This document shows, one piece after another, positions 1 to 64,000 of a stretch of DNA of 64,000 nucleotides. The DNA is from the human T2T-CHM13v2.0 reference genome, Homo sapiens, in assembly GCF_009914755.1 (NCBI RefSeq), contig NC_060926.1; one strand, given 5' to 3'. Each line of letters starts with the position of its first letter. Position 1 is the first letter of the stretch. The position numbers and the translations under genes are program-made. The notes below the pieces were generated by a model. The model made no database searches and was not told the DNA's origin. It was given only the letters and a program-made list of their open reading frames with translations.

Positions 1-105
1 ACATAGGGTTATTGTAATAAGCAAATGATTTAATACACGTACCACACTTAGAACAGTGTCTGGCATAGCATAAATACTGAACACTATATAAGTTTATCTA
101 TTACT
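1..105 (+). mobile_element. MIR SINE, 3' fragment
   Basis: Resembles the MIR 3' core (catagggttattgt...cttagaacagtgtctggcatag...aaatact). Confidence 0.7.
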
Positions 106-1876
106 CTTTATATTATTAAGAAAAATTCTCTAATAAATGTTTTTAAATAGACATCTCCTCCACCCTAGGAAAAAACAATTAATTCTCATGTGACTAGTTT
201 TGAAAACATGAAAACAGTCCAAAATTTTAGCATTTATACAAATGTTTAAAATAAACCTAACATCCCAAAAGACTATCTTGTCCTTTCTCTGATACATAAG
301 GTGAGGTGAAACCAAAAGAACTACAAAAATCTCTGTACTTGGTGATCTTTCCCCAAGAGCAAATGCTGTGTAAAATAAGCCCTATACTCAGCTGAGGTGA
401 GTCAATGGGGTTTGGTTTTCAGATAACTCTCCCCTCAAGTCCTGCTTTGCTTCTGTTGACTCAGTTATTTGCCAATTATTGGATGAGTGCAAAACATCTG
501 AGAATGACAGAAACAAACCTTCAGTGAAGTTATGCAGTTCCAGTCATGATGTAGCCAGAAAATGCACTGAAAATGGAATCTGAAAGGCATTAGCCAACCC
601 ACTCCTGAGCTCAGGCTGCAAGGTTTACTTGTACTGATATTCATAAAAATAGTTTAAGTATGAATCAGGGAAGAGTAACTATTTTAAAGCTGCCAATAGT
701 TTCTTTTTATTGCTTGAGGTAGAGTGAAGTAGAGAGTTGAAAATTGTTAAAGTAGGAATATTTTGCATTTTGTTTTAAACATAGAATTTGTCATGGGGTA
801 GATCTTTCCTTCCTTCCTTCCAAAAGGCATCATTTTAGCCAGTGTTTTCTAGCCTTGTAGATGCAAAGTCATTATACTGGCAAAAACAAATCCAAAGGCA
901 GAGACTGCAGACTGAGATGTTATTCCATTATTGATTCAAACTGCTGTCTTGGCCTTTGCTGAGATGAGTATGGCTCTGTGTACTTGTTCTTTCTCTCCCA
1001 GAGGCCTGAGAGAGGGCAGGACTCCTGGACTTCATAAAAGAAAGGAACAGGGAGTAACTCAATCTTTTTTTCTTAAACTGGTCAATTTTTGTTTATTGAT
1101 AGTTTTAAAAAGTTTCTTTCAGTGTTGTAACTTCATATTGTCAATGCCATATAAATTATTCAAATAGTTGCCAAATTTACAAAAACTTCTCTTCAGTTTG
1201 TTAATGTTTGTAAGATTTTAGAGAATTTCAAATTTTTTTGAACAGCAACTAATCTGAAATACTCTTTCAATTGATAATGCTCATTGATCAGTTTGTCAAC
1301 AATGTTCTCATTTTATGATTTATTGTGAGTTTTATATTATCTGATATGTGTTTTGTCAAATCAAAAATGTAAAGCTTTTAAAATTTGTTCACATAGTTCC
1401 CTCCTCCCCACTAATGAAATCATTAAATAATCGAAGGACCTCCTAATACTTCTTTGTAAAATGTATCGTTTCGTCCAAATGACTGTTCCTTTTGGCATGA
1501 TCCAAAAAATATTTTGTTACAACTTACTTTTTGTAGTTAGAATAATTTCTATCAATTTTGTTGCTCCTATGTATTGCTTCTGTTTCATATTTCATCTGAC
1601 TTTTTTCTTTGAACAATAAATTGAAGGGTGAAAACATAAGGTACTCTTCATATATATCTAAACCAAGATTCACTTGTTTTATTGAAATGGTCCAAAATAT
1701 TATTTCAAATTGCTATTACTTAGTGTAATCAAGTTTTGTCAACTTTGTGAATATCACTTATATACAGATGGTAGTCTTTAAAATGTTGAAGCACATTGCA
1801 AGAACTAGACAACTTTGTAACAAGCAGACTCTTATTTTTCATTTAGACTTGGTGATGAAAAATCAATATTAGAATG

Positions 1877-2286
1877 AGTCTTAGTCTGTTTTCTTTTGCT
1901 ATAACAGATTACCAATGACTGGGTAATTTATAAAGAAAAGAAATTTATTTTTTGCAATGCTGAAGGCTGGGAAGTCTAAGATCAAGGGCCCATATCTGGT
2001 GAGGGCCCTCTTGCTGGTGGGGAATCTCTGCAGAGTCCCAAGTTGGTGCAGGGCATCACTTGTCAAGAGGGCTCACAAGAGAGAACCCAATTGGCTTTTA
2101 TCACAGACCCACTTTCATGATAACTAACCCATTCCTTTGATAACCCATTAATTCACTAACCCATTAATCCATAAATTGACCAATCCATTCATGAGCACAG
2201 AACCCTTAAATGCTCTTAATACATGAGCCTTTAATACACTTCTTAATAGATGACTTTTAGAAGAAACAAACATTCAAATCGTAGCA
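1877..2286 (-). mobile_element. MaLR solo LTR (MSTC/MSTD-like)
   Basis: Runs gtcttagtc...ctgggtaatttataaagaaaag...caaacattcaaatcgtagca. Imperfect TSD gaatg/ggatg. Confidence 0.85.
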
Positions 2287-2348
2287 GGATGTATATTGAA
2301 ATAGAGAACAAACATTCAAATCGTAGCAGGATGTATGTTGAAACAGAG
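2265..2348. repeat. 42-bp tandem duplication spanning the LTR end
   Basis: aacaaacattcaaatcgtagcaggatgtat(a/g)ttgaaa(t/c)agag occurs twice, with 2 mismatches. Confidence 0.95.
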
Positions 2349-2664
2349 AACTATTTCAACTTTAGCTGAATCAATAAATACTTTAATAATAAAATAGTCA
2401 ACCTAGAAGTAGCAACTTTGAGGCTTATGGGGGCAGATTTTTCTTGTGAGATTTAGGGAGTGATTTGCATGTGGCCATGTTCTTATCATAATGTGACCTT
2501 CAGCCCTGCTCCTTAGTGTGATGCTGCACAATAAATGAGCACAGTGCATTGGATGCTATTTCTCTACCAGGATGGCTAATATTCACTTGAATATGCTAAG
2601 AGACTTATAAATACTCCACTGAGAACTAAATGACTAAAAAGCTCATGACTACTTCAACACCTCC

Positions 2665-3450
<786 letters not shown>

Positions 3451-3489
3451 ATGAAATAGGTATGATGAAGGTAGGTCAGAATTTTTTTT

Positions 3490-3650
3490 AAAAAGTCAAT
3501 CTTAAAAAATTGTGATGAAAACATCTTACTTCTGAAAATCTTACAATAACATATGGCCATATGACCATGTTCTTAGAGGCTTGGAGGAGGCACAAGTGAG
3601 GGTTCCTGAAACTTCAGCCTCATTAGTTTCATGGCAAACCCCTTCTATCT
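3490..3650. mobile_element. MER91-like hAT MITE fragment
   Basis: tatgaccatg...gcttggaggaggcacaagtgaggg...cttcagcctcattagtttcatggcaaacc resembles the recalled MER91 terminus. Confidence 0.6.
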
Positions 3651-4115
3651 ACACTTCTCCTAGGGCAGTAGCTGGCACTTAGTAGACTCATGGCAAGTGA
3701 TAGTCCCTGTTGCTAATATTAATATACTCCTTCTATTAACATCCATATATTTTCCAGCTAGGTATGGGCACCATGTATTTTCCAGGTAATCTGCTTTAAA
3801 TTTTAAATTTTTGTTCTATTTTCTTGGTCCACCTTTCCCATTTTCCTGTTTAGACTTTACTATGTCATTCCATATGGTCCTTGGCTAAATTTTTCTCCTC
3901 AGTGATGCCACATGTTAGAACTTGAGTTGTCAGCATTTAGTTGAAAATTCTCTTCAGGGTAAAGAAAATGTGTAAAGTGAAGTGCACATGCTTATAATTT
4001 GAGAAAATCGGGGCCCTTCCAGTTTTTACTTGGTCTCTGAATCCCAAACTCATCAATCACCATTTTCTAGGCCATGTGAAGGTGGTAAAAGGAAAGAAAT
4101 AATGTGAAACATCAG

Positions 4116-6396
4116 TGTTCTCACACTGCTATAAAGAAATATCTAAGACTGGGTAATTTATAAAGAAAAGAAATTTAATTGGCTTACAGTTCTGCAGGCT
4201 ATGTAGGAAGCATGACAGCTTCTGGGGAGGCCTCAAGAAACTTTTAGTCATGGCTGAGGGTGAAGGGCAAGCAGGCACATCTTACATGGCCAGAGTAGGA
4301 GGAAGAGAGTGAGAGGTGGGAGGTGCTACACATTTTAAAACAACCAAATTTTATGAGAACTCTATCTTAAGACCAGCACTCAGGGGATAGTGCTAAACCA
4401 TTCCTGAAGTGATCCAGTCACCTCCCACCAGGCCCCACATTCAACACTGGGGATTACAATTTGACATGAGATTTGGGCAGGGACACAGATGCAAACCATA
4501 TCATTCTGCCTCTTGCCCCTCCCAAATCTCATGTTCTTCTCATATTGCAACATACCATCATGCCTTCCCAACAATCCCCCAAAGTCTTAAGTTATTCCAG
4601 CATTAACTCAAAAGTACAAAGTCCAAACTATTATCTGAGACAAGGCAAATCTCTTCTACCTATGAACCTACAAAATCAAAAAGTTAGTTACTTCCAGGAT
4701 ACAATGGGGGTACAGGTATTGGGTAAATACTCCTGTTCCAAAAGGGAGAAATTGGCCAAAAGAAAGGGATTACAGGCCCCAGGCATGTCCAAAACCTAGT
4801 AGGGTAGTCACTAAATCTTAAAGCTCCAAAATAATCTCCTTTGACCCAGTGTCTCACATCCAGGGCACTCTGAGGCAGGGGGTAGGCTACAAAGGCCTTG
4901 CACAGCTCTGTGTCTGTGGATTTGCAAGATTCTGTCCCACAGCTGCTGTCATGAGCTGGCATTATGATTCTACCATTCTGGGGCCTGGAGGACAATGGCC
5001 CACTTCTCACAGCTCCACTAGGCTGTGCCCCAGTGGAGATTCGGTGTGGGGGCTCTAACCCCACATTTCCCCTCCACATTGCCCTAGTACAGGTTCTCCA
5101 TGAAGGCTCCACCCATGCAGCAAGCTTATGCCTGAACATCCAGGCTTTTTCACACATTCTCTGAATTCTAGGTGGAGGCTCTCAAGCCTCGACTCTTGCA
5201 CTCTGCAAGAGTTTTGGCCATGGCTGGAGCTAGAGTGGCTGGGAGGCAGACAGCAGTGTCCTGAGGCTGTTCAGTGCCATGGGCTCTAGGTCAGGCCCAC
5301 AAAACCATTCTTTCCTCCTAGCCCTCCCAGCCTGTGATGAGAGGGCCTGCTATGAAGATCTCTGAAATGCCTTGGAGACCTCTTTCTTACTGTCTTGGGT
5401 TTATACTTTTGAAAATTTCTGCAATAGCTGGAATTCCTTTCCAAAAAATTAACTTTTCTTTTCTATCACATGATCATGCAAAATTTCCAAACTTTTACAC
5501 CCTGCTTTCCTTTTAAATATAAGTTCCAATTTCAGATAATTTATTTGCTCATACATATGAGCATAGGTTATTAGAAGCAGCCAGGCCATGTCTTGAACAC
5601 TGCTGCTTACAAATTTTTCTCTCCAGATATCATAAATCATCATTCTCAAGTTCAAGGTTCTGCAGATCCCTAGGGAAAAGGCAAAATGCAGGCAATTGCT
5701 TTGCTAAGAAAAAAAGTGACTGTTGTTCCAATTCCCAATAAGTTCTTCATTTCCACCTGATACCTCCTCAACTTGGCCTTCACTGTCCATATCACTATTC
5801 AGCATTTTGGTCACAACAATTTAACCAGTCTCTCTAGGAAGTTCCAAACTTTCCCTCATCTTCCTGTATTCTTCTGAGCCCTCCACACTATTCTAATCTC
5901 TGCCCATTACCCAGTTCCAAAGTCACTTCTACATTTTTAGATATCTTTATAACAATGTCCTCCTCCTCAGTACCAATCTTCTGTGTTAGTATTTTCTTAC
6001 ACTGCTATAAAAAAAATACCTGACACTGGGTAATTTATAAGGAAAAGGAGTTCAATTGGCTCATGGCTCTGCAGGCTATACAAGAAGCATGATGACTTCT
6101 GGGAAGGCCTCAGGAAACTTTCAATCATGGCTAAACGCAAAGGGAAGCAGACATGTCTTATATGGCCAGAGCAGGGGGAAGAGAGAGGTGGGAGGTGCTA
6201 CACACTTTTAAACTACCAGATCTTGTAAAAACCCTACAAGAACAGCACTCACAAGAACAGCACTAGGGGCATGTTGCTAAACTATTCATGAGAAACTGCC
6301 CCCGTGATTCAATAACCTCCCACCAGGCTCCACCTCCAACACTGGGGATTACAATTACATGAGATTTGGGTGGGGACACAGATCCAAACCACATCA
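4116..6396 (-). mobile_element. Complete MaLR element: MSTA/B LTR (4116-4503), MST internal region (4504-5981), LTR (5982-6396)
   Basis: Two homologous LTRs, each ending gacacagat(g/c)caaacca(t/c)atca, flank a typical MaLR internal region. 5-bp TSD ATCAG at 4111-4115 and 6397-6401. Confidence 0.93.
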
Positions 6397-6544
6397 ATCA
6401 GTAAGTGCTTATTCATGGGCACTATTCCAAATGGGCCCTTGGAAAGTCCTCTTGATTGGATTTAGCTATTGTTATTAATGGCATACCTTTATATAATAAA
6501 TTCCATGTCCCAGGCACTGTTGTCCTTTATCTGTATTAAAGTGC

Positions 6545-7188
<644 letters not shown>

Positions 7189-7513
7189 CTTATTTAGTCC
7201 TGATAGTAGTCCTGTGAAAGAGGTGCTATTACATCTACATTTTCAGATAAAGAACAGCTGCTCAGAGAGATAAGTAACTGGCCATCATCGCATAGTTAGT
7301 ACTTCACAGGTAGGATGCAAACTCTGTCAATCTAGCTGTACAGCCCATGCCCCAACATAGTTCAGTGAAAGATCACAAGGCCCATATTCCAAATAAAGGA
7401 TGCCTGGCAAATTAGAGACAATGTTCAAAATTCTGAAATTCCAAAGCTCGTCACATGGCATATACTCATCAAAAGATATGTGACAATGTTTCTTTTTTAC
7501 ACCAACTGGATAC

Positions 7514-7866
7514 TGATATAATCTGGCTCTGTGTCCCTACCCAAATCTCATTTTGAATTGTAATACCCACGTGTTGGGGGAGGGACCTCATGGAAGGTGA
7601 ATAGATCATGAGGGCAGTTTCCCCATGCTGGTCTCATAATAGTGAGTTCTCATGAGATCTGAGGGTTTTACAAGCGTCTGGCATTTCCCTTGCTGGCACT
7701 CATTCTCTCTCCTACCGCCCTGTGAAGAGGTGCCTTCTGCCATGATTGCAAGTTTCCTGAGGCTTCCCAAGACTTGCAGAACTGTGAGTCAATTCAACCT
7801 CTTTTCTTTATAAATGACCCAGTCTCGGGTATTTCTTCATAGCAGCGTTAAGAACAGACTAATACA
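7514..7866 (+). mobile_element. THE1 (C/D-like) solo LTR
   Basis: Runs tgatataatctggctctgtgtccc...gaacagactaataca. TSD gatac/gaaac. Confidence 0.92.
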
Positions 7867-10800
7867 GAAACCACTAAGTTTGTCAACTTCCAAAACAAGT
7901 TCTTGCCCTATGGTGAGCTTCTAGGGTCTTTATCTGTGCAGGTATACAGGTCTCAGTACTGTCCATGTCTTGGACACAGCACCTTATCCCTTCCTCTCCT
8001 TCCTTTCCTATCTCTATCCTCCAAGCCCTTCAAGGTATTGCCCTCTCTTTAGCTCATACAAAGCAAAATAAATTATTCAGTTCCTTTTCTTTCTCAATAA
8101 AATTGCTTGACAAACATGAACAGTAAAACAGATCACTTGAGTTCTTGAGTTTAGACACATGAAAATCAGACTAAAGTATGTCTATGTTCTCAAGATTTCC
8201 TGGAAAGAGACCTCTTGCCTTATATGGACAGGGGACTTTCTGCTTTAATAGGAAAATTTAAATCATTAGATGAGTTCTCGGCCACTCACTCTGCTAGTTA
8301 AGTCTTTGTTGGCACATTTTGCTGTTTCTTTCCATTGTTTAAAACTGCAATATTTTATTTATTTTAAGAAATGTTGCAAAATTTCTATGCAAAACTGAAT
8401 CTGGTACACTGTTTTTCTTGATATTCATAGATGAATGTTTGCTAGAGAAATATCTGAAAGAAAAAAACAGCTCTAACTATGCCTGCATCCATTTGTGGGA
8501 ACAGAATTAAAATACAAATAAAGTGATGTTTATGGTTTCTGCTTCTTTTACTCTGTTTTCCTAAAACATGGAAGGAAATGAAGCCTTTTCCATGGTTTCA
8601 AAGACTCTAGAGAAACTTTTACATAATCACTGATTCTGACAGTTTTCCATAAATCTCTGAGAAAAACACAGGAAAAAGCTTCAGAGTGGATCCTTGGGGA
8701 TACTGAACTTGGAAAGATGCCTGAGACTTCATGTGACTCAGTGGAGACACGTGTAGCTGATTTATCCACAGAATTACTTCTTTCCTGTGTGCTTTCTTGT
8801 ATGTGGAAAGAACCTTCAGAGGGTTCTTTCACAACCTTCCACAAACCTTTCCAAAGGTTCTGGAATCAGGCAGAACTGTTCCTTGGAGACAGATGACACC
8901 ATACTCCCAACACTTAAGTAGAGGAAAGCTATCTTCAAATTTTCCTTGGGCAGTGACAACCAAGACTATGAGCACTTTGGGGCTGTATGAATATAACACA
9001 TTTCCTCATATAAAACATCTGTCTTTAGGGCCAAAATGAAATTTTCTCTTCTATTGCTTATTTATAGTGAACCTAAAAGATTTTAATGAGATCTTTTTAG
9101 TAACTGCTAAAATCATGTCCATCAAAAACATTCTTATTTCTTTGCATCAAAATCCATCCCCCAAACAACAGCACAATTCTACCCACAGCTCCTTTGAAGT
9201 TATCATTCTTTTCTTGCTCTAATTTCTGGATTCAGATAACTTGCTCAGTTTCCACATTTGACAAACTTCCTGTTTCACTTTCACTGCTGCTTCCAAATTT
9301 GTTTCTTATTCTGTTACAGAAATGGATGTGGCCACTTAAAAAATTGATGTGCTAAATACAATTCTGTTTTCATGGCTATAATCTTTGGGGTCTGTAACTC
9401 TTTATAAAATAGTATTTTCATCCCAGTGTTTGTCCTTCAAATACTATCTGGAGTTCTGCTTGTTTCTTATACACAGAAATGATTTTTTAGGGAAAATAAT
9501 TGGGGGTCCATTAGCAAAATAGTTACTTAGCTGAGAATACGAATCTTGAATTTTAATAGCAGAAGCATGTCTGGGCAAAAGAGAACACTGCATTTGGAGA
9601 CAGGATGGTGGGATTGGAGAAAGGCTAAGGGAATGGATCTATCTGTAAAAATGCCCAGAGGAGGAACATTTGGTCAGGCCAAACATGGGTTATCTCAATG
9701 GTGGGTGGTGCTGGGGAATACAGGTAGGGCATGCTCAAAACTTGCTGTGCAGATAGCCCTCCTGCCTGCTTAACCTTCTTGCATTGCAAAAGTAGGATTT
9801 TGGCTGGTGGGCAATGGCTAAGGCTGCTAGAGCCTGAGGGGCCAGGGCCAGGCAAGAGCAAGGAATGTTTTTTGCCAGAGCTTAGAGATTGGAAGTTGTG
9901 AAGCAGATGATTAGATCAGAGACTTAGAAATGGACCCAAGGAAAGAATACAGTTCTAACACCTGTTGCATGGATTTGGAGGAACAGACATAATGGTGATG
10001 GAGGGGATAACAATTAGTATACATTATTAGAATCAGACTAAGCAGCCATGCTGTTGACGCTGAGCTACCAATGCCTTACTGATCTTCCCCACCCCCACAT
10101 CCACAGAGACACTTTATATAAGAAGAATCAATCCCTTCTTGAAAAGCACTAATAAATGTATCACAGTGAAAAAGTAAAAATGTTTGAAGAGCTCAGTGCT
10201 CTTCTCTTGTCTCCTGCCCCTCCTTTCAGTAATACCGACTTTTGCACCAGCACACATTGGTGCCTATTTCCAGGGCAACTTGCCAGTAGAGAATTTAGAA
10301 GGTAAGATGGGGCAAAGGCAGGAAAGATGCAAGAAAAAGAACATGTCCTGTAATGTGCAGGCTGCTCCTTTCCTCCTGTTCACAACCTAAACAGCATTCT
10401 TTTTGCTCTGCAGGAAAAGGAAACTTCATTCCTCTTCCTGATCCACTCCACGCCCACACATCTGCAATCCCAAACCAGTCAAGGAGGTACACAAATGGAA
10501 TTTACCACATGTTGAGTTGCTTCCCAGTAGGGTAAAGCAAATGGAAGCTGTAGCCCACAACTACAGCAAGTTAGGTTTTTCCAAGAGAGGTGAGGAGCTA
10601 TTGTTATCTAAGAAGAACACTATAGCTTTGGGAAGTTTTTGAAGAGTTTTGCTGTGCACTAGACCCTACTTTGTGCGCACTGGGGTGTATGTTTGGAATT
10701 GTCTCAGCTTCTATGTTTCCACGTGTTTACAACTGCTGCGCTTCCATGCTGAGATCATGCAATGTGTGTTAACACCTACAATGAGTGTGTGAGCCCAGAG

Positions 10801-12555
10801 CAGCTGTCCAGCATGTGTTTCCAATGGTCTGGGGTATGTTCTAGCTGGAGCATGTCCACAGGAGTCTCGTAAAATGCTTCATGCTGTCTTTTCCTTTAGT
10901 TCTTCCTGACACCTGCATGTGGGAGTTGTGAGCTGAGTGTGTGAAATAGAATTGAAATGAAATCTGCCCTTTGAGTTCATGCAGGAGGTTCTTATGTGGG
11001 GGAAATGCACACGGAAACTTCTAGAGTCTTCAAATGAGGCAATATGCCAATAGGCCATTGAATTGTGGTCTTGTATGTGTAATGTTAAGGAATGGCTTCA
11101 ATGGTCCAAACTTTCAAAATATGTTTGACCTACAATTATTGCCAAAATCCAGTAAGCATTGAGGATTGGGTTCTTTCTTGCCTGCTTGCCTGCCTGCCTG
11201 CCTTCTTTGGACTGCCAGGGACTTATGTGGCCCAGGGCCCTTTCAAGTTCTCTATGTTTCAGGAATGTTCTGGAAGCACTGGAATGTTATTTAGCAGCTG
11301 CTTCTTCTGGGGATATAGTGGTTTAATCACTAATGCAAATCTCCAAAGCATCATGTCTGACTGACTTGGAATGCCTAATTCCCTATTTCACCATGAAGCC
11401 AATATTTGAAATGTTTGTATGAAGAAAAAAATCTCTCTCTTTTAAAGTTGACTTTGAAATAGTATTGCAACATCTAATGATTTTGTGCAGCGACTATGTA
11501 CAAGGCCTAGCTTGTGCAAAATGCCAGATCCTTGTTATTTTGGATCAGCTTTTGCAAGATTCTTTTAGCCCATTGCCCTGACCAGCTGGGATAATATTCT
11601 GCTTGCTGTCCCAGGCCAAAGGGCATGACTGTTTCATCTAGGGTGGCCTTCTGAGTAGCTGATGTAATTCAAAAAGACAGTTTTAATGGTCTAAACGCTG
11701 AAGCCATTGCCCTTCCATTCCCACACCCCATTGTCATTTATATATTTATAAGCTGTGCTCTATTCTGGAGTAACTTGAAACAAGATGTTTGAAACTTAAT
11801 TATTTTGTGCTGATTCTCAAAAAGGAACTTAACTATTAATGAAAGAAGAGTTTTGTAAAGTATATATTTGTTTACACCATGAAGAACAGCAAGTTTCTAT
11901 TAAAACAATTTAAAATGTAAAAGATAAAATGTGTCTAAAGGCCTCTATTCAAAAATGCATATAAGGGATTTTTGTGCATATGATGAAACAGTAACTTATA
12001 GCTTTGAGAAGACAGAGGAGTGAATTCTCTATTGCAAGGGTATCAAAAAGGTGATCATTTTGATATTCTTCAACAGGCACTGATTTATAGAAATACACAT
12101 ATATATATATAATTTAATAATAGTTCAATGTAGCACCTAGTTTGGCACAGATTTAATTATATACACTATAATGTGCTATATTTCTACTTAATCTCTGATT
12201 AAAATCAGCAACCATTTTGCTAATTCTTTTACTGCCCATGAAGATTTTTTTTTTTGGTCTAGTAGGCCTAATTTTCTACGAACATCACCACCACTGCCAG
12301 CAAACAGATGAATGGAAGAGAAGAACCTTCATTTAGTTCGCTATCTAGTTGATTTGTTTCCATAGTGACACTCACATATACACATTTACACACATGCACA
12401 CACACGCAAGTGTGCACACTCCAAAATCTTTGATTTTGTGACTATAAATATTTGGATTGAAATAGTATTTTCCATTCCCTAGATATAGTTTAGTTAGAAC
12501 TTGTCAGTTTACAATTTTTTTTTTTTACACAAAAGGGGAGGAAAAAGATCTAGAG

Positions 12556-12718
12556 TAGGTATCTGCAGACTTTTTTGTAAAGAGCCAGATAGTAAACATT
12601 TTTGGCTTTGAGGGCTGTGCTGCCCCTGTGGCTGCTATTAAACTCTGCCATTGTAGTGTGAAATCAGCCATAGGCAGCGGGCCAGGTTTGTCCTACAGGC
12701 TATTCTTACTGATCCCTG
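12556..12718. mobile_element. MER58A-like hAT-Charlie MITE, internally deleted
   Basis: tgtaaagagccagatagtaaacatttttggctttg...ctctgccattgtagtgtgaaa...gggccaggtttg...gatccctg. Confidence 0.8.
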
Positions 12719-12865
12719 ATCCAAACCGAAAGGTCTATCTTGTTTTCAGGATTCCACCATACCCTATTGAAGGAAGATTTAGTCACTCCTTATTCTTTCC
12801 ACCCTAGTTTTTCATTTGAGTCCCCACATATAGACTGAAGTAGGTATTTGAGGCAATTAACCTCA

Positions 12866-13101
12866 TCAGTGATTCCTAAAGTGTGTTCCACAGAACATGT
12901 AATACTGAAAAATCCTGTTAAATTCACTTCTAATGAATTTTGGAATTACTACACACTATATCCCTCTAAAGGCTCAGTGGAAGTCTATCATAAAGCAACC
13001 TGTTTACCCCAGAGTCTCTCAGACTTGGAAACCCTTTTGAACATATGTCTATAAACATCCTGTAAAGGTAGTGTTCCAAAGAACCGGCATTGAGAATGCT
13101 G
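12866..13101. mobile_element. hAT-Charlie-type MITE (family uncertain)
   Basis: TIR-like ends cagtgattcctaaagtgtgttcc ... gtgttccaaagaacc...gagaatgctg. Confidence 0.55.
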
Positions 13102-13199
13102 ATATGCTGATCTAGATAACAAAGGCCTTTGAAATGTTCTGCATTGCTTGTTTGAATATTTCTAATAAACTTAAATTTCCTTTTGATTATCCCAATATC

Positions 13200-13507
13200 T
13201 TTTTTTTTTTTTTTTTTTTTTTTGAGACAGGGTATGCCTCTGTGGCCCAGGATGGAGTGCAGTGGTGTGATATTGACTCACTGCAACCTCTGCTTCCTGG
13301 GCTCAAGAAATCCTCCTGCCTCAGCTTCCCAAGTAGTTGGGACTACAAGCCTGATCCATCACATCCGACTAATTTTTGTATTTTTTTTGTAGAGATGGGG
13401 TTTTGCCATGTTGTCCAGGCTTGTCTTGAACTCATGAGCTCAAGCAATCTGCCCGCCTTGGCCTCCCAAAGTGCTACGATTACAGGCATGAGCCACTGCT
13501 CCTAGCC
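13200..13507 (-). mobile_element. AluJ
   Basis: Poly-T followed by a diverged reverse-strand Alu. TSD tat(c/t)ccaatatcttt. Confidence 0.95.
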
Positions 13508-13879
13508 TATTCCAATATCTTTTCATAGTCATTTATTTCATTATGTGGTTCAAAAATGTCTTGGACATCTGAAGTATTCAAAGAAGTTCCAGATCTTGTT
13601 ATATATACAAATGACTTAAAGTCGTTAACATTTCAGTGAGGTTGATATGAAGGTAGCCTCACATATTACTTTCAACTCTGAGCCTGCTTAAACTTTATTA
13701 TTTCAAGTGAAGGTCAAGGTGACAGTAGACTTTTTTAATTATGGGAAGCATTTATTTGCTCCACCCTAACACAGACTGACACAATAACACAATATTTCAA
13801 ATTAGGCTAACCTGTGTGCAAAGCTCTAGGCTTAATACTTTAGATGTGTAAGGTTAGTGAATGTACACAAGATAAGTAG

Positions 13880-13965
13880 TTATTAACCACATTTTACAGA
13901 CAAACTGATATTTAAAAGGTTATCAGCAACTTGCCCAAAGTCACACAGTTAACCAATAGTAGCAA
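13880..13965 (-). mobile_element. MIR fragment
   Basis: cattttacaga...aacttgcccaaagtcacacag core. Confidence 0.65.
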
Positions 13966-14652
13966 TGAATAGCTACATGTCAATTTTTTTCTAATAAAAT
14001 ATCTTCATTGGAAAATTATTTCAACTCTAACTAAATTTAATGAAATAATTTCATATATTTACATATAATGAGAAAACTTATCCATAAAAAAAGCACTGGT
14101 GTCAACTTCCCCACATGGAATTATTTTGGGATTAAAATAATCTAAATCATCCTTCTCAATTATATAAAAAAATTGTTAATTATATTTTAATAAGTTTATC
14201 ACATTGATTTAGATCAAAGTTATTGATATTGCTCTATTTTTGTGAGCCAGATAAATACTTCATGGTTTCTTAAAATTCTTTTTTTATTGATATTTTCATT
14301 ACATTTCTGTCATCAGATTTGAAATTGTAACTTTCTTTAACAGGAAAAAAGGTTTATCATTGTTTTACATATGTTTTCATCATGTATCACCTATGTTTAT
14401 GTATGTTTTTATCACCTATAGTCAATATTTAGTTTTTATTTTTCATTACATGCTGGATTAGGAATACAATTTTACTTAGAATACTGTTCTATGGAGACAT
14501 AAGATCGTCTCAAGAGTAATTCATTTTACAACATTGTGTCCAAGAGCATCTGAGGATAAAAACAGCAAAAAATATTTTAAAAATATATGCATGACTGTTT
14601 CAGTTTATGTATGTTAGACGAAAAGGAAAAAATAGAGAAATAGAAAAGTGGC

Positions 14653-15101
14653 TGTATTAGTTTCCAAAAGTTGCCATAATAAATTATCACAAACTGGGTG
14701 GCTTAAAACAACACAAATGTATTCTACACAGTTCTGAAGGTGAGAAGTCTGAAATCAAGGTGTCGGCAGGGGCACACTCCCTCTGAAGGCTCCGGGGAAA
14801 AATCCTTCCTTGTCTCTTGCAGCTTCTGCTGGTTGTCAGCAATCCTTGGCCTTCCTTGAACTATAGTAGCATAACTCCAATCTCTGCCTTAGTCTTCTCG
14901 TGGCCATTTTCCTTGTGTGTGGGTCTGTGTCCAAGTTTCCCTTTTCTTATAAGGACACCTACCAGTCATCAGGTTAGGGCTCACTCTAATCCAGTATAAC
15001 CTCATCTTAACTTGATTACATCTGCAAAGACTCCATTTTCAAATAATGCTGTGTTCACGGTACTGGGTGTTATGACCTGACCATATCTTCAACCCAGAAC
15101 A
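14653..15101 (-). mobile_element. MLT1B/C solo LTR
   Basis: Runs tgtattagtttcc...aaactgggtggcttaaaacaac...caacccagaaca. Perfect TSD GTGGC at 14648-14652 and 15102-15106. Confidence 0.92.
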
Positions 15102-15251
15102 GTGGCTAATAAGGAAATACATGAGTTTGAAGAACGAGCAATTATTCTTCTCAAATAATGTTAATTCATGCCTCTATATTTAGCATGTTTTGAAGAATAA
15201 TAATTTGCTCACTTATGTAGTCTTCTGTGACTCACTCTGACCAAGTCACAC

Positions 15252-15725
15252 TGATACAGGATAGGCAAGCCCTAAAACTGAGGGTTCTTGGCTTCGCCCA
15301 GGAAAAGAATTCAAGGGTGAGCTGGTGGTGTTAAACAGCAACTTTTTTTGAAGCAGCAATATACAGCAGCAGAAGAGGCACGGCTCCTTGCAGAGCAGGG
15401 CTATCCTATAGGCAGTGTGCCCAGAGTAGCAGCTCAGAGGCAGTTCTGCACGCATATTCATGACCACTTTGAATTATATGCAAATTAAAGGGTGGTTTAT
15501 GCAGAAATTTCTAGAATGAAGGAGGTAACTTCTGAGTTGTCGGGTCATTGCCATGGAAAGGGGCGGTAACTTCTGGGTGTTGTCATGGCAATGGTAAGCT
15601 GACATGGCACACTGTAGGTATGTCTTATGGGGAGGTGCTTCTGTCCCAGATCTGTTTTAGCTAGTGCTCAGTTTGGTCCCCTGTCCAAGCCCTACCTCTA
15701 GAGTCAAGTTCTATCTCCTACCTCA
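15252..15725 (-). mobile_element. ERV1-class solo LTR (LTR19-like; family tentative)
   Basis: TG...CA termini. Homologous over its length to the opposite-strand copy at 28182-28659. Confidence 0.85.
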
Positions 15726-15955
15726 ACGTTGTTGTAAAAGTGACACTGTATATGCAGCTAAAAATGCAAATCTCACACCACAGACACATACTTGAGAAAT
15801 TCTCTCACTTACTACTTGCTGATCTTTAACAATAGCTTAAAGAACTACGAATAATTTGTTTGTTTGATTATTTTAACTGAACAGGTAATTCATGAACATT
15901 TTAAAACTTTGAATATCAAGCAAAAATTATATTGCCCAGCCATGAACTTCTGTTT

Positions 15956-16217
15956 CTTTCTTTTTTTTTTTTTTTTGAGACAGAGTCTCACTCTGTTGCC
16001 CAGGTTGGAGTGCAGTGGCAGGATCTCGGCTCTCACTGCACCCTCTGTCTCCCTGGTTCAAGCAGTTCTCCTGCCTCAGCCTCCCTAGTAGCTAGGATTA
16101 CAGATGGAGTTTCACCATGTTGGCCAAGCTGGTCTCGAACTCCTGACCTCAGGTGATCTGCCTGCCTCAACCTCCTAAAGTGCTGGGATTACAAGCGTGA
16201 GCCACCACGACCAACCG
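15956..16217 (-). mobile_element. AluS with a deletion of about 44 bp removing the central A-rich linker
   Basis: Junction ggattacag|atggagtttcacc. TSD tgaacttctgtttc. Confidence 0.95.
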
Positions 16218-17247
16218 TGAACTTCTGTTTCTGTTTCTCAAATAATTTCTCTTGGGACAATCACTGTTAAAAGTTTTTTGTACATGCACAATGATTTACG
16301 TGTATGTGTGTGTGTATATACACACATAAACCCCCCTTTTTAATACACATTTAAGCTGTATAGATTGTTCTCCACCTTTCTTTTCTCCTTGACAATTATT
16401 TCATATCAATGTGTATAGATCCTCCTGACATACTTAACCACACATGATATTTTATTACATGAAGGAGCTATAACTCATTTCATATTGTTAAATTGAAAGT
16501 TTCCTTTTGTTTTGGTTTGTTTTATTGTCTCATTCATTGGGTCTTCTGCTGGTTTGTTTCTAGATAAAATGCTACAACAAATATTCTCGTATGTGCTTCC
16601 TAAACGTATCTGCAGGTGTGTCTACAGAATAAATTTCTGAAAGTAAAATTGCTGGGACAAAGGATATATAATTTTCTGTTTTAATAAATGTTAAAAACTG
16701 TCTTTCAAAGGAATCGTGACAATCTTCTGTTGCAGCACCAATGTGTGAACGTTTCTATTTTCCAATGATCTTGACTCAAATGGTATTTAGTACTTTCATC
16801 TTTGCCAGTTTGATAGGCGAAAAATTAAATCTCATTTATTTTGCATTTTCTTAATCATAAGTCTAATTGACCCTTTAAAAAATCTATTTTAAAGCCACTT
16901 GGATAGTGAAATGTGTATTTATATTATTTTCTCATTCTTCTATTGGGCAGTGATCTTTTTTGAAATTATTATTTACAGGGCTCTAACAAACATTAAGACA
17001 ATTATTTCATCATATGTGTTGCAAATAACTTTTCTAGTTTTTCTTTTGACTTTTCTCATTCCAAAATGTTTGATTTTACCAATCCATTATTACTTTTGCT
17101 TTGTGACATGATTTGAGAGATGTTTCCCCTAATCTAAAATTATATATTTAAAAAATTCTCCCATATTGTTTTTATAAGTAATTTAATTATGCTCAACTAT
17201 TTGATTTTCCTGAATTGATTGTGGATTAGGAAATGAGGGGAGGATAC

Positions 17248-17485
17248 ATTAATGGAGGGGAACAGGTGTACAAAAATTAAAACATATAAATTTAGAGCAA
17301 TTAACATAGTTTGCATGAATCAATGAATAAAAGACCACAAAATATGTAAGAATTTAATACAATCAAGGAAACATTTCCAATTCTTACATATTTTGTGGTC
17401 TTTTATTCATTGATTCATGCAAACTATGTTAATTGCTCTAAATTTATATGTTTTAATTTTTGTACACCTGTTCCCCTCCATTAAT
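17248..17485. repeat. Perfect 107-bp inverted repeat with a 24-bp spacer
   Basis: 17248-17354 is the exact reverse complement of 17379-17485, checked by eye with no mismatch. Confidence 0.97.
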
Positions 17486-18631
17486 TTTTCCCCAGATTTT
17501 TATGGTTATCCATGCAGGCTTTTTATTTTTGCCCTTTATAAACTTAAGATTCAACTTTTCTATTATGCAAAAGAAAAATCTGATTAAATTTAAAATAGTT
17601 TTCCTCTTAAGCATATATATTATTTTAGGAAAAACTAATGTGGTTATAATAACATAAAAGAAGATAATCTAGACTGCTAGCTTAAATTTTTTATAATCTC
17701 CTTGTTGCCATTACTGTCTTTTTAAAGATCACACCCATTTGTTAAGTTTATTCCTATGTATTTACTATTTTTGATGCTGTTGTAAATAAAATACTGTCTC
17801 ACCATGAAATTTTCAAACTGATTACTTTTACTATGAAGAAAATTTATGTCTAAATCTTTATCAGATTTGTAATGTCAATAGACTTAATGTTTTATTATAT
17901 GTCATAGTTATTACTTGTGTTACTTGGCTTTCCAAGTATACTATCATACCATCTACAGATAATTATAATATTCTTTCTTACTTTCTAATTTATTACAATG
18001 CTACTTATTTTTGTTCTCTTTTTAAATTGTATTAATATTTCCAGAACAAGGTTAGGTAAAACTGGTAAAAATGAACATCTTTGACTTGTTTCTTACTTCT
18101 ATGGGACTTTGCTTAGTATTTTGCCTTTCAATCTGACATTGAATTTAGGCTTATAAACTTTGAAGAAAGTAACGAAGATAATCAATATATTCATATTTTA
18201 TGGAGGATTTTTCAAAAAACAATAATGAAAGCTTAAATTTTTATGTCTTTTTAGTATCTATATATGTATTTTTCTTTTTGATATAGTAATATGGTAAAAT
18301 ATTTTACTACATTTACTAATATTGCATTATTCTTGAATTCCTGATATGACTTCTTAGTATATCATTCTTTCCATGTATATTCTATATGCTAACACTGTAT
18401 TTAATATATTTTGCCTAGATATTCACAAGGGAGGCTGGTCTATAAGTCTGTATTACTGTGCTCTTTTAGATTTTTGTGTCAATGCTTCATTTGATTTATA
18501 AAAATATCGTGTGCTCTTTTACTCTCTATGCACCTCTTTATTTTGAACACCATTAGAACTATCTCTTCCTTAAAAGTTTGGTAAAATTTTCTTGTGAAAT
18601 GTCTTGCACTTCTTATAAAAACTAATTTTAT

Positions 18632-18949
<318 letters not shown>

Positions 18950-19323
18950 TTATCTTTGACCCTAAATAATAAACTTACTAATGGTTTCTCTTCTTTGTAT
19001 ATATTTGACCCAGTTCTGATTTTGACATATTTAAGCAGATAATGTTAGAGACTATAATGTTACTGATATTTAGATAAGTGAAATCTTTCAAAGTGAAATG
19101 CAGCTAGCAGACATCCTTCCTGTTTTTGAATTGACTCTCATCACCATTTGAAACAATGTAATTATTTTAAAGATTATCATTAACAGAGTTGATGTTTCCA
19201 AGTTAACTTTACTGTCATGTGATTAGTCATATTAAACTGTTTTTGTGTAAACAAGCAAAAATGTGCACATATTATTCTCTTAGGTGTTATAGAAAATTAA
19301 ATTTGTGTGTCAAAATAATTACT

Positions 19324-19622
19324 GGCCAGGCGTGGTGGCTCACGCCTGTAATCCCAGCACTTTGGGAGGCTGAGGCAGGTGGATCACAAGGTCAAGAGAT
19401 CGAGACCATCCTGGCCAACATGGTGAAACCCTGTCTCTACTAAAAACACAAAAAGTAGCTGGGTGTGGTGGCACGTGCCTGTAATCCCAGCTCTTCAGGA
19501 AGCTGAGGCAGGGAAGTCGCTTGAACCTAGGAGGTGGGGGTTGCAGTGAGCCAATATCACACTGCACTCCAGCCTGCCAAAGAGCGAGATTCCGTTTCAA
19601 AAAATAAAAATAAAAATAAAAA
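19324..19622 (+). mobile_element. AluSc-like
   Basis: Diagnostic gatcacaaggtcaagagatcgagacc, with an (A5T)n tail. Confidence 0.95.
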
Positions 19623-19829
19623 ATTATTGTTTAGTTCTAGTCTTTGGTGCTATTTATTAAAAAGTATAAAGTGTATGTTATAATCCTAGCTGTTAATGTT
19701 AATATTGAAGATTGAGATGAAGAGAGTAAAGGTAGAAGACTTTTTTAAAAATCGACTTCCTTTTCTCCTTATCTTTCTTTACAATACATTTAACTTACAA
19801 AAGATATGAGATAGCTCACACCAAATTAT

Positions 19830-19920
19830 ATAATATTAGAATTGAAAGGGAACTTACACATCATCTGCCCTAATAAAACCATTTTATAGATGAAGAAATT
19901 GAGGCCAAGAGGCCACTGAT
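19830..19920 (-). mobile_element. MIR/MIR3 fragment
   Basis: ttagaattgaaagggaactta...cattttatagatgaagaaattgaggcc. Confidence 0.6.
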
Positions 19921-20037
19921 TTGATTATATGATACTCATTCTGCTTCTACCTTGAGAAAACAGGCATTCTGTGTCACAGAGTAACATTCTGGGGAGCAGC
20001 ATTCCTCATAAGGGCAAATCTAGGGTTTTTGGGGACT

Positions 20038-20378
20038 TGTCTTAGTCCATTTTGTGCTGCTATAACAGAATAGCACAGACTGGGCAGTCTATAAAGAATA
20101 GAAATTTATTACTGACAGTTCTGGAGGCTGTAAGTGCAAGAACAGGCACTGGCATCTGGTGTCTAGTGAGGGCCTTCTTGCTGCATCCTCACTTGGCAGA
20201 AGAGCAAAAGAGAGTAAACCCAACCTGAAATCTTTTTTAATAATGGCATTAATCCATTCATGAGAGTGGATTCCTCATGACCTAAACACCTCTCTTTAGG
20301 CCCCACTTCCCAACACTGTTGCATCACAGATTAAGTTTCTAAAACATGAATTTTGGAGGACACATTCAGACTGTTGCC
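20038..20378 (-). mobile_element. MaLR solo LTR (MSTD/MLT1A-like)
   Basis: tgtcttagtccattttgtgctgctataacag...ggacacattcagac. Confidence 0.85.
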
Positions 20379-20453
20379 CATCTCAATTTTCTACAGTTTG
20401 GAGGCTCTCTTTATGAGTAAGAGCATCTTAATTTGCAAATATAACAAAAAACA

Positions 20454-20797
20454 CGTTAAATAGAAATTTAATTGGGAGGCCATTAGGCTGAGATAGCTCA
20501 GCACCTTGGGATACTAAATAAGCAAACTGAAGAACAATGTAAACAGTAAAACAAAACTTAAGCTTTACCAAATAGAAACTTCCAACTACACTTTAGGGAC
20601 TTTTCACTTTAACCAATCAAATATATTTTCTTCATTTTGCTTCCATGAACACCTTATAAAAGTTTTCTTTTTGCCCCCACCCCTACTCTCATTGAAGTCC
20701 TGAACCACTTGTGGTCTGTTACTGCCCAGTTCATGAATTGCTATCTGCTCAAATAAACTCACCGAAACTTTAATGTGCCTAAGTTTACCTTTTAACA
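20454..20797 (+). mobile_element. ERV1-class solo LTR (MER93-like; tentative)
   Basis: gttaaa...ttgggaggccattaggctgag...ccaatc...tataaaa...aataaa...ttttaaca, i.e. CCAAT, TATA and polyA signals in LTR order. Confidence 0.75.
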
Positions 20798-21557
20798 CAT
20801 ATGGCCATGGCATTGCTAAAGACTGCCAAAGACCCTTAGAGGGGCCAATGCACATACACAAGAGAAAGCTCTCACTCTGCCCTTTCTTGGCTTCATAGTG
20901 AATTTACCTCTGCTTCATAGCATTTCTGTAAACACAAGTTTAATTTTCTTTAAGCTAGCATCTGAGCAACAATATCAGTAATGTCATTTTTGAGGTTCTT
21001 CCTACATCAGCCCAGGACTTTTGTTGTAATTTCCCACAGAAATTCTCCTAAGCATAATCTAGATTTGAATTTTTATTTTAGATGTTCTTAGATAATTCTT
21101 CAAAGTCCCAGTCTATAGGTAAGACTTCATTGAGAGAAACTATGCATATTCATTCTGTTCAAGATCTTGCCCTCTTTAGGTTATTTTTTCTAGAATTCTT
21201 GAATGTAAAATGGATGCAGTCCCCAGTTGGTGACATATTCACATACCCATTCATCAAGCTGATGTCTCTCCTATTCATTTCCATCTTCCAGACAGGCAGG
21301 GCTACCTGAACAAATAGCGCTAAATCCCATTAGTACTACTTTTTACTCCATAATAACATCTGCAGTGAATTTAGCTTCCACTGACATGTAGGATGATATA
21401 TGAGTCATTGAACAGCAGAAAGATATGCTCCTGGCTTCTGTGTAAAGATGACTTTAAATCCTGGGGTTAGCTATTTACTCTTCTGTAGGAGAGAAATGAG
21501 TGGACACACAAGGAATAAATAATCCCCATCTATTTTCAGTCCTAACAGTGGAGATTA

Positions 21558-21590
21558 TACACACACACACAAACACACACATACACACAT
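21558..21590. repeat. Imperfect (CA)n microsatellite
   Basis: Visible dinucleotide run. Confidence 0.85.
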
Positions 21591-21924
21591 AAAGAGAGAG
21601 CTTTCAATACATCAGCAAGAAGAGCAGGGCAATTTTCATTGATTGTAAGTAAATATGTCTCATTTTTGGAAGTGCTGTTCTGATTCTGAGAGATCTATAC
21701 CTTGTGTTTTCTATAGAACTTTCTTGGCAAAATTCGAGGAATTAAACTGTCTCCTGTTTCTCTGCTTTCCTGTTTATTTTCTTTGTTAAAAGAAAGCATT
21801 TATTAAGATTTCATTGTATTTTTTAATAAATACTGTGCCAAACTATGCCACTTGATGGGTAGAATAACAAATTTGATCTGCCATTGGGACTTTAGGAACA
21901 GATTTCTACAGAACTATAGGAAGA

Positions 21925-22135
21925 CAATGCAGCAGAGTGAAAAGGATTGGGCCCTGAAAAAAGTAGGCCTTACACTGAACCCAGTCTCTGCTATTTACTA
22001 TTTGTGTCACCTTGAACTAATCAGTTAACCTCACTGGAAATAAAAATTCTTCCAACCTGGAAGAGGGGTGGGAAGGATTAGGGACAGTACGTAAAATTCC
22101 TTATACATAGTAAGTTCTCAGTAACAGTGCTATTA
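21925..22135 (+). mobile_element. MIR
   Basis: gaacccagtctctgctatttactatttgtgtcaccttg...ttaacctc...acatagtaagttctcagtaac. Confidence 0.7.
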
Positions 22136-22485
22136 TATGGTAATCTCATGCTCCCGTGCTTAGAGCCCGTGGGACAACTGACATCCCATTCATATTAATT
22201 AATACTTGAGTTACACTTTCTGGACCAGCTCACCCTGTCTTCCCTCAATAATTCCCTCAGTTATTGCTGGAAATTCCCAAGGCCATGGTGTTGAATCTGA
22301 ACTAAGAAACAAGTCCGTACATGTTCCTCCACTTACCAATGTCTTACACCCCTGCTTCTTCTGCCAGTGACTTCCATGGAAACACACTACCCCATCAGGC
22401 CCAGCCTCTGCTGATACTCGTTCTAAGTGTGGATGCCAAAAGCACAGTGAGGGATGGAGTGATAGAGAGGAAGAACATGGCAGTA

Positions 22486-23010
22486 GTTGGGACTCTTTGG
22501 GTTGTAACAAAATAATTCAATACAAACTTGTTCATACAAAAAGACATGTATTAGTGGGTATCACAGAAGTCATTAGGCTATTTGGCTTCAGAAACAACTC
22601 AACCCAATAATTCAGAGTGCCAACAGGACTTTGTCTCTTCCCATCCTCTCCCCTGCTTTTCTCTCTGTAGATTTCACTCACAAATAAGCATTTTCCATAG
22701 GGTAGTCCCCATAGCTTCAGGATTAAATCATCTACATCCTATGTATAAAAAACACAGAACTACTCTTTATCACTTTTCCCAACAAAAGACCTATAAATAT
22801 GTCCCATTTGGCTTGGTTCCATTTGTTTGTCTGTCTGTGAACTAATCAATGTGAACAAGAAGAGATCCATGTTTGCGTCCTAAACCCTAAACCCCTGGAT
22901 CTGTAACATGGTGTCAACTCCACCCAAATTTCACTGATGATGAATGGGAAAACTTTCCTGAGATGCCTTTACCAGAAGGGTGAGTTGAGGCTGGACAGGA
23001 AAAAGTATGA
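22486..23010 (-). mobile_element. Old MLT1 (J/K-like) LTR
   Basis: gggactctttgggttgtaac...ggcttcag...aatcaatgtg...gctggacaggaaaa. Confidence 0.55.
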
Positions 23011-25949
23011 ATATCCTCTTAAATTGGTACTCTTAACACCTTGAACTATAATGCTTATGCCAGTATAAAGTCTTACAAAGTCTTTTATCAATATAACTGT
23101 TCAGTCTGAAGCTCTAAACCCTCTTTCTATGCAAACCCATATCCAGTCCCTAGGCCAGCAGGGGCACAGATGTTATCCTAACCAATCCCACCATTGCTCC
23201 CTTCTCTTCTATTTCTAGGCTCCTTTGAACTGCCATACACAAAATTTCCTTGAGCCAAAAATATAAATCCCCTGTGTATCTCAACCAATGGTTGTATACT
23301 AAAAGTGGGTCAATTGTCAGTCAGTTAGGCAAATATCAATAGAGTTTGGGCTGATTTAGGCTCTGCTTCACCATCATCCCTTTATTATTATTATTGTTGT
23401 TATTTTAGATGGTTGATTTTCCTATCCCCACATTTTGTTCTATTGTATGTTAGATCAGGCATGGAGGTTTACCTAAAAATCTTAGCAACATCTAGGGAAC
23501 CTGAGGGAGTGAGAACAATTGCTTATAGAGGCATGGGTGATATAATTATTAATATAAAAACAATAGCCACCATTACTGTAAGCTAAGCTCCTGGATAGGA
23601 GGTTTTCATATGGATACCTGTGCAAGAGGAGTGCAGCATTATGAAAGTGACTTAAATCATCTGATATTTATTCTATCACTTCTGTACCAGGCTTCCATTT
23701 CACTGGGGAAACAGAAACTAAAGCAGCTTGCCTGGCTCCTCTTCCACCTTCAGAAATAGAACAGAAGCAATATCAGCTACATTTACATTGCACCTGACTC
23801 CTAAAACACAGTGTAAGGTGTTAGAATGGATTAGTTCAAGACAGACTGGGAATAAAATTCTCACTCTTCCGCATTCTCAGAGATAATATTCCCAAGCCAA
23901 AGAGGAGAATTGAGCTCAGTCAGTGGACTATTTAACAAGGACTACATTTTATTTCCCAAAGGCTGAATTCCATTGACTTAGAAAAAGACTTAATCCATGA
24001 CATGATTGCTTTCATAGCAATGTTCTTTTCGGTGACCATGGTACATGAATCAGAAACTTCAGACAGTGCGAACTCATATTCCAACAGAGTGTGACTAGTG
24101 ATGGCAACAGAATTTGATATGACCTCCTTATTCAATAGGCTCTATTTACCTTATGCTTCAAACAGGAACCTTCCCTCCAGGGGTAGAAACTTGGAAATGC
24201 CCTTTTCAATAGGGCTATTTTATAAGAAGCTGAAAACAGACTCAACTAAGTTCCTCAGCTGTGTCTGATTCTACCACAATTATATAGGCATAGTAAAGTT
24301 TATTTATACATTTCAAAATGCCAGAATCAGAATAATGAGATTATTACATTTGAGGGACTTGTTTTTTTTTCCATCTTGGAAATCTCAATATACAGACGGT
24401 AGTTCTTAGTCTTATTGTAAAATATAAACTCAATTTAAATGTATTTCATAAGAATGGAGGAAGAAATTACAGCTTATAGAATAAATAAATTCTCTAGCTC
24501 TCTGTTTGATTAGAGAACTCCAAGACCTCTGAAAGTTCTGTTGCTTTATAAGTATTTTTGCAGTCAATAATTTGAATAAAAATTTATGCTCAACCCAAAT
24601 GTAATTGCTAATGTATTGGAAATTATCAATAGAATATACTGAAAACATTTTGCTTTTAATGGCATGTGTAACTCCAAAATTGTAAATATGTAGTTAAGAA
24701 AATGTTGATGTGTATTGTCAGGAATAACAGGAAAGCCTAAATTCTTGGCCATGCTTGGTTACAAGAAGAAAATCTCAGAGCCTTTCATAATTGGCCTCTT
24801 GTTTCTGACAAAATATCTTAATCATATTAACTGAGAGTTCTCAATCCCCTGAATGCTTTTACAATTTAATGGGGCTGAAAGTATTATATCAGCAATCATT
24901 TGTTGTTTTTTCTGTCATATGTATGTGAATGTGGTATATATTAAAAATATGTAATTTTAAAAATTAAGAACCATTTCTTTAAGAGATGATTGATTAGCAG
25001 TTTCACAGAAATCTGTTTAGGCAACGTGGCTGCAGTCAGAATCAAATTTTTAGTTGATTGACCCAGTGCCCAAAAGTTTTAGCCCTTTGGTGAAATGCCC
25101 AGGTTAAATGGCCATTTGATTGAAATACATGCTGAAAGCATTAGGGATTTGGCAAAGCAACAAGATTGACAGCATGACACTCTCACATACATAAAAGAGG
25201 CAGAATAAAAAGATACATGTGGTTGGCTTTCCATCCAAAACAGAATTTTAGTCTCAAGTGGAAGGACAGCCAGTGCTTTCCCAGAGATAAAAAGGAAACA
25301 TCATCTCATTCCCCTAAATGGAGTCATTGTTTAACATACACAGATGCAACACCACCAAACACACAAACTTACAGGCCAACAGAGGAAATGATTAAACTTC
25401 TGGCCCCAGGAAACAACTGCACACAGCCTCTTATTTTTATTTATTTTATTTTCTCTTAGCTGATTCACACTTTGTAACACTGTAGCCAATGAGTCTTCTA
25501 TGTCTTTTACAAACCCCCTGGTTAAATTGGCAATACCTTTGACAGAGCTTAAATGGCTTGACAGCATTAATTTGTTCTTTTATTTTTTAGTTGTCTGAAT
25601 GGCTGATTGCCAGGAATCAATCATAACACCATGTGGCCAACCTAATATAGTAATTATTCCAAAATAGGAATTGCATGATAAGTTTATTAGTAACTAGTCT
25701 ACAAACAACCCATTCTTGCAACCACACAGACTTATCTCAAGATAGAGGTAGTGCTTGGTATTTTCTGAAATTAATTACTTCACTTTAGTGATGGGATTGG
25801 GTTTTTTTTCATATTCAAATTCATTGATTTATGTGCAGTCTTTATCAATTCTGTTTAACTACTTTCTTTTGTTTTCTTTTGTTTTGTCTATTAGATTTTA
25901 AATTTACTCAGTTGAACACTTAGAGTGCTTTTACATAGTTTTTGCTTAG

Positions 25950-26800
<851 letters not shown>

Positions 26801-28181
26801 TATTTTCATAGATTTTGATAAGAAGTGTTCTCAAATTCATTTTCAACAAATAAGTAATTTGTAATATCTGTATTATTTTCCTCTTTCATCTGAGAGTTAT
26901 TTAGATTAGTGACTTTAATATTTATTGCTGGCTTAACTATTCTTACTAATTTTTTTATATTTTGAAAATAAAGAATATATAAATCTTTTAATAAAGGACT
27001 TATCTTCATTAAAGCATACTATACACACAGGAAAGAGAAGAAATCATGAGGGCCCAACTTATTGAACTTCGTTACTTTATAACAACATAAATATGTCTGT
27101 GTAACCATGGCTTATGTCAAAACACAGCAGCAAAGCATTCCCCTTCTCTCCTCCCAAGGGTAGCCAGTATTCTGACTTAAAACACCATTCAGAACGCTAT
27201 GTAAATTGAATCACACAATGTATATTTTATGTATCTATCTTTTTCTGATATTAGTTGATTATTGATTGATATTAGTTGTTGCTTTAAACTGTACTCTGTT
27301 CATTTTTATGGCTTTGTAGTATTATGTTGCATGAATTAAACAAAATGCATTTAATCTGATGTTGATGGGCATTTCTGCTGTTTCCTTTCTTGGAACTATT
27401 TCAGATAAGGTTGCTATGAATATTCTTGTACATGTGTTCACATTAAAGTGTGAATAAATTTGTTTTGGCTCTATACCCACAAATGAAATTGCTGTGTCAA
27501 CTTTTATAGAAAACATTGAAACGTTCTCCAAGTGACGGTACTACTTTGCCCTCTGCAATAAATGAGTTATCCATTGCTCTTCATTTTCATAATCACTTTT
27601 TACTTATTTTTTTAAATTTTCATTATTTTAGAGAGTATGTAATGTTTTCTTATGGAGGTATTAATTTGCATTTTCCCAAAGGACTTAGTGAGGTTGAGGA
27701 CTTTTTAAAATACTTACGGGATGCCTGACTGTCCTGTTTTGTAAAATTTTTATTCCGTTTTCTTGCTTATTTGTTAATTGAGTTGCCTCTGTTATTCTTA
27801 AGGATTTGAAGTATTGTGTGTATGTGAGAGAGAGAGTGCAAGACAGTGTGTGTCTGCGAAGGACAAAAATACTTTGCTATATTTTTGGAAAACATATTCT
27901 TTCACTCTGTGACTTTTGTTTCTACTCTCTTAAAGTCTTTTGATGAAGAGAAGGTCTTGAGCCAAATGTATACCATTTCATCAATACTTTATGGTTTCTA
28001 CTTGTATGTACTTTCAAAGAAATCTTCATCTCCTTCACAGACATATAAGTATTTTTTTCTGTTGGTATTTTCTAGACGCTTTATTGTTTTACCTTTTGCA
28101 TTTAGATGATGTGAGGTAGAGGTCCATTTTCATTTTTCCAATTGGATATCCAATAGATTATGCACCATTAACTGACAAGAT

Positions 28182-28659
28182 TGGGGTAAAAGATGGGACT
28201 TTGAAGGCTGGGCTCAGACACTGAACCAAATTAAGGACTATCTAAAACAGGTTGAGCAGAAACAGCTTTCCATAAGATGTGCCCACCAGGGGCCATGTTA
28301 GTTTACCATTGCCATGGCAACACCCAGAGGTTTTCAACCCTTTCCATGGCAATGACCCAATGACCCAGAAATTATCACCCTCATTCTAGAAATTTCTGCA
28401 TAAACTACCCTTAATATGCATATAATTAAAAGTGGGTCAAATATGAGTGCAGAACTACCTCTAGGCTGCTATTCTGGGCACACTGCCTGTGGAGTAGACC
28501 TGTGTCATAAGAAGCAGTACATCTGTTGCAGCTGTGCACTGCCACTTCAATAAAAGTTGCTGTTTAACACCACCTGGTCACACTTGAATTCTTCTCTGGG
28601 TGAAGCCAAGAACCCTCCTGGGCTAAGCCCCAATTTAGGAGCTTGCCTGTCCTGCAACA
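28182..28659 (+). mobile_element. ERV1-class solo LTR (same family as 15252-15725)
   Basis: TG...CA termini, AATAAA signal, and a perfect 4-bp TSD AGAT at 28178-28181 and 28660-28663. Confidence 0.88.
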
Positions 28660-31600
28660 AGATCATTGTTTCCTCACTGCTGGGTGGTGCCATCCTCGTC
28701 ATAAATGAAATATCCCTTTATGTACAGATCTGTTCCTTGACCCTCCATCTGGTTAAGTGTTCTCTTTTTCTGGTTAAGTGGTCCTTCCACAACTTTTAGC
28801 ATTATTTAATTTCTACATTTAATATCTTCTGGAACAACTTGTAGAATAAGTTCTTCTCTTCATTTTATTTTCATCTTACATTTCCATATGTATTTTAGAA
28901 TCTGCTTGTCAAATTCCAATAAATTTTGTTGGGAGTTTGTTTGGATTGCATCAAATCTAAAAGTCAGTTTGAGTAGAATGGACTATACAAGATGAACATG
29001 GTATATCCCTCCCTTTATTTAGGTTTTTATTAATTTCTATTTATGTTTTATAGTTTTCTCTGTGTTGACATTTTGCACGTTTCCTAAGTCTTGTTTCCAC
29101 AAAATTGATGTGGATGCAATTACTAATGTACATTCTTAAAATGCAACTTACTGATTATTATTGATATATGGGAATATCAATGTTTAAAATTTTTACCAGG
29201 TATTCATTAACTTTGTTATACACATATTTTCATTTTTCTATATGCATTATCATGTTGTTTTCAATAATGATTTCATTTCTTCTAATATATATATTTTTCT
29301 ATTGTATTCTTATACTACATAGGTCCTCAGAGCAATGTTAAACTGAAGAGATTATTGTGAGCATCCTGTGTCTTGGGGGAACTCTTTCAATATTTCACCA
29401 TTAAATAAAATATTTACTGAAAAGCTTTAATGCAATTAGGTAAAATTCATTTTACTCAAGTTTGATAAGAATTTTTATTATGAATAGATATTGAATTTGA
29501 TGTGTGAATTTAGTATATCTTCTCAGCTGATTGTTTTTAAAAAATCCTTTATTCTGTAAATATTATGAACAAAACAAGCCTGTCTTTGTGATGTATCACC
29601 ATTTTTTATAATGCTATCGTTATTATTATTACTTCACCATTTTGCATCTATTTTTGTGAGGGTGATTGGCCTATAATCTTCCTTTCCTAGAATTTGCTTA
29701 TGAAGTTTTAGTGTGAGGATATGCAAGTCTCATATAATGGGGTAGTAAAAAAATTCCTTTTTTTCTATTCTCTTAGTTTATATAATATTGACATTATTTC
29801 TTACTTAATATTTGACACAATTTATCATGATTGGCATCTGGAATTTTCCTTAATAGAAACATTTTTCATTAAAGATTTAATTCCTTTCATAATTTTAGAA
29901 CTAGTTTTGATAATTTATTCTTGTGTCGGATTTTAAAAATTGTATCATCCTAAGAATTTATTGGCTTATAATATCTTCTTATTGCTGTTTCAATATCAAC
30001 TTCATCTGCAGTGATGACACATTTTTACCTCTGGCATTATTAGTGCCTCCCTATCTTTTTAAAAAAATTAATGATCAATATTGCTGAATTTTATCAATTC
30101 TATTAGCTTTTCCAAAGAGTTAGCTTTCAATTCCCTTCTTATTTGTTTTTCTATTTCTTATCTTATCTGCATCTGATGTTAGCACTTCTTTCTTTCTACC
30201 TTTTGAAACTTAATTTTCAGTTCTAGAGATGGAGGCTCAGTTCATGAATCTTCAGTCTTTTTTTTTTTTTCTAAGATACTAACTGAAGAGTAAAATCTTC
30301 CTTCTTAAAGCATGAATTTAGTTTCATTACACAAGTTCTGAAACGTAGTATTTCTATTTTCATGCAATATAAATTATTTCTAATTTTATTTTTAATCCAT
30401 TTGTTATTTAGAAGTATGTTGCTTAATTTCCTAGCATATCGGACTATCAAGTTATCTTTCTTCTCTTTATTTTTCCCTTAATTTTACCCTTGTCAGAGAA
30501 CATTTTCTGTATAATTTCAGTAATTTGAAATTTTTTGAGACACATTTTCTGGTCCAACATGTGGTCATTTTTATCAAATGTTCTGTGTGCTATTAAAAAG
30601 AATTAATATTATGCAGTTAGTTAGTGCAAGTAAGTCACAACTTAATACATCATTTGGTCAAGTTTTAAAATCATGTTTAAATCATTTATCATGGATAAAT
30701 TTTTTTCTGATTATTCTATCAATTAGTAAGAGAGATACATTAAAATCTCCTACTATCATCATGCATTGCCTGTTTTTGTTCAGTTATTTTTTGCTTAAGG
30801 TATTTTAAAACTGTTGTATTACTTTCTCTTGACTAAGTTAGAATTGTTTTAACTTCCCAGCAAATTAAAATTTATCAAAATGAAATATCCTTTTTTATTA
30901 TTCGTAGTTTTTATCTTAAATTCTACTTTGTCTAATAATAATTTAGTTTAATTGTGTATTTTCTACAACCTTTTTTTTTAATTCATTTTGTGTCCCCATA
31001 GCTAAAGTACATCTCTTGTAAGCTGTGTACAATTAGGATTTGTTTCTATTCAGTTGGAAAACATTTGCTTTTCAAAGTATTTAGTTCTTTCACATTTAGT
31101 GTAATTAGTAATGTGCTTGAGTTTAAATTTACAATATAACTTTTTTCTATTTGTTTGAACTGTCTTATGTTGCTTTTACTCTTATTTCTGGCCTTTTAAA
31201 ATTAATATAGAAAATGAAAAAATTTAAAATTATTTAATTTTTTTCTTCCTATTAGCTTGGTAATTATACATACAATTACACAGTACTCTTTCAAGGTCAC
31301 CCCAAAGATTAGAACATGAATTCTCAAATTCTAATATAAGTTAGTATTTTTACCATTTCTCTGTTAATAGAAATGCCTTAGAAACCTTAGACCATTTGCC
31401 ATCTCCCCATATTATGTGCTAATTTTTTCATGAATTTAAATTTTCTTTGTCATTTATTATTATTTTATTTGTCACTGTTATTGTTAATATTGCTTTATAC
31501 TTGCAATACTCATTTAGATATCTCAAGTCCTGACCCTTTTCACTGCTCTTGATTCTTTCCCTCATATCCATGCTAACAACAAAAATCATTTTTCTTCTGC

Positions 31601-32067
31601 CTAAAGATGCCCTTTATTGTGTGCCTCCATGTGTCCATCTGCTGCTGATTAATTCTTTCAGCTAACATTTGTCTGAAAATGTCTTAAGAATGAAGGATTT
31701 CACTTTTTGAAATACATTTTCACTGATAACAAAATTTGAAGTTGGCAGTTACTGCTTTCATTATCTGAAAGACATCATTCCATTGTCTTTTGGCTTCCAT
31801 TGTTTCTGTTGAAAAGTCAGCTTTTTTGTTCAGGCGCAATTTCTGCTTTATTTCAGAGGTCCCTTTTTACTTCCTCTTTTTTTCAACATCCATGTAAGTA
31901 AATGTTTATAATTTTTTTTCTGATGAAATCCTTAGTATGTCTTTTTCAGGCTGAACTGTGTCTGATATGATGTCATTATCTAATGTGTACATTTGATAAT
32001 GCTACTGTCTGTTGGTTGATTCTCTTGTTCTGTTGATATATTGTCTTGTTTCCTATATACTTGGTTA

Positions 32068-32698
<631 letters not shown>

Positions 32699-32863
32699 TT
32701 CTAGAGAGAATTTACTGTTGTCTCTGATAAATTGATAATCAAGGTGCACTAGCAATCTGATGCTACCTTATTCCAATAAGAAATTGAGATAATTCAAAGC
32801 TAGACTTCTGTTCTCATTAAAGCTGATCTGTATTGTATTCATCTAAATCCTTATTGATTAGAA

Positions 32864-33075
32864 CAGGGTTTCTCAAAACTGGCACTATTTTGGGCCAGAT
32901 AATTCTTTGTTGTAGAGGGCTATCCTGTACATTGGAGAATGTTTGGGAACATCATGGTCTCCAGCCCCTACATTCAGTAACACACTCCACATTACAATTC
33001 TGATAACTAAAAAGTCTCCAGTGATGGCCAAACAGCCTTGGGGGCAACAAAATTGCCCCTAGTCAAGAACCACTG
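32864..33075. mobile_element. MER20 hAT-Charlie MITE
   Basis: cagggtttctcaa...ttgggccagataattctttgttg...aaaattgcccc...aagaaccactg. Confidence 0.88.
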
Positions 33076-33375
33076 GCCTGAGGGTCCCCTTGATGGTCAG
33101 ATCTACCTCCATTTATTATTCTCCTAATGTTCCTCATGCTGTATACCTTGAAAGCTCTGCTCAGGTTCTCAACTTTCAGCCACCTCTTTAAGAATGGGAT
33201 GACTACTTTAGTGTAAACTCACCCCAAATATTCATCTCATCCCTTTGGATTTTCTTCTCCTGGGCTTTGGCACACTCTTGTTTTCTAATACACCTTTTCT
33301 GTGTTCTATTTTAGATTTTTTTTTCAAGTTTAGTAGCCTGCTATTACTATAAGTAGAACACCCAATATATAGCAC

Positions 33376-33677
33376 TTTTTTTGTTTGTTTTTTGAGATGG
33401 AGTTTCACTCTTGTTGCCCAGGCTGGAGGGCAATGGCACCATCTCAGCTCACTGCGACCTCCACCTCCTGAGTCCAAGTGATTATCCTGCTTCAGCCTTC
33501 CAAGCCGCTGGGATTGCAGGTACCTGCCATCACGCCCAGCTAATTCTTTTGTATTTTTAGTAGAGACGGGATCTCTCCACGTTGGCTATGTTGGTCTTGA
33601 ACACCTGACCTCAGGCGATCCACCTGCCTTGGCCTCCCAAAGTGCTTGGATTAAGGCATGAGCCACTGTGCCAAGCC
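33376..33677 (-). mobile_element. AluS (Sq/Sx-like)
   Basis: Reverse-strand Alu. TSD-like agcactttt. Confidence 0.95.
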
Positions 33678-35549
33678 ATATAGAGCACTTTTAATGGATT
33701 TTGTTTCCTAAATTTGTCTTTCATTAAATGTAATTGGCAGTGGAAAAAAAGTTCAATAGATTCTTAATAGATTCCAGTTATACTAAATGTCAAATTTATT
33801 TTAACTTTTCTATGTACATTAGTCAGTTAATTATAATGTTATTATCCAACTTAAAATTAAATAATTCAATTTCCCTGGGGAAAAAAATAGACTACATGCT
33901 AGGCTTTTCAAAGTCAATTTGGAAATCTAATCTTGATATAATTTATTTATTAATCATAATTTAGTACTAAAATAAAACGTGTATATTATTTAAAGATATT
34001 AGATTTTGTAATGGATAAAAATGATTTAAGTAAAAATTTTAAAGAAAATTAAGCTTTAGTTTTTTCCTAGAATAGTGCTAATTGAATTTGTTGTAGTTTT
34101 AATTATGTCATTATCAAGGACTTAATATGTTCAGTGTACCTGGGTCTTTTATTGACAACCTGTGTGACATTGATCTATTTGCTTAGTCTTTCTGGAACTT
34201 AGTTTTATTTCTATAAAATAAGTGCTAGCAAACATGTTTTGAACACAATTTATGCACAGCATTGGTTTAGGTATTTACATGTATTAATTTGAGTAATGCT
34301 TATAGTAACCATATGAGTTTGCCACTATTAATATGCCCACTCTTCAGATAAAGAAACTCATTTAATAAATAGAAATTTTATATTAATTTTATAAAATTTT
34401 ATAAATATAAATGTACTGCTTACATTTGATATAACATGACAAAAGATTAGAGTTGGAGATTTGGCATGATGAATTCTGTTTAACTTATAAAGTTACTGTT
34501 AAACAGCTTTACTTGAATGTAACTTTGTAAAACAAATTGCAACATACATTGAAACTAACATTATAAAATACCTTGCTCAGTGATATTTTAGATGACCATT
34601 TTCCTGTAATGTTTGGATGTGCCCATATATCCAATTTAAAACTACTAACATATTTTATTGCTTTTAAGCAAAGATTTAGCCAATCAATATCAAGATAGTA
34701 CTTACATTCTCTTAATCAGATTTGCTTTTCCAAAACTAGGTATTTTAAAAATAATATTCTGTGATTTGTCATCTGTAATTGGCCACCTGTAATCCTGTGC
34801 ATGAGCTTCAACCAACTCCAAAACAAAAAACACTGCTTTAATTTTCTCTACCCTTGAAGGGTTAGTCAACTTCCAAGAATCAGATTGATAAATCATAAAA
34901 CTGTATTTTTAAAACATTCATTTGCTCACTAACAATTTTTACAACACAAATCATTAAAAACTTGTGTATGTGTATTGAATGGCTAACCTATGTTTATGGT
35001 ATAAAAGTAAAAGGGTATCCAGTGAGAAGTAAGATTACATCCTATCTCCTTCTCCAGATACTGAGTTCCCTTCCTTAGATTCCACTACTGGAAATTAGGC
35101 AAGCATTTGAGAACAACTACAGTAACTAATTTTGAAGTAGCATTTTTCTTACAAGAATCATATTCTATCTTACATATAGTGTATTATAGCTTTTATAGTT
35201 TCTTAACATACTTATTCTTTAATAATCATTTGCTCAATGGCTAATAGTTTCAAGGTGATGTTTAAATCAATAGTTTTAAATTTAATGCATATTTAAATTC
35301 AACAAGAAGATTTTTAAAGAATACTTTATTACCCAGCCAAACCAACTAAGTTGAAATCTTGGAGATGAAACGTTGAGGCATTAAGCTGAAAAAAAAATCA
35401 GATTTAAAAAAGGATTTTTAAACTGTCCAGTGGATTCTAATGCACACCAGATTAAACATGGCACCTCACACCCAACACTGGAATGTATAAAAATATATTT
35501 GGCACCAGATTTTTTCCCAAGTTGCTAATAATTAAGTGGGTAAAATATC

Positions 35550-35961
35550 CATGGTGTATTATAATGTTTAAAAGCTGGCTATCTGAACAGAAAGCCTTCA
35601 TTTGTAGCATTTGCTGATTTTCATGGTGTAAATGCGTTCATCATGCCCAATTTAAAGCTTACAACATGACTCACTGTAAATGCAGAGTTGGGAAGAAATG
35701 CAAAACAGCACACCATTACATAATAGGTTATAGAAATAACCTCAAAATCACAAGTAATAATAAAATGGAGTAAAATAATTAGGAAATAATGAGTTTTAAT
35801 TATTTATTGTATATATTTTAATATGATGTATTTAGTTGTCAGTTTAAATATATTTATATAATCTTTAATAATGGCAGTCTTTACCAGTCAGCTCACAAAA
35901 TCCTCCAAAGTTTAAAAATCAGTTTTTGCAAGGCTGTACAAGTGAGCTCTGACAAACCACC
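35550..35961 (-). mobile_element. MER63B-like hAT element
   Basis: tttgtagcatttgctgattttcatggtgtaaat...gcagagttgggaaga...aaaataattaggaa...aaaccac. Confidence 0.8.
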
Positions 35962-36389
35962 ACCTCTAATACATACTAATATGTGAACTATAATAGATAT
36001 TGGAAAAGAAAATAGGCACCATGGAAGCATATTACCTTCTTTCCTCCTGAAAACCACTTCATAGAGGTGATAAAGTGCCTATTACCCTCTTTTTTATTGG
36101 TGAGGCTATAAAAACTCCCAGAGATCTCAATTTGCCCCTTCCTGAGTAAGCCACAGATCTGAACCAGATCACTGCCACATGACTCCCATTCACTGTCATT
36201 ACCAACAAGTCTTTTAAGGATCATCCTAGAAACAAAAAAAATATAAATATGGGAACTATTTTTTAAAAAGGATTTTAATTATTGACATATCTATATTTAA
36301 AAGTTGTCCATGCTAATCCTCACTAATCATTGAGCTGATTTCCCTTTAATGATGAAGCTTAGAATAATATTTCACACAGAAGCTCCCTG

Positions 36390-36700
36390 CATTATTAACT
36401 AATAAACATTCACCAAGCACTTACCTTATATTCTGCTTGAGACATAAGGGCAGCAAAAGGAATACAAGCTTTGATGTCTACACTCAAGAAGCTTTCAGTC
36501 TTATTGATCCCCAAAATAGCAAAAACATAAAGCAAGCCAATTTATTTTAAATAAAATTACTAACTTGGAGTGTGACGAAAAATTCTAGCAAGTCAGAGAA
36601 TGCTCAAGACGTTGTGTTTGATGAAGGAGAGAAGACTAGAGTTGGACCTTCAAAAATGGATAAGTGTCTGTCCTAAAGGGAGAAAAAAATTATCTCAGAC
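36390..36700 (-). mobile_element. L2 3' fragment
   Basis: aataaacattcaccaagcacttacc...ctcaagaagctttcagtct...gagttggaccttcaaaaatgga. Confidence 0.55.
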
Positions 36701-37229
36701 AGCATGAGACTTCTTAATTTCCTCACTTCTCACACCTGCTTGTTTTGGAATGGCATTAGGGCTCAGCCCTGGCAACCCTGTCTGATCACTCAATGGTTAT
36801 GACTATGCAGATCTTACTGAACACTGACAAAGGGGTGGTCTGAATCAACTTGATTTGCCTACAGAGTTGTGTGGCTACAAGCAAAAATGTTCCCCACTTA
36901 CTTTCACCTTTGATAATATTGGGAAATATTTATTTGTGCCTTTATTGAAAATACATTTTCCAATAAAGGCCTCCTAATTGTGAATAGAGAGTCAGGTCTC
37001 TACACTCCCTTACCTATGTTTTTAACACTCTCTTTGATTTCAGATAGGTATATAGTAGAGAGATGGGGACAGGAAAGGGCTTGGGATCAAACAGAACAGC
37101 ACAGTTCTTAGGTACATTGGAATTCTATAGTGCTAGCTATAATGTAGCCAGGGTCAAAACTAAAGGAACCAAATGCCCAAAGCACATTTTAAAGGAGGGA
37201 AATAATGAAATTTTAAAAAGTTATCAAGC

Positions 37230-39368
37230 TGGGGCCAAGATGGTTGATTAGAAGCAGCTGCAGTCTGTGGCACTCATAGAAGGAAAAAAAAATGAGGCAC
37301 ATAAATACAGGACCTTCAACTGAAATATCCAGGTACTTGCACTGGGACTGATCAGAGAAACAACTCGACCCATGGAGATCAAAGAAAAGCAGGGTGGGGC
37401 GATGGCCCACTGGGGAGCAACAATGAGCCAAGGGAAACTCCACCCCCAGCCAAGGGAAGCAGAGAGTGATTGGGTTACCCCAGGAAACCACACTTCTCCC
37501 ACAAATCTTTGCAACCCACGGATCTGGAGGTCCCCTTGTGGGTCCACGCCACCAAAGCCTTGGGTTCAAAACACAGTGCTGTGTGGAGTTTCAGCAGAGC
37601 AGCTGCTCATACACACACAGAGACCAAGGAGCTTTACAGACTGCAACCCTGGGATCCCTGGCAAGGGTGTAGGTAGTTCAGGCAAGGCAGAGGGTATGTG
37701 CATACACCTAGGAAGGGAGCTGAATCCAGGGGGCTGAGTGGTGACAGTCTGTGAGCCCCACTTCCATAGCACATCACAAGATGAGACCCACTGTCTTGGA
37801 ATTCCAGCCAGCCACCAGCAACAGGGTGGAGACTGTCTGAGATGGAACAGAGTCCCCAGGGGAGTGGACTGCCATCTTTGCTGTTTGGTCAATTCAGCCA
37901 TTCCAGCCTGTGGGCTTTGGAGACTCCAAACAGTCCAGATGAGGAAGGGTCCCCCCAGCACAGCACAGCTGCTTTGCCAGAATGTGGCCAGACTGTTTCT
38001 CTAAGCGGGACCCCAATTCATTCCTCCTTACTATGTGGGACCTCCCAGACAGGGCCTCCAGCTACCCCCACCTGCCCATATTCTATGGACAGAGCTCTGA
38101 TCTCTCCCTGGGGAGGGGTGGGACACGACCTTGGTTGTTTGGATGACTCAACCATTCCAGCCTGCAGCCTTTGGAGAGTTTAAGCCGACAGGAGCAGAGG
38201 CAGTTCCCCAGCACAACACAGTTGTTTGGTCAAGGTGTGGCCAGACTGCTTCTGTAACTGGGACTCTGATCCACTCCTCCTTGCAGGGCAGGTCCTCCCA
38301 GCCAGGGATTCCAGCCACCCTTTTCCATGTTCTATGGCCAACAGAGTTCTAATTTCTCCCTGGGATGGAGTGCCTGGGTGACAGGGCAGGCCACCACATT
38401 GGCTGTTCCAGCATCTCAGCAGGTCCAGCCTGTGGGCCTTGGAGAGCCCAAAACAATCAGGGGTTAACGATCAGGATCCCCAACACAGCACAGCTGCTCT
38501 ACCAAAAGACAGCCAGACTGCTTCTTTAAGTGGGTACCTGATCCCATTTCTCCTGACTGGGTGAGACCTCCCAACAGGTATATCCAGCCACCTCCTACAG
38601 GTGTGTTCAGGCTGGCAACATGTCAGTACTCCACTGAAATGGAGTACTCCACTGAAATGGAGCTTTCAGAGGAAGGGGCAGGTTGCCATCTTTGCTGTTT
38701 TGCAGACTTCATTGGTGATACCTCTAGGTATGGGAAAAAACCAAGGTGATAAGGATGTGGAGCAGACCCCCAGCAAACTGCAGCAGCCCTATGGAAGAGT
38801 GGCCAGGCTGAAAAAAAAAGAAAGAAAGAAAACAACAACAAAACCACAAAACCCAACCCTATCCAAAGGTCAGGAAAGTCAAAGATCAAAGGTAGATAAG
38901 CCCATAAAGATGAGACAGAGTCAATGCAAAATCACTGAAAACTCAAAAAGCTGGAGTGCCCCTTTTCCTCCAAATAGCCATAACACCCCAGCAAGGGCTC
39001 AGAACTGGGCTGAGGCTGAGATGGCTGAAATGACAAATGCAGGCTTCAGAATGTGGATAAAAACAAGCTTTGCTGGGTTAAAGAAGCATGTTGTAACCCA
39101 ATGCAAAGAAGCTGAGAATCATGATAACACAATGAAGGAGCTGACAGCCAAAGTAGCCAGTTTAGAGAGAAACATAACTGACCTGATAGAGCTGAAAAAC
39201 ACACTCTAAGAACTTTACAATGTAATCACAAGTATTAAGAGCAGAATATACCAAATGGAGGAAGGAATCTCAGAGCTTGAAGACTATCTTTCTGAAAAAG
39301 ACAGCCAGATAAGAACAGAGCAAAAAAATAAAAAGGAATGAACAAACCTCTGAGAAATATGGGATTAT
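37230..39368 (+). mobile_element. Older L1PA (PA13-16-like) 5'UTR and ORF1 N-terminal part
   Basis: Starts ggccaagatggttgattagaagcagc. Tandem monomers of about 250 bp. ORF1-like translation MRQSQCKITENSK...LERNITDLIELKNTL in ORF 38601-39209. Confidence 0.88.
38910..39368 (+). pseudogene. L1 ORF1p N-terminal/coiled-coil remnant
   Basis: Translation resembles L1 ORF1p, with a stop at 39207-39209. Confidence 0.8.
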
Positions 39369-40665
39369 AGGAAGGGACCAAGATGGCCAAATTGGAACAG
39401 CTCTGGTCTGCAGCTGCCAGTGAGACCAATGCAGAAGGTGGGTGATTTCTGCATTTCCAACTGAGGTACCCAGTTCATCTCATTGGGACAGGTTAGGAAG
39501 TGGGTACAACTCATGGAGAACTAGCAGAAGCAGGGTGGGGCATCAGTTCACCCGGGAAGTGCAAGGAGCTGGGGGATCTCTCTCCCTCAGCCAAGGGAAG
39601 CCTTGAGGTACTGTGCTACCAAGCCCGAGTACTATGCTTTTCCCACTGTTTTTGCAATCCACAGAACAAGAGATTTCCTCACGAGCCTACACCATCAGGG
39701 CCTTGGTTTTTAAGCACAAAACTGGGTGGTTGTTTGGGCAGGCACCAAGCAGTTTTTTTCATACCCCAGTGGTGCCTGGAACCCCAGACAAACAGAACTG
39801 TTCACTCCCCTGGAAAACAGGCTGAAGCCAGGGAGCCAAGTGGTCTTACTCAGTGGGTCCCAGTCCCACAGAGCCCAGCAAGCTAAGAACCATGGGCTTG
39901 AAATTCTCACTGCCAGCACAGCAGTCTGAAGTTGACCTGGGATGATTGAGCTTGGTGGGAGGAGGGGTATCCACAATTACTGAGGCTTTAGTAGGCAGTT
40001 TTCCCCGGACAGTGCAAGGAGGTTGGGAGGTTTGGACCAGGCAGAATTCACCACAGTGTGGCAATGCGGCTGTGGCCAGACTGCTTCTCTGCATTCCTTC
40101 TCACTTGGGCAGGGCATCTCTGAAGGAAAGGCAGCAGCCCCAGTCACGGGCTTACAGATAAAAGGCTCATCTCCCTGGACAGAGCACCTGAGGGAAGGGG
40201 TGGCTGTGGGTGCAGCTTCAGTGGACTTAATCTTTCTGGCCTGCTGGCTCTGAAGAGAGCAGCTGATTCTGATAAGGGGGATTCCCCCAGCACAGCACAC
40301 CAGCTCTACTAAGGGACAGACTGCCTCCTCAAGTTGGTCCCTGACCCCTGTGCCTCCTGTGCCTCCTGACTGGGAGAGACCTCCCAACAGGGATCAACAG
40401 ATACCTCATACAGGAGAGTTCTGGCTGGCATCAAGCTGGTGCCCCTCTGAGACAAAGCTTCCAGAGGAAGGAGCAGATAGCAATCTTTGCTGTTCTGCAG
40501 CCTCCTCTGGTGATACCCAGGTGAACAGGGTTTGGAGTGGACCTCCAGCAAACTGCAGCAGACCTGCAGAAGAGGGGCCTGACTAACTAACAAACAGAAA
40601 GCAACAACATCAACATCAACAAAAAAGACCCCCCCCCCACCCCGCGCAGAAACCCCTTCCAAAGA
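39369..40665 (+). mobile_element. Second L1 5'UTR (L1PA8/8A/10-like)
   Basis: ccaagatggccaaattggaacagctctggtctgcagct...gggtgatttctgcatttccaactgaggtacc is the canonical L1PA 5' start, including the YY1-type CAAGATGGC motif. Confidence 0.88.
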
Positions 40666-41167
40666 TCAACATTCAAATTCAGGAAATGCAGAGAACCCCA
40701 GTAAGATACTCCATGAGAAGTTCATCCCAAAGACATATGGTCTTCAGATTCTCCAAGGCCAAAATGAAAGTGAAAAGGTTAAGGGCAGCAAGCGAGAAAG
40801 GCTAGGTCACCTACAAAGAGAAGCCCATCTGACTAACCACAGACTTCTCAGTGAAAACCCTACAAACCAGGAGAGATTGGGTGCCAATACTCAACATTCT
40901 TAAAAAAATAAAAAGAATTTCCAATCCAGAATTTCGTATCTGGCCAAACTAGGCTTCATAAGTGGAGAAATAAGATCATTTTCAGACAAGCAAATGCTAA
41001 GGGAATTCATTACCACCAGACCTGCCTTCCAAGAGCTCCTGAAGGAAGCACTGAATATGGAAAGGAGAAATGGTTACCAGCCAATACAAAAACACACTGA
41101 AGTACACAGACCAGTGACACTATGAAGCAACCACATAAACAAGTCTATAAAATAACCAGCTAGCATC

Positions 41168-45960
<4,793 letters not shown>

Positions 45961-45989
45961 AAGAAACAACACAACAGGCATATAAGAAA

Positions 45990-46690
45990 CAACACAATTG
46001 TCAATAAAACAAAAAAGCCAATCAAAAGCAGATTCAGAAATTGGAAATATCACATATAGTCTTGAAGATAACTACACTATATCAGTCACTGTCTAGTCAA
46101 GAACACAGAAACCATACTAGGGATTTTTATCATGGAGAATTGAATATTAATATGTACTTAAACAGGTGTTAGAGAAATGAGAAAATAAAAAAGGACCTAT
46201 AAAATAACAAACACAGAAATGGTGCCTAAAAGAAGGAGCTGACTTTTCAACAGAAACAATGAAAGAAGACAATGGAATGGCATCTTTGAAGTAATGAAAG
46301 AAAATAATCACTAACTTAGAATTCTATTATCAGTAAAAATGTGCTTCAGAAAAAGAAAGCAAATGAAGACATTTTCAGACCCAAAAAAATAAACCTAAAA
46401 GATTTTGTCAGCAATAGACATACATAGAGGCAAACAATAGGATGCTCTGCAGGCAGAACAAAAATGATCTTGGATGGCAGCTTGGATATGCCGGAGGGAA
46501 TGACAAGCAATGGAAAGGGTCATGATGTTAGATATATAAATGAACATTGCATGTATAAAGCAATATGAATAATAATGTGATGAGAAAGTTAGAAAAATAT
46601 TCCTGAAAACATACTGTATATGGGAAAGTGGTAAATGATCTGTGTTCTAAGGTACATGCGTTGACAGGAAATTAGCACGAGTATTAATTG
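45990..46690 (+). mobile_element. Ancient L1M ORF1-region remnant
   Basis: gctgacttttcaacagaaacaatgaaagaagacaatggaatggcatcttt...agaattctat...aagacattttcagac. Confidence 0.65.
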
Positions 46691-46809
46691 ATATATCCTG
46701 ATTCCTTCCTTTCTTTTCACAGTTTTCTTCCCTTATACACTTTTTACATTTCTAACTCTATTCCAGTGTCTGTTTCCTGGAGAAAACAACCTGTGATGAG
46801 TATCTTCAA

Positions 46810-47660
46810 CTTTAGAAGCTAATGCTATTTTTTATTTTTCCAATTACACTTTCGCTAACACTATGTGAATGCTCCAATTGGTCTACATTCTCACAAACAC
46901 TTGGTACTATCAATCTTATTGATTTTGGCCACTTTGGTGGTTATATAGTAGTGTATCATTGAGGTTATACTGTATATTTCCTGAATTGTTAATGATGTTC
47001 ACCATATTTTTATATGATTTTTTAATGTTATTGTGAAATGCCTATTCATGTCTATTTCACCTTCAATTTTTATTGGTTTGTATTTAGTGATTTAGATTTA
47101 TATTTTATGTTCTTTAGAATATTATCTATGGAAATTATTGGAGGCATAAAACTAAATTTTGTTCCATCAAAGAGAAATTTATTTGCATTTGTTTCGAGCC
47201 TCCTACAAACACTTAACTACAAACACTCCTACAAATAACTTAACTTTTACAAACTGAAAGTTAAGTTTGGCAAATTTTAGGTCAGGTGGTGCTTTTGGAG
47301 TCCATTCGGTGACTGAAATGAGTATGGGTTTGTAACAGAACCTCTCAGAGTGGACATTTAAAAAAATTTCCTATCCTCTCAAAGCTAAATGTAGGCCAAA
47401 CAAATATCTCTTAAGTCTTCAACTAAGGGCAATTTTATTTTGCTTTATTAAACCCGCTGAGTGTGTCATCCTTCGGGATCTAGTTTTACAAGAGGAATCT
47501 CCAATATTCAGCCCTTCTCCCTGGTTAACCCACAGACTTCTACCCAGATGTGTGGCCATTACAACAGATCTTGGCTATTAGAGATAAAGAGAGAAACTCC
47601 AGGAAAATTTTCAGCCCCAGGACTCACTAAATTCCTACTTTCTTATCTCATTTGGTCAGG
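46810..47660 (-). mobile_element. Ancient L1M fragments
   Basis: cattctcacaaacacttggtact...atttcctgaattgttaatgatgtt...gtgaaatgcctattcatgtct. Confidence 0.55.
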
Positions 47661-47662
47661 GG

Positions 47663-47940
47663 CAGTGGTGTGCTGGTAAATATTTAACAAATAGATCTCC
47701 AGAAAAAAAGAGCAAAAAAAATTAAATAAATAAAAAGCCCAACTTCATAGTGTTTGCCAATTTTCATAGCGGAAATATTCCAACCATGGTCAATTTCAAG
47801 CTACTAATATGACCTCGCTAAATGCAGAGTTGGGGAGAAAGGTACAGCAGCACACTATTGTACAGTATTTTCAAACTATAGATACTATAGATGTAAAGAA
47901 CTTAAAAAGCATAGGTAATTAATATTTAGTGAATTAAGTT
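47663..47940 (-). mobile_element. MER63-like element, truncated
   Basis: Terminus cagtggtgtgctggtaaatatttaacaa. Homologous to 35550-35961. Confidence 0.82.
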
Positions 47941-48681
47941 ATTGATGTTTTATTACTAACATCAATGTCAATATCAATATTTCATTCATATTGATAATTA
48001 TTAATAGGATTGTTTGATTATTGATAATTTAAAAAACCTAATGGAACTATGTTCTCATGCTTCATCATGAATGTGACTCAGCTAATCTCCTCATGTCTGT
48101 TTTTGTGTGTGTGTGTTCTCTTCCGCTTCTCTTCTGACCTTCTTCTCTCTGGACTTTCAGTTTCATTCAATTTTCAAGAAGACTTTGGATTGACCCAGCT
48201 AATAACTGCAAACTTTGGTCACTGGCAAGTCTCTGGATTGGCTGCCCTTGGCTGGATTTTGATACCAGGTTCTACTCCCCCACTTATCTTCGTAGCAGAG
48301 GTTGTGGCAGGGCCATTTTCTTTACCAGGGGCAACATGAGGCAGGCAGGCAGGCAACAATGATTGACATGTCTAGTACAAATAGGATAACTGTAGAACTA
48401 TAAAAAGAAAAGTGCAAGATTCCCCGTGCTCAGAGTTCCACCAGTGGTTGTGTTAAATCAGGATACATGACTCCATTCAGGGCAAGAAACAATTTGCCTG
48501 GCATTGCACAGTGAGTCAACAGTAAACTCCAAAACTCCAATTTATGTAAAGGGGCAAAAATCACTTTTATTATTCTTTGAACAAAGCTGCTCCTTAAAAA
48601 ATCACCCTTATATTAATATAACAATACTAATTAATTACCTTCATAAACATTCCTCAAAATTTTCTTTTCTTTTTATGAGTG

Positions 48682-48724
<43 letters not shown>

Positions 48725-48728
48725 TTTT
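48682..48728. repeat. (TTTA)n microsatellite
   Basis: About 11 units. Confidence 0.95.
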
Positions 48729-49764
48729 GCTTTCTTGCTCAGTGGCTATATTGTGTTTGGGGATGTGAGTTCAAAAGTCAAGGACTCAGTTTGGTTTAAT
48801 TTCACTTATGTGGCACTGTGGTTACACATCGGAATTTAAAAGAGCTGAAAATATTATTCTTTCCTATCTTTTTTTAAAAAACCATATCTGAAGATCCCAA
48901 CAGCTTTTATGACTTATTCCAAAAAGGCTTTCCCTAAAATAAACTGGAAGATTCGGTTTTATGTTATTTAGGTCATTTAATCAGAAAGCAAATCATGTGT
49001 CTTTGATCATGCCCTTGCCAGAAGATCCCTAACTCATTAGTGTGCTATTAATGAGGCTGCATTTTAAAGCAGGTGTTGTTAAGTGCAATCAGAGCAGCTT
49101 TATTAAGCCACAAATTGTCTTGCGATGACAAAGGAAGTCAGATTGGTCTATGCTCAGTTAACCTTTGTCTATATGCATGACTTGGCTGATTAAACAGCAA
49201 TTGATAATGACCTTCAGTCTTGCAAAGCCAGAAAAAGGTGATGCCTAATGTTGGCATTCATTGTGTGTGATGTGAGTGAAAGGCAGGCAGTCTCTTTAAT
49301 TTAGAAATCTATAATGCAATTGCAAAATTAACTAATATTGCAGTGCAATGAACCACTAATTTATGTGTATTAAACTGATATTTTGATGTGCATGTTATTT
49401 CAGAGTACAGCTTTATTGCAGAGTTAACTTCAGGTCAAAGAAATTTTGACTGGCCATCCTTAGTAGCTAGAAATAGAAGACTGTGGAAGAAAAAGGAGAG
49501 TTGTTTTTGAAGATTTGTTAATTTCTTTAACAAGCATACTAAGCTCCTAATATGTTGAAGATGCTGGCCTGGTAAATTTATCACAGGCCCTGTTTCCCAA
49601 GGGCTCACAATGGGGTGATAGACAGGAACACCAATTTTATTACAATTTATTCAGTGCAACAACAGTTTATCATTAGCACCTGAGAAGAATGCTGTCTGTC
49701 ATTCTCAGGACCTCAACTGATTCCAAAAATGTGGAGGGAGATGCAGCAGACTGTAGGGAAATTT

Positions 49765-49975
49765 TAATTTATTGAGTGTCTGTTATATGCTAGTCACTTC
49801 ATTCATGTTGCCTCATTGAATCCCTATAACAATTCTTAGGTAAATATTACTGACCTCATTTCACAGATGAGGAAACAAATTCTTTCATGGGTTAAGTATT
49901 TTTTGCCTGAGTACAGTCAAATGGTAACAGTTTGAAGTCGAGCTCTGTTTGTCTCTAAAACCCACATTATTCTAA
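49765..49975 (-). mobile_element. MIR
   Basis: tttattgagtg...ctcattgaatcc...catttcacagatgaggaaac. Confidence 0.8.
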
Positions 49976-50329
49976 AACCAATGTGGAAACACCCAAGATA
50001 AATAGAATAAGAGTAAACGGCAAATTGTTTATCTTCTGTGCTCTATGTGCATGTGTTTGTTGGTGGGGGCTTGTGTGTATTCTAGCTTTTTTGTTACCTA
50101 GTTTGGGTTTGAAATCCATTTTGAACAATGGCTTCCACCTCATGGCATTATAAATTTCTCTGTATTCTTTGTAAGTTCACCTTCATGAGCAGACATTTGA
50201 TGACTTCATCACTTATCACAGCATCCATCCTTAATATTTAGAAGGCTTTACAAAGTACCCTCCTAAAATATGAACAGTCTGGAGGTGGTCATAACTTGAA
50301 GTTTTGCTAACACACTTCCCAGCTTGGGT

Positions 50330-50620
50330 TAAGGGCATTTTATTCTGGGGTATATTAATAGACGGGTCAAGAAAAAATACCAGGGGTCAAGTAGATATGT
50401 TTAACTGTTAAGCAAAGTTAGAGAAGTTTCTTTCTTACTGCAGGACCTTTCAGAGCCTTTAACATGTTAATAGTATTGTGACTTTCCAGGAGAGAATTGG
50501 GGTACTCTGCATTTCCCAAGCTTTCTTGACCATGAGGCTCTTTGTTCTTTGAGTACCAATTAACACTCATAAGAATTAGTGTGTGCAGAACACAGCAAGC
50601 CCCTGCTGTATAAAACACTA
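50330..50620. mobile_element. hAT-Charlie-type MITE (MER112/113-like; tentative)
   Basis: ttactgcaggacctttcagagcctttaacatgttaat...gcatttcccaagctt...tagtgtgtgcagaacac. Confidence 0.55.
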
Positions 50621-50889
50621 GCAGCCAACTAACAGCATAGAGAAGGCAGAGAAAAGAAATACAGAGGAAGAGACACTGATACAGGAAATACGAAACCCAA
50701 TGATTGATTTAACCTTTTTCGCAGCTTTGCTAGAATCTGTCGTGATTATTTAAATGCTGGAACAATCTTAATGAATGGCATGATCATTAATTATAAAAAT
50801 ATAAATAATGCTCATTTAAATTGCCAAAAGCAAATATCAATAGTTACTATAAATATCAGCTGAGTCTCCCTGACCTTTATCTTTCTTCT

Positions 50890-51308
50890 TTTTTAAAAAA
50901 ATTGTTTTCTATAAGTTTTTGGGGAACAGGTGGTGTTTGGTTACATGAGTAAGTTCTTTAGTGGTGATTTGTGAGATTTTGTTGCACTCATCACCTAGGC
51001 AGCATACACTATACCCAATTTGTAGTCTTTTATCCTTCACCCCCGCTTCTACCTTTTCCCCCAAGTCCCCAAAGTCCATTGTATCATTCTTATGCCTTTG
51101 CACCCTCATAGCTTAGCTCCCACTTATGAGTGAGAATACACGATGTTTGGTTTTCTATTCCTGAGTTACTTCATGTGGAATAATGGTCTCCAATTCCACC
51201 CAGGTTGCTACAAATGCTGTTATTTCATTTATTTTTATGGCTGAATAGTATTCCATGATGATATGTGTATACGTATTTTATATATATATATACACACACA
51301 CATATATA

Positions 51309-51353
<45 letters not shown>

Positions 51354-52817
51354 AATCTCTTTATCCACTCATTGATTAATGGGCATTTGGGCTGGTTCCA
51401 TATTTTTGCAGTTGCAAATTGTGCTGCTATAAACATACATGTGCAAGTATCTTTTTTGTATAATGACTTCTTTTCCTCTTTGTAAATACCCTGTAGTGGG
51501 ATTGCTGGATCAAATGGTAGTTCTGCTTTTAGTTCTTTAAGGAATGTCCTATTTTTAGTTCTTTAAGGAATGTCCACACTGTTTTCCATAGTGGTTTTAC
51601 TAGTTTAAATTCCCACCAGCAGTTTAAGTGTTCCCTTTTCACTGCATCCCTGCCAACACCTATTATTTTTTGATTTTTTGGTTATGACTGTTCTTGCAGG
51701 AGTAAAGAGCTATCACATTGTGGTTTTAATTTGCATTTCCCTGATCATTAGTGATGTTGAGCATTTTTTCATATGTTTCTTGGCCACTTGTATATCTTCT
51801 TTGAGAATTGTCTATTCATGTCCTTAGCCCATTTTTTGATGGGATTGTTTTTCTCTTGCTGATTTGTTTGAGTTCCTTGTATATTCTGGTTATTAGTTCT
51901 TTGTTAGTACAGACTGTGAAGATTTTCTCCCACTCTGTAGGTTGTCTGTTTACTCTGCTGATTGTTTCTTTTGCTGTGCAGAAACTATTTAGTTTAATTA
52001 AGTCCCACCTATTTATCATTGTTTTTGTTGCATTTGGTTTTGCGTTCTTGGTCATGATGTCTCTGCCTAAGCCAATGACTAGCAGGGTTCTTCCAATGTT
52101 ATCTTCTAGAATTTTTATGGTTTCAAGTCCTTGCTCCATCTTGAATTGATTTTTGTATAAGATGAGAGGTGAGGATTCAGTTTCATTCTTCTCCATGTGG
52201 CTTGTCAATTATCCCAGAGCATTTGTTGAATAAGGTGTCCTTTCCTCACTTTATGTTTTTGTTTGCTTTGTTGAAGATCAGTTGACTGTAAGTATTTGGC
52301 TTTATTTCTGGGTTCTCTATTCTATTCCACTGGTCTATATGCCTGTTTTTATACCAAAACCATGCTGTTTTGGTGGCTGTGGCCTTATAGTATACTTTCT
52401 AAGTCAGGTAATGTGATGACTCCAGATTTGTTTTTTTTGCTTACTCTTGTTTTGGCTATGCAGGCTCTTTTTTGGTTCCACAGGAATTTTAGGATTGTCT
52501 TTTTTAATTCTGTGAAGAATGATGGTATTCTGATGGGAAGTGCATTGAATTTATAGATTTCTTTTGGCAGTACGGTGATTTTCACAAAATTCATTCAACC
52601 CATCCATGAGCATGGAATGTGTTTACATTTGTTTGTGTCATCTATGATTTCTTTCAGCAGTGTTTTGTAGTTTTCCTTCTAGAGATCTTTTACCTTCTTG
52701 GTTAGGTATATTCCTAAGTGTTTTATTTATTTTTTTGCAGCTATTGTAAAAGGGGTTGAGTTCTTGATTTGATTCTCAGATTGGTCACTGTTGGTGTATA
52801 GCAGAGCTACCGATCTG
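50890..52817 (-). mobile_element. L1PB-like 3' end with ORF2 C-terminal remnant
   Basis: ggggaacaggtggtgtttggttacatgagtaagttctttagtggtg 3'UTR. Minus-strand ORFs 51816-52208 and 52385-52594 match L1 ORF2 ([28 protein letters not shown]). Confidence 0.92.
51265..51351. repeat. (TA)n/(CA)n compound microsatellite inside the L1PB 3' region
   Basis: Visible dinucleotide runs. Confidence 0.95.
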
Positions 52818-54604
52818 AATGACACTTGAAGGAGTTGTTCTTTTTCAGATTATATAAAGGTAATTAAAGAATTAATGGGGCAAATGAAACATGGGATTTT
52901 GAAATCAACTATGTAGATTTACTAAAATTGACTAAATCCCATTCTAGTACAAATTATTTGCAGCTTTATTAGTTGCATAATTCTAGGTCACTTCTGGTTG
53001 CATTTTTAGACTCACCTTTCAAAAATACATTTTAAAAATGATCTTCCAAGATCAAAATCTCTGATGTACAGTTAAGGTCAATAGTCAATCTTCCCTCACT
53101 AAAGCAGTATCTCTTTGGTCTTGCATAGGGTCCTCCACTTTTTGTCTTTACAACATTGTTTTTGTCCAGTGTTCATCCTATTGGTTGCCTCCTAGTAACA
53201 ATGCTAAGAAATCAATAACATTAAACTCTGAAACTCTCCATCTGCAAGTGCAAAACGTTACATTACAGGTTATCTCTGTCACCCCAAGTCCGTTTGCTCT
53301 GTTATAATTGTGATCGCTATAGTATTCCTGTTCTTGTCCTAGTACTGCATTAATCCAAGTATCATAGTCACCGTAGGAGCTGACCTGTCATGTAATTCCT
53401 CTTGCAGCCCCTGGAATGTTTCCAAGCATGCCTTAGGATAGTATTATTGCTTGAAAATGCTTTCTACTCACAGGGAAAGAAGGCTGGCTGGAAGACTGTT
53501 GGAGGATTGTTATATTTAAGAAGGCATCAGGTTGATTTGCCATGGCTTTATAATTTTTTTTTCCATTTAAATATCTTTTAGACTTCCTTGGAAGACTGCT
53601 TGATTCTACCTACTTTAAAGAAGCCCTGTTTTCTTCGGTCTCCTACCTAACCTCTCACTCTTGCAGGAAGTAGATCCCCAAAATAACAGGTGATAAAAAT
53701 GATAATTGGCACTACTGACAATGACCTGTTCATTCAAAATGGATTTCAGACCCAAACTAGGCAACAAAAAAGCTAGAATACACCTGTTCAGCCCAATGAC
53801 AATCTCAAGTGACTTATACATACAGGCTAGTGATCAGTAAATATATGATAATGATGCCTGGTCATTTCGCCACCTTGTGAGACAGGTCTGGGATGTGACC
53901 CAGATGGAAAGTTTTGTAGGATAGAGCAGGAGTGATCCAGGTCTTCCTCCAAGGTCATTCATTTCTGTGCCAAATAACAAACAGGTTTCAATAAGGATTA
54001 TTTTATAAATTGAGCAACCACAGATTATTCCTTGGATAGGTGAAAATTATTTTGGTGAAAAGGATAAGAGAAGCGCACTTCAGCTGATAGATGTTTCAAT
54101 TTTTCTGAGAAAAGAAATGTATTTACCAGATCGGAATCATTTTGGTAAATTACATTTCAATGCTGAGTCATCTGCACAGCAGTGCGGTAGTGCACGCCCT
54201 TTTGAAAGATAAATTGTACAGCTGCATTATTCAAATCTCTGCATTAGAAATGGCTTGAGACGAGCTCTGAAAGGAACTTAATCCATACACAAAAACTTCT
54301 AGCTTTTGCAATTATCTTTTAAAGAGGAAAAAGTTCCAAAGATCTTAGAAAGAATCTCCAGGAAATATTTACACTGAAAGTAACATTGCTGTGAATGACT
54401 GCCTTGTTTTAGACTTCACAAAAATTGTGACTGTGACTACCAGATGGATAAGAATGATGCAAAATTCAAGATGGCATTGCTGAGGCTGGTTCTTACATGA
54501 AATTGAATAAAATTCCAAACTGTTTTACTGCTTAATTTGACTCATCCTCATTTTCAGTTTTATTCACTTCACAGTTGCATGAGAAGCAGTGTGATATTCG
54601 AGGA

Positions 54605-54790
54605 CAGAGGTTCTCAAACTGTCTTCCCAGACTAGCAGCATCAGCAGCATCAGGGAAGTTGTTGAAAAGCAAATGCTGTGGCCCTCTGCTGCAGACCTAC
54701 TGAGTCAGAAAGTCTGGAGGTGAGGCCCAGCTATCTGTGCCTAACAGTCCTTCATGTGCTTCTAATCATGCTACCGTTTGAGAACCTTCC
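54605..54790. mobile_element. MER5A, inserted in a MIR-like element (about 54580-54950)
   Basis: cagaggttctcaaa...agcagcatcagc...agacctactgagtcagaa...gtttgagaacc. Confidence 0.85.
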
Positions 54791-54979
54791 TACTAAAATC
54801 TCTGGAATTAGGAGAGTCTGCAATTCACCAAATCAGCTGGATGAACATAAATAAATCCTCCAACGTCTCTGAATCTTAATTTCTTATCTGCAAATTGAGG
54901 AGTGTGGGCTACATGATTTCTAATGTACTTTTCAATTTTGTAATTCTGCACTAATACTTCTACATGGAAATTTTAATTC

Positions 54980-55540
<561 letters not shown>

Positions 55541-55899
55541 TTGGAGGTGAAGCTCTGAAAAAGATGCTTAATTTTCAAAGTCATAAAATTAGAAAAGAGA
55601 CTTCCCTTTGAAAGCCTATGTAGCAAGGAGCAAAGACTGCAAGATTCAGAACAAATGGGCATTTCAGCTTCAGTTACTTGTCATTAACTGATTTAGGCTG
55701 TTAGAAAATGCATTGGCACTTAAGATTTCCATTCTTCTGTGAAGAAAAAGATGCGAGTTTTTTCACATTATTTGGATAAACTACAATTATTTTAAAATAT
55801 GAAGAGAAATTCAGTAAAATTTTGGTAAGACAATAAGATGCTAATGTGATGGTGGTAATGTCTTTTTCTTCACAGCTTTATTTTTGTTTGGTCAAAAAA

Positions 55900-56890
55900 A
55901 AAAGAAAACACAGTTGTTTATAGTGTATTTGCAAACAATCAACTAGGAAATCATGCATTAATTGTTCAGATGAAAGCATGATGCTGCTCATATTTATCTG
56001 TGTTTATCACGGCACCAGACGGCCTGATTGGGAAAGTACTTCGTAGCAGGAGAGCCCAAGACACAGCAGCTAAATAGATGCCTCTTTAATGTGAGGTGTT
56101 CGGTATCAGATGGGGCTTTGTTGACCTTGTTCCTAAGCACAATCAGCCTGTATGGAGGGCTCTGTGCAGCAGCGCCTAGGCCTCTGTTTTAGTTCTTAAT
56201 TTCTTTCACGGCATCAAAAGGCTTTTCTATTCAAAAGCTTTTCTTTTTCTTTTACTCGTGAGCCTCTGCAATTGAGGCAGAACTGCAATCTACCAGCAGC
56301 AGCCTTTGTTCTGGCCTTTCAGGAGGCTGGCGAGCAGTGTGAGTCCTTCCTAATTAGCCTGCGGACCAATGAAATAGTTCTTTGAGCCAGGAGAGGCTGC
56401 AATCCCACAGCCCAAATGGCAGAAAAGGGGGGAAAGGCCTCTTTAATTAAGGCCCAACAAAACTGGTAAAAAATGGTATTTTGCTCTCTACAAATGTCTC
56501 TTTTAAATCCCTGTAAATGCTGGCACATGCCCATGCTTTTAAACTGTGCCTTCCCTTTTGCCAATGTACTGTCGGTCTGCTTTGGCTAAAGACTACAGAA
56601 TTTATTGGTCCGTAAGAGTTTAGGACCCAGCAGCCTTGGGCTGTGTCTGTGTTTGCATTTGCACGAGAAGTACAGGCTGTGCTGGAGGCAAAGAGCTGAT
56701 AATCAGGAGATGGTCTTCACTTATAAAAGTGATGCATGACAGCCCCACCTTACAGGCTTGGCATTTACACAGGACGTTCACAAATGTCACTGCACAAAAA
56801 TCCTGCCAGCACCGCAGATGTATTAATTTATTAGTTTCCTCCATTGTTTTGCTCCTCATTTATGTCTTTTGACTGCAATGCATTTATTTT
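55900..56890. promoter_or_regulatory. Candidate enhancer or conserved non-coding element
   Basis: About 1 kb with no recognisable repeat, about 14 CpGs in 840 bp, palindromic TAATTA homeodomain sites and SOX-type CTTTGT/CATTGT motifs. Inference only. Confidence 0.45.
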
Positions 56891-57039
56891 TTTCTTCACT
56901 GAACTCTTTAGTAGCTTAATATTGTACAGGTTAAGAAGATAGTTTTGGACATGGCACTATGCATTATCCTTTCAGACCACCTTTTACATATGTGGTAACT
57001 TTATCTTACTATGCCTGAGTGAATGATTAGGTTTTGCTC

Positions 57040-57330
57040 CCTTATTTTTAAACTGAAAATACTTTCCCCAATTTTAAAATTATACACATTTGTTGCAAAA
57101 AAATATTTTAAGATATCTAATGCAGATAATTATAAGAAGAAAGGTACTGCCATTTAGAGATAAGTACCATTAACATTTTGTAGTAAATCAGTTCATCTGC
57201 ATATGCTCATGCAAATTTACACAAATAAAATGTTTTCATATATATTCTTGTCGCTTGACAACATGTGCGGATGTACATTTAAGTCAGTACGTAGGACTGC
57301 ATTATCATTTTTAGTGGCTGTGTATTACTA
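57040..57330 (-). mobile_element. L1ME-like 3' end fragment
   Basis: agagataagtaccattaacattttg...cattatcatttttagtggctg. Confidence 0.5.
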
Positions 57331-58139
57331 GTCTTTTGAAGAATAAAAAAGACCATGATTAGACATAATTATTGTGTTTACACCTATTTAAGATCTGATT
57401 AGATTCCTTTGAATGCATCACAACATTAGACAATTTCAAATTCCCACTTCAATGAAAGTTTTTATCTTTTGTAGGTAATATAGTCTCGACAGAAATATAT
57501 ATGATAAAATAGAATAATTGCATGTATTTTATATGATGGGAGTAAGAAATACACACAAGCATACACGATGCTTTTATTTTTAATTTTTTATTAAACAGAA
57601 TTATTTTTCCAGCATGACAACTGCAGGTAATTTGCTTTTAGTCAGAGAATGTCAATGGTCTCTTGAAAGCTTTCTTTGTGAACATCTCAAAATAGTTTGG
57701 TTCGTTTAAGTAGTCTGTGCCTATAAACACCAAACATTCAGTCAATTTATTACAAAGTTGGTCAAACATTGAAATGTTCAGCAGATTTTTTGTTTGAGCT
57801 CATTATGAGCGAGGCATCATGTGGACACATTCTGAGTAAATGGGAACAGAGGGAAATAGAATAACTCCTTGAAGTCTTATATTTACTCTCCAATACCTAT
57901 CCTAAAATATGTATGCCTCTAACATGGACAACATCATATAAAGTGTGACACACTGGGGGAAAGACTAAACGTAAAAACAAGCTGCCAAAGATTCATTGTT
58001 TCTACCCACAATCAATACTTTCCGGCCACTATGTCATTATCTATAAAAGGAGGAAAATGTCTCAAAGGAACACTGTAAGGATCAAACATGATAATGTCAA
58101 TAGCTAGTACTTCATATTTTAATTATATTCAGAAAAGAT

Positions 58140-58400
58140 TCTTTAAGTGCCTACCATGTTTCAGGCTTGGTGAAAAACAAAACAAATTTTATTTCTGTAG
58201 CATATCATAGCATACAGAGGACTATCACATATATGATCTCATTTTTTTACTAAAACTTGGGAGTCACTGCTGCAATTATCATCCTCGTTTTACAATAGAG
58301 GAAACTGAATTTCAAAGGCAAAAAAATAATACTTTAAACTTGCAAAGCTTGCTAAATTTTAGAGTTGAAACTCAACCTCAAATTTTCTTATTCCTGGATT
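58140..58400 (-). mobile_element. MIR fragment
   Basis: tgatctcattt...tcatcctcgttttacaatagaggaaactga. Confidence 0.6.
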
Positions 58401-58559
58401 CAGGAATAATGTTCAAGCACCTAAGCTTAGCAAGATCTTGAAACAACATGATGAGTGCCTTCAAAAATGAATTTACAGATGCTTAGACATTTTCTTTTTA
58501 TGACCATCTCTTCGATGAAAGTGTGACAGTTAAGTGCAATGGAAACCTGTGGAGGTGTT

Positions 58560-58880
58560 TCTCTAAGTGCTTTAGCTGCTTAAAGCAAAAATCATGGTGC
58601 TTGGTGATCTGAGGAGCCGAACTGTGAGACAAGGAAAATGTAGAGTTTTGGAAGTATGGAGTGGAGTTTGAGGTGAGGTTTGTACATCCACAAAAAGACA
58701 CCAAATAGGCAGGTGAAAATGTGGTTTAGAGCTCAGAAGAGATGCTTGAGCTAAAGTTGTGCAATGTGAAACTCATACATCTGAGTTAGCACCTGGAGCT
58801 GTTGGCATTGGCGGCGAGATGGCTCTATGAAAACCTTCTTGGTGCTCACATATATCCAGAAGTAAAAAGAGGAAGAGCAA
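58560..58880 (-). mobile_element. L2 fragment
   Basis: gagtttgaggtg...caaataggcaggtg...gagctcagaagagatg. Confidence 0.55.
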
Positions 58881-58912
58881 TCAAAAAAAAAAAAAAAGGA
58901 AGAAGAAGAAGA

Positions 58913-59229
58913 AGGCTGGGTACAGTGGCTCACGCCTGTAATCCCAGCACTTTGGGAGGCCAAGACGGGTGGATCACGAGGTCAGGAGATCAAGACCATC
59001 CTGGCTAACACGGTGAAACCCCGTCTCTATGAAAAATACAAAAAAATTAGCCAGGCGTGGTGGCGGGCGCCTGTAGTTCCAGCTACTCCGGAGGCTGAGG
59101 CAGGAGAATGGCGTGAACCTGGAGGCGGAGCTTGCAGTGAGCCCAGATAGCGCCACTGCACTCCAGACTGGGCAACAGAGCGAGACTCCATTTCAAAGAA
59201 AACAACAAACAAACAAACAAAACAAAAAA
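58913..59229 (+). mobile_element. AluY
   Basis: Diagnostic ggctaacacggtgaaaccccg, ggagaatggcgtgaacc and ggagcttgcagtgag. Many CpGs retained. Confidence 0.97.
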
Positions 59230-59349
59230 GAGAAGGCTTTAGAATGGTGCTCAGAGAAGGAAGAAAACTCAATTCTACAATGTAATGCGAGGATGTGGGG
59301 AGACTACTGCAACAGGGCATGGGGGCCATGAAAAAAGAAACTAGTACAT

Positions 59350-59550
59350 ATTAACTGTCTACCATGGCCTGATGTGGCGCTGGGCACCATCATGCAGTTA
59401 CCTTTCACATGCATAATCTTGTTTAATTTTCCGAATTATCTTGCGAAGTCCACTAGTGCTTGGAAAGTTTTGATAATTTGCCCACGCGCACCTCATTAGT
59501 GCTGGAACTGTGCAGTTAAGATATGTCTGACTCTAAAGTCCATGCTCAAC
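59350..59550 (-). mobile_element. MIR fragment
   Basis: cacatgcataatcttgtttaat...aatttgccca...tgtctgactctaaagtccatgctc. Confidence 0.6.
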
Positions 59551-59967
59551 AGCATTAAATCCATGTGCAGAAATCCACAGAAAATAAGTGAAAGAAGGAG
59601 ATGAGATCATTGGTATCTTTGGGTGATAGCTGTCTCAGTAGAAAGAAAGAGAAGTTTAGGTGGAAAAAAAAAGCAGTAAGGAAACAGAAGCAATGATTAT
59701 AGATTATGCATTCCTTAAATGTGACTCTGAATGCAAAGAGAGGAATGTATGTCATTCCCAACAAGAACAGTTGATTATCTTTTAATTATTTCGAAACAAT
59801 TCAGAAAATCTAGGAAATAGGGAGTCCACTAAAGGGAGGAGAGTGGATTATCTTGAGGCTCATATGACAATCAATTTAATGTTATATAAATTTAAAGGGA
59901 ATGATTCTTTTAGCACTACCTTTTCTCTTCTAATATTTACTTTCCTCCTGCTATTTTTGTACCATGA

Positions 59968-60288
<321 letters not shown>

Positions 60289-61939
60289 CACAATCTTTTT
60301 TTAATTAATTCAAATTTTTAGCTCTAAAAGGCTCTTCTTGAAAATGTGTTAAAATTTTATATTATTATTCTCATTCAAGCTCCTAAATGCTCACCTGATT
60401 TGCAGGAACTGCCTGCAAGCCTGAGGTTGGCATTGATAAGGAAAGACGTTGAGAAAGGATGTGTGTACAGAGCTGGGACAGTCACTATGGTGTGCTTGCT
60501 GCATCCAGCTATGATGTGTTTTGGTGGCTGTGAATCATCAAGAGCAGAAGACACCCCTCAGTGGGACTGCACATTATGGACAGTAATAATGCTTCTTCCT
60601 CAGCTTTCTTCGCATATTTCTTTTCCCCAGTAAGTCAGCCCAGGGTCAAACACTGAATTGACAGGCAAGGACGTCAGCAAGTGGATCCAGGTCTGCTTAA
60701 TGCAGGAGCTTATGTGAGCACGGTAGCATCTGGAGTCCTGGGTTGAGGCCATCTCCAAATGTTCCCCTAGAAAAGCCACAGCACCTGAAGATGTGATGAC
60801 AGAGAAAATTGTGGCAAAGGCTCTGCAGCCCATTGAGATTATGGAGTGATATTCTGAAGTGATCTTACAGTAATGGAGCCACCTACCTGCTGCCCAGAAC
60901 ATGGCCAGTGATTCTTTGCCCTACAATTCTGAAGGTAAGTCTGCCAAGCTCTGGCAGAGCAGAAGGAATGTCACAAGGATCTGCCAAGTAAAGCATGGCA
61001 GTGAGGCCCACTTCTATGTGTGCCAAGGATGTCAGCCTGTAGCAGAAGGTAGGGGGCCAAGACAAGCCTTGTGCAAAAGCTATATAAATAGCGACACGAT
61101 TTTGTGGCACCAGGTTCTAGATATGTTAGGATTAGGTGAACTTGGTTAAAGCAGAGTCATAGTCTTTTTTGTTTTATTTTGCTTTTTGTCTTAATTTTGT
61201 TTTGTTTCTTGTGTTCCACCTTTGCCTGTTACACATGGGCTTTCTGTATCTGCATTTTGTCTTGCTTTGTTTTAAGTTGACAAAAACAGCTATTTTTTTT
61301 TATTCACCCTATTTATTTATTATTTAGTCACCCTATTATTATTATTATTTAGTCACCCTATTATTCCCAAATCAAAGTAAAAATAAAAATAAATGATGAT
61401 ATTCAGCTTCGGGCTGGAGTCAAATTGGGCAATGTTGCATTTTCTGTATCTTTCTAGTTCCCTTTAAACTGAAATATATTATGTGTAACAAGAGAGAAAG
61501 ATTAATAATAAAGTAGAAATCAAGTAAAGGAAGGTCAAATTGACTTATTTATCACAGTCTGTCAAAGTAGTGATTGATATAAAATTTGGAAAGACTGTTA
61601 GAAATTTGTGAGGGAAACCAGAATATATTTCAAGATAGAATTAGAAATTAGTGAAGAGAAATATTAGGCTTGTAACATTTCAAAGGGTCATTTTATTGTT
61701 GTTCTTCTTTCTTTCACTATGATTTTTATTTTAACTGTTAACTGTATTGGCACTTTTCTTTTGCCCACTCTAGTCTAGTTCAGTCCTGAATTTATAAAGA
61801 GATGATTCCAGTTCCGTCCTCAAGGATGCATCTTGTGGTTCGTTTGACAAGTCTTTGTATCCTTTAGAAACTTTGAATAATTGATGCTTAGTAAATACTT
61901 TTTGGAAAGATAACCATGTGCAGGGAATTGACGGAATGG

Positions 61940-62420
61940 TGCATGAGTGTTCTCCAGAGAAATAGAACCAGTAGGAGATATATCCTATTGCTTCTCTCTA
62001 TATATATGGACATAAGAGAGGATTTATGGTGGAAATTGACTCACAAGATTATGGTGGCTGAGAAATTTCAGGATATGCCATCTGTCCACTGGAGGCCCAT
62101 GAAAGCTAGTGGCATCATTCAGTCCTAGTCTGAAGACTCAAGAACCTGGAGCTACAGTGTCCAAGGACATAAGAAGATGGATGTTCCAGCTTAAGGAAGA
62201 GGGAATGAGAGTTTGCCCTACTTTCACTTTTTTTGTTCTCTCTATGCAGGCCCTCAACCAATTGGATGAGGCCCATCCACAATGGGGATCTTCTTTACTC
62301 AGTCTGCCAATTCAAATGCTAATTTCTTCTAGAAACACACAGACATACACAGAAATAATGTTAACCAGCTATCTGAGCAACCCTTAACCTTGTCATGTTG
62401 ACATAGAATAAACCATTACA
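61940..62420 (-). mobile_element. MLT2 (ERVL) solo LTR
   Basis: gttctccagagaaatagaacca...aattgactcacaagattatgg...gttgacatagaataaaccattaca. Confidence 0.88.
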
Positions 62421-62487
62421 CATGGCTTCATTGAGTGGCCCTCCAGATAATTACTGGGGACATCTTACTTGTTCCCACCACTTATAT

Positions 62488-62668
62488 TTCCTTTTTCATC
62501 TCTGCTCCTTCTCTCTCCTACTTCTTTCTCTCTTTCCTCTCTCCCTCCCTTCATTCCTTTTCCCTTTTTTCTTTTTTTGATTCTTTTTTTTCTGCTTCCT
62601 TCCTTCCTTCCTTCTTTCCTGTTTTCCTCTCTTTTCCTATCTGCTTCTTTCTTTTTCTGTCTTGCTTT
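62488..62668. repeat. Pyrimidine-rich (CT/TTCC) low-complexity tract
   Basis: About 180 bp, almost entirely C and T. Confidence 0.9.
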
Positions 62669-63445
62669 GAAATACTTTTTGCTCATTTGCCTATAATTTA
62701 CTTGTTGGTTTCTAAAATTTAGATGAACATTATATAGTATTACTAGGGGTCACAGGGGCTGAAGTGGTGGTCCAGTGTCGAGGATAAACCACTCACAATC
62801 ATAACTGGGGTGACCAGCATTTTCATAGCTGTTTGTCTGGAGTGGGTTTTCTATGATCAGTCAGCATCCTAGATCTCTGAATACATTTGCCTCAATGTAT
62901 TCTGTAAGCCATTTACATTTGGATAAATATCCACACAGGAATTCTGAAGTGATTATGAAAATTGAAACAATACAGGGCAAAATGACACATTTTACAGGGG
63001 ATAAGACTCTACTAATGGCACAGTATAATCTATTCATCGTATTATGGCCCTGTGTTCTCTAAGGAGTGTCTGAAATCTATGAGATACTTCTATATCCAAA
63101 TTTACATTGGTCTCGCAAAAATCTCTCTGAAGGCATTAATTGCAAAATAGATCAAGGTTTTTCCTCGATTTCATTCTACTTGCCGCAAGTGCTCTGAGAG
63201 ATTACATTTCTCTGGATGAAGTCAATGAAGCCCTGAGATTAACATTCACCCAGGAGGGGTGATCAGCCCCCGGAGAGCTTGGTCTATGCACTTTGAATTT
63301 TACAGGCCAAGGAAAAGAGCCTATAACTCAAAAGCTCACAAGCAGGATCTACCCAAATTTGTCCTTGTCTCTAGTTCTGCTTTTTTCCTGAAGTTTTTTT
63401 TCTTCCCTTTCTGCCTCTTCCCTTCTTGCCACCTTTAGCATGACC

Positions 63446-63719
63446 ACTCCAGTAAGGACGTGAATGATAAGAAAGCAAAACAACCTTATTGCTAATGCAG
63501 AGAAAGTTTTAATGGTCTGGATAGGGGATCAAACTAGCCACAACATTCCCTTAAACCAAGCCTAATCCAGAGCAAGACTCTAACTCTCGTCAATTATATT
63601 AAGGCTGAGAGAGGTGAAGAAGCCACAGAAGAAAACTTTGAAGTTGGTTCATGAGGCTTAAGAAAAGAAGTCATCTCTGTAACATACAAGTACAAGGTGA
63701 AGCAACAAGTGCTGATGTA
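63446..63719 (+). mobile_element. Tigger1 internal (transposase-region) fragment
   Basis: atgataagaaagcaaaacaaccttattgct...cacaacattcccttaaaccaagcctaatccagagcaag...ggtgaagcaacaagtgctgatgta. Confidence 0.85.
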
Positions 63720-63751
63720 TTTTGATAAATTTAATCAAGCCAGCTTGTGTA

Positions 63752-64000
63752 CAGGCATATCATATTTTATTGCACTTTATAGATATTGCATTTTTACAAA
63801 TTGAAGGTTTGTGGCAACCCTGCATTAAGCAAGCCTATCAGTGCCATTTTTCCAACAACACATGTTCCCTTTAGGTCTCTGGGTCACATTTTGGTAATTC
63901 TCAGAATATTTCAAACTTTTTCATTATTATTGCATCTATTATAGTGATTTGTGATCATCAATTTTTGATATTACTATTGTAATTTTTTGGCAGTGCCATC
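63752..64000 (+). mobile_element. Tigger1 5' end, running off the window
   Basis: TA followed by caggcata...ttttattgcacttt...ttacaaattgaaggtttgtggcaaccctgc. Confidence 0.88.

What the first reader, a model, noticed from the sequence alone, without database searches (positions are those of the whole stretch)
17248..17485. Perfect 107-bp inverted repeat inside a heavily decayed L1M
Seen: the arms 17248-17354 and 17379-17485 are exact reverse complements around a 24-bp spacer. The outer ends are the palindrome ATTAAT, and the spacer holds a mini-hairpin (GGAAA-CA-TTTCC) next to the right arm. The right arm reads as native antisense L1M and is colinear with its downstream flank, so the left arm appears to be the new inverted copy that replaced the original sequence. 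Inference: zero mismatches in a host this diverged implies a recent template-switch/fold-back event or ongoing arm-to-arm conversion. The structure could extrude a cruciform, act as a fragile site or micro-inversion polymorphism, or give a 107-bp dsRNA hairpin if transcribed. It does not look like a MITE, since I see no TSD and the arm is L1-derived.
Basis: partly seen in the sequence, partly recalled or inferred. Interest (0 to 1): 0.8.

Follow-up and report, generated by a model that had tools for sequence, protein, structure and literature searches.

The report
One-off perfect palindrome in L1 relic
A 107-base stretch of an ancient, dead L1 element in a human lncRNA intron was at some later time copied backwards over its neighbouring sequence, leaving a flawless hairpin-forming palindrome that is most likely a neutral replication accident of a known kind.

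Summary
17248-17354 and 17379-17485 are exact reverse complements around a 24-nt spacer, far beyond chance. It is the only such repeat in the window. The arm occurs nowhere else in the genome.

The host is a decayed antisense L1 ORF2 relic. Its flanks are colinear with L1 on both sides. About 243-255 L1 profile columns are missing exactly where the 238-bp palindrome sits, so the change is length-neutral. Twenty-nine L1 relatives have no palindrome there, so the event is specific to this locus and later than the L1 insertion.

Neither arm matches the missing L1 columns better than shuffled sequence, though the test misses 3 of 16 true L1 tiles. Strand composition does point to the left arm as the copy.

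Best reading: a single template-switch or fold-back inverted duplication, a known mutation class at unusually large size. "Recent" means only under about 14-28 million years. No function is indicated. Interest is modest.

The parts
17248..17354 (.). Left arm (107 nt), probably the inverted copy
   Evidence: It is the exact reverse complement of 17379-17485. Its T/A skew is -0.32, lower than all 56 flank tiles (minimum -0.18). It has no significant match to the L1 columns expected here (563/1000 and 248/1000 shuffles as good).
17355..17378 (.). 24-nt asymmetric spacer holding a small 4-bp stem (GGAA/TTCC) next to the right arm
   Evidence: Its matches to the flanks are at chance (1303 of 2000 shuffles as good).
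17379..17485 (.). Right arm (107 nt), probably the source
   Evidence: T/A skew is +0.32, inside the flank range (3 of 56 tiles are at or above it). Its best alignment to the L1 consensus is the colinear one (17420-17454) but is not significant (259/1000). nhmmer alignments to two paralogs run from the right flank into the arm, to 17453 (E 0.0011) and 17421 (E 0.9).
16566..17247 (-). Left flank: decayed L1 ORF2 relic (L1 sense on the minus strand). L1 homology ends at 17245-17248.
   Evidence: nhmmer alignment of profile 182-1562 to 16566-17840, E 1.8e-16. The last 107 nt match in their colinear band in my log-odds test (4-5 of 1000 shuffles as good). They are weaker under +1/-1 scoring (99 and 43 of 1000). 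Traceback ends at 17247, which is column 940.
17486..18599 (-). Right flank: the same L1 ORF2 relic, including the reverse-transcriptase remnant at 17988-18509
   Evidence: PDB 8c8j_A match, E 2e-8. 17486/7-17574 aligns to profile columns 1196-1278 (L025) or 1275-1358 (L022) at 69-70% identity to consensus, with 0-1 of 1000 shuffles as good. There are 40 non-self genome matches, mostly to 17738-17792.

Best explanation
This is a locus-specific inverted duplication that arose long after the L1 inserted. One run of about 107 nt was copied in reverse complement and written over the neighbouring stretch of similar length in a decayed antisense L1 ORF2 relic, 24 nt away from its source. The right arm (17379-17485) is the probable source and the left arm the probable copy.

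The most likely mechanism is a replication template switch. In the four-point description, the growing strand leaves its template at 17247, copies the opposite or nascent strand from 17485 back to 17379, and returns at 17355.

Shown: the exact repeat, the L1 flanks, the length-neutral loss of L1 columns, uniqueness in the genome, and the absence of a palindrome in L1 relatives. Inferred: which arm is the copy, the replicative mechanism, and the age.

The element most likely has no function. Its latent properties are a very stable DNA hairpin or cruciform and, because it lies in a LINC01818 intron on the sense strand, a 107-bp perfect RNA duplex if that intron is transcribed.
For: 1. One arm must be a copy of the other: 107/107 complementary, with 0 of 200 shuffles folding as well.
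2. The host is an L1 ORF2 relic on the minus strand.
3. Flanks are colinear with L1 profiles. The left flank ends at column 940 (L025 profile) or 1031 (L022). The right flank resumes at column 1196 or 1275. So 255 or 243 columns are absent where 238 nt of palindrome stand.
4. Among copies passing my filters, the same interval measures 197, 251 and 263 nt in 3 of 4; the fourth gives 669.
5. The L1 family has no palindrome here. The consensus self-complement score is at chance (213/500 and 473/500 shuffles as good). The 29 copies score 11-29, against 209 for the window.
6. There is no other copy of the arm in the genome or the window.
7. Polarity: on the + strand the L1 flanks are T-rich (skew +0.15, sd 0.115, 56 tiles). 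The right arm fits at +0.32. The left arm at -0.32 lies below all 56 tiles.
8. Template switches are documented to create perfect inverted repeats and hairpins in one step in primate genomes, also without a pre-existing repeat (passages of PMC5453318 and PMC10710096). They are enriched in AT-rich DNA (passages of PMC7954356). This arm is 74% A+T.
Against: - Neither arm is demonstrably L1-derived, which a purely local copy predicts for the source arm. Band-limited profile tests give 248-831 of 1000 shuffles as good for all arm and orientation combinations. Anchored extension from both junctions is at chance. Pairwise colinearity is 3 of 29 (+) and 0 of 29 (-), against about 3.6 expected. Power is limited, since 3 of 16 genuine 107-nt L1 tiles also score z<1, including the two next to the left arm. 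The result remains negative.
- The skew argument assumes the arm is local sequence.
- 107 nt is longer than the events described in the passages I read. PMC10710096 screened stems of 30-55 nt.
- A four-point switch does not require length neutrality, so that feature is not explained by the mechanism.
- No outgroup, second assembly or reads could be examined.
Confidence: 0.62

Rival explanations
1. The same inverted duplication was made during double-strand-break repair rather than at a replication fork. A resected 3' end snapped back on itself, copied about 107 nt of its own strand, and was then joined to the other end with loss of about 110-130 nt (polymerase-theta-type templated insertion or fold-back synthesis).
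For: The product (one arm native, an inverted copy beside it, host sequence lost) is identical to what is seen. 4 of the 6 bases outside the arms are complementary, which could be junction microhomology. Snap-back at short inverted repeats is described in the review passages of PMC7999016.
Against: From recall, templated insertions of this type are usually much shorter than 107 nt. The spacer's small stem is not placed where a simple snap-back would put it, because 12 unpaired nt lie on one side only. Sequence alone cannot separate this from a replicative switch.
Confidence: 0.15
2. This is an old palindrome, whatever its origin, whose arms are kept identical by repeated arm-to-arm correction (hairpin-templated repair or repeated template switching). 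On this reading, perfect identity says nothing about age.
For: The arms show no recognisable L1 signal although the flanks do, as if the block had its own history. Template switching between imperfect arms is known to homogenise them (PMC5453318 passages; abstracts only of PMC8604942 and PMC13100816).
Against: L1 relatives show no precursor palindrome at this place. Correction would have to have removed every difference over 107 bp. The left arm's composition looks like a plain reverse copy of T-rich local sequence.
Confidence: 0.1
3. A foreign palindromic element (a MITE-like DNA transposon or other palindromic DNA) was inserted, together with an unrelated deletion of L1 sequence.
For: L1 homology cannot be shown inside the block. 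The ends read A-TTAA-T, so a palindromic TA or TTAA target duplication cannot be ruled out from sequence.
Against: The genome holds no second copy of the arm (1 candidate, self only). An insertion would split L1, not remove 243-255 columns and refill them with 238 nt. From recall, DNA transposons have been inactive in the human lineage for tens of millions of years, which does not fit flawless arms. No Dfam library was available to test family membership.
Confidence: 0.08
4. It is an assembly artefact of this genome build.
For: Only one assembly could be examined. No independent contig with the flank was found (0 matches in genome contigs and in viral contigs). Those collections are not expected to hold this locus.
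Against: The palindrome is short and internal, with distinct unique flanks that are colinear in one L1. From recall, known long-read chimeras are read-scale fold-backs, not 238-bp inserts.
Confidence: 0.03

Closest known systems
Short-range template-switch mutations (four-point model; Loytynoja & Goldman 2017, PMC5453318; Monttinen et al. 2023, PMC10710096)
   Same: A stretch is replaced by the exact reverse complement of sequence a few tens of bases away, making a perfect hairpin in one step. It occurs in AT-rich DNA, in an intron, with no pre-existing repeat needed.
   Different: The arm is 107 nt, while the passages I read deal with events of tens of bases (stems of 30-55 nt were screened). 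The ancestral state, which defines such calls, could not be seen here.
Quasipalindrome correction (Ripley model, as summarised in PMC5453318)
   Same: The product is a perfect inverted repeat, and the change keeps the length.
   Different: That model needs a near-perfect repeat beforehand. L1 relatives show none at this place.
PATRRs, the palindromic AT-rich repeats at translocation breakpoints (review PMC7999016)
   Same: It is an AT-rich, near-perfect, single-locus palindrome able to form a hairpin or cruciform.
   Different: From recall, PATRRs are several hundred bp and essentially spacer-less. This one is 238 bp with a 24-nt asymmetric spacer. No instability or polymorphism data exist for it.
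MITE-type palindromic DNA transposons and the hairpin miRNA genes derived from them
   Same: It is a short element made almost wholly of two inverted arms, and it scores weakly against miRNA hairpin models.
   Different: It is single-copy. It replaces host sequence instead of interrupting it. Rfam scores are far below threshold (39.5 against 86 bits at best).

Membership tests
Template-switch mutation (four-point model) | A segment that is the exact reverse complement of nearby sequence on the same chromosome | tested here: met
   107/107 complementary, with the source 24 nt away.
Template-switch mutation (four-point model) | The ancestral (parent or outgroup) sequence lacks the inverted copy, and a linear alignment shows a local block of dissimilarity | tested here: inconclusive
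   No outgroup was available. As a proxy, L1 profiles lose homology for 243-255 columns exactly at the block, and 29 L1 copies lack a palindrome there.
Template-switch mutation (four-point model) | The source arm is native sequence continuous with its flank | tested here: inconclusive
   Homology tests are at chance for both arms, and 3 of 16 true tiles are also missed. Strand skew favours the right arm as native.
MITE / non-autonomous DNA transposon | Many related copies in the genome | tested here: not met
   Whole-genome searches with 322 nt and 238 nt found only the locus itself.
MITE / non-autonomous DNA transposon | Target-site duplication, with host sequence intact on both sides | tested here: not met
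   The host L1 lacks 243-255 profile columns at the site. A TSD is undecidable because the ends are the palindrome ATTAAT.
L1 (LINE-1) relic as host | ORF2 reverse-transcriptase homology and colinear order of flanks | tested here: met
   8c8j_A match at E 2e-8 on the minus strand. A single colinear profile alignment spans 16566-17840 at E 1.8e-16. The subfamily name (L1M) could not be tested because no Dfam was available.
microRNA / structured RNA gene | An Rfam family match at the gathering score | tested here: not met
   The best hit is mir-2566 at 39.5 bits against a threshold of 86. The three miRNA models that match the hairpin itself are all below threshold (mir-2566 on both strands). A fourth sub-threshold miRNA hit lies outside it, at 16300-16330.
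PATRR-like fragile palindrome | Polymorphic arms and recurrent breakage or translocation | not testable with these tools
   No population or breakage data were available. Only AT-richness (74%) and hairpin stability are shown.

The most novel reading that the evidence does not exclude
A single replication template switch wrote a flawless 107-bp hairpin, about two to three times the stem length considered in the primate template-switch surveys I read. It lies in the sense strand of a lncRNA intron and arose in the ape or human lineage. It may still be polymorphic, may act as a source of long perfect dsRNA (endo-siRNA, an ADAR or innate-sensor substrate), and may be a small PATRR-like fragile site.
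Probability: 0.1. Interest if true: 0.55.

Novelty: new member of a known kind. Interest (0 to 1): 0.3.

Why it matters
If the outgroup test confirms it, this would be a clean, large example of a one-step template switch creating a perfect 107-bp hairpin from non-palindromic sequence. That would be useful as an upper-size data point for that mutation class, and as a natural test locus for cruciform, fragility and dsRNA assays. As it stands, it is a rare but explicable structural mutation in non-coding, repeat-derived DNA, with no evidence of function.

Tried and rejected
- nhmmer scoring of in-script constructs (left arm deleted, right arm deleted, block inverted or removed) gave identical scores, because only the conserved anchor was reported. 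The test was uninformative.
- Plus-versus-minus pairwise scores favoured the + orientation of the right arm in 27 of 29 copies. Every T-rich query did the same, so I discarded this as a composition effect.
- I considered a pre-existing quasi-palindrome, because the left arm's inner end looks like L1 columns around 1048-1072 in the long nhmmer alignment. It is not supported: the inner 41 nt is at chance in both orientations, and the family has no palindrome.
- I considered the spacer's left half as a second templated copy of the left flank (an 8-nt match). Matches of this quality occur in 1303 of 2000 shuffles, so I rejected it.
- The first profile, built on ruler L019, contained an Alu and mainly hit the window's Alus. 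I replaced it with rulers cut to the L1 part.
- The Rfam miRNA-like hits are generic long-hairpin matches below threshold.
- A search for an independent copy of the locus by a 22-nt flank word found nothing: 0 in genome contigs and 0 in viral contigs.
- A pure-Python profile aligner timed out and was rewritten in batch form.
- Papers on LINC01818 (3 listed, listing only) and on germline fold-back insertions (12 listed, listing only) gave nothing on this locus.

Full report
**Observation.** The window reads as described. 17248-17354 and 17379-17485 are exact reverse complements, 107 of 107, and no further pairing extends inward. The 24-nt spacer is TAATACAATCAAGGAAACATTTCC. The repeat finder gives the same pair extended to 113 nt at 98%, because 4 of the 6 next outward bases also pair. 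With a base-match chance of about 0.3 that happens roughly 7% of the time (my arithmetic), so it is weak evidence at most for junction microhomology.

The strand folds at -124.6 kcal/mol as DNA (200 shuffles: -22.6 +/- 3.7, none as good). As RNA it folds at -183.3 kcal/mol (z -30.4). In both folds the spacer contributes only a 4-bp stem with a 4-nt loop, leaving 12 unpaired bases on the left side. A scan of the whole window for perfect inverted repeats with arms of at least 25 nt and spacers of at most 100 nt returned one hit, and it is this one.

**Is it a repeat family or an RNA gene?** Whole-genome searches of the window's own assembly with 322 nt (right arm plus flank) and with the 238-nt block found only the locus itself and its partner arm (1 first-look candidate each). 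A sensitive search of the 64-kb window found nothing better than E 0.05 (blastn) or 4.5 (nhmmer).

In Rfam, three miRNA hairpin models match the palindrome itself (mir-2566 on both strands). All are far below their gathering scores, with a best of 39.5 against 86 bits. A fourth sub-threshold miRNA hit (mir-297) lies outside it, at 16300-16330. So it is a single-copy structure and no known RNA family.

**The host sequence.**
- The right flank has 40 non-self matches in the genome (202 first-look candidates, 40 scored), mostly to 17738-17792. Longer colinear alignments run up to 1003 columns at 57-64% identity.
- Read through with X at stops, one minus-strand frame matches the human LINE-1 ORF2p reverse-transcriptase structure 8c8j_A (E 2e-8; query residues 31-204, which is window 17988-18509). 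The other two frames gave nothing relevant.
The subfamily name could not be tested.
- Profiles built with nhmmer from the 29 paralog loci align colinearly on both sides of the palindrome. With ruler L025, one alignment joins profile 182-1562 to 16566-17840 (E 1.8e-16). Rulers L022 and L006 hit 16568-16952 and 16638-17027 (E 2.5e-10 and 5.6e-11) as well as the anchor. The remaining three rulers gave only the anchor.

**What happened to the L1 at the palindrome.** In my own profile alignments with traceback, the left flank ends at 17247 on column 940 (L025 profile) or at 17245 on column 1031 (L022). The right flank starts at 17487 on column 1196 or at 17486 on column 1275, at 69-70% identity to the consensus. 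So 255 or 243 L1 columns are unaccounted for where 238 nt of palindrome stand, and the change is close to length-neutral.

Direct measurement in single copies is noisy. The right junction projects 245-288 nt from the anchor in 15 of 29 copies (252 in the window). Of the 4 copies passing my score filters for both flanks, 3 give gaps of 197, 251 and 263 nt, and one gives 669.

The profile is as informative in the missing stretch as in the flanks (0.53-0.70 against 0.44-0.67 bits per column).

The flank controls in equal-sized bands are clear: right flank 1 of 1000, left flank 4-5 of 1000. The arms are not:

| Test | Result for the arms |
|---|---|
| Band-limited profile alignment, right arm (+), right half of the gap | 292 and 253 of 1000 shuffles as good |
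| Same test, left arm (+), left half of the gap | 563 and 248 of 1000 |
| Same test, the two flipped placements | 500-831 of 1000 |
| Anchored extension from either junction into the adjoining arm | at chance (for example 463 and 1086 of 2000) |
| Pairwise, best hit falls colinear | right arm 3 of 29 (+) and 0 of 29 (-); right flank 14 of 29; left flank 8 of 29; chance about 3.6 |
| +1/-1 scoring against the consensus | right arm's best alignment is the colinear one (17420-17454), but 259 of 1000 shuffles match it |

Under that last scoring the left-flank control is itself weak (99 and 43 of 1000).

Two single-copy nhmmer alignments do run from the right flank into the arm, to 17453 (E 0.0011) and to 17421 (E 0.9). 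The left flank and the left arm gave no hit.

Power is limited. Of 16 genuine 107-nt L1 tiles from the flanks, 11 reach z>=3 and 3 stay below 1, including the two tiles next to the left arm. The fair statement is that an L1 origin of the arm is neither shown nor excluded.

**Which arm is the copy?** An alignment-free test helps here. On the + strand, the L1 relic is T-rich. The T/A skew averages +0.15 (sd 0.115, range -0.18 to +0.38) over 56 overlapping 107-nt tiles, and 8 tiles are below zero. The right arm has +0.32, and 3 tiles are at or above that. The left arm has -0.32, and 0 of 56 tiles are as low.

**Was there a precursor palindrome?** No. The L1 consensus of the missing stretch is no more self-complementary than its shuffles (213 of 500 and 473 of 500 as good). 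The homologous 330 nt of the 29 copies score 11-29 against their own reverse complement, where the window scores 209. The palindrome is therefore a private, post-insertion event of this copy.

**Age.** The flanks are only 58-70% identical to the profile consensus, so the L1 is very old. Zero differences between two 107-nt arms gives P = exp(-2 x 107 x rate x T). With recalled germline rates of 0.5-1.0e-9 per site per year, the 95% upper bound is about 28 to 14 million years. The event is much younger than the L1, but it need not be human-specific.

**Mechanism.** A stretch replaced by the exact reverse complement of sequence 24 nt away is the signature of a short-range template switch. The passages I read state three things. 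Such events create perfect inverted repeats and hairpins in a single step in human and ape genomes. They occur also where no similarity pre-existed (PMC5453318, PMC10710096). They are enriched in AT-rich DNA (PMC7954356). This locus is 74% A+T.

In four-point terms the switch points would be 17247, 17485, 17379 and 17355. What is unusual is the size, since the miRNA study screened stems of 30-55 nt. The length neutrality is also unexplained, because the model does not require it.

A snap-back repair of a double-strand break would give the same product and cannot be separated from this on sequence alone. An old palindrome kept perfect by arm-to-arm correction, a foreign palindromic insertion combined with a deletion, and an assembly error are less likely, for the reasons given under the rivals.

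**Context and consequence.** By the hub's annotation, the site lies in an intron of LINC01818 on the sense strand. If that intron is transcribed, the RNA would contain a 107-bp perfect duplex. Review passages (PMC7999016) say that longer, more identical arms and shorter spacers make palindromes more breakage-prone. They also say that inverted Alus stall eukaryotic forks with a 12-bp spacer but not with a 52-bp spacer, and this element sits between those two cases.

A catalogue of spacer-less near-palindromes counts 718 longer than 200 bp in the reference genome (PMC7680136 passages). Long palindromes as such are therefore not exceptional, although that catalogue's rule (a perfect central 8 bp) would not list this one. 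I found nothing in print on this locus. The searches were (LINC01818, 3 papers, listing only).

**Verdict.** The stated basis for that polarity (right arm recognisably L1M) is not shown, and 'recent' is weaker than implied. This is a new, large member of a known mutation class, with no evidence of function.

Noticed in passing
window 16000-16224 and 18624-18888: Two Alu-like elements in inverted orientation bracket the L1 relic, 2.4-2.8 kb apart, with arms 75-83% complementary in several segments. The right one gives a sub-threshold Metazoa_SRP hit. Such inverted Alu pairs are ordinary sources of dsRNA and editing.
   Followed up: no
window 17043-17202 and 17592-17698: Three 107-nt tiles of the L1 relic, two of them directly left of the palindrome, show no detectable similarity to the L1 profile (z 0.7, 0.6 and -1.0). 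The relic is therefore unevenly decayed or has further small rearrangements near the palindrome.
   Followed up: partly
window 17242-17247 and 17486-17491: 4 of the 6 bases just outside the perfect arms are also complementary (GGATAC against the complement of TTTTCC). This could be switch-point microhomology or chance, about 7% by my arithmetic.
   Followed up: partly
window 17738-17792: This is the best-conserved stretch of the relic, with 84-91% identity to dozens of L1 copies genome-wide. It stands out from the 57-64% of the surrounding alignment.
   Followed up: no
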